A DNA stretch of 64,000 nt, taken from Candidatus Latescibacterota bacterium (lineage in GTDB: Bacteria; Latescibacterota; UBA2968). A program made the translations under genes and the position numbers. The DNA is taken from assembly GCA_965116885.1 (NCBI GenBank), contig OZ220741.1, positions 4,576,001 through 4,640,000 of the forward strand, written 5' to 3'. Shown here in pieces: positions 1-64,000 of this stretch. Position 1 is the first letter of the stretch. The number at the start of each line of letters is the position of its first letter. The notes under the pieces are model-generated. The model made no database searches. It was not told where the DNA came from and was given only the letters and a program-made list of their open reading frames with translations.

Positions 1-1240
1 GGGGCGCAATGCAATTGGGGCTATCGGGCACCAGATCGCCCCACCGAATAAAATTATTTAAAAACATGCCCGTATCGCCCATCATTACCCCCGACCCAAA
101 ACCCGACCCCAAACTCTGAGTTATAGCCACGGCATTGCCATCGCCATCAACCACATCGAAATGCGTCGTGCATTCATTGCGCCATGCCGTTGGATCGCCC
201 GGTTCAATCTCGTCCGGCAATTTCGTCGCCGGATACCACTCGCCCCGATGCACACCCGCGCGATTTCCAATCAGCTTTCGGCGTTCTTCCGCATAGCCCT
301 TCGCCAGCAATCCTTCAATCGGCGCCTGCGGGGCTGCTGCGTATTCTATCCGATCTGCATTGCCCAACTTCACGGCTTCGATGAACAAATGTAATGCCTG
401 CTCCGAGTGATGTTCCATCTCTGCCAGATCGTATCCTTCCAGCATATTGAGCGTCTCGAGAATCTGAAATCCCGCACTCGGTGGCGGCGGACAAAACACT
501 TCATAGCCGCGATAGGTCGTCGCTATCGGATCAACCCACTCCGGTTCAAAATCAGCCAGATCGCGCTCGGACAACCAGCCCCCTTCCCCCTGAATATATC
601 CCGCCATTTCGCGCGCGAGATCGCCCCTATAAAAAACCTCCGCTCCCCCCTCAGCAACCCGTCGAAATGTTCGCGCCAAATCCTTTTGAGCCAGAATTTC
701 GCCCGGCAGAGGTCCGCGCCCACGCGACAGAATAACCCGCTCTCCCCTGTCGTTCAACCGCCCTCCACTACTCATCGACTGACTATTCCTCACCGTCACA
801 GCATACCCGTTCTCCGCCAGATCAATCGCAGGCGCAAATACTTGTGCTGGCGTCATTGTGCCATAGCGTTCCAACAATTCCAACCAGCCGCCACAAGCAC
901 CCGGCGTCAAACACGAACGCGGCCCAGCATCTTTATCCGCTGGACCATCAAACAACTCGGCACGCGCTTGATACGGCGTTCGCCCACAATAATCCAACAC
1001 GCGTCTGTAGTCATTTTTCGCATCGTACACAATCGCATACCCCACCCCCGCAATACCGGACATATAGGGTTCCACAACATTGAGCGCAGCAGCAACAGCA
1101 ACAGCAGCATCAAACGCATTGCCCCCCTCAAGCAACATCCGCGCGCCAGATAGCGCGGCCTGCGGATGCGCGCACGCCACCATACCTCGCGTACCCGTAA
1201 CCGTTGGTCTATGTGTCACACCATGTGCAGAAAAAGCCAT
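1..1240 (-). CDS. ggt: Gamma-glutamyltransferase (3' end runs off the window)
   Basis: Not in the ORF track. Manual minus-strand translation from ATG 1240 (AGGAG upstream): MAFSAHGVTHRPTVTGTRGMVACAHPQAALSGARMLLEGGNAFDAAVAVAAALNVVEPYMSGIAG... and near position 170 NECTTHFDVVDGDGNAVAITQSLGSGFGSG, the GGT autocleavage Thr motif. Confidence 0.93.
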   Translation of the reverse strand, partial: MAFSAHGVTHRPTVTGTRGMVACAHPQAALSGARMLLEGGNAFDAAVAVAAALNVVEPYMSGIAGVGYAIVYDAKNDYRRVLDYCGRTPYQARAELFDGPADKDAGPRSCLTPGACGGWLELLERYGTMTPAQVFAPAIDLAENGYAVTVRNSQSMSSGGRLNDRGERVILSRGRGPLPGEILAQKDLARTFRRVAEGGAEVFYRGDLAREMAGYIQGEGGWLSERDLADFEPEWVDPIATTYRGYEVFCPPPPSAGFQILETLNMLEGYDLAEMEHHSEQALHLFIEAVKLGNADRIEYAAAPQAPIEGLLAKGYAEERRKLIGNRAGVHRGEWYPATKLPDEIEPGDPTAWRNECTTHFDVVDGDGNAVAITQSLGSGFGSGVMMGDTGMFLNNFIRWGDLVPDSPNCIAP

Positions 1241-1441
1241 AACACTGCTCCTGAAAGTTTTGATTTTCACACCACAATAGGCCGAATTAAGATCGGTATA
1301 ATCTACGTCCAGTAAAAAAAAATGGCAACCGTAGAGTCATAGCCAGTAGAGAATATATTGCTCCGTTCTCCACACCAACGTATATTGCCCCATCCGTCAT
1401 CACATTCATCCATTTCTGACTCAAATATGGAAAGAAACCCT

Positions 1442-2554
1442 ATGGACCCTGTACAACTCACGCGCGAATTTGTATCCTTCAACTCAACCAGCTACCTGAG
1501 CAACGTCGATTGCTCAAATGCCATGGCAGAAAGAATGCGCGAAGCCGGCCTCGCGGTTGAACGCATACCCTACACAGACCCCAACGGCGTTCCCAAACTA
1601 AACCTCGTCGGAAAAAAAGGAAATGGCACTGGTGGCCTCGCCCTGATGGGACACAACGACGTCGTACCCGCCGAAGGCTGGGCATGGGACCCCTTTGAAG
1701 TCGCGGAAAAGGGATCCCGCATCTACGGACGCGGCGTAGCCGACATGAAAGGCTCGGTCGCGTGTATGATCGCCACGGCAAGCCATTTCTCCACCGACGA
1801 ACTCAAGCAGCCTATCTACGTGGTCGTCACCGGAGATGAAGAAATCAACTGTGGAGGTGCCGATGTCGTCGCCCAAAAATCCGAAGTATTAAAAGAATCC
1901 AACGTGCGCTACGGCATTATTGGCGAACCAACTCTGCTCGACGTGGTACACGCCCATAAAGGATCGGTCAAAATCAGCGTCACAGCCACGGGAAAAGCCA
2001 CACACAGCAGCACGGGAACAGGCATCAACGCCAATCACAAACTCATCCCCTTCCTCAACGACATGCTCGCCATAGACTGCGAACTCAAAACCGACGAAAA
2101 ATACCTCAACAACGCCTTCACACCCCCACATGCCACCCTCAACACCGTCATACACGGAGGCGAACAAGCGTCGAACATCACCACGCCAGAAAGCGGGGCA
2201 ACCCTCAACATGCGCCCCATGCCCGGACAAGACTTCGCGCCCCTACTCGACAAAATCAGAACACTGGCCAAAGAACGCGGAGTCCACGTCGATATATACG
2301 ACGGACTCGCCCCCCTCCACACCCCGGTGGAATCTCGCATCGTGCAAGAAGCCCTCTCCGTCACAAACAGGGGCGAACCCAAAACCGTAGCCTACGGCAC
2401 CGATGGCATGATCTTTGGCAAAACCATGGAACTCGTCGTACTCGGTCCCGGCAATATCCAACAGGCGCACACCATTGATGAATGGATCGAAATCGAACAA
2501 CTCCATCAAGCTGTGGATACCTTCTCAGAAATGGTGCGGCGGTTTTGTATTTAG
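1442..2554 (+). CDS. M20 family metallopeptidase, acetylornithine deacetylase (ArgE)-like
   Basis: Motifs GHNDVVP, GRGVADMKG, DEE, IIGEPT, AHTIDE. Start placed at ATG 1442 (1427 possible). Confidence 0.88.
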   Translation: MDPVQLTREFVSFNSTSYLSNVDCSNAMAERMREAGLAVERIPYTDPNGVPKLNLVGKKGNGTGGLALMGHNDVVPAEGWAWDPFEVAEKGSRIYGRGVADMKGSVACMIATASHFSTDELKQPIYVVVTGDEEINCGGADVVAQKSEVLKESNVRYGIIGEPTLLDVVHAHKGSVKISVTATGKATHSSTGTGINANHKLIPFLNDMLAIDCELKTDEKYLNNAFTPPHATLNTVIHGGEQASNITTPESGATLNMRPMPGQDFAPLLDKIRTLAKERGVHVDIYDGLAPLHTPVESRIVQEALSVTNRGEPKTVAYGTDGMIFGKTMELVVLGPGNIQQAHTIDEWIEIEQLHQAVDTFSEMVRRFCI

Positions 2555-2570
2555 GTACTCTCTTCCACAT

Positions 2571-2613
2571 ATAAAAAAATCCCCGTGATTGAGAGATCAC
2601 GGGGATTTTTTAT
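2571..2613. terminator. Bidirectional intrinsic terminator
   Basis: ATAAAAAAATCCCCGTGAT-loop-ATCACGGGGATTTTTTAT inverted repeat between convergent genes. Confidence 0.9.
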
Positions 2614-2637
2614 GTGTAATCGGATTGGCGCAAATCT

Positions 2638-2904
2638 CTACCCACCTGCAATTGACGTCACAAAATGAACCTCGCTATTAGGGGGGATCTGTGTCCGCAA
2701 ACCTTCCTCGGTGACAACGCCATCAATCGCAACCGCCAATCCAGGTGCAATCCGATAATCTTCGTACACCACCCGGTCTTTAATACCGGGAAATTGCGCA
2801 TCCAGATTTTCGATCACCTCGCGTAATGTATTGCCACCGACAACCACCTTTTCCCTGCCCTCGGTCAATTTGCGCATCAGCGAAGGAATCCACACTTCAG
2901 GCAT
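2638..2904 (-). CDS. MoaD/ThiS family sulfur-carrier protein
   Basis: ~88 aa ubiquitin-like sequence ending IAGG, directly downstream of a molybdoenzyme gene. Confidence 0.9.
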   Translation of the reverse strand: MPEVWIPSLMRKLTEGREKVVVGGNTLREVIENLDAQFPGIKDRVVYEDYRIAPGLAVAIDGVVTEEGLRTQIPPNSEVHFVTSIAGG

Positions 2905-2931
2905 AGTCAAACTCCTGTATCTCAGGCCATC

Positions 2932-5232
2932 TCAAGCCGAGCCATTCCCACCGTTTTTATCCCACCAGGCTTCCAACACGCGCGGAGGCGACATGGGCAA
3001 CTCGGTCAGGCGCAGGCCAATGGCATCGTAAATTGCATTGGCAACCGCTGCCGTAGGTGGCACAATCGGCACCTCTCCCACTCCGCGTACACCGTAGGGA
3101 TGCCCCGGATTGGGAACCTCGACAATATGCGCATCAATCATCGGCAAATCCAAACACGTCGGCATCCGATAATCCAACAAGCTGCTATTCCGCAAAATGC
3201 CATCTTCATCGTACACATACTCTTCGTTGAGCGCCCAACCAATCGCCTGCGCAACGCCGCCCTGCATCTGCCCCTCCACATACGGCGGATAAATCGCTTT
3301 CCCCGCATCCTGGAAAATCGACGCGCGCAAAATATCGACCTTGCCCGTATCGGTATCGACCTCCACATCCACAATCGCCACCGCATAAGCACCCCCAACA
3401 CCTGTGGGTTTTGCCGTGGCGTGCCCCATCACCGGCCCGCCCGTTGAATCGAGTTTGGCCGCTAAATCCTTAAACGTAATCGACTTCGACGGATCGGACT
3501 TTGAGCGGAACACAGCCTGATCGAACTCGACATCATCCTCAGAAATCTCCCACAGGATCGCCGCACGCGCCATCATCTGTTCTTTGATATCCTGCGCGCA
3601 TTTATAAGCCGCCCAACCCGTCGCAAATGTCGTGCGCGAACCACCCGTCACACCCGTATAACCAATCGAATCCGTATCGCCCACCTGCGGACGAATCTGC
3701 TGCTCCGAAATACCCAGCACCTCGGCCATCTGCATCGCAACCGACGTGCGCGTGCCGCCAATATCTGTCGAACCCTCCACCAGATTGATCGTGCCATCGT
3801 CATTCACACTCGCAGCCGCACTCGAAACACCGCCTCCATTGCCCCAAAAACCAGACGCCACACCGCGACCGCGATATTTTCCATTGAGCGTCGTCTGATA
3901 ATGGTCAGAAGAGACAGCAGCGCGAACACATTCCTCATGTCCGATGCGCTTATTCACGGGACCATCTGCGCGGCGCGTGCCTTCTTTTGCAGAATTGCTC
4001 AACCGAAATTCCAGCGGATCGACGCCCAATTTCTCGGCGAGTTCATCCACCACGGTCTCAACGGCAAAAGCCGCATTCGTCGTGCCCGGCGCGCGATAGG
4101 CCGAAGAGGAAGGCTTGTTGTTCACCACATCATAACCATCCACCAGAACATGTGGAATCACATAAGGCGCCAGCATATTGCGCGCCCCCGCGCCCACGGG
4201 ACTGCCGGAAAAAGCCCCGGCCTCATAGACCAGTTCACTCTCAGCAGCGACGAGCTTGCCGTCATTGGTCGCGCCCATCTTCACCCGAATCCACGACCCC
4301 GAGGTCGGGCCAGTCGCCTGCAAAACCTCGGTGCGGGTCATAATCATTTTCACCGGATGCCCCGTCTTTCTCGACAACAGCGCGGCAATCGGTTCCAAAT
4401 ACGCTTTGATCTTCCCGCCAAATCCCCCGCCAATCTCCAGGGGCACAACCTTAATTTGCGACACGGGAATGCCCAAAATTCTCGCAGTCTGATCCCGCAC
4501 GCCAAACGCACCCTGATTGCTGCACCAGATCGTCACCACGCCATCGGCATTCCACAACACCGTGGCATTTTGCGGTTCAATATAGCCCTGATGCACCATA
4601 TCCGTGAGAAACTCGCGCTCGACAATCACATCCGATTCGGCAAATCCCTGTTCGATATCGCCCAATTCCGTGCGAAAATGCGACGCCACATTGCTGAAAT
4701 TCTCGCTCCTCTCACCCATCGAATTGGTTCTCTGATCTTCATGTACCAGAGGCGCATCGTCCTTCATCGCCTCCCGCACATCCAGCACATGGGACAACAC
4801 CTCGTATTCGACCTCAATCAAATCCAGTGCTTCTTCAGCAATATGGACATTAGTCGCCGCCACCGCCGCTACGGGATACCCCTGATAGAGCACCTTTTCG
4901 CGTGCCAGTACTGCCGCACACATATCCTTAACCCGCACCACCTCTTCGCCCAAATCGGCCAACTGCTCCTCGGCATTGAGCGCCAAATCCTGCCCGGTAA
5001 CAACCGCGCGAACGCCTTCAAGCGCTTCGGCCTTGCTCGTATCAACCGACTTGAGCCGAGCGTGCGCGTGCGGGCTTCGCAAAACTCTGGCATGCAACAT
5101 ATCGGGCAAATTGAGGTCCGTACCGTAAATCGCCCTGCCCGTCACCTTATCCGCGCCATCGTGCCGCACGGGCCGCGTCCCCACGACCTTATAATCCGTA
5201 ATACCCAAATAATCTTCCTGTGGAATCGCCAT
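2932..5232 (-). CDS. Xanthine dehydrogenase/CoxL family molybdopterin-binding subunit
   Basis: KVTGRAIY, RSPHAHA, GGGFGGK, AYRAPG, EGQMQGG, RGVGE motifs; 766 aa. Confidence 0.95.
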   Translation of the reverse strand: MAIPQEDYLGITDYKVVGTRPVRHDGADKVTGRAIYGTDLNLPDMLHARVLRSPHAHARLKSVDTSKAEALEGVRAVVTGQDLALNAEEQLADLGEEVVRVKDMCAAVLAREKVLYQGYPVAAVAATNVHIAEEALDLIEVEYEVLSHVLDVREAMKDDAPLVHEDQRTNSMGERSENFSNVASHFRTELGDIEQGFAESDVIVEREFLTDMVHQGYIEPQNATVLWNADGVVTIWCSNQGAFGVRDQTARILGIPVSQIKVVPLEIGGGFGGKIKAYLEPIAALLSRKTGHPVKMIMTRTEVLQATGPTSGSWIRVKMGATNDGKLVAAESELVYEAGAFSGSPVGAGARNMLAPYVIPHVLVDGYDVVNNKPSSSAYRAPGTTNAAFAVETVVDELAEKLGVDPLEFRLSNSAKEGTRRADGPVNKRIGHEECVRAAVSSDHYQTTLNGKYRGRGVASGFWGNGGGVSSAAASVNDDGTINLVEGSTDIGGTRTSVAMQMAEVLGISEQQIRPQVGDTDSIGYTGVTGGSRTTFATGWAAYKCAQDIKEQMMARAAILWEISEDDVEFDQAVFRSKSDPSKSITFKDLAAKLDSTGGPVMGHATAKPTGVGGAYAVAIVDVEVDTDTGKVDILRASIFQDAGKAIYPPYVEGQMQGGVAQAIGWALNEEYVYDEDGILRNSSLLDYRMPTCLDLPMIDAHIVEVPNPGHPYGVRGVGEVPIVPPTAAVANAIYDAIGLRLTELPMSPPRVLEAWWDKNGGNGSA

Positions 5233-5316
5233 TCTTCCTCCTGTAATAATAAAATTGCAATCCTGATTAATCGCACCAAAAATAATGCAGACCGCGCCCC
5301 CTGTCCAGTCTTTAAA

Positions 5317-6216
5317 TCACGCGTCGCTGATCTTGATACCGGATAGGGTCTCAATAGTCTTTGTCACGGCTGAAAAATCGAGTGCGCCAGCACCCAGGCT
5401 ACTGGCGGCCGCATACATCTGATAAGCCACCGCTCCCAGCGGCACGGGCACATTCATTGCGCGGCCCATCTCCACACCAATACCGATATCCTTCTTCATC
5501 AAATCGAGCATAAACCCCGGCGCGTACTCATCCTTGAACACAAAATCCGCAACGCGCGCCTGAAAAGCCGATGAATTACCCGAACTCACGCTAATCACCT
5601 GCCGCATCACCTCTGGATCAGCACCCGCTTTAACGCCGAGGATAAGCCCCTCTGCAATCGCAGCCATCGTAATACCGCCGAGCAACTGATTCACAATTTT
5701 AACCGTTTGCCCCACGCCAACATCACCCACATGAAAAATATTCTCGCTATTGCCCATCGCGTCAAAAATCCCCTGACAGCGATCAAAATCGGCCTTTGCT
5801 CCACCCGCAATAATAGTCAGCGTACCGTTAATCGCCCCAATATCGCCACCACTTACCGGCGCATCCATCACGCGAACCCCTTTTTCCGCTGCCTCCTCTG
5901 CCACACCCTGAATCGTCAACGGCGAAATCGTGCTCATATCCACAATGAGATCGCCTTCAGATGCCCCAGCCAAAACGCCCTGATCGCCCAAAATGACCTC
6001 GCGCACCTCGGGATCAGCAGTCACAATCGTAATAATAATATCCGTTGCCTCGCCCACAGCCTGTGACGAAGACACATAAGTCGCCCCCGCGCCCTCCATC
6101 TCGGCCACAATCTCGTCGCGCCGCGCGTAAAATGTCACATCAAAACCGGCCTTCAACAGATTGTGGCACATAGGCTTGCCCATAATCCCCAAACCGACAA
6201 ATCCAATCTTGTCCAT
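5317..6216 (-). CDS. NAD(P)-dependent 3-hydroxyisobutyrate/2-hydroxy-3-oxopropionate dehydrogenase family protein
   Basis: IGFVGLGIMGKPM, DAPVSGG, KIVNQ, KKD motifs. Start MDKIG at 6216. Confidence 0.92.
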   Translation of the reverse strand: MDKIGFVGLGIMGKPMCHNLLKAGFDVTFYARRDEIVAEMEGAGATYVSSSQAVGEATDIIITIVTADPEVREVILGDQGVLAGASEGDLIVDMSTISPLTIQGVAEEAAEKGVRVMDAPVSGGDIGAINGTLTIIAGGAKADFDRCQGIFDAMGNSENIFHVGDVGVGQTVKIVNQLLGGITMAAIAEGLILGVKAGADPEVMRQVISVSSGNSSAFQARVADFVFKDEYAPGFMLDLMKKDIGIGVEMGRAMNVPVPLGAVAYQMYAAASSLGAGALDFSAVTKTIETLSGIKISDA

Positions 6217-6321
6217 CTCATCACTCCTTTTCTGGTAAAACATCTATTTGTCTTTGACAACTGAAATGCTACAGTATAATATAACGTCAACTCATCCTAT
6301 CATCAGAAAAAAGAGCCAACC

Positions 6322-7869
6322 ATGAACACAAAAACATCCTCCGACCCTTTACTCATCGGCATCGACGTTGGAACCACCAACATCAAAGCCCTGATCTTTG
6401 ATCCTCGTGGTCGCGAAATCGCACGCGCACAGGCCAAAACGCCCACACACCATCCACAGCCCGAATGGGCGTATTACAAACCCGATGAACTCTGGAAAAC
6501 CGTGTGCGGCGTCCTGAAAAAGGCCATTGCACAAATCGACAATCCCGCCAACATCACCGGCATAGCCACCGCGAGCATTGGCGAAACGGGCGTCCCCATC
6601 GACAAGCGAGGAAACCCAACCAGCCAGGCAATAGCGTGGTTCGACCAGCGCACCCGCCCGCAATGCGAGCAACTGCAAAAAATCTTTGACCGCGACGAAC
6701 TCTTCTCGCTTACAGGGCTTCCTCTACAACCCATTTCCAGCCTGTGCAAAATCCTCTGGATACGCGAACATCAGCCCGAAGCCTTTGCGCGAACCGCCAC
6801 CTGGCTCAACACTGCCGATTATATCGCCTTCCGATTATCGGGCATACCCGCCACCGACTATTCCCTCGCCTCTCGCACCCTCGCCTTTGACCTCCACAGG
6901 CGGCAATGGGCAAACGGCCTCCTCAACGAACTCCATCTTTCTCCAAATCTCTTTGCGCCACTTTGCCCTGCTGGAACAGACCTGGGCACCATCCTTCCCG
7001 ACATCGCACGCGAAACCGGCCTGCCCCTGCACACGCGAATATGCGCCGGTGGACACGACCATATTTGCGGCGCACTTGCCGTTGGCGTTACAGAGCCGGG
7101 AACAATGCTCAATTCTCTGGGCACCGCAGAAGCCATGTGCTTGCCCATTTCCCAACCGCTTACAGACCCGCAAATAGGCCGCCAGAACTTCACCATAGGC
7201 GCGCATGTCGCGCCCGACCAATATTACTTCCTCGGCGGATTGTTTACAAGCGGTGCGAGCATTGAGTGGTTCCGCAATTTATTTGGCGAAAATGCCGACT
7301 ATAACACCTTAATTTCCGAAGCGAGCGAATCTCCCCCCGGTAGTCTGGGCGTTGGCTTTCTCCCACAACTGCGCTTTACCAACCCGCCCCATGCAGAAGC
7401 CATAGCGCGCGGGACATTTATTGGCCTGACACCCGACGCCAACCGCGGTACGCTCTTCCGAGCAATCCTCGAAGGTCTATCTCTGGAAATGCGCCATATT
7501 ATTGACGCGTCCAAATCTCATCCCGGCGTGCCCGAAACAAAAAATATTATCGCAATCGGCGGCGGCATCCGCAATCAACTCCTCATGCAAATCAAAGCCA
7601 CCGTTCTCGACCAGCCCATCGCCCTGGCCGAAATGGATGAAGCAACAGCCCTCGGCGCGGCAGTGCTCGCGGGACTGGGCACAGGTGTTTACGCAGACGT
7701 CGCCGATGCCCTGCATACGCTCGACATCCCCATGCAGACCATTCACCCCATACCCGAACAGGTCGCGCACTACAACACAATTTACAACCGCGTACACAAG
7801 CAAATTTATCCGGCAGTACAAGGCCTGCACCAGCAGATTGACCAGATCCAGATGACAACGGTCAGATAG
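6322..7869 (+). CDS. FGGY family carbohydrate kinase (xylulokinase-like)
   Basis: IGIDVGTTNIK, WFDQR, GGHDH, LGTAE, ATALGAA motifs. Confidence 0.93.
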   Translation: MNTKTSSDPLLIGIDVGTTNIKALIFDPRGREIARAQAKTPTHHPQPEWAYYKPDELWKTVCGVLKKAIAQIDNPANITGIATASIGETGVPIDKRGNPTSQAIAWFDQRTRPQCEQLQKIFDRDELFSLTGLPLQPISSLCKILWIREHQPEAFARTATWLNTADYIAFRLSGIPATDYSLASRTLAFDLHRRQWANGLLNELHLSPNLFAPLCPAGTDLGTILPDIARETGLPLHTRICAGGHDHICGALAVGVTEPGTMLNSLGTAEAMCLPISQPLTDPQIGRQNFTIGAHVAPDQYYFLGGLFTSGASIEWFRNLFGENADYNTLISEASESPPGSLGVGFLPQLRFTNPPHAEAIARGTFIGLTPDANRGTLFRAILEGLSLEMRHIIDASKSHPGVPETKNIIAIGGGIRNQLLMQIKATVLDQPIALAEMDEATALGAAVLAGLGTGVYADVADALHTLDIPMQTIHPIPEQVAHYNTIYNRVHKQIYPAVQGLHQQIDQIQMTTVR

Positions 7870-9652
7870 CCTTATCTTTGCCAATCTCCATATTCCGAAA
7901 TTGCAAATCGCACAACTCGCGATAAAGCCCATCCCTATCAAACAACGCCTCATGCGTTCCACGCTGCGCGATCTCGCCCTGATCCAATACCAGAATACAA
8001 TCCGCATGTTGTACTGTTGACAACCGATGCGCAATAATAAACGTCGTGCGTCCTGCCATCAACCGTTCCAAAGCCTGCTGCACCTGCGCCTCTGAAGCCG
8101 AATCCAGCGATGAAGTCGCTTCATCCAGCAACAAAATGCGCGCGTCTCTCAACAGAGCACGCGCAATCGCAACCCGCTGCCGCTGTCCCCCACTCAATTT
8201 CACGCCCTTTTCCCCAACCAGCGCGCCGTACCCCTCCGGCAATTCCACTATAAAATCGTGGGCATTCGCATCTCGGGCTGCCTGCTCAACCTCATCATCC
8301 GTCGCATCCAATCGCCCGTATCGGATGTTTTCACCAATGGAAGTACCGAACAAATCCACATCCTGTGATACCAGCGCGATCTGTTCGCGCAGCGATACAA
8401 TCTGCACATCGCGCACATCCACGCCATCCACGCGCACAACCCCAGAGGTCGCATCGTAAAATCTCGGAATCAGATTCATCAGCGTCGTCTTGCCCGCGCC
8501 ACTCGCCCCCACAAGTGCTATGGTTTGCCCAGGCAGGGTCTCAAATGAAACCCCCTTGATTACCGGGCGGTCGGGCTGGTATCCAAACCAAACATCTTCA
8601 AACGCCACTGCACCGCGAACATCTGCAAGTGGAAACGCACCCTCGCCATCGGCAATCTCTGGTCGCGACTCGAGCAATTCAAAAATGTGTTCTGACGCGC
8701 CCACAGCAGAATTTAAGGACGCATAAAGACGCGTAATCCCCATCACAGATCGGGCAATATTCATCGCGTAAAAAATAAACGCCACCAGATCACCCGCCGA
8801 CAAGCGCCCGGCCAGCACCTCTGTGCCCCCATACCAGAAAATCACTACCAGCGCCAGCATAAAAAGAAATGCGATACAAGCTGAAAAAACCGCTTCCATA
8901 ATCACGCGATAGCGCGACGTGCGAAACAAATCTTCGTTTGCCTCGCCATATCGATTCACCTCAAAAACTTCGCGTGCAAACGCCTTGACAACCCGTATAG
9001 CCGACAGGGCTTCTTCGGCAATCGCAGTCGTATCGCCCAAACGATCCTGCACCGTGCGAGACAACTCGCGGATGCGCTGCCCAAAATAGCGCGCCCCAAC
9101 AGCAGCAACCGGCGCAGCGGCAAACACCACCAGGCTCAATCGCCAATTGAGAACAACCATAGCCGCTACAGAACCAATAGTCATAATCCCCGTCATCAAA
9201 ACCTGCGAAATAGCACCCGTCGCGGCATTTCTGATGGCCCCCACATCATTGGTCAGACGCGACATGAGTTCGCCCAACCTGTGATCGGCATAAAAGCGAA
9301 GCCCCAAAAGGTGCAAATGCGCGTAAACCTTCTTTCGCAGATCCGTCACCACGCGCTCACCCACCCAGGAAATCCAGTAATGGCTACCCACATGCAAAAG
9401 CGACTGCAGCACAAACAGCACCAGCATGCCAAGCGCCAGCAAATCCAACTGGTGTCTATCCCCCTGCTCAAACACGGAATCCAACAGCGACCGCAAGCCC
9501 AGCGGAATCATCAGCCACACACCTGAGGAAAACGCGGTAAATACCAGCCCCAGGACGAGCCGCAACAAGTATGGCCGGGCAAAAGCAAAAATGCGCTTCC
9601 ACGCCAGCCACAATGCCACAGGAGAATATGTCTGGTCGTTTTTTTCAGTCAT
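7862..9652 (-). CDS. ABC exporter, fused permease/ATP-binding (MsbA-like)
   Basis: N-terminal TM domain; GASGAGKTT, LSGGQRQR, LLLDEATS, IAHRLST. Confidence 0.95.
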   Translation of the reverse strand: MTEKNDQTYSPVALWLAWKRIFAFARPYLLRLVLGLVFTAFSSGVWLMIPLGLRSLLDSVFEQGDRHQLDLLALGMLVLFVLQSLLHVGSHYWISWVGERVVTDLRKKVYAHLHLLGLRFYADHRLGELMSRLTNDVGAIRNAATGAISQVLMTGIMTIGSVAAMVVLNWRLSLVVFAAAPVAAVGARYFGQRIRELSRTVQDRLGDTTAIAEEALSAIRVVKAFAREVFEVNRYGEANEDLFRTSRYRVIMEAVFSACIAFLFMLALVVIFWYGGTEVLAGRLSAGDLVAFIFYAMNIARSVMGITRLYASLNSAVGASEHIFELLESRPEIADGEGAFPLADVRGAVAFEDVWFGYQPDRPVIKGVSFETLPGQTIALVGASGAGKTTLMNLIPRFYDATSGVVRVDGVDVRDVQIVSLREQIALVSQDVDLFGTSIGENIRYGRLDATDDEVEQAARDANAHDFIVELPEGYGALVGEKGVKLSGGQRQRVAIARALLRDARILLLDEATSSLDSASEAQVQQALERLMAGRTTFIIAHRLSTVQHADCILVLDQGEIAQRGTHEALFDRDGLYRELCDLQFRNMEIGKDKAI

Positions 9653-11348
9653 TTATTTTTTGCCTCAAAACAGCGGTCTCCTCAACATCCACCTCGAGAT
9701 CAGCCGTAATCACCAAACCGTAAGCGTCTCGCGCGGCATCGACCGACAATCGCTCCTGTTTAACATCCTCCAGCACCCTTTTGGGATCGCGTTCAAAAGG
9801 CGAACCATAACCCCCACCCCCCGGAATACGCAACGTCACCGACTGCCCGGGTTGGAGATCATAGCGACCCTTTGGCGGCAAAACAGTGCCATCCGACAAA
9901 AAAAGTTCGCCGCGCCTGCCATCGCGCCCCCCCAAAAAACCGCGCGGTGCATAGCGCGTGCGATCGTACATACACGAATGCAGCGCGGGATGATCGGAGT
10001 CAACAGACAAAACCATCTCCTGCCCCAGCCCCCCTCGAAAAGTACCCGCACCGCCAGAATCGGGAATCAACGCGCGCCTGTGCATAATCACTGGCGACAC
10101 GGACTCAATCGCTTCGGCAGGCACGCCCTTAATCCCACTGGGAAACGCCGTCGCCGAAATCCCATCATCGCCGGGACGCGCACCCATACCCCCTGCGGAA
10201 AAAAAGATATACGCAAAACGCTCACCCGTGCGACCTATCCCCTCCAACTGCGTATTCCAAAGCCCAGCCGACCCATCGGCAATCACGCGATCGGGAATCG
10301 CCTGAGAAAGCGCCCCAAACAGCGGTTGCGAAAGAAAATGCCCAACCAGATGCCGCGCACCCACAGCACATGGAAATTGCGCGTTTAAGATACATCCCTC
10401 GGGTGCCGTAACTGTTATGGGGCGAAAGCTGCCTTCATTATTGGGAATATGCGGACTAATGGCGCATTTCAAGGGATACGTCGTATAGGCATGCGTATAA
10501 TTGTACACCACATTGATCCCGCGATCCACCTGTGGCGACGTGCCTGTATAATCAACGATCAAACTGCGATCTTTGACAATAACTTTTGCGCGAATAACCA
10601 GCGGCCTATCGTACCCATCGAGTTTCACCTCATCCTCATAAACGCCATTTACAATCTCTGAAATCGCCTCTCGAGTTGCCGCTTCTGACCGATCTAAAAT
10701 CAGCGTCGATAACCCTTCCAGATCCGCGAGATCGTAATGTTCCAGCGCCTGAAGCAACTTGACAGCCCCCACATCATTCCCGGCCTGTTGCGCGTACAAA
10801 TCGCCGACGACCTGATCTGGCTCGCGCACATTTGATCGCACAATTGCGATCAAATCGCGATTGATCTCCCCTTCATCAAACAATTTCATAATCGGGATAT
10901 TCAGGCCCTCTTCATACACCTGACGCGCACCGGCACCCAGCGTGCGACCGCCAATATCCATGGCATGGCAGGTATTGGCAAACCACCCCACGCCCCTACC
11001 TCGATAAAAAACCGGCGTGACAACCGTAATATCGTGCAAATGCCCCGACCCCAGCCACGGATCATTGGTGAGCAAACTATCGCCGGGTTTCAACGTGTCA
11101 ATCGGGTACGCTTTCACAAAATGCCGCACGCAATTCGCCATTGTATTGATATGCCCCGGCGTCCCCGTCACTGCCTGCGCCAGCATATTGCCCCCGCGGT
11201 CAAATACCCCTGCAGACAAATCACCGGCCTCGCGCACCACCGTTGTAAAAGAAGCGTGCATCAATGCCGCCGCTTGCTCATTCACAATAGAAATAAGGCG
11301 ATTCCAAAGCACTTCTAACTCAACTGCATCAATTGTGCGATCCTTCAT
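9645..11348 (-). CDS. Hydantoinase B/oxoprolinase family protein
   Basis: NDPWLGSGHLHD, DIGG, DSGGAGTFRGGLG, PGGGGYG motifs. Confidence 0.93.
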   Translation of the reverse strand: MKDRTIDAVELEVLWNRLISIVNEQAAALMHASFTTVVREAGDLSAGVFDRGGNMLAQAVTGTPGHINTMANCVRHFVKAYPIDTLKPGDSLLTNDPWLGSGHLHDITVVTPVFYRGRGVGWFANTCHAMDIGGRTLGAGARQVYEEGLNIPIMKLFDEGEINRDLIAIVRSNVREPDQVVGDLYAQQAGNDVGAVKLLQALEHYDLADLEGLSTLILDRSEAATREAISEIVNGVYEDEVKLDGYDRPLVIRAKVIVKDRSLIVDYTGTSPQVDRGINVVYNYTHAYTTYPLKCAISPHIPNNEGSFRPITVTAPEGCILNAQFPCAVGARHLVGHFLSQPLFGALSQAIPDRVIADGSAGLWNTQLEGIGRTGERFAYIFFSAGGMGARPGDDGISATAFPSGIKGVPAEAIESVSPVIMHRRALIPDSGGAGTFRGGLGQEMVLSVDSDHPALHSCMYDRTRYAPRGFLGGRDGRRGELFLSDGTVLPPKGRYDLQPGQSVTLRIPGGGGYGSPFERDPKRVLEDVKQERLSVDAARDAYGLVITADLEVDVEETAVLRQKIND

Positions 11349-13423
11349 ACATCCTCCCTGATGAGAATCAGATTGCCCGTATCATCCACCTGCAAAACCC
11401 ATCCGGGCGGCAATACCGTAGTGGATTCAACTTCCTCGACAATAGCAGGACCTTTCAAAACAGCTCCTCTTCCGAGTTTGTCTCGCCTATAAACCGCAGT
11501 CCCGTATTTTCCTTCCGAAAAAAGAACATCGCGCTGTCCCTCAGCCCCCTGACTGCCTACGTCCCCAACAGACGCACTATCGCAAATTTCCGGCACTGGC
11601 CCCGAAACCGTCACGCGCCAGTGGATCGCCTCAACGGGAACGTCCTCACACAGACGCCCGTATAATTTTTTATAAGACGCATCAAAAGCCGCTTGAAGCG
11701 CGCCATCGAAACTTTCAGTGAATTCTCCCAAAGGCACGGGAACGCTTATCTCGTGCCCCTGCCCCACATATCGCATGTCAGCCGTGCGTACCACGCGGAT
11801 CTCAGAATCATCAATCCCCGCCTCTCGCACGAGTGCACGGCCTTCATCTTCCATCTCCCCATAGAGCTTATTGACAACCTCGCGATCCAACGCGGCGATC
11901 CGCGACACAAAACTCCGCACATAATCAAAAGCAATGGGCGCGAGCATCAAACCAAAAGCCGATCCAACCCCTGCAGCCGGCGGAACAATCACCCGATCAA
12001 TCCCCAACTGCATCGCAACCCCGCATGCGTGTACGGGACCAGCCCCACCCGTCGCAACCAGCGCGTATCCATTCAAATCAATCCCGCGCTCGGCAGCGTG
12101 AACCCGCGCGGCATTGGCCATATTTTCATTCACCAAATCGTGAATACCCTGTGCGGCGCGCATGCGATCCAGCCCGATAAATCGCGCAAATTCATCAACT
12201 GCATCCGCAGCGCGTTCCACACTTAGCTCCATTTGTCCGCCCAAAAAATACCCGGCATTTAAATAGCCCAACAAAAGATCTGCATCCGTCACCGTGGGTA
12301 GCCGTCCCCCGCGCGCATAACAAGCAGGACCGGGATCTGCGCCCGCACTTTGCGGCCCAACCGTGGGCAAACCCAATTCACTCGCATGCGCAATACTACC
12401 CCCACCAGCTCCTATTTCGATCATATCGAGCACGGGCACGAGCAGGGGCAACCCACTGCCGCGCTTGAATCGATAAACCCGTGCGACCTCTGATTCAGTC
12501 GTAATGGGAAACGCCCCATCTTCGCTCAAAATGGCCTTTGCCGTCGTACCCCCCATATCAAACGCGAGAATCTGCCCATACCCCGACCGATTGCCATAAT
12601 GCGCCGCGGCAAGCGCGCCACCGCATGGACCGGATTCTACGAGACGCACGGGAAACCGCACCGCGGTCTGCACAGAACACGATCCGCCGTTTGACAGCAT
12701 AATATGCAGCGGTGCCAAAATCCCCAGTGTCTTCAACCCATCTTCTAAACGCGCGAGATATCTTGCCACCATAGGCTGCACATAAGCATTTGCCACAGTC
12801 GTGGAAGTGCGCTCAAATTCTCGAAGTTCGGCAGCAACCCTGTGAGAAACCGAAATAGCGACATCGGGCATAAGAGAACGCACAATTTCCTCTGCACGAC
12901 GCTCGTGATCGGGATTGACATAAGCGTGCAAAAATACAATGGCGACCGCACCCACCCCGGCTTCTCGCAGCACCTCGCAGGCTTTGGCCACATCACCTTC
13001 ATTTAATGGCGTCATCACCTCGCCACGCGCATACAGCCGCTCCCGCACCTCAACGCGCAACCGCCTTTCAACGAGCGGTTCGGGCAATTTCAAAAACAAA
13101 TCGTAGATATCGTAACGCCCCTCCCGTCCAATTTCCAGCGCGTCTCGAAAACCCGCTGTCGCAATCAGCCCGGTCTTAGCCCCCCGGCGCTCAATCAGCG
13201 CGTTTGTCACCAGCGTCGTGCCGTGAACCGCCCGGGAAACCGCGCCGGGCGACACCCCATCGAGCACCTCTTTCACACCTTTCAGTACACTGACCGAAGG
13301 GTCTGGAGACTGCGTCAACACCTTCGCCACAGACAAAACACCCGAAGCGTGTTCTCTCAACACAACATCTGTAAACGTGCCCCCAATATCTATTGCAAGC
13401 GTGTATGCCTCCTCACTCACCAC
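11345..13423 (-). CDS. Hydantoinase A/oxoprolinase family protein
   Basis: IDIGGTFTD, HGTTLVTNA, ESGP, DMGGTT, GAGGGS, SAGADPGP motifs; 4-bp overlap with the B subunit. Confidence 0.94.
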   Translation of the reverse strand: MVSEEAYTLAIDIGGTFTDVVLREHASGVLSVAKVLTQSPDPSVSVLKGVKEVLDGVSPGAVSRAVHGTTLVTNALIERRGAKTGLIATAGFRDALEIGREGRYDIYDLFLKLPEPLVERRLRVEVRERLYARGEVMTPLNEGDVAKACEVLREAGVGAVAIVFLHAYVNPDHERRAEEIVRSLMPDVAISVSHRVAAELREFERTSTTVANAYVQPMVARYLARLEDGLKTLGILAPLHIMLSNGGSCSVQTAVRFPVRLVESGPCGGALAAAHYGNRSGYGQILAFDMGGTTAKAILSEDGAFPITTESEVARVYRFKRGSGLPLLVPVLDMIEIGAGGGSIAHASELGLPTVGPQSAGADPGPACYARGGRLPTVTDADLLLGYLNAGYFLGGQMELSVERAADAVDEFARFIGLDRMRAAQGIHDLVNENMANAARVHAAERGIDLNGYALVATGGAGPVHACGVAMQLGIDRVIVPPAAGVGSAFGLMLAPIAFDYVRSFVSRIAALDREVVNKLYGEMEDEGRALVREAGIDDSEIRVVRTADMRYVGQGHEISVPVPLGEFTESFDGALQAAFDASYKKLYGRLCEDVPVEAIHWRVTVSGPVPEICDSASVGDVGSQGAEGQRDVLFSEGKYGTAVYRRDKLGRGAVLKGPAIVEEVESTTVLPPGWVLQVDDTGNLILIREDV

Positions 13424-13462
13424 TATACTCCTTTGCTTTTATTTTAATTCCTAAAATTGACC

Positions 13463-13491
13463 TTGACAAGCCATGATCCTTTTTGTAATTT
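13463..13491 (+). promoter_or_regulatory. Sigma70-type promoter of tRNA-Gly
   Basis: TTGACA-17 bp-TAATTT immediately upstream of the tRNA. Confidence 0.6.
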
Positions 13492-13508
13492 TTGAGTCCT
13501 CATAATGA

Positions 13509-13585
13509 GCGGGAATAGCTCAGCTGGCTAGAGCATCTGCTTGCCATGCAGAAGGTCGCGGGTTCGAATCCCGTTTCCCGCTCCA
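13509..13585 (+). tRNA. tRNA-Gly(GCC)
   Basis: GCGGGAA acceptor stem, anticodon arm TCTGC-TTGCCAT-GCAGA, GGTTCGAATCC T-arm, encoded CCA. Confidence 0.97.
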
Positions 13586-13592
13586 TTAATCC

Positions 13593-13619
13593 AACCCGTT
13601 AAATTAACGGGTTTTTTTT
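13593..13619 (+). terminator. Intrinsic terminator after tRNA-Gly
   Basis: AACCCGTTAA-loop-TTAACGGGTT followed by a T run. Confidence 0.85.
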
Positions 13620-13633
13620 GTGGAGCAAACCGC

Positions 13634-14773
13634 TTGTCATCAGCTCTTATCCGAGAAATAGCCGACCTTCGCCTGCCCGCGCTTGCCCTTTGGGCACCTG
13701 GTCCACACATGCTCACCCCTGCAGTTCGCCACGTCTTGCAAACATATCAGGCAACCTATTCCCACCGATCTGCCGAATTTAAAGCCTGCTATCAAAAAAC
13801 CGTGGATTTGCTGCGCGAGGTCTTTCAAATTCCACGTGGTTTTACCCCACTCATTTTCGGTCACACCGGCAGTTACAACTGGGAAATGGTCGTCACCAAT
13901 ACGCCCTGCAATGGTGCAACATTGGGCATGGACATCGGTGCTTTTTCCAAAAAATGGGCACAGGTCTTCACAAGTCACGGACGCAACATCGACATCTTAA
14001 AAGCCGACTGGGGCGACGGCATCTGCGCTCGAACCTGGTCTAATGCCATTGCCAAAAACTACGACCTCGCCCTCTTGACCCACAACGAAACATCTACCGG
14101 TGTTATGCTGCCCGTACAAGAAATGTGTGACACCGTCCGCAACACATCTCCCAAAACCCTGATTGCTATCGACGCAGTCAGCATAGCAGGGGCATCAGAT
14201 ACACCGATTGAAACCCTGCGCCCAGACTACTATCTCTGGAGCTTGCAAAAAGACTTCGCGTGCCCCACCATCGGCTCTGTTATGATTGTATCAGACCGCG
14301 CGTTTGACATCGCAGCCGCTGTGCCAAATCGCGGTTATGTCCTCGACTTGATCGAATGGCGAACGCGCGCAGAAACAGCCCAAACCCCCATGACCGTAGC
14401 CGACCTGACCTTGCAATGCCTGAATGCGCGTCTCGAAGAAATGAAACGAGAAGGCGACCACCGCTTCAAACGCCACCAGAGCCTCGCCCACATGCAACGC
14501 GAATGGGCGAGAGAACACAGTCTGAGCCTCATAGCCAAACCGGGATACGAGAGCCTGACCGTAAATGCCATCCTCTTGCCAGACCACATTTCGGGTTCTG
14601 ATTTCGTCGATCGCGCAAAAAAATTGCTCAATGTTCAACTCGCCCCGGGCTATGGCGATACCAGAGACAAAGCCTTTCGCATTGCAGCTATGGGCCACAC
14701 ATCAGAATGCGATATGCGACGCGTTCTCAAGGGCCTCTCGCTCATCCTCAACAACTGGTCAAAACTCGAGTAA
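13634..14773 (+). CDS. Class V PLP-dependent aminotransferase (alanine-glyoxylate/serine-pyruvate type)
   Basis: APGP, THNETSTG, DAVS, SLQK (PLP lysine), FRIAAMG. Probable TTG start 13634 behind GGAG; the ORF-track start at 13541 lies inside the tRNA. Confidence 0.88.
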   Translation: MSSALIREIADLRLPALALWAPGPHMLTPAVRHVLQTYQATYSHRSAEFKACYQKTVDLLREVFQIPRGFTPLIFGHTGSYNWEMVVTNTPCNGATLGMDIGAFSKKWAQVFTSHGRNIDILKADWGDGICARTWSNAIAKNYDLALLTHNETSTGVMLPVQEMCDTVRNTSPKTLIAIDAVSIAGASDTPIETLRPDYYLWSLQKDFACPTIGSVMIVSDRAFDIAAAVPNRGYVLDLIEWRTRAETAQTPMTVADLTLQCLNARLEEMKREGDHRFKRHQSLAHMQREWAREHSLSLIAKPGYESLTVNAILLPDHISGSDFVDRAKKLLNVQLAPGYGDTRDKAFRIAAMGHTSECDMRRVLKGLSLILNNWSKLE

Positions 14774-14777
14774 CCCC

Positions 14778-15602
14778 ATGTCAAACCCCACCTCAATGAT
14801 CTGCCCAGGCTGTGGCACCCTCATCAATACCGATGAGAAACGATGCCCCCATTGCGGCGCTTATAATCCCAATCTCTGGGGTCTCGGTCCCGCACTGAAC
14901 CGACTTTTTGGTGGTCGCATCGATGTCCTCACCCTGATACCCACCGCGTGTATTGCCCTTTACGCAGTCAGTTTATTGCTCGACCTCGGCGCCGCGCTGT
15001 CTATGGGCGGTGGGCTTTTTGGCATGCTAAGCCCCGGCAATATCCCGCTGATCGTTCTCGGAATGACCCACGGCGAAGCCCCCTGGTGGACCGTGCTCAC
15101 CGCGACATATCTTCACGGTAGCCTCCTCCACATCCTGTTCAACGTCCTGTGGATTCGGCAACTCGGTCCCGAGGTCGGGCATTTCTTTGGCCCCGCACGT
15201 TATTTTATTATCTACACAGTCGCAGGGGCTATCGGTTTTATCCTCTCCAATCTGATCTCAGGATACCCAACCGTAGGCGCTTCAGGGGCTATTTTTGGAC
15301 TTTTTGCCGCCATCATTGTATATGGCCGCAACCACAAAACGCAGATGATGTCACTCATGACGCGGCAGATGTGGCAATGGGCCATCCTGCTATTTGTCAT
15401 GGGCTTTCTCATGAGCGGTGTCAACAACTGGGCGCATCTGGGCGGTTTTATCGGCGGCTGGCTCGCAGCACAAATCCTCGTTTCAAGTGCAGAATACCGC
15501 GAAGGGCGCATCACCATTCTCATAGCCCTGATCTGTCTCCTCCTCACCGTCCTCGGCTTTGTCCTCTCAATCTTAGAATACTTTCCGCTCCTCCTGTCCT
15601 GA
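14778..15602 (+). CDS. Rhomboid intramembrane serine protease with N-terminal zinc ribbon
   Basis: CPGC...CPHC ribbon; HGSLLHILFN, GASGA, AHLGG motifs. Confidence 0.92.
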   Translation: MSNPTSMICPGCGTLINTDEKRCPHCGAYNPNLWGLGPALNRLFGGRIDVLTLIPTACIALYAVSLLLDLGAALSMGGGLFGMLSPGNIPLIVLGMTHGEAPWWTVLTATYLHGSLLHILFNVLWIRQLGPEVGHFFGPARYFIIYTVAGAIGFILSNLISGYPTVGASGAIFGLFAAIIVYGRNHKTQMMSLMTRQMWQWAILLFVMGFLMSGVNNWAHLGGFIGGWLAAQILVSSAEYREGRITILIALICLLLTVLGFVLSILEYFPLLLS

Positions 15603-15609
15603 TGCAGGT

Positions 15610-17217
15610 CTATCCCCCCAATCGTACATCCACAGGCTCAGGCAACCAGGAAGCGGTAATGCCCAGATCACTGTGAATAACCTGGGCTGCATTATACCCC
15701 GGCAAACCGGTCACATTGCCGCCGGGATGACAGCACGACCCGCAAAGATACAGCCCTTCAAAACATCCCCTATAATGCCCGGCACCGGGGAAAGGACGGT
15801 TATAACCCGTCTGCCCATTTGTAAACGCACCAACGAGCAAATCCCCATCCCGCATATTGGGCAATGCGCGTTCCACATCCAATGGACTGCGAACAAAAGA
15901 ATCGATCACGCAATCCCTCAAATTCGGCGCGTATTCAGACCACATATCCAGCATATCGCGACCAATCGCATCCCGCTGGCGATCCCAGTTTGCAGAATCG
16001 CCATACAGGTGAAACGGCAACTTCTGCCACATAAACGCCGTGTGTTTGCCCAAAGGAGCCTGTGTAGTGTCAAAATGCGTTGGACATGCGCCCCACATCA
16101 CAGTCGGCGGAATCGTCCCCTTTTCGTGGTGTGCAACAATATCCACATATTGATCCGCGTGTTCCAGCCCCAGAATAACCATCAGTGCATTCGCCACTTC
16201 CGGATGTTTTTCCAAAGCGCGATAACGCGGCGGTTCATCCAAATTCAAATGGAGTGCGAACAGCGGAGCCAGCACATTGTACTGAAATCTATCGACCCGG
16301 TTTTTCCAGGCATCGGGCAAAATCTCGTGGTCAATCAAATCGAGAAACGTCTGATGGGGATTCAAGCTGGACACGACCACAGGCGCTTTGATATACTTGC
16401 CATCCGCCGTTTCAACACCTCTAACGCGATTATCCTCCACCACAATGCGCTCGGGATCGGTTTGCAACCATATCTCCCCACCCATCTCAGAAATAGCGGC
16501 AACCAGCGCGCGCGCCAGTCCCGCTGCCCCACCCACGCACATCTGCGCTTTCCCCTTGCTCGCCAGCAACGCCGGTATATGGTGTCCAAACCCCGATGCG
16601 CGCAAATCCACTTCGCGCAGCCCATTAAAAAACAACAACCCGGCTCGAATGACCGGATGTTCAAATTCCCGATGTACAAACTCGTGCGGGGAAAGCGCAC
16701 TGACTTCGAGCAACATCTTCCCCTCTCGGGTCTGCGACAGAATCTCTTGCCTCAGCTCTTGCGGCAAAGGCGGCGCCTGTGCCTCTACAGACAAAATATT
16801 TCTCACAACGGGATCAAACGCATCGCGCCATCGCCGAAGTGTCTGTGCATCCCGCTTGCTAAACCGCGCAAAACTATCTTCCGTGCGTTCAAAATCCGTG
16901 TACCATTTCAGCACCTCGCCATCTCGCAGCACAAGAGCCACATTCAGTTCGGGTTCAATATAGCGCGCGCCATACTGTTTTAGGTGCAAATCGCCAAACC
17001 ACGGCATTTGCGTGATGGCGCGATGAAAAAAAGAATGCGTATTGTGCAAAAAACCCGGATAACGGGGGTCTTCAACAGTCGCCAGCCCGCCTCCGGGTTT
17101 ATCCGATCGCTCCAGGCAAATCACATTGAGTCCTGCGCGACACAAATATGCCTGCAAAATGAGGCCATTGTGCCCAGCGCCCAGCACAATCGCATCAGTC
17201 GTTATATCCTCTCCCAT
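15610..17217 (-). CDS. Phytoene dehydrogenase-like NAD(P)/FAD-dependent oxidoreductase
   Basis: GAGHNGL dinucleotide motif; GLYLCGSCCHPGGNVTGLPGYNAA C-terminal motif. Confidence 0.9.
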   Translation of the reverse strand: MGEDITTDAIVLGAGHNGLILQAYLCRAGLNVICLERSDKPGGGLATVEDPRYPGFLHNTHSFFHRAITQMPWFGDLHLKQYGARYIEPELNVALVLRDGEVLKWYTDFERTEDSFARFSKRDAQTLRRWRDAFDPVVRNILSVEAQAPPLPQELRQEILSQTREGKMLLEVSALSPHEFVHREFEHPVIRAGLLFFNGLREVDLRASGFGHHIPALLASKGKAQMCVGGAAGLARALVAAISEMGGEIWLQTDPERIVVEDNRVRGVETADGKYIKAPVVVSSLNPHQTFLDLIDHEILPDAWKNRVDRFQYNVLAPLFALHLNLDEPPRYRALEKHPEVANALMVILGLEHADQYVDIVAHHEKGTIPPTVMWGACPTHFDTTQAPLGKHTAFMWQKLPFHLYGDSANWDRQRDAIGRDMLDMWSEYAPNLRDCVIDSFVRSPLDVERALPNMRDGDLLVGAFTNGQTGYNRPFPGAGHYRGCFEGLYLCGSCCHPGGNVTGLPGYNAAQVIHSDLGITASWLPEPVDVRLGG

Positions 17218-17220
17218 ATC

Positions 17221-18039
17221 TCACCAATAACGTTCTATATGTATCTGCCCAGGATCTCTCCGCTTGTGCTCCTTAAAACCCTCTGAAACCAGAATTTCTG
17301 TCACATCATCACACATATAGGGATTACCACATACAAACACATGCGTATCTTCCGGCGTTGGATGCCCGCCCCAGACCTCATCGAGCGGACCATCTGTCCA
17401 CAAATTCTGTACATAGCCCGTATATCCGCTCCACGCCACATGCTCATTTGCCGGACGGCTAATCTGGGGGATATAAATAAAATTAGCACATAAATCCTGC
17501 ATCATCTCCAATTCTGACCGATATCCCAAATCCCATGAATGTCGCGCCCCGTGCAACACCACAAAACGCCGCTCTGTGTTTTCCTTCAAATAAGTCCGCA
17601 ACATACTCATATAAGGTGCCAATCCCGTACCCGTCGCCACCATCACGACATTTTTATTTGGCGGAACATCTTGCAGCGTAAACATACCCGTAATTTTTGG
17701 ACCCAACCAGAGGCGATCGCCAATTTCGAGCGCAAAAAGCCTGGGCGTCAACGCCCCCGATCTCACCAGAGTGATATAAAATTCGAGGTACTCTGTTGCC
17801 ACCGAAGAAGATGCAATAGAATACGCCCGCCGGATCAAACCTCTCTGCGGCTTCTCATAATCTTCGACAGGGTCTGAATACTCGGTGCGAGGTGCTTCGG
17901 GAGGCAATCCAATCACGCCAAATTGACCGGCTTCAAAAGCGGGCAATTCCCATCCGTCGGGCACAACGCGAAGAATAATCAAATCGGGGGTCACTTCGAG
18001 GCGCTGTGTCACAACGGCATTGAGTTCATCCTTCGGCAA
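17221..18039 (-). CDS. fpr: Ferredoxin-NADP+ reductase
   Basis: RAYSIAS, GALTPRL, ATGTGLAPY, VCGNP, terminal ERYW. Confidence 0.9.
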   Translation of the reverse strand: MPKDELNAVVTQRLEVTPDLIILRVVPDGWELPAFEAGQFGVIGLPPEAPRTEYSDPVEDYEKPQRGLIRRAYSIASSSVATEYLEFYITLVRSGALTPRLFALEIGDRLWLGPKITGMFTLQDVPPNKNVVMVATGTGLAPYMSMLRTYLKENTERRFVVLHGARHSWDLGYRSELEMMQDLCANFIYIPQISRPANEHVAWSGYTGYVQNLWTDGPLDEVWGGHPTPEDTHVFVCGNPYMCDDVTEILVSEGFKEHKRRDPGQIHIERYW

Positions 18040-18049
18040 ACTACCCTCC

Positions 18050-19096
18050 TTAAGCTAAGGTTATACCAACTGCCTGTCCTGTTTCGCAAATCTGTCGCCA
18101 GGTCTCATCATCTATATCTACGCCACGCGCTTCTTTCTCCTGCCGCATGCGCGCTTCCATCTCGCCCGGCATCAAAATTTCATCGAACCCGGGCGCGAGC
18201 CGGGCACTTTTCAAAAATTGTACAAAGGATTGCATTTCATCGCTAAAATGATCGCGTCCGATAAAAGCCCCAATATCCAGCGCCATAATAAACACCCCAT
18301 TGCCGCCAGAAAGCCCGCCCTCGCGACTGCAACCACCGCCACCGAGTGCACCAGACAAAACATCGACCACCACAGATAGCGCGTATCCCTTATGCGCAGA
18401 AATCCCGCCAAAAGGCAAAATAGCCCCTCTGGGTGGACCGTAAAATTTTGCCGGATCCGTCGTCGGATCACCCTCTGCATCAATAACCCAGCCTTCGGGC
18501 AGCGATTCCCCCAAATTGCGCTTCACCCGGATTTTTCCCTCCGCGACAACACTCGTGGTCAAATCCACAACAATCGGGAAATCGCCCCCCGTGGGAATAC
18601 CCACGGCAATGGGATTGGGCGACATGCGCGCGTCAATGCCGCCAAAAGGATGCTGAAGCAATCCCCCGCCGTGATTATTGCACATCACAATGCCAATCAT
18701 CTCGGCCTCGGCAGCGACCTCCACATATTCACCCAAACGCCCAATATGCCCGCTATTGAAAAGCTCGACCACGGCAACCGACCGCTGTTTTGCCTTCTCC
18801 ATTGCCAGTGCCATAGCCTGGTGGCAAACAGTTTGTCCAAACCCCCAACCACCATCGACAACCGCCGAAGCATCGGCCTCGCGCACAACCGCGATCTCTT
18901 GCCCGGCATGCACGCGCCCCTCCTCGAGTGCCTGAACGTATTGCACCAGGCGAATCACACCGTGGGAATCGTGCCCCATCAAATTGGACAACACCAGCGA
19001 ATGCGCAATCTGGCGCGCTTCTTCCGCGTCCAGACCCGCACCTTCAAACACCTGTGTACAGGCCCCTTTGAGCCTCTCAACATCCAAAACAGGCAT
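18050..19096 (-). CDS. Malate/L-lactate/sulfolactate dehydrogenase (Ldh_2) family protein
   Basis: GHDSHG, HIGRLG, PNPIA, HKGYAL, MPGE motifs. Start MPVLD at 19096. Confidence 0.9.
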   Translation of the reverse strand: MPVLDVERLKGACTQVFEGAGLDAEEARQIAHSLVLSNLMGHDSHGVIRLVQYVQALEEGRVHAGQEIAVVREADASAVVDGGWGFGQTVCHQAMALAMEKAKQRSVAVVELFNSGHIGRLGEYVEVAAEAEMIGIVMCNNHGGGLLQHPFGGIDARMSPNPIAVGIPTGGDFPIVVDLTTSVVAEGKIRVKRNLGESLPEGWVIDAEGDPTTDPAKFYGPPRGAILPFGGISAHKGYALSVVVDVLSGALGGGGCSREGGLSGGNGVFIMALDIGAFIGRDHFSDEMQSFVQFLKSARLAPGFDEILMPGEMEARMRQEKEARGVDIDDETWRQICETGQAVGITLA

Positions 19097-19181
19097 ACGC
19101 TCTCCTCCCCAAATCAGAATCGGGCCATAATCTACCATTAACGGGCATAATGGTCAATAATTGAGTCTAACTTCTCACCCC

Positions 19182-19568
19182 TCAAAGCATCTTCTCTTTG
19201 CGGTGCACCAGTTGCACACAAACGCCCCAGGGATCGCGCAACATCGCCAGCGTATCGCCTGCATCTGTGGGTTCGGGTTCCTGCACAACCGTTGCACCCG
19301 CGGCTTTCAAACGCGCAAAATCAGCCTCAATATCCTCGGTAGCATAAGCAAAATGCAGTGCCAGATGGTGCATCGAAGCATAATCCGGCGTCTCTACCTC
19401 TGGCTGATGATAAAGCTCGTACATCGTCGTCCCTTCCGAATCCGCCACAAACGTCATCTTGATGGGCGGCGGTCCCTGGCGCACAACGCGCATGCCCAGA
19501 TTATCGCAATACCACTTTGCAACCACATCGGGATCATCAACCACAAAAGCAATGTGTTCAACCTTCAT
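19182..19568 (-). CDS. VOC/glyoxalase family protein
   Basis: EHIAFVV, HFAYAT, LRDPWG motifs. Confidence 0.88.
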   Translation of the reverse strand: MKVEHIAFVVDDPDVVAKWYCDNLGMRVVRQGPPPIKMTFVADSEGTTMYELYHQPEVETPDYASMHHLALHFAYATEDIEADFARLKAAGATVVQEPEPTDAGDTLAMLRDPWGVCVQLVHRKEKML

Positions 19569-19592
19569 CTCTTTCTCCTTAATAAGAATGAT

Positions 19593-19618
19593 GGGCAGAT
19601 AACCGGGTCTGCCCTAAC
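19593..19618 (-). repeat. GTAG-class REP-like palindrome
   Basis: Reverse strand GTTAGGGCAGA-CCCGGTTA-TCTGCCC hairpin in an intergenic gap. Confidence 0.5.
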
Positions 19619-20627
19619 CCGTCATACCTTCCAACTGCAATACATCGCTCAAATGACAGCGCACCGCATGCCCTGGCGCGATCTCGCGCAATTCTGGAAC
19701 TTCCTCCTTACACCGATCCTCGGCATAAGGACAGCGCGGATGAAACGCACATCCCGAAGGTGTATCCCCGGGATCCGCCACCTCGCCAGACAGCAAAACG
19801 CGCTTCTTTTTACGTTTCGGATCTGGATTGGGCACCGCCGACAAAAGTGCCTCGGTATAGGGATGCGCTGGACTTTGAAAAAGCTGATCAACCGGGGCCA
19901 ATTCCACAATCTTACCCACATACATCACAGCCACGCGATCGGAAATATGGCGCACCACACTCAAATCGTGCGCGACGAATAAATAGGTCAACCCGAACTT
20001 TTCTTGCAACTCCTGAAGCAAATTGAGCACCTGCGCCTGCACAGAAACATCCAGCGCGGAAACAGGTTCATCCGCCACAATCAACCTGGGATGTAATGCC
20101 AGTGCCCTCGCAATGCCAATGCGCTGCCGCTGCCCCCCGCTAAAAGCGTGTGGATACCGCCGCAAAAAATGGGGATTCAACCCCACCTGAGCGAGCAATT
20201 CCCGCACCCGCGTCTCTCGTTCGTGGCGATCTGCGACCCCATTGACCAGCAACGGTTCACCAATAATATCGAGCACCGTCATACGCGGATTCAAGGAGGC
20301 ATAAGGGTCTTGAAAAATCATCTGCATATCGCGGCGCAGCGACTTGAGCACATCATGAGGTGCCTGTGCAACATCGACCTCCTCGCTATCCTTGCGGAAC
20401 CACACCTCGCCAGCCGTAGGAGCTATCGCCCGCAAAATCGTGCGCCCAACCGTTGTTTTACCCGACCCACTTTCCCCTACCAGCCCCAGGCACTCCCCTT
20501 CAAACAAATCAAAACTCACGCCATCCACGGCTTTGACCTGACCGACAACCGTATTGAAAAAACCGCGCGTAATGGGAAAATGCTTTCTCAGATCGCGCAC
20601 CCGCAACAGGGCATTCTGCTCACGCAT
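19614..20627 (-). CDS. Oligopeptide/dipeptide ABC transporter ATP-binding subunit (OppF/DppF type)
   Basis: [36 protein letters not shown]. Confidence 0.95.
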
Positions 20628-21627
20628 CGCGCACATCCTCTCCATACAACACACACGCAACCCCATGCCCATCCTCAACAGCGAGCAGTTCTGGCCTATC
20701 GCCCGCATTGCACACCCCGTCCTGTGCCACTTCACATCGCGGATGAAAAGGACACCCCTGCAATTGCGTATAGGGATCGGGCACGGACCCCCTGATCGTC
20801 TGCAATCGCGTCTTTCTCGCCCGGATCATTCCCGGGATAGACTCCATCAGCGCCTGCGTATAGGGATGTTTGGGATTTTCAAAAATCTCCTCTGTCGCCG
20901 CGTGTTCCACAATGCGCCCCATATACATTACCGCAACCTCATCTGCCATCTCTGCGACCACACCCAAATCGTGTGTAATCAGCATAATCGACATCTGAAA
21001 TTCGTCTTGCAAATCGCGCATCAAATCCAGTATCTGTGCCTGAATGGTAACATCTAATGCCGTCGTGGGTTCATCGGCGATCAACAGCGCCGGACGGCAC
21101 GAAAGCGCCATGGCAATCATCACGCGCTGTCGCATCCCGCCGCTCATCTCGTGCGGATATTGTGCAAACCGCCGTTCCGCATCTGGAATCCCAACCCGAT
21201 CCAGCATATTTACGGCGAGTGACCGCGCTTCTTCACCCCGCAAATCGAGATGTAACCGAATCGCCTCAACAATTTGAAATCCCACCGTATGCACCGGACT
21301 CAGCGACGTCATCGGCTCCTGAAAAATCATCGCAATCTCATGCCCGCGAATCGCGCGAATATCCTCGCCCTCCTCATCCAAATCCGTCAAATAAATCTCG
21401 CGGTCTGGACGGTGCAAAACAATCTCCCCTTCCACAATCCGCCCGGGCGATGACACCAGGCGCAAAGCCGAAAAAGCCGTCACGCTCTTCCCACACCCAC
21501 TCTCGCCCACAATCCCCATCGTCTTCCCCCGGGGAATATCCATCGTCACGCCATCCACTGCGCGAACCGTTCCCTCATCGAGAAAAAAGTGTGTCTTCAA
21601 ATTATTTATGGTCAACACATTGTCCAA
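20620..21627 (-). CDS. Oligopeptide/dipeptide ABC transporter ATP-binding subunit (OppD/DppD type)
   Basis: [32 protein letters not shown]. Confidence 0.95.
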
Positions 21628-21628
21628 A

Positions 21629-22381
21629 TCACACAGCCCCTTTTGCCCGCGCTATAAACGCCTTTGCACCCTCTTGCAGCCACCCCGTGCTATTCACCAG
21701 CATCATCTGCACCCCGGCAGCAGCGAATTTCCCGACATTATCCGACGAGGTCATCGTACCCGCAACACGCCCCGACGCGATGATCTTCGCAAGCGCGTCG
21801 TCAATCGTCTTTTGCACCACTTTATTTTCCAAATCGCCAATATACCCCATCGACGCCCCCAGATCTGAAGGCGCGACAAAAAATACATCGACCTGATCCA
21901 CAGTCAGGATCTCATCCAGATTCTCCACCGCGACAATGTCTTCAATCAAAATGGTGAGCAACACCTCGTCATTCGCCTTTGCAAAATAATCCGCAACCCC
22001 ATAGCCCTGACGGCTCGTGAACATACCGCGCTGACCAATGGGCGCAAACCGCCCACCTGCCACGACATTTTCCGCTTCTTCGCGCGTATTCACATGCGGC
22101 ACCACAATACCCTGCGCCCCCCTGTCCAGCGTGCGATAAATAAGTGTCTGATCGTTGCGATTCACGCGCACAATCGACGTCATGCCCCATAGATCACAGG
22201 CGCGTGTGAGATTGCCCAACTCGTCAAAAGCCATGGGGCCATGCTCCCCCTCAATCCATATCCCATCAAAACCCGCAGGACCAAATGCGTCGATATCATC
22301 CGCGTGCGTAAATCCACTGGCGACATACGCCTGTTCGCCGCGTCGCAACTTGTGTTTTACCCGATTCTGTCGAAGTTCCAT
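21629..22381 (-). CDS. HpcH/HpaI aldolase family protein
   Basis: IEGEH, VRV, LDRGAQGIVVPHV, IE, FVAPSDL motifs. Confidence 0.9.
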   Translation of the reverse strand: MELRQNRVKHKLRRGEQAYVASGFTHADDIDAFGPAGFDGIWIEGEHGPMAFDELGNLTRACDLWGMTSIVRVNRNDQTLIYRTLDRGAQGIVVPHVNTREEAENVVAGGRFAPIGQRGMFTSRQGYGVADYFAKANDEVLLTILIEDIVAVENLDEILTVDQVDVFFVAPSDLGASMGYIGDLENKVVQKTIDDALAKIIASGRVAGTMTSSDNVGKFAAAGVQMMLVNSTGWLQEGAKAFIARAKGAV

Positions 22382-22393
22382 AAGTCTAATCCC

Positions 22394-23530
22394 CTAACGT
22401 GAATAAGGATCGGCGGCGTCGCGCAGACCGTCACCGACAAAATTAAATGCGAGCACAGTAATAATCACAAAAATCACAGGCGTCAAAAGCCACGGCTGAA
22501 AAGCCACAGCCTGAACATTTTGCGCCTCTTTCAACAACACCCCCCAACTCGTCACCGGAGGACGCAACCCAAGACCGAGAAAACTCAGCGACGTCTCGCC
22601 CAAAATCATACCCGGCACAGCGAGCGTCAAACTCACGATAATATGGCTCATAAACGAAGGCAGCAGATGCCGCGTCATAATCCGCCAGCGACTCGCGCCG
22701 GCAAGCAGCGCAGCAGTTGCAAAATCCTCTTCGCGCAACGACAAAATTTTTCCGCGCACCTGCCGCGCCAAACCCGTCCATCCAATAAAGGACAACACAA
22801 CCGTAATACCCATATAAATCTGCAAGGGCGACCACGACGAAGGCAGTGCCGCAGCCAGAGCCATCCACAGCGGAATAGACGGAAAAGACCTGAGAATCTC
22901 AATCCCGCGCTGAATGAGATTGTCGATCCAACCCCCGTAGTACCCGGACACCACACCGATCACCAGACCAAACACAAAACTCAATGTCACCCCCACCAGC
23001 CCTATCGTCAGCGAAATGCGCGAACCGTAAATAATCCTCGAAAGCAAATCCCGCCCGAGATGATCCGTACCCAACAAAAAAAGCGTCCCCCCATCATCAA
23101 CGCCAAAGAGATGGACATCCGTCTCAAACAAGCCCCAGAACCGATAGGGCGCACCCCGCACAAATAACCGTACGGCATAGCGCTGTGAGCGATCTTCGAT
23201 ATAGAACTTCCGAAGCGTCTCCGGATGCCGCACGCCCTTGATCCCATACACAAACGGCCAGAAATGCACGCCCTCATCCGACACAAATTGCAAACGCTGG
23301 GGCGGGGCAAACGCATAGGCAACCTGCCGATGATTGAGCGTATAAGGCGCCAAAAACTCGCAAAACACAGCCACCACATAAAGCGCGACAATAACCAGAC
23401 CTGCGGCCATTGCCAGGTGGTGCTTGCGAAACTTCCACCACATCAACTGCCACTGAGACGCGGCATAGGCCTCCGTTTCCCCGGTCTGAACATCTCGCTC
23501 GACCACCTCTTCCCGCCTGGACACAGCCAT
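22394..23530 (-). CDS. Oligopeptide ABC transporter permease (OppC type)
   Basis: LGTDHLGRD, ETSLSFLGLG, SWG, GDGLRDAADP. Confidence 0.94.
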   Translation of the reverse strand: MAVSRREEVVERDVQTGETEAYAASQWQLMWWKFRKHHLAMAAGLVIVALYVVAVFCEFLAPYTLNHRQVAYAFAPPQRLQFVSDEGVHFWPFVYGIKGVRHPETLRKFYIEDRSQRYAVRLFVRGAPYRFWGLFETDVHLFGVDDGGTLFLLGTDHLGRDLLSRIIYGSRISLTIGLVGVTLSFVFGLVIGVVSGYYGGWIDNLIQRGIEILRSFPSIPLWMALAAALPSSWSPLQIYMGITVVLSFIGWTGLARQVRGKILSLREEDFATAALLAGASRWRIMTRHLLPSFMSHIIVSLTLAVPGMILGETSLSFLGLGLRPPVTSWGVLLKEAQNVQAVAFQPWLLTPVIFVIITVLAFNFVGDGLRDAADPYSR

Positions 23531-24526
23531 CTAACGCTCCCCCTCTTCGTAGCGAATGCGCGGATCGAGCCACAACAACAAAATGTCTGAAATGAGCGTA
23601 CCGACAAGCGTCAACAGGCTCAACATCATCACCATACTGCCCGCCAAATACATATCCTGATTCATAAGTGCGCGCAACAACAGCGGCCCCGTCGTCGGCA
23701 AGCCCAACACCACCGACGTAATCGTCGCCCCAGACACAATGCCCGGCAAAACCCACCCCACAGTACTGACGAGCGGATTGAGCGCAACGCGCACCGGATA
23801 TCGCATCAACAACACCCAGTAGCGCACGCCTTTGGCGCGGGCAGTCATCACGTATTGCTTCCGCAATTCATCCAGCAAATTGCCCCGCATCACCCGTATC
23901 AATCCCGCCGTACCAGAAGTCCCAATCACAATCACCGGAATCCACAAATGCCAGAGCAAATCGAGAAATTTGCCAAAAGACCACACCGCATTCTGATACT
24001 CCGGTGAAAACAGCCCTCCCGCACTCACCCCAAACACGGAATACCCGATGTACATAAAAACGAGCGCGAGCAAAAAATTGGGCGTTGCAAGCCCGATAAA
24101 GCCCAAAAATGTAAAACAATAATCCGGCAGTGAATACTGCTTCACAGCCGAATAAATCCCAACCGGAATCGCCAGTGCCCACGTCACCAACAGCGTCACA
24201 ATCGAAATAATAGACGTCAGCAAAATGCGTTCGCCAATCAACTCAGTAACGGGCCGATTCCACTCAAACGACATCCCCAAATCGCCCTGCACCATGCCGG
24301 CCAGCCACCGCCAGTATTGCACCATAAAAGGCTGATCGAGATTGTACCGCGCCCGCAGTGCCGCAGCCTGTGCCTCATCCACCGTCTCTCCCGTTTCACC
24401 CAGCGCGGCAATATACGACGTGAGATAATCCCCCGGAGGAAGCTGGATAATTGAAAACGAAATAAACGAAATAATCACCATTGTGGGAATCATCCACAAC
24501 AGGCGTTTGACGATGAGAATAAGCAT
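23531..24526 (-). CDS. Oligopeptide ABC transporter permease (OppB type)
   Basis: PGD, LDQP..VQY, GDLG.S, YVMTARAKG, LDPRIR. Confidence 0.94.
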   Translation of the reverse strand: MLILIVKRLLWMIPTMVIISFISFSIIQLPPGDYLTSYIAALGETGETVDEAQAAALRARYNLDQPFMVQYWRWLAGMVQGDLGMSFEWNRPVTELIGERILLTSIISIVTLLVTWALAIPVGIYSAVKQYSLPDYCFTFLGFIGLATPNFLLALVFMYIGYSVFGVSAGGLFSPEYQNAVWSFGKFLDLLWHLWIPVIVIGTSGTAGLIRVMRGNLLDELRKQYVMTARAKGVRYWVLLMRYPVRVALNPLVSTVGWVLPGIVSGATITSVVLGLPTTGPLLLRALMNQDMYLAGSMVMMLSLLTLVGTLISDILLLWLDPRIRYEEGER

Positions 24527-24555
24527 ATAAAAATTTCCTGGGAGGTGAAAAAAAC

Positions 24556-24587
24556 TATCCGCAGATGACGCAGATGACGCAGATGAA
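24556..24587 (+). repeat. Triple (CGCAGAT) repeat element, copy 1
   Basis: TATCCGCAGATGACGCAGATGACGCAGATGAA; related copies at 27690-27723 and 38205-38237 in the opposite orientation. Confidence 0.8.
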
Positions 24588-24609
24588 TGAAGATAAAAAT
24601 ATTTTGAGT

Positions 24610-25188
24610 TCAGCCATTATGTTCCTCAGACCCTTCTTTTGCCCGTTGCAATAATTCAGACAAATTTAGAGATCCTGCCCAGTGCTTCAGGTAATCCCAA
24701 TCTAACCTGTCGCCCTGTACTTTTAAGATACCCGATACATCCCGTAATTGTCGGTCTGAAACTTCGCCACCTTTTCGATACCAGATCAATTTTTGCAGTA
24801 CAATATCCTCTGGCGTTGCCACGACCAATTGCGTGTCAGCAATGGTCTGCGGCCTTCGACGACGCATTTCTTCGCGGTCAATCGCTTCAGAACCAGGTAC
24901 AAAAACATCTACCTTAATCATAGTTTCGAGATGGATAACATTGAAGGAACTGTGCCGAGAGACAGCGCGAATAACATCTTCTTCTTCGATATAAAATGCG
25001 TTTTGGGTATTTGCAATGAGAGCTTGAATATGGTGATTCTTCAGTTCTGCAACCATGTCGATATCCTGTGTGGCGCGAGGCTCTCCGTAGATGGAACTGG
25101 CAATTGACCCGCCCACCAGATACGGAATATCCAGGTTTTCAAAAATTTCAGCCATTTGCAGGGCGACGCACAGGGGTTCAGAAATCAC
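24610..25188 (-). CDS. Nucleotidyltransferase toxin, MenT1/AbiEii-like
   Basis: YLVGGSIASSIYGEPRATQDID (GG...R.T.DxD NTase motif), KVDVF, ATPEDIVLQKL...RD. Probable GTG start 25188, just after the upstream stop. Confidence 0.75.
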   Translation of the reverse strand: MISEPLCVALQMAEIFENLDIPYLVGGSIASSIYGEPRATQDIDMVAELKNHHIQALIANTQNAFYIEEEDVIRAVSRHSSFNVIHLETMIKVDVFVPGSEAIDREEMRRRRPQTIADTQLVVATPEDIVLQKLIWYRKGGEVSDRQLRDVSGILKVQGDRLDWDYLKHWAGSLNLSELLQRAKEGSEEHNG

Positions 25189-25189
25189 C

Positions 25190-25456
25190 TCAATAGCCCT
25201 CTTTATGTGGATCCCAGCCAAATGCTTTAATCATGGTCTGCCGGGGGAGCCGCAACGCGCCGAGGCGAAGGCGGATTTCTCGCTCATCTGCTTCGGGATA
25301 CCGGCTGCGAATGCCCGAAATTGCAAGGTCTGTACACGCCTGAGAGAGTTGGGATATTTTTTCGGCTTTTTCGTGTGGTGTCATTCGCCGATACGCTTCA
25401 ATGAGCAGGCGTTCTACCCTATGATTCGTGTCCCGCGATTGTGTTTTATAAGCCAT
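25190..25456 (-). CDS. Small putative antitoxin, MenA1-like
   Basis: 88 aa helical protein immediately upstream of the NTase; EKAEKI...GIRSRYPEADEREIRLRL resembles MenA1 as I recall it. Confidence 0.62.
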   Translation of the reverse strand: MAYKTQSRDTNHRVERLLIEAYRRMTPHEKAEKISQLSQACTDLAISGIRSRYPEADEREIRLRLGALRLPRQTMIKAFGWDPHKEGY

Positions 25457-25473
25457 ACAACTCTCCAGATATT

Positions 25474-25579
25474 ACGAATCAACGAATCAACGAAGCCGCG
25501 AACAATGTAGGGGCGGTGCCCCCGTGCCCGCCCGTTGGGTGGCGGGGTGGGGTTCGTCTATTCGTCTATTCATCTATTC
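25474..25579. repeat. Composite repeat: ACGAATCA repeats / GTAG-REP palindrome / TTCGTCTA repeats
   Basis: ACGAATCAACGAATCAACGAA (25474-25494), GTAGGGGCGGTGCCCCCGTGCCCGCCC (25507-25533), TTCGTCTATTCGTCTATTCATCTATTC (25553-25579; inverse of GAATAGACGAA). Confidence 0.75.
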
Positions 25580-27670
25580 CTCTATCGCATAACACTCAAC
25601 CGCTGTATTCCCGGGCGTGCGAAATGCCCAGCCGGACATCGCGACCTCGGGCACATTGCGAAATGAATTTTTGACCAGATAAAACGAGGGCAATGCCCCC
25701 ACCGTGCCGATAACCCACAGATTCTTTCGATTCAAATCGATAATTTCTCCCATAAGCCGGATCTGTTCGGCTTCGTCAATCGTCTTCTCAATCTCCCAAA
25801 ACAGCTCAATACACCGCCGCATATCACTGGGGGGTTCTTCCCCGCGTTTTTTCTCCGTGCGATACCAGCGCGCATAATCCACCGCGTGTACAGACTCATC
25901 GCTAAATGGAACGAGCCAGCGCGGATCCAGAACAGCGATCTGCTCATCTGACCCACCCCACACGCCAACATCGTGCAACAAACCCTTTTTGCGCTCGTAA
26001 AACAACTGCCGCGCTTCTTCTTTCACTTCTGAATGCACCCCCACTGCCGTCCAATAACTCGCCACCAGTTCCAGAATGCGATTGTTCAGAGACGTCGTCT
26101 CAATATAGAGCTTAATCGGTGCCCCATCCGCCCGCAATCGCATGCCATTGCTCCCGCGATTCAGGCCCATCTCGTCGAGCAAAGCGTTTGCGCGGTCTGG
26201 ATCGTATTCGATATATGCGCGCTCGTAATCCGCATCGTAAAACGGCGACGATGGCGGCGGACAAACTTGCCGCGGCTTCCCAATCCCAAAATAATCCGCC
26301 TCGTTTAATTCAGCGCGATTCAGCGCGTGCGACAGGGCTTTTCGAAAGCGATGATCCCCGATAATCCTCTTCATTTCCGGATCGCGGTGATTCAAATTCA
26401 ACGCCAGGATATTTGACCCCGCCGATCCATTGACCCAATGCACAACCCGATAATCGCCCTTCTTTCTCCCCTCCATGAACAGCGGATAATTCTGGAACTG
26501 CAGGTGCCGCCCCTGCATGCCTATTTCCCCGTTGATCGCCTTGAGATTGATGGTCTCGGGATCAAAAATCTCAAACGTCATGCGGTCGATATACGGCAGT
26601 TGATTCCCATCGGGATCGACCTTCCAATAATAGGGATTGCGCTCCAGCACTGCCGGGCGCGCAGGCGGCGGCGCAACCACAATCCACGGCCACAAACGCG
26701 GGATATCCGGATTGCGCCAATCGCGCATATCTTCAAAAAGCTGCTTCCACAAATCAAATCCCGCGGCCTCGCTCATCGCCTCGAGCTTTTCCAAAGACGT
26801 GTACTTCGGATGAAATTGCTTCATATAATGAGCCGGATAGCGCAACATCTCATAACCGCGCCCCGACGCCATTTTCACAATAAATAACCCATTGGGTTCC
26901 AAAAACGTGAACCGCACCGTATAATCATCGACCTTCTCCAACCCCATCACCCGGCCACCCCGCTTAAAATCGCGCGGCACAACAGGCGTTATCTCCTCGT
27001 CTTGCAACACATCCTCATACCAGAAAATGAGATCATCAACCGTAAACGGATGCCCGTCTGACCACCTTACCCCTCTGCGCAAATAAAATGTAAAACTGCG
27101 TCCCCCATCGGCAATCTCCCACCGCACAGCCAGATTGGGAATCACCTCCTGCGCCATCGCATCCCATCGCACCAGACCTTCATACGCAAATCGGGCTTCG
27201 ACAATACCCACATCGCGGGGACCTGTGGCAAACCGCGTCCACGTCCCCCCATAAGGCCCATTCTGTTGCGGCGGTACAATAACAAGAGGATCTTCCGGCA
27301 AGCGTTCCGACACAGGCGGCAGATGCTCTTCTCGCACCCGCTGGGCGAGCAGAGGTGCTTCGCCGAATTGTCCACCCGACCATTCCACCACCCGATGCAC
27401 CGCCCCCGTTGCCTCGGGATGGCGATTGGGGATCTCAACATCCGCCATCACAGCCTCGAGATCCCGCGTCCCATCTGCTTGCACCACAGGCACAACACCA
27501 TCCTCTGGCGCACGCACCAGACTGCCCATCATAGCCTCAAATTCCGATGCCCGTTGTATCGCATCCGGATCGCGCGGCGAAAGGTAAAACGCGACATACC
27601 CCATCCCCTGCACCAGAAGCACAAAACTGGCAAAAACGCCTACAAGCGCGACCCACACTTTAATTCCCAT
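25574..27670 (-). CDS. ABC transporter substrate-binding protein, family 5, with N-terminal membrane anchor
   Basis: LPPVSERLP.DP, YGG, LRRGVRWSDGHPFT, ERNPYYWKVD..GNQLPYID. Confidence 0.93.
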   Translation of the reverse strand: MGIKVWVALVGVFASFVLLVQGMGYVAFYLSPRDPDAIQRASEFEAMMGSLVRAPEDGVVPVVQADGTRDLEAVMADVEIPNRHPEATGAVHRVVEWSGGQFGEAPLLAQRVREEHLPPVSERLPEDPLVIVPPQQNGPYGGTWTRFATGPRDVGIVEARFAYEGLVRWDAMAQEVIPNLAVRWEIADGGRSFTFYLRRGVRWSDGHPFTVDDLIFWYEDVLQDEEITPVVPRDFKRGGRVMGLEKVDDYTVRFTFLEPNGLFIVKMASGRGYEMLRYPAHYMKQFHPKYTSLEKLEAMSEAAGFDLWKQLFEDMRDWRNPDIPRLWPWIVVAPPPARPAVLERNPYYWKVDPDGNQLPYIDRMTFEIFDPETINLKAINGEIGMQGRHLQFQNYPLFMEGRKKGDYRVVHWVNGSAGSNILALNLNHRDPEMKRIIGDHRFRKALSHALNRAELNEADYFGIGKPRQVCPPPSSPFYDADYERAYIEYDPDRANALLDEMGLNRGSNGMRLRADGAPIKLYIETTSLNNRILELVASYWTAVGVHSEVKEEARQLFYERKKGLLHDVGVWGGSDEQIAVLDPRWLVPFSDESVHAVDYARWYRTEKKRGEEPPSDMRRCIELFWEIEKTIDEAEQIRLMGEIIDLNRKNLWVIGTVGALPSFYLVKNSFRNVPEVAMSGWAFRTPGNTAVECYAIEE

Positions 27671-27689
27671 TATTGCCTCTCATCTGCCA

Positions 27690-27723
27690 TTCATCTGCGT
27701 ACATCTGCGTATATCTGCGGATA
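27690..27723 (-). repeat. Triple (CGCAGAT) repeat element, copy 2
   Basis: TTCATCTGCGTACATCTGCGTATATCTGCGGATA, an inverted near-copy of 24556-24587. Confidence 0.8.
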
Positions 27724-27726
27724 CCC

Positions 27727-28464
27727 TCATCTACTATATGCCCCACTGACAAACTTCTCAATCTCATCTCGCCCCCGCACAATAGCTTCATCGACAAAAC
27801 GCGCTTTTATATCCTCATCAAAAAACGCATCTGCCCGTCTCCTGTTCTCAGCAAGATGCTTTTCCATATCATCAGACAGGGGGCGACCTATCATCTTGAG
27901 AAATATCTGCTCGAGAACAACGGGGTCTGCATTCTCTGCCCATCCCCGCGCACGCCTTACAAATCGGGATACTGTTGCGCGATCAATAAATCCCACCTCT
28001 CCACGTCCATCAAACTGATCCAGCACTCCCGCGACACCTGGATAATTGATGGGTAATTCATCTACATAGGACCACAACCCGTAAATAATGGGCCGCCAGT
28101 CTTCAATACCGTGTACGTGAACCGTCACCTCATCGCGAAACGCTTCATCCGTCGTCAAATGCGCGATATACCCCATCAACAAAACGCGATCTCGCGGATC
28201 CATATTCTGATAATCCGCCAGATCGGGATGCGCTTCAAACATACCCGAAACGGATTTGCCCCATGTTTCGCGCTGCTCCTCCGTATAAAAATGCGATCCG
28301 TACTTGCCCATCTTCCCGAGCAAACGCATTGCATCTGGCGCCATAGAACCCGCCACAAGATCCGGCAAATACTGCCGATTTAGAGCACCTACCTCAGGCA
28401 AATCGCGCTCGAGCTGTACCTGCAACTCGAGCACCAATGCAAAATGACACCGCCCACGAGGCAT
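27727..28464 (-). CDS. Zinc-dependent phospholipase C-like hypothetical protein
   Basis: MP....H, GSMAPD, SHF, GYIAHLTTD pattern of the Zn_dep_PLPC-like family. Confidence 0.65.
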   Translation of the reverse strand: MPRGRCHFALVLELQVQLERDLPEVGALNRQYLPDLVAGSMAPDAMRLLGKMGKYGSHFYTEEQRETWGKSVSGMFEAHPDLADYQNMDPRDRVLLMGYIAHLTTDEAFRDEVTVHVHGIEDWRPIIYGLWSYVDELPINYPGVAGVLDQFDGRGEVGFIDRATVSRFVRRARGWAENADPVVLEQIFLKMIGRPLSDDMEKHLAENRRRADAFFDEDIKARFVDEAIVRGRDEIEKFVSGAYSR

Positions 28465-28535
28465 CCATCTTCCTTTCTCAACCAGAATCCACTAAATTCT
28501 GGAAAGAGGCTATCTATATCAACCGCAAGTGCGAC

Positions 28536-28568
28536 TGTCATTGCGGCATGATTTAAGCCGCAATCCAG
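28536..28568. repeat. REP-like palindrome (GTCATT...ATCCAG class)
   Basis: TGTCATTGCGGC-ATGATTTAA-GCCGCAATCCAG hairpin. Confidence 0.6.
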
Positions 28569-28599
28569 ATGCAGTACGACTTACGCTACATAGCACTAC

Positions 28600-28791
28600 C
28601 TATAATTCCGCTCTTATTTCAGAGTATTCCCGAAAACCCGTTGCCGTTTCAACCGCCTGATTTAGATCCAAAGCATCTTCTAAATCCTCAAGCCGTTGCA
28701 TCAAAGCGCGATAATCTTTCATTGACAGCACAACTGAGATCTTCCGCCCTTTTTCATCCACGACATATTTGGGTTTGATATTGAGCATCAT
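28600..28791 (-). CDS. Small antitoxin-like protein (Phd/RelB-associated type), no cognate toxin downstream
   Basis: YVVDEKGRKISVVLSMKDYRALMQRLEDLED pattern typical of antitoxins that precede RelE/ParE toxins. Confidence 0.6.
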   Translation of the reverse strand: MMLNIKPKYVVDEKGRKISVVLSMKDYRALMQRLEDLEDALDLNQAVETATGFREYSEIRAEL

Positions 28792-29210
28792 TATTCAACC
28801 GTTTTGAGCACAGTTATCCCCATCATCGCAAAATGATCGTCAAAAGCATACGTCTCTGAAATGTTATGCTTCTGACAAGCCGCGAAGCTGGTGCAATCTG
28901 TAAATGATAACTTGGCGGAATCGTATTGCCTAAAAAGCCGCTTGGCTTCTTGAAACAGGGTCTTATCGATTTCTGTGACGGTTAAACCATCTATTTTTTC
29001 AGCGCGTTCAATAAAGTCGAGAAACTGCATCGCTACTGAGTGGCTCACATCATATCGAAGTCGCGTTATGGTTTCATCAAGCACATAATCCGTCGTTAAA
29101 AATCGCGCTCTTTGCCGTTTTAAGTCCGCGTAAATCGTCACAGCGTCGGTGTGATTCTGATCTCTTTGATTGGAAAGAGCAATCCAGGCACCGCTATCGA
29201 CAAAAATCAT
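28791..29210 (-). CDS. vapC: PIN-domain toxin, VapC family
   Basis: MIFVDSGAWIA, VLDET, LSFTDCTS, AFDDHF: the acidic PIN residues are present. Confidence 0.92.
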   Translation of the reverse strand: MIFVDSGAWIALSNQRDQNHTDAVTIYADLKRQRARFLTTDYVLDETITRLRYDVSHSVAMQFLDFIERAEKIDGLTVTEIDKTLFQEAKRLFRQYDSAKLSFTDCTSFAACQKHNISETYAFDDHFAMMGITVLKTVE

Positions 29211-30994
29211 GGTTTTGATCGCAATTCATAGATGCTTTCATCATGATTGATAGACCCGTCGGTTCGGTCAGATTTCGCAAATCCAACCATCTCATCAAGA
29301 ATTGCGTAGCCTTCTTCTATTTTATTTTTTTCAATGATTTCAGGATTAATAGGGCCACTTCGCACAAGAAAGATGAAATAATCCAGCACGTCTAATGCCT
29401 GCCAGATAATCCCGGTGAACACATCGCGCAAATGCTGGCTCTCAACGCCGAAGTCCCTGGCAATTTTTCGATATTTGCTACCTTTACGATGTGCGGCACT
29501 ACTGGAACGTAAACTCTGAAGTTTCCGCAGAAAGGCGATACGCTCGGCAGCACCTTCAACATTATGGGAACTAAGGACGGCTTCAAGGCGTGCAATGCTA
29601 CCTTTATGTCTCGCTTTCTGATCCTCAGGAATAAGCGTGTTTAGACGTCTTTCGTTTAGGGAATCAATGAGTATCTTGGTAAGGCTCAAAATCAACGCAT
29701 CAAAATCGCGTTGCTCGTCAGTAGATGGAATTCTCAAGCCTTGGAAATGGTATTCATCACCGGGGTCCAGCGGCAACAACAACTGCCAACCCAGGTATTC
29801 TTTACAGGTATCTTGCAACTTTTGATAACGTTCTCTAAACAAGTGCTCAGGTCGATCTGACTCTGCAGACTGATTCAAGATTTGACGCTTAAAATAGGTC
29901 TTACTTACACCGCCTTCGGGCGGGATATTGTAAGACCGCCAGTATAGCTGTTCTGTATAAGGGAGGTCTCGCCCCAGATCGCCTAACCACGCACAGATTT
30001 TGTCGTCGTGATAGCTGTCAATCTCCATGCACCACAGGTCACCACAGCGCAGAAGCGAATCCTCTACGGTATATTTACTGGACTCATGGTAATACTTGTC
30101 TAAAACCTGTTTGCGAAAATGCACAGGGGTCAGATAATGGGGCGCGTCGGGGTTTGCTCCAAAATAATTTGCCAGAGCATCCGGGTCAGATGTATGGATA
30201 ATTTCATCTCCATCCTCATCGACATCAATGATAAATTCCACATGCTCTTCTTCCGGTTTCTCAGAAAATCCCCATAACCCGCTTTTGGATTTCGGCAGAG
30301 GTTTAATAAGTCGCTTGCCCAGCAACCGACTAAATGCTTGGTGGCTACTGGAGACGCCAAAATCTCCATAGTGATGCCCCCAACATATAAGATCATCCCT
30401 CTGATCACCTCCACCTTCCTTAAGCCCAAGTTCTTCCAGAGAGTACTCCGAGTACTCCCCACAATCGAATTGAATTGATAAATACATTTCCTTAATCGCC
30501 AAAAACTGACGAATCTCCTTGAGCCTTATCTGGACCTGATTGGCCTCAACAATAGCTACTACATCTTCATTACCTTCGTCATCAACCTTGATGTATTTAT
30601 CCTTCTTTCTATCGTGATATAGATGGTGGAAAAGTCGGAACTCCTCGGATATTTCCCTGTAGCCATTTCGCAATTCATAGAAGTTACGGTTAATGATTAA
30701 AGGTTCAATTCCTTCTGTTGATCCATAGCGTAAGTATTCAACTAGCTTCTCTCCACCTTCATAGTACTCAACGGTACCGGGCATACCAGCATTGAGCAAA
30801 AAATCCCAAGATGTGCTGAAAAGTATTTTCTTAGTCTGCGCAGATGGAATTAAAGCACAATAAATGCCGTAATTGTGGGCCTCTCGATAGTCAGATAGAT
30901 ACACGGTAACCATATCGGTCATTTTTAGGTCGCGTTTCAACCATGCCAGCATCTCAGCTTGGGATAACCGTTTTCGATCTAAATTAATGCTCAT
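29207..30994 (-). CDS. Large hypothetical protein with HEPN-like Rx5H motif and antitoxin-like C-terminal tail
   Basis: ~595 aa from ATG 30994 (GGAGG 6 nt upstream); LQSLRSSSAAHRKG near the C-terminus; final ~45 aa ILDEMVGFAKSDRTDGSINHDESIYE; stop overlaps the vapC start (ATGA). Confidence 0.7.
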   Translation of the reverse strand: MSINLDRKRLSQAEMLAWLKRDLKMTDMVTVYLSDYREAHNYGIYCALIPSAQTKKILFSTSWDFLLNAGMPGTVEYYEGGEKLVEYLRYGSTEGIEPLIINRNFYELRNGYREISEEFRLFHHLYHDRKKDKYIKVDDEGNEDVVAIVEANQVQIRLKEIRQFLAIKEMYLSIQFDCGEYSEYSLEELGLKEGGGDQRDDLICWGHHYGDFGVSSSHQAFSRLLGKRLIKPLPKSKSGLWGFSEKPEEEHVEFIIDVDEDGDEIIHTSDPDALANYFGANPDAPHYLTPVHFRKQVLDKYYHESSKYTVEDSLLRCGDLWCMEIDSYHDDKICAWLGDLGRDLPYTEQLYWRSYNIPPEGGVSKTYFKRQILNQSAESDRPEHLFRERYQKLQDTCKEYLGWQLLLPLDPGDEYHFQGLRIPSTDEQRDFDALILSLTKILIDSLNERRLNTLIPEDQKARHKGSIARLEAVLSSHNVEGAAERIAFLRKLQSLRSSSAAHRKGSKYRKIARDFGVESQHLRDVFTGIIWQALDVLDYFIFLVRSGPINPEIIEKNKIEEGYAILDEMVGFAKSDRTDGSINHDESIYELRSKP

Positions 30995-31085
30995 CACCAT
31001 CCTCCTTCCGCTATTTTGAATCCTGATCAAACAAATGTATAGCACAAAAACCACGTTTGTCAACTTAATCCCCTCATCTGATTCT

Positions 31086-31928
31086 CTATCTCACCTCATA
31101 AACACCCGCATCATCTCGTCTCAATCGTCCCCAGGCAACATCCGGATCGTGCGGCCACACCATAACCCAGTTCTCGGAAACAGCTCTCTCCATAACTTCT
31201 TGCTTAACCAGATAGGTCTGCCGCGGATACAGATCATACGCCATTACATAAATCGGCTTCAAGTGATGCGTCGTAGGAATCAAATCTCCCACAAAACAGA
31301 ACGTATCCTCGCCCGTATGCACCAGCACAGATTGATGTCTGCGGGTATGCCCTGGCGTAACTATGACCTCGATAAGAGGACAAATACGCTCATCCCCCTC
31401 CAACAGCGCGAGCACAGGTGACAACGGCCTCATCACCTCGTCGTATCGGTATCCATTCACAGTCTGCCCATCGGCATTCTCCGCATCGCCCCATTCCCCC
31501 TCTTGCACATAATAAGTCGCATTTGGAAAAGCGGGCACATATTCACCATCCTCCACCACCGTACATCCTCCGGCGTGGTCCTGGTGCAAATGCGTCAACA
31601 CAACCCGCGTAATCTCCTCGGGCGCAATCCGCAACGCCTCCAGGGACACCAAAAGCCCATCCGACTCATCGAGCGCGTAAATCTCCCGCAACTTCTCCGT
31701 CACCTTGCCCCCAAACCCCGTCTCAATCAGCACGACCTCCCCTTGCCCTCTCACAAGCAAACAATTCATCGTCAGCCCAATGCGATTGCGCTCATCGGGC
31801 GGATAACACCTCTCCCACAGTGGTCGGGGCACAACCCCAAACATCGCGCCGCCATCCATCCTCACCTGCCCGGCAGATAAAACCCACACATCACAACCAC
31901 CACTTTGCTTATAATCTACAATCGCCAT
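31086..31928 (-). CDS. MBL-fold metallo-hydrolase (YtnP-like)
   Basis: DGGAMFGVVP, THLHQDHAGG, TPGHT, GDLIP, PHDP. Confidence 0.92.
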   Translation of the reverse strand: MAIVDYKQSGGCDVWVLSAGQVRMDGGAMFGVVPRPLWERCYPPDERNRIGLTMNCLLVRGQGEVVLIETGFGGKVTEKLREIYALDESDGLLVSLEALRIAPEEITRVVLTHLHQDHAGGCTVVEDGEYVPAFPNATYYVQEGEWGDAENADGQTVNGYRYDEVMRPLSPVLALLEGDERICPLIEVIVTPGHTRRHQSVLVHTGEDTFCFVGDLIPTTHHLKPIYVMAYDLYPRQTYLVKQEVMERAVSENWVMVWPHDPDVAWGRLRRDDAGVYEVR

Positions 31929-32020
31929 ACTTTTACCTCCAACTTTGCACTTCGCACTTAACCCTATATATCTTATCTTATCCCCATAAAAAATATTCGC
32001 AACCAAAAACAGGAGGAAAT

Positions 32021-32788
32021 ATGCCAGCAGCACTCGTCACCGGATCCAGCAGAGGCATAGGCAGAGGCATAGCTTTCTGCCTTGCCGACGCGGGCTACGA
32101 CATCCTGGTCAACTACGCGGGCAATCTAACCGCAGCAGAAGAAACCGCAACAGGTATTCGAGAACGCGGACAAAACGTCCACATTTGTCAGGGCGACGTA
32201 ACCCGCATAGAAGACAGCAAACGCCTCGTAGATACCATACTCGACGCCTTTGGTCGCCTCGACATGCTCGTCAACAACGCCGGCATTGCCCCTCGCGTAC
32301 GCGCCGACATCCTCGAAGCTACCCCAGAAAGCTACGAAGACGTCATGAACACCAACCTCAAAGGACCCTACTTCTTAACCCAATACGCGGCAAACCACAT
32401 GATCGCACTCAAACAACAGGGAAAAATACAAACACCGCGCATCGTCGTCATCACCTCCATATCGGCCTACACCTCTTCAACGGCACGCGGCGAATACTGC
32501 GTCTCAAAAGCTGGCCTGAGCATGATGACGCGCCTATTTGCCGACCGGCTCGCAGAACACGGCATCCCCGTCAATGAAATCCAGCCAGGCATCATCCAGA
32601 CCGACATGACAGGACCCGTCAAAGAAAAATACGACCACCTGATAGCCGATGGTCTGACCCCCATCCGCAGGTGGGGACAACCCGAAGACATCGGCAAAGC
32701 CGTAGCGGCCATTGGACTCGGCTATTTCGACTTCACAACCGGCGCGGCAATCCCGGTTGACGGCGGATTCCACATGCACCGGCTCTGA
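32021..32788 (+). CDS. SDR family oxidoreductase (3-ketoacyl-ACP reductase-like)
   Basis: TGSSRGIG, NNAG, YCVSK motifs; AGGAGG RBS. Confidence 0.93.
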   Translation: MPAALVTGSSRGIGRGIAFCLADAGYDILVNYAGNLTAAEETATGIRERGQNVHICQGDVTRIEDSKRLVDTILDAFGRLDMLVNNAGIAPRVRADILEATPESYEDVMNTNLKGPYFLTQYAANHMIALKQQGKIQTPRIVVITSISAYTSSTARGEYCVSKAGLSMMTRLFADRLAEHGIPVNEIQPGIIQTDMTGPVKEKYDHLIADGLTPIRRWGQPEDIGKAVAAIGLGYFDFTTGAAIPVDGGFHMHRL

Positions 32789-32842
32789 TTTAGCAGCCAG
32801 TCTATATACCCCAAATGGCCTTTGATTTTTTGGGGTATGTAG

Positions 32843-32871
32843 TTGACATATTTTGTCTTATATCGTACCTT
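32843..32871 (+). promoter_or_regulatory. Probable sigma70 promoter
   Basis: TTGACA-17 bp-TACCTT upstream of the Cys-rich gene. Confidence 0.5.
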
Positions 32872-32921
32872 ATAAATAAGCATAAAACATCGTAATTCTA
32901 CGCTTTCAAGTGAGGCACCAA

Positions 32922-33698
32922 ATGCTGAAGCGCTTTTTTAGTAAAAATGCTGAACCAGAGAATGGTACAAGCAAAGAAAGACAAATCCACATCGAAGGGC
33001 AAGACGAGCACGTTCAGGAAGCCATGGACCTCCTCGCACAAGAGGATCAAGATGATCTCGACGAAGCTCTTGACGAAGTTAATGAAACCGTGCGAGAAGC
33101 CGCCAGAGCCTCCCTGCGCGACCTGAGACTCATGCAAGAAGGCCACTGTCCATCCTGTGGTCACAAAACACTGCGGCAATTCCTCTTTACAACTGTGTGT
33201 TCCAGTTGCGGTTGGTTTTCATTTATCTCGCCCGAAGAAGGCCAATCTCACATCCACCTGCAAAGTGGGCGTATCATCGAATGCGGCACCACATTCGACA
33301 CCAAAGGCGACTTTGTACTCGGCATCACAAATGGCGTTGTTCGCGCCAAAGTTCCAAAAGAAAATGTCGAATACATCGAATTTTCCTGGACCGAAGAAGA
33401 AATCCAGCGCAAACGCGAATCCCGCGCAAAAGAGGAAACGGGAATATGTAGCTGGTGCGAAAAAGCGCTCGCAGATGATGGTGATGAAAATATCATTGTC
33501 TATGCGGCCTTCGGCACCACCCAGATGCGCTATGTCTTCTGTTCAAACAAATGCAATGAAGCCTTCCAAAAACAATACCCCATTCGCATTCACAAAAATT
33601 GCTACGAACGCTCCTGCCTCGATTGCGACCTGTGCAACAAACGCTACCTGGGCGAAGACGAGACCTTTCTCAAATTGCTCGAGCAAGGGAAAGTCTGA
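32922..33698 (+). CDS. Multi-zinc-finger hypothetical protein
   Basis: CPSC..CSSC ribbon, CSWC...FCSNKC (TRASH/MYM-like) and H..C....C..C..C cluster; acidic N-terminus. Confidence 0.75.
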   Translation: MLKRFFSKNAEPENGTSKERQIHIEGQDEHVQEAMDLLAQEDQDDLDEALDEVNETVREAARASLRDLRLMQEGHCPSCGHKTLRQFLFTTVCSSCGWFSFISPEEGQSHIHLQSGRIIECGTTFDTKGDFVLGITNGVVRAKVPKENVEYIEFSWTEEEIQRKRESRAKEETGICSWCEKALADDGDENIIVYAAFGTTQMRYVFCSNKCNEAFQKQYPIRIHKNCYERSCLDCDLCNKRYLGEDETFLKLLEQGKV

Positions 33699-33728
33699 TA
33701 AGGCGGTCACTCATCAACCTAAAAAATC

Positions 33729-33765
33729 AGTCCCCCATCGCAATAATACGCGATGGGGGACTTTT
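33729..33765. terminator. Terminator between convergent genes
   Basis: AGTCCCCCATCGC-loop-GCGATGGGGGACT followed by TTT. Confidence 0.85.
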
Positions 33766-33799
33766 ATTATGTCCTCAAAACCGCTTTGCATAAAGTCTT

Positions 33800-34402
33800 T
33801 TACTCGAGTTCAAATACACCCCACTTTGAGTCGGCTGAGTCCTTGAGGATTTCCCTGTCCGAAAGCAGGACATGAAATCTGTATCGACTGCCATTAACAG
33901 GCATCTGAGCATAGATCGAATAACAACGCCTACAAGCCGTTATCTTGATCTCTGTGTCGCAGGGGATACAGTCCCAAACCCCCAAAGGTTTTCTTTGACA
34001 TCGCAGGCACTCGATTTGTTCGATTAGATTTTTATTGCGTTCCCGAAATTTTTCCAACTCGCCAGAAACCACCATGGGACCTATATACGATACACCTGCA
34101 GAGTTGCACACCTTGCAGAATGACCTTTCGTCACCATCCATCGTTCGCCTTTCGCCCGAAAAGTCGTCGTACACCAGCAGGCAATGCCCACACGCGAAAA
34201 TGCCCTCTTCGTCTGGCTCGCGGTCCTCAAAACGCCTGAAATACGCCAGAATATCGGACTTATCACTATCGGGCAATTTCTCGAATGGCTGCATTTTGGT
34301 TCCACATTCATGGCAGCAACAGCCAAAGAAACCCTTTGCCCATCGGCCAAAAGTTCCAAGGATTACGATAATGAGAATGGCTAAAATGATAAACGCTTCC
34401 AC
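33800..34402 (-). CDS. Membrane-anchored Cys-rich hypothetical protein
   Basis: N-terminal TM helix then six CxxC pairs (CHEC, CGHC, CKVC, CLRC, CIPC, CRRC). Confidence 0.7.
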   Translation of the reverse strand: MEAFIILAILIIVILGTFGRWAKGFFGCCCHECGTKMQPFEKLPDSDKSDILAYFRRFEDREPDEEGIFACGHCLLVYDDFSGERRTMDGDERSFCKVCNSAGVSYIGPMVVSGELEKFRERNKNLIEQIECLRCQRKPLGVWDCIPCDTEIKITACRRCYSIYAQMPVNGSRYRFHVLLSDREILKDSADSKWGVFELE

Positions 34403-34459
34403 AGTCGGTTCCTCATGTTAGTAGTTATCACACTTGCAACCACACCTGCTTACCTGTAG

Positions 34460-34870
34460 CTATGAGCTTTGCGATGGGGCACTCAGAATGGCCTCGCGAA
34501 GTTGTTGTTGAAGTTGCCTGTCTAAAAGATAAGTGCTATCATACCCGATGTCTTCGCAAATCAGGAAGATTGCCCTGGCCACTTTTTTGTTGCAGATGTT
34601 CTCATTTATATTTGCTAAATAGGCAGCCCATTTTTCTGAGTCCTGAAGTGCAGCCTGCGCCTTTTCCCAAATATGTGGTATTTCTGCTTTAGCGTTGAAC
34701 CGCCAGCGAATCCTTTTGACAAGTTGCTGAAATTCCCACTGTTCCATAAAAGTCAAGAGTCTGTCATTGCAAAGGGTGAGGATAACGGCTTCGAGACAGG
34801 CCCTCTGTTCCTCTGTGGTTGCGGCACTGATTTTTCCAGAATTGGTAAATTGCATCAAAAAATTGAACAT
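34460..34870 (-). CDS. Hypothetical helical protein (possibly TerB-like)
   Basis: 136-aa ORF with AGAGGA RBS; weak resemblance to TerB-fold patterns. Confidence 0.55.
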   Translation of the reverse strand: MFNFLMQFTNSGKISAATTEEQRACLEAVILTLCNDRLLTFMEQWEFQQLVKRIRWRFNAKAEIPHIWEKAQAALQDSEKWAAYLANINENICNKKVARAIFLICEDIGYDSTYLLDRQLQQQLREAILSAPSQSS

Positions 34871-34942
34871 CTATCTATTTCCTCTAATCTACGGGTTTTT
34901 AGCTCTATCCATCCCTGTTTTCACAGGGACAGGCCTGCGGAT

Positions 34943-36334
34943 CTATTCAATCAATTCTTTGACATCGTGAACGCGAATATCAACTTCAGGCAAGTGTTTG
35001 TTCAGGATGTCTATGATGTGATCTTTGGGTCCGACAAAGATCATGATCATATTCTCTGGCACAAAAAACTTTTCGAGAAAAGCACGTACCTCAGCATCGG
35101 TAATTGACTTAGAACCACCTTTGCGCCTTGGAGGATTATGGATGGCTCGATATACCTCATTGTCCAGTCTTCGCTGTGGTGTCAACAACTCATGGGCATG
35201 GGCATGAGCATAGACGACATTGCGACTTTCACGCAACTCTTTTATTTCTTCCCAAAAGCGAGGGTTATCGGGAAGCCCTCGGATAAACTTGGACATTTTT
35301 ACAATCAGTTCTTCACTATTATGGAGTTGAGGGTCAGCGTAAATTTCGAGAAATCTGATATATTCTGATGATAAATAATTGATACCTGTACTATAGACCA
35401 ATCCCAACTCATCTCGAAAATATTTGTAGAGCAACCCTCGAGCACCATATCGTCCAAGCGTCATGGATATCATTGGGGGAATATAATTAGGTCCTCTTAT
35501 ACTCCCATAAGGAATCAGCCAGGCACACCCAACATTCTTGCTGTTTAAATCAAAGACAAAAGCTGAAGGACCAAAATGATGATCGATTACTGGAGGTACA
35601 AATGAATGCACAAACCCGCCTACCTGTCCGCCTGTCTGCTGTTGCACAGGCAGGCGTTTTAGCAGGCGGATTTTCCGTTCTTCTATAATTGGGCGAAGCA
35701 GTTTAGCGACCTCAGTGGAATCTCGGTTTGAGATCGTCTTAAAAAACACCACTTCTGTTTTCAGAAGCCGCTCATAATATTGTCTGGCGTCCTTTGCCAA
35801 AAGACCCTTCAACATTTTTAAGGGCTTGTACCTCTTTTTTATTTTTGTCTGTGCAAGTGCAAAACTTCTCATAAAAATATCGGGTCTTCTCCCGAGATGA
35901 TTCTGGTAATCAGCAACCCTCTTTTTTTTTACTTCCTCCAAGTCGGATTCAGAAAAATCGAAATTATATATGACATCGCGGACTATTTCTATAGACTCAG
36001 CGCAATTCTCAGACAGGGTAGAAATGGATATGGTCAGGGATGTTGTGTTGGCGAAGACATATAACTCAGTGCCCAATACCGCCAGTTGATTTATGTGTCC
36101 ATGCTTTTTTGCAAACTCCCTAATGAACTTTGAAACTGTCAGCGCAATCCCAATCTGGGCAGGCTGTTCCTGGTTGCTTCCTGCACCGAGAAAGACAATA
36201 TCAATTTTGGTCAATGGCGCGCGTTTGTCCTGGCGGTAAAAAATTTGATGGTTAGAAATCTCTGCATAAGCGGGTAGAATACTACACAGATAATACAGCA
36301 CAAGACCAAAAATTACACTCTGGAGCCTATTCAT
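34943..36334 (-). CDS. M16 family peptidase, non-catalytic subunit
   Basis: Signal peptide; LYKYFRDELGLVYS (R/Y motif); no HxxEH; overlaps the catalytic partner. Confidence 0.8.
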   Translation of the reverse strand: MNRLQSVIFGLVLYYLCSILPAYAEISNHQIFYRQDKRAPLTKIDIVFLGAGSNQEQPAQIGIALTVSKFIREFAKKHGHINQLAVLGTELYVFANTTSLTISISTLSENCAESIEIVRDVIYNFDFSESDLEEVKKKRVADYQNHLGRRPDIFMRSFALAQTKIKKRYKPLKMLKGLLAKDARQYYERLLKTEVVFFKTISNRDSTEVAKLLRPIIEERKIRLLKRLPVQQQTGGQVGGFVHSFVPPVIDHHFGPSAFVFDLNSKNVGCAWLIPYGSIRGPNYIPPMISMTLGRYGARGLLYKYFRDELGLVYSTGINYLSSEYIRFLEIYADPQLHNSEELIVKMSKFIRGLPDNPRFWEEIKELRESRNVVYAHAHAHELLTPQRRLDNEVYRAIHNPPRRKGGSKSITDAEVRAFLEKFFVPENMIMIFVGPKDHIIDILNKHLPEVDIRVHDVKELIE

Positions 36335-37793
36335 TTGAAGACAGCCTTTCGGGAGAACTATGTCTTCTTATAGCCCATCCCATCAGCGAGACAAAACCTG
36401 CCAAAACCAATACCATAATCCCATAGTATAACGAGGTTCTCTGAGTCGGTTTTTCCTTTGTTGGCACTGTTAGGGAAAGCGTTATCGAATTGTCATTTAT
36501 CAGGTATTGATCTATTAGGCGGGGGATATCGTCTCTGCGGGCAGATTTGAGATCTTTTATCAATTTTGGATATAGCAAAGGATCGTTGGCATGGGCAAAC
36601 GCCCGTCCGAACTGAAGGGCCATACTTGAGCGGTCGTAAAATGCGGAATACATTGACTTTAATTGTAGATTTTGAGCTGAAGTAAATTCATCTTCAGAGA
36701 TACCATGCGCTCTGACCTTCTCCAATTCTGTTTGGATAGCGGTTTCAAGGGCATCTGCTGAATTGTCGGGCGGCAGGTCTGCCAGGCAACTCAGCAGACT
36801 AAATCCTTTATAGTGGTAAAACGATACCCTGAAAACTCTTGCAAGCTTAGAATCAATCACAGAAGATCGTAGGGAATTTGAGGTTTTATTCAAAATTCGA
36901 GCAATAATGAGCAAGGTCGCATAGTCGCGATGGCCTAAATTGGGGGTATGCCAACTCTTCCTGAATTTGGCAATACTGAGACTTTTTGAAGTGTCTTTTA
37001 TTTTTTTTCCGAGTATTTCAGAGTTGGGAAATTGTGGAGAAGGTGATTTGCTCGATAATTCGCCTGCTATTTGCTCATTCCCATAGGCTTCGTCCAGTTT
37101 GGTCAGGACATGATCAACATCCACATCGCCTATCACCAAGATCAATCTCTTTTGGTGGCGCAAAAAATTCTCATAGTACGCTTTTAGATCGACAGATTCG
37201 AGTTGTTTAATAAAATCCTCAGTGCCAATGTATGATGACTGCTTTTTCCCATGGATTAAGCCGAAAAAGCGATTGGAGAATTGTCTGTTTGGGTCTGCTA
37301 AATTGCGACTTCTTTCCGTCATTACAATTTTCTTTTGATTTTCAACGACCTCTTTATTGATCAAGGTATTGGAAAATCTTTTCGAGTCTATCTCAACTGC
37401 GAGGTCAAATTTATCCTTTGGGAATCGCATTCTTAAGTACATATAATGGATAGTTGTAAAAGCATAGTTTTGGCCCCCATTATCGACGATAAGTTGGTTG
37501 AGTTTTCCCGGCTCATAGCTACCTGTATCTGACATGATATGCTCTAAGAAGTGTATTCGTCCTTGTTCACCTTTTTCTTCGTCTGCGAATCCGGCACAGT
37601 AAAAGGTATAATACTCAAATGTCGGGATTGTTCGATCTACAACAATAACAGCATCGAGTCTGGGATTGATGGTGTAGTGCTGCGCGACGAGTTCTTCGGA
37701 TAATGCGCCCGTTCCAATAAGCTCATAAGAGTGGCAAGTTTCCGTCAGCAAGACGCATACAAGGAATGAGATGAGTGCATGAGTTTTTATCAT
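36327..37793 (-). CDS. M16 family (insulinase/pitrilysin) zinc peptidase, catalytic subunit
   Basis: GRIHFLEHIM (HxxEH), NGGQNYAFT, downstream Glu; signal peptide and C-terminal TM anchor. Confidence 0.85.
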   Translation of the reverse strand: MIKTHALISFLVCVLLTETCHSYELIGTGALSEELVAQHYTINPRLDAVIVVDRTIPTFEYYTFYCAGFADEEKGEQGRIHFLEHIMSDTGSYEPGKLNQLIVDNGGQNYAFTTIHYMYLRMRFPKDKFDLAVEIDSKRFSNTLINKEVVENQKKIVMTERSRNLADPNRQFSNRFFGLIHGKKQSSYIGTEDFIKQLESVDLKAYYENFLRHQKRLILVIGDVDVDHVLTKLDEAYGNEQIAGELSSKSPSPQFPNSEILGKKIKDTSKSLSIAKFRKSWHTPNLGHRDYATLLIIARILNKTSNSLRSSVIDSKLARVFRVSFYHYKGFSLLSCLADLPPDNSADALETAIQTELEKVRAHGISEDEFTSAQNLQLKSMYSAFYDRSSMALQFGRAFAHANDPLLYPKLIKDLKSARRDDIPRLIDQYLINDNSITLSLTVPTKEKPTQRTSLYYGIMVLVLAGFVSLMGWAIRRHSSPERLSSNE

Positions 37794-38143
37794 GTCTGAT
37801 ACTCAGCAAAGTTAGAAGTAGCTGCTTCGTCTATATGTCTGGATACATTCTTATACTACACAGTATAAAATCTGAAGGTTCTTCCAGCAAGCCTGAAAGA
37901 ACCTCCTCTGAAAATTCAATGGATACAAAGCATTAGGGGTCATACACCTCTGTATCTTCTTCCTCGTCATCATCTCCACAATCATAAGGGACGGTGCATT
38001 CATCTTCCGTGTCGTCATCTAAAAAGTCAAAATCTCCGCGTATTTGTGATTTCCACCGCGTATTTCTGTTTTTTTATCGTTTTTGAGATTGAGCATAAAA
38101 AAAACTGTAAATGGGTTTTTCCATTCACAGTTCGCAAAAATAT

Positions 38144-38170
38144 GGGGCGGGCACGGGGCACCGCCCTTAC
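38144..38170 (-). repeat. GTAG-class REP-like palindrome
   Basis: Reverse strand GTAAGGGCGGTGCCCCGTGCCCGCCCC, nearly identical to 25507-25533. Confidence 0.75.
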
Positions 38171-38204
38171 GCATGCCTGCGCTACATCTATCTATATCTC
38201 GCCT

Positions 38205-38237
38205 TTCATCTGCGTCTATCTGCGTCCATCTGCGGAT
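38205..38237 (-). repeat. Triple (CGCAGAT) repeat element, copy 3, inside an ABC gene 3' end
   Basis: TTCATCTGCGTCTATCTGCGTCCATCTGCGGAT encodes ...HPQMDADRRR* of the 38206-40185 ORF. Confidence 0.75.
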
Positions 38238-40185
38238 GCCCTTGTAATTGCTTCTTCCCCTTTTCAACCTCTTCCACCGCCGACACAATCCCCTCAATAA
38301 ATTCATCTGCAATATCGTCTTTCTGCTTTTGCTGCTGTTCGTAGAGCAAGCGATAGACCTCGCTCTCTTCTATCAAATCGTCGTGGCCTCCCCAGCCCGC
38401 CATACGACCGTTGTCCAGCACCAGAATGCGATCCGCCCGCATCGCCGTAGAAATCCTGTGCGTAATCACAAACGTCGTGCGCCCCTCCATCAAATGATCC
38501 AGCGTCTCTTGAATCTTCGCCTCTGTCTTTGCATCCAGCGCAGAAGTCGTATCGTCCAAAATCAGAATACTGGGATCGGTGACAACAGCCATCGCAAAAG
38601 CCAGACGCTGTTTTTGCCCGCCCGATAAATTGGTACCGCGCTCCTCAACCGGCGCTTCGTATTTCTCTGGCAGCGTCATAATAAAATCGTGCAACTCAGC
38701 CGCCTGGGCCGCAGCCATTATCTGCTCGGGCGTGGTACTGGCCTGACCGTAGCGAATATTATCGGCAATCGTCCCGGAAAACAGAACGGGTTCCTGGGGC
38801 ACCATGCTAATATGCTGTCGCAATGAAGAAATTTTGACATCTTGTATATCGTAATCGTCCAGAATAATTTTCCCCTCTGTGGGTTCATAAAGACGCATCA
38901 ACAAACTCACCAGCGTACTCTTACCCGACCCCGAAGGCCCAACCACAGCCACCGAAGTACCCGGTCGCACGACAAACTTGAGATCTCGCAAAACGTAATC
39001 ACCCGCCTCTGTATAGCGAAACGACACATCGCGAAACGACACGCGCCCGCGCACTTTGTCGAGGGTCTTCGCATCTTCCCTATCCCGAATAATCACCTCT
39101 TCATCCAGCACCTCAAACACGCGACTGATCACCACCAGCATCTGTTGCAACGTAGCATTCACATTGGCAAGAGCAACCAGTGGCGAAAAAAGATTCCCCA
39201 TCGACATACTAAAATAAACCAATTCTCCAACCGTCATCATACCGCCGCGAACCTGCAACGCGCCAAAATAAAAGATCAGGCCCATTGCAATCCCCCCCAC
39301 AACCGAACAGACTGCCCCCAGGCCAGAACTCAAAACAGACTGTTTGACGCCCAAACGGTACAACCCGATCAGACGCCTGAAAAAGTCCCGAAACTCCCGT
39401 CTTTCTCGTGCATAAGACAGGATGAGACGAATCCCCTTTGAGCGTTCTTCCAACAGCGCAGAAACCTCGGCATAATCCTCTCGAAACCGCATAAAAACAT
39501 TTGCTATCGGACGCTGGAACACCTTATAGGTCACGACGTACGCGGGCAATGCAACAAAAGCCATCAGCGCGAGCTCGACATCAATCGTAAACAGAATCGC
39601 CGTACCCATCAAAATGCGCGCAACATGCCGCAGCGTCTCTACAAATGTCGTCGTAATTTCGCTCTGCAACAAACCCACATCATCCACAATCCGCGACATA
39701 ATCCGCCCGGTTTGCTGCCGATCAAAAAATGTCATCTGCAACTGCTGTACCTTCTCGTGCAGAGCCAGGCGAATCCGGAAAACAATCCGCTGTCCCACAT
39801 AGGCGATGCTATACGTATAAAACCAGTTGAGCGTGGCAAAAAACGATCTCACGACCAGATAGAGAATGAAAATCCACCCCAACCATTCCAATTTTTCCGT
39901 ACGCGTCTTGGGCAGCATGATGCCACCTTCTTTGCCCAGCCCCGGAATCGTTGCCTGTGGGTCGCGCTTTGGGCGACTCTCCTCCTGAATCAAAGACTGC
40001 ATATGTGCCTCTGAAACGACTTCGCCTGCAGGCTTGAGTTGCAAGACTTCGTCAACTGTAATTTTTGAAATAAACCCGAGCAAAAACGTATAGGACGACG
40101 TAATAGTGGCCATCATAATGACCATCAACATACGCCCCCAATACGGCTTAATATATAAAAGGATAAATCGCTTTAAGTTTTCCAT
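38206..40185 (-). CDS. Heterodimeric ABC exporter subunit (degenerate Walker B)
   Basis: TM domain + GPSGSGKST, LSGGQKQR, ILILDDTTS (catalytic Glu replaced by Asp). Confidence 0.92.
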   Translation of the reverse strand: MENLKRFILLYIKPYWGRMLMVIMMATITSSYTFLLGFISKITVDEVLQLKPAGEVVSEAHMQSLIQEESRPKRDPQATIPGLGKEGGIMLPKTRTEKLEWLGWIFILYLVVRSFFATLNWFYTYSIAYVGQRIVFRIRLALHEKVQQLQMTFFDRQQTGRIMSRIVDDVGLLQSEITTTFVETLRHVARILMGTAILFTIDVELALMAFVALPAYVVTYKVFQRPIANVFMRFREDYAEVSALLEERSKGIRLILSYARERREFRDFFRRLIGLYRLGVKQSVLSSGLGAVCSVVGGIAMGLIFYFGALQVRGGMMTVGELVYFSMSMGNLFSPLVALANVNATLQQMLVVISRVFEVLDEEVIIRDREDAKTLDKVRGRVSFRDVSFRYTEAGDYVLRDLKFVVRPGTSVAVVGPSGSGKSTLVSLLMRLYEPTEGKIILDDYDIQDVKISSLRQHISMVPQEPVLFSGTIADNIRYGQASTTPEQIMAAAQAAELHDFIMTLPEKYEAPVEERGTNLSGGQKQRLAFAMAVVTDPSILILDDTTSALDAKTEAKIQETLDHLMEGRTTFVITHRISTAMRADRILVLDNGRMAGWGGHDDLIEESEVYRLLYEQQQKQKDDIADEFIEGIVSAVEEVEKGKKQLQGHPQMDADRRR

Positions 40186-40189
40186 AACC

Positions 40190-41965
40190 TCAACTCGCCA
40201 TAGCCTCTACAGCCTCTTCAATAGAACCCGCAGCCTGCTGTTCGTAAAGCTGGCGATACCTTCCATCGGGTATTTGCAACAATTCGCTGTGCGTCCCCTG
40301 TTCAATAATCTCGCCGTGATCCATCACAACAATAATATCTGCATTGACAATCGTCGATAATCGGTGTGCAATCGCAAAGGATGTGCGCCCCTTTAACACC
40401 CTGGTCATCGCCTTTTGTATCAGAGCTTCCGATAAAGAATCGAGCGAAGAGGTCGCCTCGTCGAGAATCAAAACCGCCGGATCGGTCAGCACGGCTCTTG
40501 CAATGGCAAGGCGCTGCTTTTCTCCCACAGACAGTTTAATGCCATCTTTTCCCAACATCGAATCATAACCCTCGGGTGTACGCATAATAAACTCGTGAAT
40601 CTCGGCAATGCGCGCCGCCTCGATCAACTCGGCATCTGTGGCATCTGCGCGACCATATAGTAAATTCTCCCGAATCGTACCATCAAACATCACCGAATCT
40701 TGCAACACCTGGCCGATCTGTGTACGCAGGGTTCGCAACTTCACATCTCTCAAATCGTGGCCATCAATTGTAATACACCCTTCCTTCACATCGTAAAAGC
40801 GCATCAACAAACTCGTCAACGTCGTCTTGCCGCATCCCGTATGCCCCACCAGCGCCACCATCTGCCCTGGCTGCACCTCGAGGTTGATACCCTTCAAAAC
40901 AGGCTCATCCTCTTTGTACTCAAAATGCACATCTTCAAATTTAATATGTCCTTTTATCGGCGGCAATTCGACGGCATCTTCCTTGTCCGCAATCTCTATT
41001 GGAAAATCTAAAATTTCCAACACGCGATCCACAGACACCATCACGGCTTGAAGACGCATGGCAATTTGCGTGAGATTGAGAACTGGCTGAAACATCCGGC
41101 TCGAATAAGAAAAAAAGGCCATCACAGCCCCATAAGTCATTTCACCCTCAATCACGTAATAACAGCCCAAACAAAAAATCACCGTATTGCGAAGTCCCGA
41201 CACGCCCCAGGAGCCAGCCATATAGCCAGCGCGATTTGTGGCAGTCTGCATCGCCGCATCCAAACTCTGGTGCGTATCTTCCGCAAATGCGCGGTGTTCT
41301 CTGCGCTCTCGGCCATAAGATTTTACCAGTTGCACCCCGGATAACCGCTCTTGTAGTCCAACCGACACCTGATCCATTTTTCTACGCCAGAGACTGAACG
41401 ACTCTCTCATTGGCGTGCGCCACCCGTAATAATTAAAAAAATACAGGGGCATCAGCAAAAGCAGCAGACACGCCATCTTCCAATTCAAACCCATGCACAG
41501 CGCAAGCGCCACCCAGAACGACACAAAATCGACAAGAATGCCCAGCATACGCGATGTCACCATACTGCGCACACTCGCAATATCAGACATAATGCGCGAC
41601 ATAATTTTGCCCGTACCCATCTCGTCGTAAAAGCGCATGGGCAATTTCAACATGTATTCATACGTGAACCTCCGCATACTCGTCGTTATCCCCCACCCCA
41701 CATAAGCATTGGTAAATGAGACCCAAACGCGCATCGCAGCGGACATGATAGGCAGACAAATCGAAATAAACAGAAGCACTTCCAGCAACTGCCAGTTGCC
41801 CAGGGTAATGACATCATCGATGATAAACTTCATCACCAGAGGAGGCAACATGCTCAGTGCCGTCATTGTCGCCGTCAGGCACACCAGCAAGATCAGGCGC
41901 GATTTAAAAGGCGTGACAAAATGCGCGAGCTTGCGCAACTTGTCGGTATTGCTCTCATCTGCCAT
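40190..41965 (-). CDS. Heterodimeric ABC exporter subunit (degenerate signature)
   Basis: TM domain + GHTGCGKTT, LSVGEKQR, ILDEATS, IAHRLST. Confidence 0.93.
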   Translation of the reverse strand: MADESNTDKLRKLAHFVTPFKSRLILLVCLTATMTALSMLPPLVMKFIIDDVITLGNWQLLEVLLFISICLPIMSAAMRVWVSFTNAYVGWGITTSMRRFTYEYMLKLPMRFYDEMGTGKIMSRIMSDIASVRSMVTSRMLGILVDFVSFWVALALCMGLNWKMACLLLLLMPLYFFNYYGWRTPMRESFSLWRRKMDQVSVGLQERLSGVQLVKSYGRERREHRAFAEDTHQSLDAAMQTATNRAGYMAGSWGVSGLRNTVIFCLGCYYVIEGEMTYGAVMAFFSYSSRMFQPVLNLTQIAMRLQAVMVSVDRVLEILDFPIEIADKEDAVELPPIKGHIKFEDVHFEYKEDEPVLKGINLEVQPGQMVALVGHTGCGKTTLTSLLMRFYDVKEGCITIDGHDLRDVKLRTLRTQIGQVLQDSVMFDGTIRENLLYGRADATDAELIEAARIAEIHEFIMRTPEGYDSMLGKDGIKLSVGEKQRLAIARAVLTDPAVLILDEATSSLDSLSEALIQKAMTRVLKGRTSFAIAHRLSTIVNADIIVVMDHGEIIEQGTHSELLQIPDGRYRQLYEQQAAGSIEEAVEAMAS

Positions 41966-42140
41966 ATCGATCTCATCTCAAAAATAAGTTGCAGATTTTG
42001 GGATCTCGACACTTCTTTATTTTTTCATCTTTGGGCAAACATAAATAATATTTAAGAACAGATATAAAAATATAAAGATACCTTTTAATTTAATCAAGCC
42101 CATCTCATCCGATGACGCATCTTCTACCACTGGTTGAGCT

Positions 42141-43424
42141 ATGAAAAATCTCGCAACAATGACCATCGCGCAAATTCGCGCCCACATCAAATCTATCAAT
42201 CGCCCTGGCGAAGCATACCTCCGCGCACTCGAGCAGGACCCTCGCGCTGGTGTTCGCGCAATCGCAGAACAGGTGAGAAAAAAGCAAAAAGCACAGGCAC
42301 GTGAAAAAGCGCGCCTCGAACAAATGCTCACCATAGAAAAAAAACTCAGAGAACGGGGCATCCAGCACATTGCAGGCGTAGATGAAGCCGGACGAGGTCC
42401 CCTCGCGGGTCCCGTTGTCGCCGCCGCGGTTATCCTCCCGCCAGATACACTCATCCCCGGCTTGAACGACTCCAAAGCACTATCGGAAAAACGCAGAGCA
42501 GAACTTTTTGAAACCATTCACAATACAGCCCTTGCCATTGGCGTAGGCAAAGCGTCTCCGCAAGAGATAGACAAATACAACATCCGCAACGCCACCCACC
42601 ATGCCATGTGCGAGGCACTCGCCGCCCTCAACATCTCGCCCGACCGCGTGCTCATCGACGGCAATGCCCTCCCGGGTAGTCCATTTCCCGAACAAGCGGT
42701 CATAGGCGGTGACCGGACCTCTCTTTCTATCGCCGCCGCGTCTGTCATCGCCAAAGTAACGCGCGATCGCCTGATGATCGATTACCACGCGCAATACCCC
42801 GCTTACGGCTTTGCCGGTCACAAGGGATACGGTAGCGCCGATCACCTCGCCGCCTTGCAAAAACACGGCCCCTGTCCTATCCACCGCCAATCTTTCCGGG
42901 GTGTCTTTGAAGCCAGGAGCTCTGAAGACTTTAAAATTTTTGCCGAAGGCATTCGCGCAGCGATGAACCTCGACCAACTTCAAGCCATAGGAAAAACCAT
43001 TGCCAGTGCCAGCAAACATATCCCCCAGGATGAGGTACAGGCCCTGCGCAGGCTATTTCGCAAACAACGCACCCGCTTGCAACAATCCGGTCCAAAAGGC
43101 GAACAATTGGCAGAAAAATTTATAAAACAAAAGGGATACGATATTCGCGCGCGCGGATTTCGCGCTCTGGGCGGTGAAATTGACCTCATTGCGGTGAAAA
43201 ACGACGTGCTGATCTTTGTCGAAGTCAAAACCGCGACCACTACACATTTTGGGCAACCAGAGACCCGGGTAACACCAGCCAAACAAGCGCAAATCATCAA
43301 AATCGCAAAAGCTTACCTGACACAACACCCCGATCACGCGGCACCGCGATTTGACGTCATTGCCGTTGACCTGACACAACCGCGCCCTACCATCCGCCAC
43401 TACGAAAACGCTTTTACGGCTTAG
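42141..43424 (+). CDS. rnhB: Ribonuclease HII fused to YraN (UPF0102) PD-(D/E)XK domain
   Basis: AGVDEAGRGPLAGPVVAAAV, DSK, DGN, SIAAASVIAKVTRD, HKGY; then GEQLA...GEIDLIA...FVEVK...RFDVIAV in one frame. Confidence 0.93.
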   Translation: MKNLATMTIAQIRAHIKSINRPGEAYLRALEQDPRAGVRAIAEQVRKKQKAQAREKARLEQMLTIEKKLRERGIQHIAGVDEAGRGPLAGPVVAAAVILPPDTLIPGLNDSKALSEKRRAELFETIHNTALAIGVGKASPQEIDKYNIRNATHHAMCEALAALNISPDRVLIDGNALPGSPFPEQAVIGGDRTSLSIAAASVIAKVTRDRLMIDYHAQYPAYGFAGHKGYGSADHLAALQKHGPCPIHRQSFRGVFEARSSEDFKIFAEGIRAAMNLDQLQAIGKTIASASKHIPQDEVQALRRLFRKQRTRLQQSGPKGEQLAEKFIKQKGYDIRARGFRALGGEIDLIAVKNDVLIFVEVKTATTTHFGQPETRVTPAKQAQIIKIAKAYLTQHPDHAAPRFDVIAVDLTQPRPTIRHYENAFTA

Positions 43425-43453
43425 ACCAATACCCAAATTTCCCCTCTTAAACC

Positions 43454-43482
43454 TTGACAATACCACCTCTTACCTTTATTTT
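43454..43482 (+). promoter_or_regulatory. Probable sigma70 promoter for hisS-aspS
   Basis: TTGACA-17 bp-TATTTT. Confidence 0.55.
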
Positions 43483-43524
43483 TGCCTTCTCTTATAAAAA
43501 ATAATCCGCAATGGATATACACCC

Positions 43525-44817
43525 ATGCCCCAGTTAATTCCCAAGGTAAAAGGCACCCGAGATTTTTATCCCGAAGATTGGGCCTACCAGAAGTGGCTCT
43601 GCGAGAAATTTATCGGCGTTGGCAATCTCTTTGGATATAGAGAATACGAAAGCACAATACTCGAATACATGGCCCTTTACCTGGGCAAAAGCAGCGAAGA
43701 AATCGTCACACAGCAGACATTCACGCTATCTGATCGAGACGATAAACAACTCGTCCTGCGCCCAGAACTCACCCCCACACTCGCGCGCATGGTCGCCCAA
43801 AAAGAAGGCGAACTCACCTTCCCCATTCGCTGGCAATCATACGGTCGGTTTTTTCGCTATGAGCGCCCTCAACGCGGACGCGGGCGTTCCTTTTTTCAAT
43901 GGAATATCGACGCCCTCGGCAGCGATAGCTATCTGGCTGATGCCGAAATAATCACCATAGCTTGCACGCTATTCAAACATCTCGGTCTCAGTAACGAACA
44001 CGCCACTATTAGAGTCAACGACCGACAGGCCCTTGAAATTTTAATTGCCAAAAAACTGACCTTATCGCCCGAGGATATCAAACCTGTTTTTGGGGCTATT
44101 GACCGCATAGACAAAATGCCCGAGGAAAAATTCCGCACCTATCTGGCCAATGATCTGAATCTCAGTGCAGGTCAAATCGACACCCTCTACGAAATCCTCC
44201 ACACGACGGACCTGACATTTTCCCCCTGGCTTCAGCACATTTTTGAGCAACTCGATCAAAATGGTGTTATAGACCTCGTAGAACTCGACCTCAAAATCGT
44301 GCGAGGTTTTGACTATTACACGCGCACAGTATTTGAAGCATGGGCCAAAACCTCGCTGCGCCGCGCCCTCTTTGGAGGTGGTCGTTACGACAATCTCACA
44401 CGGCAAGTAGGCGGCAAGCACCAGGTACCCGGCGTGGGATTTGCAGTTGGCGATATGGCCATCACCGAATTACTCAAAGAAATAGACACTTATCCCCAAC
44501 TCGAAACGCCCGGTGCCCGCGTATTCGTTACGGTATTCTCCGAAGACCTGCTCACCCAATCGTCTTCTTTTGCCGAAAAACTGCGCCAGGAGGGTATCGC
44601 AACAGAACTTCACCTTATTCCGGGACAGCGTCTCGACAGACAATTCAAATATGCGGATCGCCAAAATATACCCTTTGCAGCGGTTATTGGACCAGACGAG
44701 GCGTCTGCAAATACCATCGTAATCAAAGACCTCAAAGCGCGCGCGCAACAAATTTTTTCACAAAACGACCTATACGCGATAAAAAAAACGCTTAAAAACG
44801 GAATTACCCAAGCGTAG
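43525..44817 (+). CDS. hisS: Histidine--tRNA ligase
   Basis: KGTRDF, LRPELT, FRYERPQRGR, RGFDYYT, GGGRYD. Confidence 0.97.
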   Translation: MPQLIPKVKGTRDFYPEDWAYQKWLCEKFIGVGNLFGYREYESTILEYMALYLGKSSEEIVTQQTFTLSDRDDKQLVLRPELTPTLARMVAQKEGELTFPIRWQSYGRFFRYERPQRGRGRSFFQWNIDALGSDSYLADAEIITIACTLFKHLGLSNEHATIRVNDRQALEILIAKKLTLSPEDIKPVFGAIDRIDKMPEEKFRTYLANDLNLSAGQIDTLYEILHTTDLTFSPWLQHIFEQLDQNGVIDLVELDLKIVRGFDYYTRTVFEAWAKTSLRRALFGGGRYDNLTRQVGGKHQVPGVGFAVGDMAITELLKEIDTYPQLETPGARVFVTVFSEDLLTQSSSFAEKLRQEGIATELHLIPGQRLDRQFKYADRQNIPFAAVIGPDEASANTIVIKDLKARAQQIFSQNDLYAIKKTLKNGITQA

Positions 44818-44826
44818 GAGACAGCC

Positions 44827-46602
44827 ATGTCAGAGTCGCTCGGCGACTGGAAACGCACGCACAACTGCGGCGAATTGCGCATCGAAAATGTAGGCGAAGA
44901 AGTCTGCCTGATGGGGTGGGTTGGCAAAAGACGCGACCACGGAGGCGTCATATTTGTCGATTTGCGCGACCGTCACGGCATCACCCAGGTGGTCTTTCGT
45001 CCCGATCTCGAATCAGAGACACACGCCATTGCCGAAAAAATTCGCAACGAATTTGTCCTGGCAATTAAAGGCAGAGTTGAACCCCGCCCAGAAGGCATGA
45101 CAAATCCCAAATTGCCCACTGGCGCCATTGACATCGAATGTTCAGACCTGCGCTTGCTCAGCGAAGCGGACACACCACCATTTGCCATAGAACCCGAAAT
45201 CGATGTCAACGAAGAACTGCGTCTGCGCTATCGCTATCTCGACCTGCGCCGTCCCGATATGCAACAAGCCGTGTTCCTGAGACATAATGCTGCACAGGAG
45301 ACGCGCAAATATCTGATTGGTCAAAGCTTTCTCGAAATCGAAACCCCCTTCCTCATGAAAAGCACGCCCGAAGGCGCAAGAGATTATCTCGTTCCTTCTC
45401 GCGTTCAAAGAGGGAGCTTCTATGCCCTGCCCCAGTCGCCTCAAACCTACAAACAGTTGCTCATGATCGCCGGTTATGATCGCTACTTTCAAATCGTACG
45501 CTGCTTCCGCGATGAAGACCTGCGGGGCGACCGCCAGCCCGAGTTTACCCAAATAGACATTGAAATGGCATTTGTCACAGAAACCGATGTCATGCAACTC
45601 GCAGAAGGGCTTACGCGGCACCTGTTTGAGCATGTCATAGGCTTTGATATCCCCACTACCATACCACAAATGACCTACCGAGAGGCGATTGATCGCTTTG
45701 GCACCGATCGCCCGGATACGCGCTTTGGCCTCGAAATTGTCGATATTGCAAAAGCTGCCCTTGCTTCGGAATTCCGGGTCTTTAGATCTGTAATTGATTC
45801 CGGTGGGCAAGTTCGCGCCATTAATGCTAAAGGATGCGCAAACTACTCGCGCAAACAAATCGATGACCTCACGGCTTTTGTTGCAAATCACGGTGCTAAG
45901 GGACTCGCCTGGATAAAAGTGACCGACCAGGGTCTCGAATCATCAATCGTCAAGTTCTTCCCGGATCAAGCCCAACAAATGCTAAGGGAATCACTCGACG
46001 CCCAGGCAGGAGACCTGCTTTTATTTGTCGCTGACCAACCCGCAGTCGTCGCAAACGCACTGGGCAATCTGCGCTTAGAACTCGCGCGACAACAAGACCT
46101 CATGGAGACTGGTGACTTTAGTTTTTTATGGGTGACGCAGTTCCCTCTCCTCGAATTTGATGACGTTGAAAAACGCTACGTCGCCTGTCACCACCCCTTC
46201 ACGTCCCCCCTGGAAGCAGACCTCGGTGAACTTGAAACAGCCCCGGGTGATGTTCGCGCCAGAGCTTATGATCTCGTTCTCAATGGCAACGAAATCGCTG
46301 GCGGAAGTATTCGTATCCACCACAGAGAAACTCAGGAGCGCGTGTTTCGCATGTTGGGGATATCCGAAAGTGAATCACGGGAAAAATTTGGCTTCTTACT
46401 CGACGCCTTTCGATACGGCGCGCCTCCTCATGGCGGTATTGCGTTTGGATACGATCGCCTGGTCGCCCTCATGGCTGGCAAAGCGTTTATCCGCGATGTC
46501 ATTCCATTTCCAAAAACCAATACAGCAGCATCGCTCATGGATGGTGCACCATCTATAGTAGATCCCGCCCAACTCCGCGAACTCGGTTTGCGATTATTGT
46601 AA
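44827..46602 (+). CDS. aspS: Aspartate--tRNA ligase
   Basis: RDHGG, TPEGARDYLVPSR, LPQSPQ, FRDEDLRGDRQPEFTQID, GAPPHGGIAFG. Confidence 0.98.
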   Translation: MSESLGDWKRTHNCGELRIENVGEEVCLMGWVGKRRDHGGVIFVDLRDRHGITQVVFRPDLESETHAIAEKIRNEFVLAIKGRVEPRPEGMTNPKLPTGAIDIECSDLRLLSEADTPPFAIEPEIDVNEELRLRYRYLDLRRPDMQQAVFLRHNAAQETRKYLIGQSFLEIETPFLMKSTPEGARDYLVPSRVQRGSFYALPQSPQTYKQLLMIAGYDRYFQIVRCFRDEDLRGDRQPEFTQIDIEMAFVTETDVMQLAEGLTRHLFEHVIGFDIPTTIPQMTYREAIDRFGTDRPDTRFGLEIVDIAKAALASEFRVFRSVIDSGGQVRAINAKGCANYSRKQIDDLTAFVANHGAKGLAWIKVTDQGLESSIVKFFPDQAQQMLRESLDAQAGDLLLFVADQPAVVANALGNLRLELARQQDLMETGDFSFLWVTQFPLLEFDDVEKRYVACHHPFTSPLEADLGELETAPGDVRARAYDLVLNGNEIAGGSIRIHHRETQERVFRMLGISESESREKFGFLLDAFRYGAPPHGGIAFGYDRLVALMAGKAFIRDVIPFPKTNTAASLMDGAPSIVDPAQLRELGLRLL

Positions 46603-46759
46603 TCACATGGGGCCCATAACACATTCAAAACTTTTTCTTGACTTTCTGTATTTTATGTAGTACTTTGTCTAAAAGTTGTATTACCGGATTTTTTGTTTTT
46701 ATTTTAAGTCTTGATAATTTAAATACTTACGCTAATATCCCTGAGGAGGCAGTTGGGTT

Positions 46760-47005
46760 ATGAAAAGACTGAAAAAAGCGGCAGGTTGTGGTCTATTACT
46801 CGTTCTGTTATCTGGATGTTGCACGCCAATGGCCTCAAGATCGCAACTCCAAATGCTTGAAGAAGCGCGTAAAGCCGCAGAATCGGCCGAAGCCGACCTC
46901 GCAGCCTGTAAGCAACACCGAGCCGAGTTGGAGCGCCAATTGGCACAGAAAAAACAGGTTCTGGCCGAGTGGCAAAATATCTTAAGTCAGTGCAACAGGT
47001 CTTGA
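46760..47005 (+). CDS. Small coiled-coil lipoprotein
   Basis: Signal peptide with lipobox LLSGC, then Ala/Glu/Gln-rich heptads; GAGGAGG RBS. Confidence 0.75.
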   Translation: MKRLKKAAGCGLLLVLLSGCCTPMASRSQLQMLEEARKAAESAEADLAACKQHRAELERQLAQKKQVLAEWQNILSQCNRS

Positions 47006-47043
47006 GCCAGTAATTTTTTGGTGTGTGGAAAGGAGTTGGTCGG

Positions 47044-47886
47044 ATGACAGGTTTGAAGCTTTTCGGGTTCTTTCTCGTTTGTTGCGCAGTCACCCTTTTG
47101 GTTTTCCCTCAAAAGGGAATTGCCCAAATGGAAATGACCTATGATGAATACAGGATGAAACTTACAGAACAGGAGCAACGGCTTGCAGAACTCAAAAAGT
47201 CTTTGCTTGAATGCCAAACAGCATCTAATGACCTTTCGAACCAGATTTCGAGCCTGGATACCCAGATTGGTGAAATCAAACAGCAAGTCTATAGTCTTGT
47301 TGAGTCCAATGAAGCAGGGGTCAATGAATATATACAAGAACTCGGCCGCATTGAAGGCCGCCTCATGGGCTTGCGCAGCCTGGCAGATGATGCGCTTTTT
47401 GAAGTTCGAGATGAAATTGATCAAATAGAAGCCCGCGTATCAGAGCTTAAAGCAGACAAAAGAGCCTGTTTGCCAGCCGCACAGGCAAAACTGGCGAGTA
47501 TTGATCAATTACTCGAGCAAGTCAAAGCGCGTATGCCTCGCAAGCGCATTCGACAATATTCGGTTGTCAGAGGCGATAATCTCTGGAGAATCGCCAAAAA
47601 AGACGATATTTACGGCGATCCTTATCTCTGGCCCCGTATCTATGTTGAAAACCGGGATAAAATTAAACATCCCGATATAATTTATCCCAAGTGGGTTCTC
47701 AATATTCCCTTTGGCGTCGATATCAATCAACATCTCGTAATGAGTGGCGAAAATCTCTCGTCCATTGCTGGCAAGGTGTACAATGATGTCACAAAATGGA
47801 ATCGGATCTACCAGGCCAACAAAACACAGATCTTTGACCCGAGTATGATTTTCCCTGCTCAAGTGTTCGATATTCCGGCAAACTGA
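47044..47886 (+). CDS. Exported coiled-coil protein with two LysM domains
   Basis: Signal peptide, long coiled coil, YSVVRGDNLWRIA...IYP and HLVMSGENLSSIA...IFP. Confidence 0.9.
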   Translation: MTGLKLFGFFLVCCAVTLLVFPQKGIAQMEMTYDEYRMKLTEQEQRLAELKKSLLECQTASNDLSNQISSLDTQIGEIKQQVYSLVESNEAGVNEYIQELGRIEGRLMGLRSLADDALFEVRDEIDQIEARVSELKADKRACLPAAQAKLASIDQLLEQVKARMPRKRIRQYSVVRGDNLWRIAKKDDIYGDPYLWPRIYVENRDKIKHPDIIYPKWVLNIPFGVDINQHLVMSGENLSSIAGKVYNDVTKWNRIYQANKTQIFDPSMIFPAQVFDIPAN

Positions 47887-47970
47887 CCTCAACCCTTTCG
47901 ATCCCAGAATTTGGATCTTTCATAAATCCAATGGAAGGTTCATCTATAAACCTCTAACTCTAAAATAGAA

Positions 47971-48014
47971 CTCTCATTCCCGTAGTCTGTTTGGGAATGA
48001 GAGTTTTCTTTTTT
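47971..48014 (+). terminator. Hairpin/terminator (REP-like) before phoH
   Basis: CTCTCATTCCC-loop-GGGAATGAGAG followed by a T-rich tract. Confidence 0.65.
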
Positions 48015-48027
48015 AAATACTCAAATC

Positions 48028-49011
48028 GTGGAAAATAGAGAACTCTCCCATAGACTATCGTTGCGCGGTGTTGACCTCCTGTCGTTATACGGTCACAACG
48101 ATGCAAATTTGCTCGCCCTTGAAGACCGCTATGGCGTGCGTTTAACCGCCCGCGGTGATCAGCTAAATGTCCAGGGACCACAACACAAAGTTCAACACGT
48201 CTCTGGTCTATTAGAAGAAATGATTTCGTGCCTTCGGCGCGGCGATCAGTTTGACCCTCTGCACCTGCTTGCGCCACCGCCGGAAAATTGTGAATCTGAA
48301 ATTGGCGAATACGCAAAGCCCATTCTTTCAACACCCAAAATTCTCATTCGCCCTCGCTCCCGGACCCAGGTTACTTACTCGGCAGCTATAGAAAACCACG
48401 ACATTGTTTTTGGCATTGGGCCTGCGGGCACGGGAAAGACTTATCTGGCAGTCGCAGCGGCTGTTGCTGCACTAAAAAGCAAACACATATCCAGAATTAT
48501 TCTGACGCGGCCAGCCGTAGAAGCTGGCGAAACTCTGGGATTTCTTCCGGGAGATATACAGGATAAAGTCGATCCCTATTTGCGCCCTCTCTACGATGCA
48601 CTGCGCGACATGTTACCCGATACACAATTGCAACACCTTATGGAAATGCGCACCCTTGAAATTGCACCGCTTGCATTTATGAGAGGACGCACCCTGAATA
48701 ACGCTTTTGTCATTCTCGACGAAGCTCAGAATACCACCGTCAACCAGATGAAGATGTTTCTTACCCGCCTGGGCAACAATGCCAAGGCTGTGATTACAGG
48801 TGATATAACACAAATAGACCTGCCACCGGGTATTCAATCTGGACTTATACACGTCCAACACATCTTGTCGCATATAGAAGCCATAAAATTTATCAGTTTT
48901 TCGGAAAAAGATGTCGTAAGACACGCATTGGTCCAGCAAATCATAACAGCCTATGAGCAAAGCGAACATGCCCGTGAACCAGACGCAGAAGAGGCTCTGC
49001 CAAGACCATGA
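48028..49011 (+). CDS. phoH: PhoH family ATPase (YbeZ-like)
   Basis: GPAGTGKTYLA, RPAVEAGE.LGFLPGD, MRGRTL, LDEAQN. Confidence 0.96.
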   Translation: MENRELSHRLSLRGVDLLSLYGHNDANLLALEDRYGVRLTARGDQLNVQGPQHKVQHVSGLLEEMISCLRRGDQFDPLHLLAPPPENCESEIGEYAKPILSTPKILIRPRSRTQVTYSAAIENHDIVFGIGPAGTGKTYLAVAAAVAALKSKHISRIILTRPAVEAGETLGFLPGDIQDKVDPYLRPLYDALRDMLPDTQLQHLMEMRTLEIAPLAFMRGRTLNNAFVILDEAQNTTVNQMKMFLTRLGNNAKAVITGDITQIDLPPGIQSGLIHVQHILSHIEAIKFISFSEKDVVRHALVQQIITAYEQSEHAREPDAEEALPRP

Positions 49012-51263
49012 TGTTCTTTAGAAAACGTCTGCGCGAACGCACGCGCAGGACAAAACAACAGTGGAAACAGCGGGGAAAGCAAGCCTTTCGCATTGCATTG
49101 ATGCTCGCCCTCTTAGGCGCACTAACCGTCTTATTTCCCACGCAACAGCAGTACGAGTACAGTGCCTTCCGCGAAGGCGCGATTGCGCCAGATGAAGTCA
49201 TTGCATCCGAATCATTCCCCGTGTACAAAAGCGAAGAAGCGTACCAGGATGAAGTCGCAGAAGCTCGCCTCCAGATTTTGCCGGTTTTGCGCTATGATAG
49301 CACAGTGCAGCAAAGCAAACTGAACGCATATAAAACATTTCTAAACGACATAAAAAAGCACACAGGCTCCGGGGTAAGCGAATCGCTCTCACAAGAGCTA
49401 CGGCTTTCACACCCGGAAATTAGCCCCTTGTCGGAATCCACCCTGAAACATCTCATACCCGTATCTCGAAGGCGATCAGCCAGCCGCAGTACATTGACCA
49501 CCGCAGTTGAGAAAATTCTTCAAAGCACCTACCAGAACGGGATTATTGACCGGGAAATAAATACCGTCGAAGAGGGGTACGCAGAGGTTATACTGCTCAA
49601 TAATGGCTCAGAACGCCAAATTAGCCTTGAAGAACTGGCCGATATAGAAAATTTTACCTCGGAACTCCAACAAACCATAGAACAACAATTGCCAAAGGCA
49701 AGTGCTATGGAAATGAGAGCGGGCAGTGAACTGATCCTGGCCTATCTATCCTCCAACATTGCCTATGATGCTACCGAAACGCAGAGGCGAAGAGATGAGG
49801 CAGCCAGCAATGTCTCACGTACCAAACCAGGGACAGTCCTCAAAGGCGAGCGCATTATTGACAAACACGACCGCGTAACATCTGACGACATAGACAAACT
49901 CAGGTCACTGGCCGAACATATCAACCAGCGCCGCCAGCAAGACCCATTCATTGACCTCATTCAACGAGGTGCTGGGCTATCACTTTGCGCGTTGACACTC
50001 ATAATATTTTTTGCTTTTCTAAAATTTTATCGTCCCGACCTTTATCGTCCGTCCAAAAACATCGTACTGTTTGGTATCATTATTTTAATCCCTACTGCTG
50101 TGGCTGATTACGCCGCCCAAAGTCAGGCCATATCGCCGTTTCTCATCCCCGTCGCACTATCTGCAATGCTGGCGACCGTGCTCTTTGATGCCGTCATCGG
50201 CATGGTGATCACCCTTGTCGTTACAACGCTTTGTGCCAGCATACTCGGCGAACTCCAATACGGGATCATTTTTCTCACCACAGGCATTATTGGCGCATTT
50301 TCGGTACATCAGGTGCGCCATCGCAGAGATTTTTACCGTCCAGGTCTGTATCTGATTGCCGCTTATGCTCTGACAATCACCTCCACGGTTGGACTACTTT
50401 TTTCTTATACCAACACCACCGAGTTTCTCACGGAAATACGCGAAGATTTATTCTGGGGCATCTTGTCTGCCTGTGGTTCCTTAATCCTCACCATTGGATT
50501 ACTGCCCGTATTCGAAAGTGTTTTCAATGTCGTAACATCAATGACATTGCTCGAATTGGCGGACTTAAATCGCCCGCTGTTGCGCAATTTGGCCATTCGC
50601 GCTCCTGGCACCTTTAGTCACAGCATAAATATGGCCAATATCTCGGAAGAAGCCGCGGTCGCAATAGGTGCAGACCCCTTGCTCGCGCGCGTTGGGTGCT
50701 ATTACCACGATATTGGGAAGATGAGACGCCCACACTATTTTATAGAAAATCAGCATGGCGTGAATCCTCACGATGAGTTGCAACCTCAAATAAGTGCCCT
50801 GATTCTCATCTCTCATGTCAGGGACGGGATCGAATTGGCAAAAGAAGAAGGCCTTCCTCCGGCAATCATTGATCTCATCCCACAGCACCATGGGACTTCA
50901 GAAATGACTTCATTTAAACATCAAGCACAACTCATAGACGAACAGGCGGTCCGCGATGCCGACTTCCACTATCCCGGTCCCAAACCTCAGACTAAAGAAG
51001 CGGGCATTATTAACCTCGCAGACGCTGTTGAATCTGCGACGCGGTCTCTGCCCAACAATGATCCAGACGAAATTAGAGAACTCGTCCATACAATAGTCAA
51101 AGGCCGTTACGATGCTGGAGAATTGGATGAATGCGATCTTACATTGCGCGACCTGACCAGAATTCAGGAAGCCTTTTTACCCGTCTTGCAGGCTTCGCAC
51201 CATCACCGAGTCCCCTATCCCTGGCAAGTACAACAACAAGAGCGCCAAATCGCGAGCGGATGA
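49008..51263 (+). CDS. 7TM-HD (HDIG) phosphohydrolase, PgpH-like
   Basis: Extracytoplasmic domain, multiple TM helices, APGTFSHS, YYHDIGK, QHHGT, YPGPKPQTKEA, LADAVE. Confidence 0.92.
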   Translation: MMFFRKRLRERTRRTKQQWKQRGKQAFRIALMLALLGALTVLFPTQQQYEYSAFREGAIAPDEVIASESFPVYKSEEAYQDEVAEARLQILPVLRYDSTVQQSKLNAYKTFLNDIKKHTGSGVSESLSQELRLSHPEISPLSESTLKHLIPVSRRRSASRSTLTTAVEKILQSTYQNGIIDREINTVEEGYAEVILLNNGSERQISLEELADIENFTSELQQTIEQQLPKASAMEMRAGSELILAYLSSNIAYDATETQRRRDEAASNVSRTKPGTVLKGERIIDKHDRVTSDDIDKLRSLAEHINQRRQQDPFIDLIQRGAGLSLCALTLIIFFAFLKFYRPDLYRPSKNIVLFGIIILIPTAVADYAAQSQAISPFLIPVALSAMLATVLFDAVIGMVITLVVTTLCASILGELQYGIIFLTTGIIGAFSVHQVRHRRDFYRPGLYLIAAYALTITSTVGLLFSYTNTTEFLTEIREDLFWGILSACGSLILTIGLLPVFESVFNVVTSMTLLELADLNRPLLRNLAIRAPGTFSHSINMANISEEAAVAIGADPLLARVGCYYHDIGKMRRPHYFIENQHGVNPHDELQPQISALILISHVRDGIELAKEEGLPPAIIDLIPQHHGTSEMTSFKHQAQLIDEQAVRDADFHYPGPKPQTKEAGIINLADAVESATRSLPNNDPDEIRELVHTIVKGRYDAGELDECDLTLRDLTRIQEAFLPVLQASHHHRVPYPWQVQQQERQIASG

Positions 51264-51685
51264 ATACACTGGAAATTACAGCTCTGGTCGATGTCTGCGA
51301 TCTGAATATCCCTCAATTAGAAGCTGTCGTGAAACAACTTCTTTTAGACAACGAGGTGCATCTTCCCATTTCGTGCGTTCTAACCCATGACGCCCATATC
51401 CGACAACTCAACAAAGAATATCGGAACATAGACAAAACGACCGACGTTCTTTCATTTGAGCTTTCCGATGCGATCCATCCAGAAGCGCATTATTGTGGAG
51501 AGATATACATTTCAGTAGATCGCGCACGACAGCAAGCAAAAACGCATAACCGATCTCTACAGACAGAAATAACTCATCTGACAGTACATGGGACCCTGCA
51601 TTTGCTGGGATTTGAACACGATACCCCCGAGGGGTACACGCAAATGCAAAACGAAGAAAAAAAATACCTGACCTTGATGGGATAA
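51260..51685 (+). CDS. ybeY: rRNA maturation endoribonuclease YbeY
   Basis: LNKEYR..DKTTDVLSF, GEIYIS, HGTLHLLGFEH. Confidence 0.95.
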   Translation: MNTLEITALVDVCDLNIPQLEAVVKQLLLDNEVHLPISCVLTHDAHIRQLNKEYRNIDKTTDVLSFELSDAIHPEAHYCGEIYISVDRARQQAKTHNRSLQTEITHLTVHGTLHLLGFEHDTPEGYTQMQNEEKKYLTLMG

Positions 51686-51720
51686 CCCTTGCTACAAACA
51701 ATCATTCCCGCGAAAGGAGC

Positions 51721-53037
51721 GTGATTTTTTTGGACGATCCTTGGCCAGCAATCATTATAACCATCGCTTCTATTCTTCTGACAGCCGCTTTCTCCAGGCT
51801 CGGATCTATTGTTGTTTCACGCACAGCCCTCGAACGCCTGCACGAAGAAAAAATAGGACGTGCAGGGCTCTACCTCTGGCTCTATCGCTCCCGCGATTTT
51901 GTGTCACAAATGGTTTTGCTCGGTCAGACAATCGCCATATCTATAGGCGCTCTGGCACTGTTTTCCATTCTTTTTCAGACGTTAAAACCGGGTTTCTGGC
52001 TGTATCCCAGTGCAGTATTGCTCATCGCACTTTATGTATTTATTGCCCTGGTCATTCGCAGCATCGTTCCCCCCTACCGAAGGGAAGAGGGATCAGACCG
52101 TCCGCTACCCTTTTTGCCATTATGTTTTTTGCCCTTTTACTTTATTCTTGTCCTTCCCACACTCTTGTTGCTAAAAGCGCAAACTGTTTTCTTGAGCGAA
52201 GACGATAGCCGAGCACTAAAAGAAGAAGAATTGCGGAATATCGTCGAGTCGGAAACAGAAGAAGGCACCATCGAAGCAGAAGAAAGGGAAATGATTGAGG
52301 GCATCTTTGAATTCGATGAAACAACGGTCAAAGAGGTGATGATCCCGCGCATAGATATAATTTCTGCCGAGGTAACGGCCACGCCCAAAGAGCTTCTCGA
52401 ACTGATCCAACAATCCTGGCACTCGCGAATTCCCATCTATGAAGAGCGAATCGACAACATCAAAGGCGTCGTCTATGTCAAAGATATTTTGCTCAATCTG
52501 GCGACCAATCAGCCGTGGTCTATCCCAGAGATCATGCGTACGCCATACTTTGTGCCAGAAAATAAGACTCTCGCTGAACTAATGGCCGAATTTAAGCGCG
52601 AAAAAGTACACATGGCAATTGTCGTCGGGGAATATGGCGGAACGTCTGGCCTCATTACAATGGAAGATATTATCGAAGAAATTGTCGGTGAGATTCAAGA
52701 TGAATACGACGATGAAGAACCGCTTTTTGAATGGCGCGAAGAGGGCAAAATACTCGTAGCAGATGCGCGCATTGACATCGAAGACCTCAATATCGTGCTC
52801 AACGTCGAACTGCCACAAAACGGTTACGAAACGCTCGGAGGATTTATATACAACGTGCTTGGACACGTACCTCAGATAGATGAAAATTTAGAACACGAAA
52901 ATCTATTTATTGAAATCCTTCAGGTCGTAGGACAACGCATTACACGAGTAAAAATCACCAAACGCGGAGAGCCTTCACAGGACGAGCCAAAACGCGATGA
53001 AGAAATACAAATACAAAACGACAAACCGCAGAAATAG
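51721..53037 (+). CDS. Hemolysin/CNNM family CBS-CorC protein
   Basis: TM region, VKEVMIPR, HSRIPIY, EYGGTSGLITMEDIIEEIVGEIQDEYD, ETLGGF. Confidence 0.93.
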   Translation: MIFLDDPWPAIIITIASILLTAAFSRLGSIVVSRTALERLHEEKIGRAGLYLWLYRSRDFVSQMVLLGQTIAISIGALALFSILFQTLKPGFWLYPSAVLLIALYVFIALVIRSIVPPYRREEGSDRPLPFLPLCFLPFYFILVLPTLLLLKAQTVFLSEDDSRALKEEELRNIVESETEEGTIEAEEREMIEGIFEFDETTVKEVMIPRIDIISAEVTATPKELLELIQQSWHSRIPIYEERIDNIKGVVYVKDILLNLATNQPWSIPEIMRTPYFVPENKTLAELMAEFKREKVHMAIVVGEYGGTSGLITMEDIIEEIVGEIQDEYDDEEPLFEWREEGKILVADARIDIEDLNIVLNVELPQNGYETLGGFIYNVLGHVPQIDENLEHENLFIEILQVVGQRITRVKITKRGEPSQDEPKRDEEIQIQNDKPQK

Positions 53038-53092
53038 CTTGACAATAACCCCAAAATCCCGTTCTTTTTTAGTGCTTATCTGGACATAAGGT

Positions 53093-53147
<55 letters not shown>

Positions 53148-53169
<22 letters not shown>

Positions 53170-54716
53170 ATTGCACCGTCTCGCTGAACTTCTGACCTGT
53201 CCGATTCACGACAGGAACGAAATAAAGCGAGAGAAATCTCATCAGGGGTGTAAACGAGATAGTTGATGTGGAGACTTAACAGGTCTTTCTGCTCCTCTGG
53301 TGTGGCTTCATTATATAATTCCTCAAAGGTCGTAAGTTTTTGTTGCATCTGAGCAACGCTTACGGCCTTTTGTTTTTCCTCTGATAGCGTAGCTTCATTT
53401 TCCATCATCTCCTGCTCTATTTCGCTTTTTTGCTCCTCCAGATCAATAATTTTTTGGCTGATAGTTTTTATGCCAATCTTCCTGGAGGCGAGGCTTTCCA
53501 CGAGCACATCCAGTTTCTTCTTAATATCTATAAGAAGTCTCTGATAATTCCTCTGTGTTTGCATCAGGTTTTTCATACGCTCTGAGTTCTTATTTGTCGC
53601 ATCTGCAATAAGCTCTTGGACACGTTTTTGATCTCCGCCGAGTTGAAATAGTCGGTCAATGACCACTCGTTCAAGAGCGGGTGCGGGAACATATTTCATG
53701 GCGCAAGCCCTGTCTCCGCGATGAATCTTGCTCGTGCATTGATAATAACTGTACAGCTTTTTATGACGATTTGTCGAATATACGGGCGTCATGTGAGAAG
53801 AACACCATCCACATTTTGCGAGACCTTTGAGCAAGAAGACGTGCAGGTTCTGTTTTCTGTTTCTATGCGGATCAGACCGTTTGACTTCCATGATCGCTTG
53901 CGCTTTCCGCCACAATTCGATTGGGACAATGGGTTCGTGCTGGCCCTCATAAACCTCACCTTTGAAAATAATTTTCCCGATAAAAAATTGGTTTTGCAGG
54001 ATACGCATGATGCTTGTGTTATTGAACTTCTTGCCCGCACGGACCTGACCTCTCCTGGAGACATACGATTTTGTGCGATAGCCCTTTTCATTTATCACCT
54101 GCGCTGTGGCTCGAAAACTTTGCTCTTTAACGTACGTCTCAAAAATTCTAAGCACCAATTCTCGCTCTACTTCATTCGGTTTCGGGACACCTTTTTCGTC
54201 AGGGTCAACATCATATCCGAGAATCTGTCCACCATTTGTCAGCCCCTTTTCAGCCCTCCACTGCATTTTTTCTCTCGTCCTCTCACTCGTACGCTCCCGC
54301 TCTAATTCTGCCGTCGCCAGAGAAATTGAGAGCGCAAACCGCCCCATAGCGGTTGATGTGTCAAAATTTTCATTGATTGAAATGAATATTGTTTCGTTTT
54401 CTTCCAAAAATTCATGAAGCTGGTAAAAGTCGACGATAGACCGGCTGACGCGATCAATTTTTGTGCATAACACCGCGTCAATCTTTCCCTGCTCAATGTC
54501 TCGAACCATTCGCTTGTATTCAGGGCGGTCTAAATTCTTCCCTGATTTGCCTTCTTCACGATAGATTGCAACGGCTTTCCATTCTTCCTCTGAGGATGTG
54601 GAATCCTTGAGTTCAATATACTTTTGAAGAAGATCAATTTGGGTATCCAGACTGCCGTTCTGAATCTCGGCTTGCAGGTCGGTGGAAACCCGTGCATAAA
54701 GACCACATTTAATCAC
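53148..54716 (-). CDS. Large serine recombinase (resolvase + recombinase + zinc ribbon + coiled coil)
   Basis: LYARVST (catalytic Ser), SGKNLDRP, IDRVSRS, HEPIV, LLKGLAKCGWC...YYQC...C; GTG start 54716 behind AAGGAGG. Confidence 0.95.
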
Positions 54717-54901
54717 ATCTACCTCCTTTGCCCTGTATTGTTTTATTTGGGAATTATATCCGATAATAACCATAGAATAGGTTACGAATATATGTCCTGT
54801 TTATTTATTATAAATATACTTAAAAACAATACTTTATGCAATATCATTATTGTATATAATCTCCTTTTATTTATTCGCGACTCCACTTCCATGAATACTG
54901 C

Positions 54902-55072
54902 TCATGAATGGTTTTCCAACCATCGGAGATAAATAGTTTGGCAGAGATCTCGCAAGTGAGTTGTCCGCTCTTCAGGAGATAATTGGGCATAGGGATTTTG
55001 GAGATTTGGAGGACCTTCATCTATGACCGTAACAGGGATATTGTCCCAGTCGATTTTTTGTCGTTTTGCCAT
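54902..55072 (-). CDS. 56-aa hypothetical protein
   Basis: Below the ORF-track cutoff. MAKRQKIDWDNIPVTVIDEGPPNLQNPYAQLSPEERTTHLRDLCQTIYLRWLENHS with AAAGGTG RBS. Confidence 0.6.
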   Translation of the reverse strand: MAKRQKIDWDNIPVTVIDEGPPNLQNPYAQLSPEERTTHLRDLCQTIYLRWLENHS

Positions 55073-55154
55073 GACCACACCTTTCTTATCAGGTGTGGTT
55101 TTTCCTACTCCCTGATATTGTTATTAGGGTTTTACTGCGGTTATTTTTCGAGTC

Positions 55155-55319
55155 TTATTTGTGTTGCACATCTTGTGTCGGGGCGTCTATTTTGATGCTT
55201 TGTTCTTGTACGACATTGACCAGCTCACCTCGTTGAATGCGCAACGTAATCGAACCCCAAAAAGAGGTGTCAAGATTCTGTAAGAGTTCTGAAATTTTTT
55301 TAATTGTTTGTGTTTTCAT
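55155..55319 (-). CDS. 54-aa YezD/DUF2292-like protein
   Basis: MKTQTIKKISELLQNLDTSFWGSITLRIQRGELVNVVQEQSIKIDAPTQDVQHK; GS(I)TL.I..G.LV.V....SIK pattern; AAGGAG RBS. Confidence 0.65.
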   Translation of the reverse strand: MKTQTIKKISELLQNLDTSFWGSITLRIQRGELVNVVQEQSIKIDAPTQDVQHK

Positions 55320-55462
55320 TTCTCGATCTCCTTCTGCCGGTTTTTATTGGCGTTTAACTTAATTCGCGTTTCTTGATATGTAGCATCCACTCGTGAGGAC
55401 TGACCCTGTCAGCGTCACTTGCCCCAGTACAGGGAATGCAGGGCATCATTGGTCTCGCCTAA

Positions 55463-55671
55463 AAAATAAGCCATATAAAAATAGATTTCTAATGCAATTA
55501 AGGGCAAATAACGTTAAAAAATGAACCGTTGACTCAATCAGACGCATACGGGTAGCATCTATTGTAAAATAAGCCCTACGAAAATAGATTTCTAATGCAA
55601 ATAACAAAAAATATCGTTAAAAAATGAATCATTGGCTCAAATAGACGCAGACGGACGGGTAGTATCTATTG
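55463..55671. repeat. Imperfect ~103-bp tandem duplication
   Basis: Units 55463-55564 and 55566-55671 share AAAATAGATTTCTAATGCAA, CGTTAAAAAATGAA and ACGGGTAG(C/T)ATCTATTG. Confidence 0.85.
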
Positions 55672-55976
55672 ACCCTTTGATCCCGGCATAAATATCCCGT
55701 GCGCCTGCATGGGACAACGCCTGCGATGACATCATCTATGGTGTCGTTTTGAGTACAATACACAAGCCCGTTGATCACAAACGATGAATAGGTATGGAGA
55801 TGGGGTAAAATGAGCCGTTCATCAGACTCATTCATTGACCTGTTTTACACCGATTGATGGGCTTTTTTATTTGATCATTAATGCCAGCGCATGGCAGGCG
55901 TTGGGAGGTTGGCAAGTACGAAGTGAGGCGGAAAAATAAGACTCTACAAGGCAGGATAAAGCCTATACTTTGTATA

Positions 55977-56038
55977 AAAGAAGCGGGCCGTGTTTACGCA
56001 CGGCCCAACATTTCAAATATGTCTTGGCACCAGACATC
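55977..56038 (-). ncRNA. Candidate antisense sRNA, cassette A
   Basis: Extended -10-like TGGTATCGT, hairpin ATGTCT-GGTGCCA-AGACAT, terminator GGGCCGTG-loop-CACGGCCC-GCTTCTTTT. Confidence 0.55.
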
Positions 56039-56090
56039 TATACGATACCAAATTCAGATGTTTGGGGTAAGCAAAAATAGGAGGATTATT

Positions 56091-56335
56091 ATGCCCCCAT
56101 AGAGCGGTATTTTTTTCGGGTATCGGATGGCTGGGGTAGCATCTATCATCCGTCGCCGCAGCGAATGAGTGATGGTGAGCTTGCGCGGGCAATCAGCGCA
56201 CGTATGAATAAAGAGCTGGCACCACTATGGCCTGCTCCAATCTCGGCTATCAGATATGGATGATTGCCATTTACCTCATGTCGCCGAGTTTGTCGCAAGG
56301 CAGAATATGCGCCAAGGATACTGTTGAGCAGATGA
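56091..56335 (+). pseudogene. Disrupted paralog of the 47-aa peptide gene
   Basis: GGAGG-ATG 56091 is out of frame at a C5 run. Frame at 56165 reads MSDGELARAISARMNKELAPL..., then an in-frame TGA (56261), then ...RKAEYAPR. Confidence 0.5.
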
Positions 56336-56390
56336 AAATGGTCGTGCAGAGATTCGAGGGAAAGAGGCTGAGGTATTGCGAGCTGGTGGC

Positions 56391-56419
56391 TTGACAGTAT
56401 AGGCGGAATGTGGTAACGT
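56391..56419 (+). promoter_or_regulatory. Sigma70 promoter for the 47-aa ORF leader
   Basis: TTGACA-17 bp-TAACGT with TG extension. Confidence 0.65.
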
Positions 56420-56438
56420 TGAGGAAAGAAAAAGGCAC

Positions 56439-56498
56439 AAGAAAAGCCCCTCTGGGGAGGGGCTCATCTCAAATAATGACTTGCGGCCAGCAGTCTCT
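56439..56498 (-). ncRNA. Candidate antisense sRNA, cassette B
   Basis: TTGCGA-17 bp-TATATT promoter (56530-56502), hairpin GACT...AGTC, terminator AGCCCCT-loop-AGGGGCT-TTTCTT. Confidence 0.6.
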
Positions 56499-56547
56499 AT
56501 AAATATACAGAACCTCTGACTGGCTCGCAAGCAGAAAGGAGTCTGTC

Positions 56548-56691
56548 ATGACCCCGGGAAAAAGGAAGAAAGATAGCCAGCTTGCCCGTGCTATTGTCAA
56601 GAATATGCGTAAAGAACTGGCACCACTCATCCGAACTGTCAAGCACAGAGAATATGCCAAGAAACAGCCTGCTAACACGCCAAAGCTATAA
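56548..56691 (+). CDS. 47-aa basic peptide
   Basis: MTPGKRKKDSQLARAIVKNMRKELAPLIRTVKHREYAKKQPANTPKL with AAAGGAG RBS; paralogous segment upstream. Confidence 0.65.
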   Translation: MTPGKRKKDSQLARAIVKNMRKELAPLIRTVKHREYAKKQPANTPKL

Positions 56692-56697
56692 AGAGTA

Positions 56698-56976
56698 TTA
56701 CTTTTTTGGCGTAAATCCGTGTTTCTTCAGAATCTTATTGATCTCTGCCTGAGCTTTGGCCTGTTTCAAGATCCTCTCTATCTTTATATCTATCGAAGAT
56801 TTCCGATTTCTAAATATCTTCGATAGCCCCAAAGATAGTATTCCTAAACCTGCGACAATCAGATTTTCACTTACGGTTTTGGACAGAGACCTTTGATTCG
56901 CCTCAATATCTACAAGGGTCTTTATACTCTCCAACCCCAATGGATCATCTTGTTCTGTTAGGTCTTGTTTCGCCAT
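56698..56976 (-). CDS. Hypothetical protein with central hydrophobic segment
   Basis: MAKQDLTEQ... with GGAGG RBS; LIVAGLGILSLGL segment. Confidence 0.6.
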   Translation of the reverse strand: MAKQDLTEQDDPLGLESIKTLVDIEANQRSLSKTVSENLIVAGLGILSLGLSKIFRNRKSSIDIKIERILKQAKAQAEINKILKKHGFTPKK

Positions 56977-57004
56977 GCTATATCCTCCTGATAGCCTGCC
57001 CTTG

Positions 57005-57844
57005 TTACCGCCGACTATCGGCTCCTCTTCTAGCAACATTGAATGAATACGTTTCGTTGTTGCCCTTAGAGATTGATGTAGCATAAATCCCCGCAAAGTT
57101 ATCTGCATATCTCTTATCTTTCTTCAAAAAAGAAAGAGAATAAAAATAGGCTTTGGCATAAGCTTCAGCATAGGTATATCTCTTGCTGTTTGACCAGCGC
57201 GTATCATGGAAATAAGATCTGTACCACCCTTCAGCAAAAACCTCCGCATACTCTTGCGTATAATCCCCTGTTATGGCTACCGCATAGCCATAAGCCTCCA
57301 ATGGGCCCATCCTCATCTTTTCTTGCCCCTCAGCATAAGTTAGTGCAAACTTATCCGTCTTCCCTTCACATTTTGAACTTGCATAGACATCCGCACTTTT
57401 TGGGCTCAAACCATAGAATGTCGCTCCATGGGCGTAATGCTTTGTGTAGTAAAGTATCAAATCCATAGACGCTTTATAGCCCAACTCTTTTATCTTTTTT
57501 ATATTTTCTTCTAGCTTTACTGCCCCTTCAGCGTAAGCTATAGCATAGACATCACTGCGCCCCTGACTCTTTTGCTGAGCATAATTAACTGCATAATGTT
57601 CGCTCCGCCCCCAATCTATATTTTTCGCGTAACTTTTTGCATAGATCGTGTCTTTGCCTGCATCTAACATTTGCAAGTAATGCGTTGCAAAAACATGAGA
57701 CTTCCCTTGTTCTCTCAGGTCATCATAGGTGCTCCCATAAACCTGAGAGTGGTAAAAAACATTGATCTGTGCATGGAAGATAATGAGAAGCGAAAGAACC
57801 GTTATTCCTGCAATAAAACAATATGCTATAATGCGGTTTGACAC
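57005..57844 (-). CDS. Membrane-anchored/exported protein with G.S..YA..YA helical repeats
   Basis: GTG start 57844 behind GGAGG; N-terminal hydrophobic helix; repeats GKSHVFATHY, GRSEHYAVNYA, GRSDVYAIAYA, GLSPKSADVYA, GKTDKFALTYA. Confidence 0.7.
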   Translation of the reverse strand: MSNRIIAYCFIAGITVLSLLIIFHAQINVFYHSQVYGSTYDDLREQGKSHVFATHYLQMLDAGKDTIYAKSYAKNIDWGRSEHYAVNYAQQKSQGRSDVYAIAYAEGAVKLEENIKKIKELGYKASMDLILYYTKHYAHGATFYGLSPKSADVYASSKCEGKTDKFALTYAEGQEKMRMGPLEAYGYAVAITGDYTQEYAEVFAEGWYRSYFHDTRWSNSKRYTYAEAYAKAYFYSLSFLKKDKRYADNFAGIYATSISKGNNETYSFNVARRGADSRR

Positions 57845-58071
57845 GGGACACCTCCCTGGTGAGAGAAGCCGCCGCACCCGTAGAGCATTTGACACAAAGC
57901 ATGTTCTTATATACATTTGCGTCCTCATTTTTATGCTATGGTGGATGCGACGGCTAAATTGTGACGCTACGTATTCGCCTTCTGCTGGGGGTCCCTGCAC
58001 GGATCCTCAGCTTTTTTTATCTATGTGATGCTCTGCATTTTCAGGCATAATTATTATGAGAGGAGTTTGGC

Positions 58072-58233
58072 TTATGTGTATAGTGCCGAAGCACTGCCAA
58101 AGAGACATGCGAGGACAGCCAGCATTGTAGTGTCATTGTCCTCATGGAACAGGGTTGACACCTCATCTGCTGCCTCTGTATCTGTCTCCATTTCTGGCAC
58201 TTCACAGCCAGGAAACGGGATTATATTCGACAC
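58072..58233 (-). CDS. 53-aa hypothetical peptide
   Basis: MSNIIPFPGCEVPEMETDTEAADEVSTLFHEDNDTTMLAVLACLFGSASALYT; very strong RBS AAAGGAGGTGA. Confidence 0.55.
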   Translation of the reverse strand: MSNIIPFPGCEVPEMETDTEAADEVSTLFHEDNDTTMLAVLACLFGSASALYT

Positions 58234-58394
58234 AGTCCCTCACCTCCTTTCAATGTTAAATGTGGATTCGCCGTATGTCACTTATAGGGAGTGCCACACG
58301 GCACAAAAAAGCCCTGACATTTCAAACCTTTTTAGTTTGTCCGCCAGGGCACAAAACACATATCGCCTTATGCGATTTTTTTTGTCAAGAAGTG

Positions 58395-58590
58395 TGTCGT
58401 GTCCTAGTTAGCCCTTTCCGGCACCGTTAAAAGGTGCCGGGCGGAGTTCACCATCGCACGGACACAGATCCGGGAAAGTTCCTACCTATTCGCCCGGGCC
58501 GGGTAGCTAGTCCAGCCTTTGTGAAAGGCTCTTGTATTTAGTAGGCCACCCGACTTCGGGTGCCCGTAACAATGATGAACAAGAGCAATA
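58395..58590 (-). ncRNA. Candidate multi-stem structured RNA/ssDNA element
   Basis: GC-rich island of stems: GCTCTTGT/ACAAGAGC, CACCCGA/TCGGGTG, AGCCTTT/AAAGGCT, CTACC/GGTAG, GTGTCC/GGACAC enclosing CCGGCACC/GGTGCCGG; TTTACA-16-TATATT upstream on the minus strand. Confidence 0.45.
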
Positions 58591-58673
58591 TAACCACAGA
58601 TTGATATGTGTAAAAGAAAATTATGGTGCTAAACCTTCGGCACCTTTGTCTATAATCCCCATAAAAATGGAAC

Positions 58674-58711
58674 AAAAAGCCCGTCAGTCAGAACAATTGA
58701 CGGGCTTTTTT
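58674..58711. terminator. Bidirectional terminator-like hairpin
   Basis: AAAAAGCCCGTCA-loop-TGACGGGCTTTTTT. Confidence 0.75.
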
Positions 58712-58759
58712 ATTTTCAACAGTGAGTATGTCCAAGGATATGATCACATGTATCGACAG

Positions 58760-59200
58760 CATGCTACGCTCTCTTTGAGACACCCAGCGTTTGACATTGC
58801 GTGGCGATGGGCCAAAAAAACCTGGTGCGCTTTTACGAACGCGAAGATTTGTTGGGGATCGCGTCGGTCTCCGCTGCGAACCAGGCCGCGGCTTTTGACA
58901 AGATCTCACGCTCGATGCTCAACTGCTTATTCTCGCGCCGAAGACGACGCAACTCTTCTCGCTCATCGCTGGTCAGACCGTCTTCTCGGAGTCCCTGGTC
59001 TCGATCAGCCTGGCGTATCCAGTTTTGGATCGTCTGAGCGGTCGGCTCAAACTCTTTGGCCAACTCAGAAGGACTGCGACCAGCGCGCACAAGCTCGACG
59101 ATCTGGCGCTTCAACTCGGCTGGATAAAGTGGACGTGTTGGTGGCATAGTGGGGCTCCTTTCTTACGACTCATAAGGTACCCACCAAAACGATGCTGTTG
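58760..59200 (-). mobile_element. Truncated IS3-family insertion sequence (orfA intact, orfB stub)
   Basis: OrfA 58833-59147 (YPAELKRQIVELVRAG...ELRRLRRENKQL..EREILSKAAAWFA). The overlapping orfB start (QIFAFVKAHQ..WPIATQCQTLGVS) dies after ~30 codons. Element ends not defined. Confidence 0.85.
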
Positions 59201-59319
59201 CCGAATTCCTAATTGCTGTCCCGCCGCACTAAACATAGGGTTTACAGAGCCTGTATTCAGGCCACAGACCCCCTCTCGACCAATTCGGCAACAACATCCA
59301 AAACGGGTCAAGCCCATAC

Positions 59320-59686
59320 ATCGAGACGCCTATTGGGAAATGAAAGACAAGGGCAAGTCCCATGTCTTTGCAACAGAGTATTCCCGGATGCTATACACCA
59401 AAAACCAAGACACGACCTTGCGCTGTATTATGCAGAAGCAAGAGATCGAGGACATGGTGACTCTTATTCAAAAGGCTATGCTATTTCCAGAAAGGATGGG
59501 CGAACCGAAGTGTATGCGAATGCATACGCTGATGGATGGTCACAGATCAGAGCATTGACCCAAAGAGGATATGACTCTATCGACTTACATCTCTATTTTC
59601 CACAGCACTACGCCAATGAGATAGTCAGTGATCGAGATAAACAGAGTGCTGTTGCCTATGGGCTGGCAATGATGGGTAGGAAATAA
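59320..59686 (+). pseudogene. Frameshifted, 5'-truncated paralog of the YA-repeat protein
   Basis: Frame 1 ...YWEMKDKGKSHVFATEYSRML; shifts near the A-run at ~59400 to LYYAEARDRGHGDSYSKGYA...GRTEVYANAYADG...GYDSIDLHLYFPQHYA, matching 57005-57844. Confidence 0.7.
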
Positions 59687-59744
59687 ATTTCGCTATACAG
59701 GGATAGTTTTTTTTACATCTGTGGACATCTCAACCTCTTGTACT

Positions 59745-60032
59745 TTAACGTCTGTCTGATTTGAGTCTTTTAATAAGTCCAACTTTCACAAGGTCTTCAT
59801 CATTCCATCCCGTAGGCTCTAATATTTCTTCCAAGAATGAGACTACTTGATACTCTTTATTGTGAACGTGAATGGTGATTAGTTTTGGTTCTCCGTCTAT
59901 GATTTTAATAAAAGACTGCTCCGCACTTTTTTTGGGTTGTTGTGTCCATCCATCACGAGTGAGGGCAGCTATGACATCTTTTGGCTTGATTTTTTTTAGC
60001 CTACGGCGTGTATCATTGGAGTATCTTGCCAT
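59745..60032 (-). CDS. hicA: HicA-family toxin (variant)
   Basis: KPKDVIAALTRDGW...ITIHVHNKE....LEEIL..TGW pattern, downstream of a HicB-like gene. Confidence 0.7.
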   Translation of the reverse strand: MARYSNDTRRRLKKIKPKDVIAALTRDGWTQQPKKSAEQSFIKIIDGEPKLITIHVHNKEYQVVSFLEEILEPTGWNDEDLVKVGLIKRLKSDRR

Positions 60033-60322
60033 GTGCCCTCCTCCCTATTTATCTTTTCCCAAGATTCGATTGTGAAGTATTTTCCACTTGGGATAGGAAT
60101 ATTATACTTAGCAAGTGTCTCCAAATGTGCAAGAAGACCATTTTGAAAATGGCGTTTAACTTGCTTTAAATTTTCTCCATCTATTACTAAGCCTGGGAAA
60201 GCAGGGGCAGTAGCAAGATAAGCACCCTTTTTTTCTTTAATCGTAACATAAACTGTTATTAAAACAGTTTTTTTCGCTACCTCCCGCTTCCAACAAAACA
60301 AAAAAAACCTATTTTGTGGCAT
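59996..60322 (-). CDS. hicB: HicB-family antitoxin
   Basis: GAYLATAPAFPGLVIDGENLKQV.......L..HLE.L.....PIP pattern. Confidence 0.75.
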   Translation of the reverse strand: MPQNRFFLFCWKREVAKKTVLITVYVTIKEKKGAYLATAPAFPGLVIDGENLKQVKRHFQNGLLAHLETLAKYNIPIPSGKYFTIESWEKINREEGTWQDTPMIHAVG

Positions 60323-60497
60323 CACAAACCTCTTTCTCTCGTTTTTATTTGCAGGCTTCCTATTGCTTTTAACCCGAAATATAAATGGGTTACGCACCAT
60401 GCACAAACCATTTATTCAACTCAGCTTCTCGCCTCCAGAGCCTCCAAGTTGCTGATTTGCTTTCCCTGTCAACGATAATCCATATTTGGTATCGTAT

Positions 60498-60560
60498 AGG
60501 TGCTTGGTGCCAAGGTATTTTGTTTGTGTTGGGCTGTGTTTGCGCACGGCCCTCTCTTTT
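60498..60560 (+). ncRNA. Candidate antisense sRNA, cassette C (homolog of cassette A)
   Basis: Same ATTTGGTATCGTATAG, hairpin TGCTT-GGTGCCA-AGGTA, terminator GGGCTGTG-loop-CACGGCCC-TCTCTTTT; antisense to the hicBA leader. Confidence 0.55.
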
Positions 60561-60564
60561 GCCT

Positions 60565-61443
60565 TTATTTTCTATATTGTAAATAGTCCTCCTCTGCGGC
60601 ACGAATTGCCTCATCCCAGGAACTGTGAGTTCTGCCGATACTGGTCCCAATACTTTCTGCTGGCTCACCCGGCCCACGTGGTCCGTCATTTATATCGGAG
60701 AACGATTCCGTTGTCTCTTTGTAGTACAAGCTATAACTGTCGTCGGGTCCTGATCTTTTGTGATGGTGAATGTAATAGTATCCACCCTCTATGTAGCATA
60801 CCCTAAAACATCCATTGAATATTTCGGAAAAAACTAGCTTAATCTCTGTCTGGACTTCCGCTTTTCCTCCTCCTGAGAAAACTCCACACTTACTATCTTT
60901 CTCTGGAATGCCAAATTTTTTCCGTAAGTCCTGAATCTTCTCATCATGCTCTTTTAGGGCTGATAATATTTGTTTCCATACACCGTCATCTCTGTCCGGT
61001 AATTCATCCGGATCTTGTTGCTGCAAAACAGCTTCTATATCCGCTCTTTGTTTTTCTATATAAAGACTTACACCATCTCCTGCTGGAGCAACATCCCACC
61101 CCCAACTATACTTTAATAGTTCTTGTAGGTCTATATCATGCTTTTTTAGTGCATAAAGCATAAGTGCAGTGCCAGTGCATTTGGGATAGTCTGAACTTGA
61201 TTGGATTCTCCAGAGATCCTCGCTGACATCTGGCCCAAAGAGGATACCTTCGCTAATATGATTTTTCTCTAAAGCATCAATCGCTATGCTGTGGGCTTTC
61301 AAAATCGCAAGTATATCAGAAACCTTTGGTAATGTTTCTGCGTATGCAAAGGCGGAAGGATGATCTTTTCTTAGATTCACTTCTAAACCCGCAGATTTAG
61401 ATACTACAGACTGTCCCAAGCCCAACCACTCATATATGAACAT
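60565..61443 (-). CDS. Hypothetical protein with three L.ALK.H...I..L repeats
   Basis: 292 aa; AGGAGGAG RBS; directly abuts the upstream ORF. Confidence 0.7.
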   Translation of the reverse strand: MFIYEWLGLGQSVVSKSAGLEVNLRKDHPSAFAYAETLPKVSDILAILKAHSIAIDALEKNHISEGILFGPDVSEDLWRIQSSSDYPKCTGTALMLYALKKHDIDLQELLKYSWGWDVAPAGDGVSLYIEKQRADIEAVLQQQDPDELPDRDDGVWKQILSALKEHDEKIQDLRKKFGIPEKDSKCGVFSGGGKAEVQTEIKLVFSEIFNGCFRVCYIEGGYYYIHHHKRSGPDDSYSLYYKETTESFSDINDGPRGPGEPAESIGTSIGRTHSSWDEAIRAAEEDYLQYRK

Positions 61444-61704
61444 TTACTCCTCCTTTTTGGGGGACATATTGATATCTATATCAAGATCTCCAAGTAACAA
61501 TTTGAGAATAACGAGACCAATATCAACAAAGACAAATCGCAGGACAACAGCAGAAATTATAGTGCCATAGATTACGTATTCAAGCCGCCTAACTCGTTTG
61601 TCGATGTTATTAAGCGTATTCTCTATTCTGGTAAACGGATTATCGCTGTCTGGGTTTTGCGACTTCTCCGATATGATTCCAAATATACCTTTGTCATTGC
61701 TCAT
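61444..61704 (-). CDS. Small coiled-coil + TM hypothetical protein
   Basis: RIENTLNNIDKRVRRLE followed by hydrophobic YVIYGTIISAVVLRFVFV. Confidence 0.65.
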   Translation of the reverse strand: MSNDKGIFGIISEKSQNPDSDNPFTRIENTLNNIDKRVRRLEYVIYGTIISAVVLRFVFVDIGLVILKLLLGDLDIDINMSPKKEE

Positions 61705-61964
61705 ACCTTATACCTCTCAATCCACTCATGTAAATCTAATCTGCCATAACCTGTATACTCTGAGACAGCTAAAATAATGCCCTCGCCATTTTGATTTTCT
61801 TCATTCCAACCTATCAAATGTCTTAATTTCGTAGAAGACTCTGTCCATGAAACAAAATAGATGTTAGGCGCTTCAGCATCGTATATAGGAATCTCAAACT
61901 TTTTTAGTTCGCTAAACACCCCATCTGGGTTGCTGTCTTGAAATGGCACGATTGCATAAATCAT
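61701..61964 (-). CDS. Small hypothetical alpha/beta protein
   Basis: MIYAIVPF...YFVSW...GIILAVSEYTGYG..DLHEWI; AAGGAG RBS; ATGA overlap with the next gene. Confidence 0.65.
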   Translation of the reverse strand: MIYAIVPFQDSNPDGVFSELKKFEIPIYDAEAPNIYFVSWTESSTKLRHLIGWNEENQNGEGIILAVSEYTGYGRLDLHEWIERYKV

Positions 61965-62387
61965 ATTCAATACTCCTTATCCTTTCTTAGGTGCTTTGCT
62001 ACTTAAAAAAATAGGATAATGGAATTCTTGTCAATATGTCAAGAGCTTTATTGTGTCTACGAAAAAATCACGTATGAGTCGTGCAAGGTGGGTCAAAACT
62101 ATGATCCACCTTGCATTTTCGCCTTATCCCACCTATCTTTAGAATACTCACGACTCGTAGGGATCCTATCGGCACTTTGCGATATAATTCCCTAAAAAAT
62201 TGTCTTAAAGTCAAGTATTTTCAATGATTTATGCGAATAATTTTGTATTATTTTTTGGTGTGATTTCGTAAAATGTAACAGAATGGGCTTGCCTGGTCCA
62301 GTAGTTTTTTGTGAAAATTGTATTTCGTTGTAGTAAAGTTTTTCGGTGTGTGGCAATTTTGTTTGTTATATAAAAAAGGAGAATAAT

Positions 62388-62591
62388 ATGGAACTTACAA
62401 AAGTGGAGTATTTGGGATGTGAAATACAGGTGGAAAAGGATGAGGGTGGTATGTGGGATTGTACGGTGTTCACCGACGAGGAGGAGACATGGTTTGGTTT
62501 TGTGTTTGAGTCAAAAGAGGATGCCATCGAATGTGGAAAAAAAGAAGTGCGTGGCTATCGTGCCTATGTGGAGGAAACTGAAGATTTTTAA
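62388..62591 (+). CDS. Small acidic hypothetical protein
   Basis: MELTKVEYLGCEIQVEKDEGGMW...FESKEDAIECGK; AAGGAG RBS. Confidence 0.65.
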   Translation: MELTKVEYLGCEIQVEKDEGGMWDCTVFTDEEETWFGFVFESKEDAIECGKKEVRGYRAYVEETEDF

Positions 62592-62608
62592 AATAAAAGG
62601 AAAAGGAT

Positions 62609-64000
62609 ATGGGTGCGTTGAATGTTGGTAACAGGACGTTGTTTACGTGTGATAATTTGTCTGTGATGCAGGGTTTGAATAGTGAGAGTATAGACTTGAT
62701 ATATCTTGATCCGCCGTTTAACTCGAAGCGTAATTATGCAGCTCCTATTGGTTCACAAGCTGCTGGCGCGGCGTTTAAGGATACGTGGAATTTGGATGAT
62801 ATAAAACGTGAGTGGATAGAGGATATAGAGGCAGATAATAAGTCAACATGGGCGTCAATAGTATCTGCGGGTCATATAAGCGGTGAAAGCACTCAGGCAT
62901 ATTTGACATATATGGCTATTCGGTTGATAGAGATGCGTCGTATTTTGAAACCGACAGGCAGTATATATCTCCATTGTGATCCAACGGCAAGTCACTATCT
63001 GAAACTTTTGATGGATGCCATTTTTGGACAGCAAAATTTTCGATCAGAAATTACGTGGCATCGTTCTGCGGAAAATTTGTCAAACAAAAAATGGCGACGG
63101 GCTTTTGAAACGTTATTTTATTATTCAAAAGACAAATCGTGGACTTGGAATCAAATTTTTGAGCCTCTCTCTGAACAGGTATTGACGAGAGATTACCGCT
63201 TCGAGGATGAGCGGGGACGCTACAAGACGACAGCTTGCACAAACAATGCACATCGCCCGAATATGTTTTATGAGTTCAATGGCAACACTCGACAATGGCG
63301 ATATTCCAAAGAAACCATGATGAGATATGACGAGGAAGGCTTGTTGGTCTATAACCAGGACGGTATCCCTCGTCGTAAACTTTATCTTTCGGATGTTCAG
63401 GGGACAAAACTGACTAATGTATGGTCGGATATAAAAGTCTTAGCTAGTAATGCAAAAGAGAAAACGGGGTATCCCACGCAGAAGCCCCTCGCTCTTTTAG
63501 AGCGCATTATTGAAGCGTCGTCAAATCCGGGCGATGTGGTTCTCGATCCCTTCTGTGGATGTGCTACGACGTGTATTGCCGCGGAGAAACTGGAGCGACA
63601 ATGGATAGGAATAGATATAGAGCCGGAGGCGCGTAATCTTGTTATTCAGCGATTGGAGAAAGAGATTGATATAGACGCGCTATTTAAGGCGGGTGGTGGT
63701 AGTTTGCCTGATGTGGTACATAGGAAGCGACCGCCGAGGCGTACAGAGGAAGATGCGCCTCGGCGGTCGCGTAATATCAAGCAGAAGTTGTATAAGTTAC
63801 AGGGAGGTCGTTGTGCTGCGCCGTGTGGTGAGGATGGTCAGGGTCGGGAATTTCCGATAGATATATTTGAGGTTGATCATATCCGTGCGCGGAATAAGGG
63901 TGGTCCGGATATTGATGAGAATTTGCAGTTATTGTGTTCGACTTGTAATCGTAGCAAAGGGAATCGGACAATGCAGTATTTATTAGATAAATTAGGTCAA
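62609..64000 (+). CDS. Beta-class N6-adenine/N4-cytosine DNA methyltransferase fused to C-terminal HNH endonuclease (3' end just off the window)
   Basis: Not in the ORF track (no stop in window). Manual translation: DLIYLDPPFNS, YLHCD, YPTQKP, VLDPFCGCATT, then RCAAPC...EVDHIRARNKGG..IDENLQLLCSTCNRSKG. Confidence 0.93.
   Translation, partial: MGALNVGNRTLFTCDNLSVMQGLNSESIDLIYLDPPFNSKRNYAAPIGSQAAGAAFKDTWNLDDIKREWIEDIEADNKSTWASIVSAGHISGESTQAYLTYMAIRLIEMRRILKPTGSIYLHCDPTASHYLKLLMDAIFGQQNFRSEITWHRSAENLSNKKWRRAFETLFYYSKDKSWTWNQIFEPLSEQVLTRDYRFEDERGRYKTTACTNNAHRPNMFYEFNGNTRQWRYSKETMMRYDEEGLLVYNQDGIPRRKLYLSDVQGTKLTNVWSDIKVLASNAKEKTGYPTQKPLALLERIIEASSNPGDVVLDPFCGCATTCIAAEKLERQWIGIDIEPEARNLVIQRLEKEIDIDALFKAGGGSLPDVVHRKRPPRRTEEDAPRRSRNIKQKLYKLQGGRCAAPCGEDGQGREFPIDIFEVDHIRARNKGGPDIDENLQLLCSTCNRSKGNRTMQYLLDKLGQ

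Follow-up and report, generated by a model that had tools for sequence, protein, structure and literature searches.

Three copies of a candidate cis-antisense small RNA module ahead of passenger ORFs of IS1595 elements and a tRNA-Met integrative island in an uncultured Latescibacterota bacterium

What kind of genetic unit is formed by a row of short leaders, each with a putative minus-strand promoter and terminator inside it and a very small ORF behind it? The question arises from a 64,000-nt stretch of DNA from an uncultured Latescibacterota bacterium, which we analysed as a whole and call the window; the part under study, 55700-56900, is contained in two DNA/contig sequencing runs and in none recorded as RNA. 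The first-pass annotation, made from the sequence alone, had described two tandem cassettes, A and B, and proposed that they represent a new type I toxin-antitoxin (TA) family defined by a 47-aa peptide. Having compared the locus with its relatives, we favour, with some reserve, another reading of the sequences, in which the cassettes are three copies of a modular cis-antisense small RNA (sRNA) gate for the passenger ORFs of IS1595 elements and of an integrative island at a tRNA-Met gene. The architecture is real and conserved, it occurs in an unstudied phylum, and its link to insertion sequences (ISs) and its swappable cargo are unexpected.

Judged by its sequence, cassette B is the only copy in the window that is intact, A and C being dead. 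The basic 47-aa ORF that had been reported there is unbroken in the ORF list (56548-56691, plus strand; pI 11.2), with the ATG at 56548 and the RBS AAGGAG at 56536-56541. Upstream of it a sense promoter-like site was found by reading, TTGACA (56391-56396)-17-TAACGT (56414-56419) on the plus strand. The hexamers named in the first-pass annotation are thus present, but TAACGT matches the consensus in 3 of 6 positions and the site is absent from the strict scan list. Leader hairpin 1 of the sense RNA (56444-56465) has the form of a terminator on the opposite strand. Folding also returned the hairpin that had been placed ahead of the RBS, leader hairpin 2 (56480-56531, plus strand; arms CTTGCGGCCAG/CTGGCTCGCAAG), whose 5' arm is the predicted sRNA target and whose 3' arm holds the antisense -35. 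The predicted antisense promoter TTGCGA-17-TATATT, likewise described before, stands in the consensus scan list at 56530-56502 on the minus strand, inside leader hairpin 2. The predicted sRNA B is about 60 nt long (56436-56495, minus strand; terminator 56465-56444) and was called by the terminator scan, the fold (-26.7 kcal/mol, z -3.3) and the covariance model R1, of which it is a training sequence. A 136-aa ORF in the ORF list (56698-57108, minus strand) converges on cassette B from downstream.

Cassette A resembles cassette B in layout, as had been claimed, but its antisense promoter-like site, TTACCC-17-TATCGT (56070-56042, minus strand, by reading), is weak and received no call in the strict scan; the same -10, TATCGT, occurs in the sister genome G002 (locus L010), there after a perfect TTGACA. 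The predicted sRNA A (55976-56036, minus strand) consists of a 5' stem-loop GUCUGGUGCCAAGAC, an AU-rich linker, a terminator hairpin at 56007-55984 and a U-run; its fold has -21.7 kcal/mol (z -2.6), and its match to R1 at 55972-56040 is again that of a training sequence. The ATG near the RBS (56091) opens only MPP-stop (56091-56102, plus strand), the ORF 55881-56102 ending in ...IIMPP. What is left of a paralogue of the 47-aa gene does follow, as the first-pass annotation had supposed, at 56165-56227 on the plus strand (…DGELARAISARMNKELAPL; tblastn E 0.007), but it is out of frame with the start codon of A and fused to a remnant of an IS1595 transposase gene. In a three-way alignment cassette A follows B up to AAAGAnCTGGCACCA and continues as the transposase gene from the same ~15-nt microhomology, and its ORF is therefore a recombination chimera. 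The sequence indicates that cassette A was destroyed by recombination with the transposase gene and that its ORF is dead. The suspicion that the peptide similarity of A and B reflects an out-of-frame IS fragment only was rejected for B, since in the homologue P0002, described below, the whole peptide is conserved, MTP to PKL; on the three-way alignment it was retained for A in its 3' half.

The number of cassettes had to be revised. A BLAST comparison with the own genome disclosed a third, A-type copy in the opposite orientation, cassette C, with its predicted sRNA at 60497-60570 on the plus strand (BLAST match ~60484-60560; terminator 60531-60552), which was also called by the fold, the covariance model and the strict scan. 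Its cargo (60395-60480, minus strand) has decayed: it lacks the ATG and first codons and, by alignment, is a remnant of the type of 68-aa ORF found in the sister genome G019, to whose start it corresponds. A 292-aa ORF (60565-61443, minus strand) is convergent with this sRNA copy.

All three cassettes are contained in a stretch with a GC content of 0.39-0.48, vs ~0.54, that starts at a tRNA-Met (53093-53169, plus strand) and the large serine recombinase gene adjoining it (53148-54773, minus strand), which together form its left border. A methylase-HNH fusion protein, an HTH_36 protein, RadC and a protein like Rad52 are encoded further on in this island, along with many ORFs of no family; virion genes were not seen in it, and its appearance is that of an integrative element, not of a complete prophage. 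The same island is found in the sister species G014 (L004), where window positions 54782-56075 are 83-86% identical. The region consists of remains of mobile DNA, in part an insertion sequence and in part an integrated island.

The insertion sequence is represented by a remnant of a transposase gene at 56212-56394 on the plus strand (tblastn, alignment with relatives), with the stop TGA at 56392-56394. The remnant corresponds to about residues 75-102 and 275-313 of a 313-aa relative and has an internal deletion, the relatives having ~540 bp more between 56276 and 56278. Its family was settled on a full-length relative, L007 of G008 (a 338-aa ORF, 313 aa from the conserved ATG), whose matches to PF12762 (4.4e-39) and PF12760 (2.5e-6) in Pfam and to NF033547 (4e-58) in NCBIfam identify it by sequence as IS1595, with a DDE_Tnp_IS1595 domain and an N-terminal zinc ribbon. 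The own genome holds no intact copy of this transposase and only two fragments, the second of which is N-terminal (residues 1-84; G000 4641680-4641931) and breaks at the same place as the one at 56212-56394. L007 forms a complete element: its inverted repeats are 26 nt long and 88% complementary (IR GGGGATTATGTA…), and its duplication, AAGGATAT, is of 8 bp. Between them lie the transposase, a cassette of promoter, leader and 59-aa ORF, and a further ORF, so that the small-ORF cassette is IS cargo in this element. Around the transposase remnant in the window, the only motif similar to an IS terminus is at 58649-58660.

We took ten further regions and compared the sequence past every detectable transposase C-terminus. 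The transposase stop lies inside GCTTGACA in the window, G002 L010, G015 L008, G008 L007 and G019 L163, and a TAnnnT hexamer follows 17 nt after the GCTTGACA-type site in four of these five copies. The -35 of the cassette B sense promoter-like site overlaps the transposase stop codon, and a sense promoter-like site is placed in the same way in G002 L010 (TAACGT), G015 L008 (TAAAAT, 11/12) and G008 L007 (TACTGT) as well. A strong antisense-oriented terminator (stem of at least 7) occurs 50-110 nt past the stop in 6 of 13 distinct transposase 3' ends, and a sense-oriented terminator within 280 nt of the stop in none of the 13; in G019 L006 the terminator is ~330 nt past the transposase stop. Among the 5' leaders of seven transposase copies, six have an antisense terminator and two a strict antisense promoter; of these two promoters one, TTGCCA-17-TATATT, is on the fragment in the window's own genome. 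Since the transposase leaders have antisense units too, antisense gating appears to be the common design of these elements.

With a DNA search of 41 related genomes, followed by inspection of the loci, the comparison was extended to sister species, and 13 module regions from 9 genomes of the genus were put through a strict scan of the layout. The main antisense-oriented terminator was called in 11 of the 13, the exceptions being G003 L005 and G008 L007, and a weak sense terminator in one. In four modules the stretch from the terminator to the RBS contains a strict antisense promoter, and two more show TTGACA-17-TAAGTT by eye. The geometry that had been described for the window (promoter, leader, embedded antisense promoter and terminator, small ORF) recurs in the sister species, and it does so with compensatory changes: in the consensus structure of the five predicted sRNAs from which R1 was built, 6 of 15 pairs carry them. 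The 5' stem-loop motif of the sRNA, CUGGUGCCAAG, is kept in cassette A, G014 and G015, and as UUGGUGCCAAG in cassette C, with different cargo behind it, and hairpins analogous to leader hairpin 2, of different sequence, are present in G014, G015 and G019.

The same loci display the mosaic structure of the modules. G019 L006 contains the 3' half of a B-like leader, including TTGCGA-17-TATATT with hexamers and spacing identical to those of cassette B, and joins it to a terminator hairpin of different sequence, to a sense promoter of its own (TTGACT-17-CAATAT, by eye) and to the 68-aa cargo ORF, which is acidic and unrelated to the 47-aa ORF; an IS terminal motif follows 28 nt after. In G014 L004 module A (55900-56075) is kept at 91% identity and the similarity breaks off immediately ahead of the RBS; in place of the window sequence, a 74-aa ORF whose N-terminus is hydrophobic has been swapped in. 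G003 L005 has an A-like leader directly after the IS1595 stop, followed by a 73-aa ORF. The clearest example of the module is G015 L021, in which a near-consensus sRNA promoter, TTGACC-17-TATAAT (11/12), the conserved GUCUGGUGCCAAGGC stem-loop and a terminator are faced by a sense promoter, TTGACA-17-TAATAT, ahead of a 61-aa Cys-rich ORF. This unit is present in four identical copies, as part of a repeat, at least 2.5 kb long, that also contains an IS1-family transposase. G002, G015 L008 and G020 provide further sequence types of the module.

Read together, these loci suggest a module in which a sense promoter, leader hairpin 1, leader hairpin 2, an RBS and a small cargo ORF follow one another in this order. 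Leader hairpin 1 would act as an intrinsic terminator on the opposite strand and leader hairpin 2 would contain the antisense promoter, so that promoter and terminator would delimit an sRNA of ~55-80 nt. The predicted sRNAs are built alike, a small stem-loop at the 5' end, whose loop is GC-rich, being joined by an AU-rich linker to the terminator; each matches about nt 10-70 of its leader in perfect complementarity and ends short of the RBS. We infer that the sRNA is transcribed, that it pairs with the leader by loop-initiated duplex formation and lowers the expression of the cargo, and that the cargo may confer a phenotype. Repression would probably proceed by duplex-dependent mRNA decay, perhaps together with interference between the facing promoters, and probably not by occlusion of the RBS. 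When the sRNA target was sequestered in silico, RBS accessibility moved from 0.61 to 0.52, 0.50 to 0.43, 0.25 to 0.23, 0.42 to 0.49 and 0.53 to 0.41 in the five cases; the change is slight and inconsistent, it offers no structural account of the repression step, and an RBS-sequestration switch was rejected. Because the sRNA stops short of the RBS and accessibility does not change consistently, duplex-triggered decay and/or promoter interference are favoured over occlusion. The cargo ORF would be exchangeable between modules.

The 11 cargo ORFs (47-74 aa) fall into 9 groups without detectable similarity, the only related pairs being G015 L008 with L021 and G002 L010 with G020 L161, and none of the ORFs matches Pfam, NCBIfam, PADLOC or PHROGs. 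A hydrophobic segment was found in one of the 11, the 74-aa ORF of G014 (maximal 19-residue Kyte-Doolittle value 2.57). The 47-aa peptide has a maximal 19-residue hydropathy of 0.12 and, in agreement with the earlier description of it as basic and unlike the hydrophobic type I toxins, a pI of 11.2; AF2 predicts a single amphipathic, basic helix over residues 3-38 (pLDDT 77). A single homologue was found among 1.84 billion representatives: P0002, of 56 aa (E 5.9e-5, 62-64% identity), which keeps the stretch from MTP to PK(K)L, occurs on three short ENA contigs only and supports the 47-aa ORF as a real gene. The first-pass annotation had looked to relatives of the peptide for a decision; P0002 is such a relative, but a translated search of 21 genomes of the genus gave the own genome alone at E < 0.1. 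It had also noted that its ORF track misses the 47-aa ORF, but the exact protein has entries from NCBI and ENA sources, which means that this ORF has been called publicly. A word-based protein search with the peptide returned only itself, ESM Atlas gave no usable match, and a two-sequence peptide alignment search led to confirmed loci in 0 of 63 pattern matches in genome contigs, 0 of 74 in viral sequences and 0 of 279 in metagenomes.

Constitutive cis-antisense RNAs of ~60 nt, with a promoter inside the 5' region of their target, are known from hok/sok, ldr/rdl and symE/symR, which reside on mobile DNA; in ldr/rdl and tisB/istR the pairing site lies in the leader upstream of the RBS. The cassettes resemble hok/sok, ldr/rdl and symE/symR in the geometry of an antisense RNA of ~60 nt, here predicted from sequence, and in their mobile location. 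A true type I TA system, in which growth-inhibiting peptides and a labile sRNA antitoxin stabilise the IS or the island by addiction, would match this geometry and this location. It would also account for the decayed copies A and C, which keep an intact sRNA hairpin next to a broken ORF, as expected if losing the antitoxin first is lethal, and for the N-terminal hydrophobic helix of the 74-aa cargo in G014. At the sequence level a predicted complementary small RNA with its own promoter and terminator is present. A toxin signature, be it a short peptide of hydrophobic or transmembrane type or membership in a known family of soluble toxins, is not: 10 of the 11 cargo ORFs have no hydrophobic segment, and no toxin or antitoxin family of Pfam, NCBIfam, PADLOC, PHROGs or Rfam was matched. 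Nor are a toxin family and its RNA inherited together, the RNA/leader module preceding 9 unrelated ORF groups. The same antisense design precedes a transposase gene, which is not a toxin, and the 47-aa peptide has but one homologue. Unlike hok/sok, ldr/rdl and symE/symR, the module has cargo ORFs that are mutually unrelated, mostly hydrophilic and without a family match, and it can be exchanged among ORFs and stands ahead of a transposase-type gene as well. We therefore regard a true type I TA system as a rather unlikely explanation; membership in this class is not established, and a new TA family defined by the 47-aa peptide, as first proposed, is not supported: the cassettes are passenger or leader modules of IS1595 elements and the island, with transposase leaders built alike.

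Even the existence of a discrete sRNA may be questioned. The hairpins could be orientation-specific insulators that keep outside transcription from entering the transposase or neighbouring genes in antisense direction, and the antisense promoters chance hexamers, with the 47-aa ORF possibly a real gene behind an ordinary structured leader. We compared terminator-like and promoter-like sites in 55300-57200 with shuffled sequences. Six terminator-like sites were found vs 1.7 ± 1.4 in the shuffles, five of the six on the minus strand, whereas the three promoter-like sites compare with 3.1 ± 1.8 in the shuffles, a Latescibacterota promoter consensus not being established. As the promoter-like count is at the chance level, the promoter hexamers count only through the conservation of their positions in relatives. 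Besides this count, the insulator explanation has in its favour that cassettes A and C have poor -35 elements and that the convergent 136-aa ORF could use the terminator at 56465-56444. Against it, the antisense -35/-10 positions are conserved while their surroundings differ (TTGCGA/TATATT, TTGACC/TATAAT, TTGACA/TATCGT, TTGACA/TAAGTT), most relatives have no antisense-strand gene upstream of the terminator, and the 5' stem-loop of the sRNA persists in cassette A, G014 and G015, and in its variant form in cassette C, despite different cargo. These points make the insulator explanation improbable. A motif TTGGCAC, considered as a sigma-54 promoter, was rejected by eye for want of a GC at -12.

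The IS10 pair RNA-OUT/RNA-IN is an example of a small antisense RNA borne by an IS. That the sRNAs serve the control of transposition, modulating the transposase or pairing with the antisense RNA of the transposase leader while the small ORFs are incidental, is very improbable: the cassettes do lie directly past the transposase stop in 6 of 13 copies, the transposase leaders have antisense units of their own, and ISPpu9 offers a precedent (PMC8450116) with the sRNAs Asr9 and Ssr9 upstream and downstream of tnp, but duplexes of the sRNAs with transposase 5' regions were not significantly better than those of shuffles (fraction as good 0.05, 0.10 and 0.52) and such pairing was rejected, modules A (window, G014) and C are inside the integrative island and not beside a transposase, and the module of G015 L021 accompanies an IS1-family transposase instead. 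The IS1595 transposase leaders do fit the likeness to IS10 RNA-OUT and to ISPpu9 Asr9, as IS-borne RNAs of a stem-loop and a terminator directed against a 5' UTR. Unlike those of IS10 and ISPpu9, cassettes A-C face passenger ORFs and not the 5' UTR or start of a transposase gene, the predicted sRNA spares the start codon, and the IS family is IS1595 rather than IS4 or IS110.

The gate for passenger ORFs thus remains the reading that we prefer. In having two stem-loops and a target in the leader well upstream of the start codon, its predicted RNA is also similar to CopA/CopT of R1 and to the ctRNA families of Rfam; unlike plasmid countertranscripts, it has no replication gene downstream, and the match to ctRNA_p42d is far sub-threshold and covers the terminator hairpin only. 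Passenger-carrying elements of the IS1595 family, in the descriptions of ISfinder, carry additional genes in the interval from the transposase to the right end. The elements studied here share with them the zinc-ribbon DDE_Tnp_IS1595 transposase, the terminal inverted repeats, the 8-bp duplication and the extra genes, and differ from them as described in the antisense-RNA-gated slot for a small ORF and in the promoter over the transposase stop; a limited literature search brought up no report of such a slot, or of passenger ORFs under antisense control on IS1595 elements. A bolder version, which we put forward only tentatively, is that the slot is standardised, with its promoter on the transposase stop and unrelated ORFs swapped at the RBS, and that the sRNA-ORF pairs act as addiction modules of the type I TA kind or as cargo that manipulates the host. 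Were this true, it would amount to a class of IS passenger system that has not been described before and to a mechanism by which small proteins are exchanged as cassettes. Should the sRNAs be expressed, they would form a regulatory RNA family in a candidate phylum, without an Rfam match here, and would mean that insertion sequences can carry RNA-gated small-protein cargo exchanged between copies, which bears on the persistence of ISs and on the origin of orphan small proteins. For annotation there are two warnings: a "paralogous peptide" beside an IS can be a recombination chimera, and a transposase stop codon can create a textbook promoter.

The breadth of the sRNA family was probed with structure- and motif-based searches. 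Rfam, which the first-pass annotation had proposed to scan, gave no family there at or above the gathering threshold; in the whole window two tRNAs alone exceeded it, and the best local match below it was ctRNA_p42d on the terminator of cassette B (17.4 bits vs a gathering score of 50, E 2.1). In the own genome R1 recovered A, B and C and one weak match at 4649471-4649541. In the covariance-model search, which had been suggested as well, strong matches beyond the training set were confined, among the 31 genomes of the family, to the four identical copies in G015; the other 18 places (E 0.005-0.09) look like plain terminators. A scan for the 17-nt loop motif collected 9 viral and 112 metagenome stretches. 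On 89 loci from it (L038-L126) R1 found no convincing member, the best scores, L079 (26.7 bits) and L110, falling on coding-like sequence without the module. As these exact-motif scans of viral and metagenome collections yielded no convincing member, the sRNA family is narrow or the search too strict. Blastn against a phage collection gave no match, and an exact 21-mer of the B leader occurred among genome contigs in the record of G019 and in an actinobacterium, the latter probably by chance.

An N-terminal fragment of an IS1595 transposase (residues 1–84, 73% identity) was found at L001 1480–1931, a locus of the window's own genome (G000 4641480–4641931). This fragment has its own leader, in which a predicted promoter (TTGCCA-17-TATATT) and a terminator both lie in antisense orientation. 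The fragment is broken at CTGGCACCA, the same site at which the transposase fragment of cassette A is broken. In this genus, 6 of 7 IS1595 transposase 5' leaders, the leaders concerned including those at L007, L008, L010, L161 and L163 of sister genomes, carried an antisense terminator ~100–130 nt upstream of the ATG. Judged from sequence, the predicted antisense unit preceding these transposase genes would resemble RNA-OUT. The predicted sRNA unit closest to the consensus lies in the L021/L033 repeat of the sister genome G015, together with an IS1-family transposase (PF03400), a 210-aa ORF and a 61-aa Cys-rich ORF. Four copies of this repeat were present, each of at least 2.5 kb, with the left end beyond the sequence examined.

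The IS terminal motif (GGGGATTAT…) has additional copies at window 58649–58660, L001 47–58 and L001 10158–10169, all in right-end orientation and dispersed across the lower-GC island that holds the cassettes. This dispersal suggests that the island went through several rounds of IS insertion followed by decay. A 13-nt part of its tRNA-Met (window 53131–53143) is exactly repeated ~19 kb rightward in G000 (equivalent to window 72216–72228; E 0.08), and this second copy may be the island's other attachment site. At the right-hand end of the window, an ORF encoding an N6/N4 DNA methylase fused to an HNH endonuclease (62609–64000, + strand) continues past the window end.

To the left of cassette A, a tandem repeat occupies 55463–55654 (103-bp unit, 1.9 copies, 83% matches). 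Each unit contains a promoter-like sequence (TTGACT-18-TAGCAT) as well as the motif ATAGATTTCTAATGCAA; a sequence akin to the latter, ATAGATTTCTAGTGCAA, occurs at L001 ~9412–9430, and the 13-mer GGGTAGCATCTAT is found again within cassette A (56136–56148). These repeats and related motifs are possibly repeated operators or promoters belonging to the island.

On the 3' side of cassette B, an inverted repeat (ACGCCAAA…TTTTGGCGT, 56676–56716) extends across the stop codons at which the 47-aa and 136-aa ORFs converge. The C-termini of these ORFs read …NTPKL and …FTPKK, respectively, and the inverted repeat may serve as their shared or bidirectional 3' end. The 136-aa ORF (56698–57108) is overlapped by a 331-aa ORF (57005–58000, − strand), and therefore the start of one of the two is probably wrongly called. 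The 331-aa ORF had no family match and contains many short YA-containing repeats (…YAKSYAKN…YAVNYAQQ…YAIAYAEG…).
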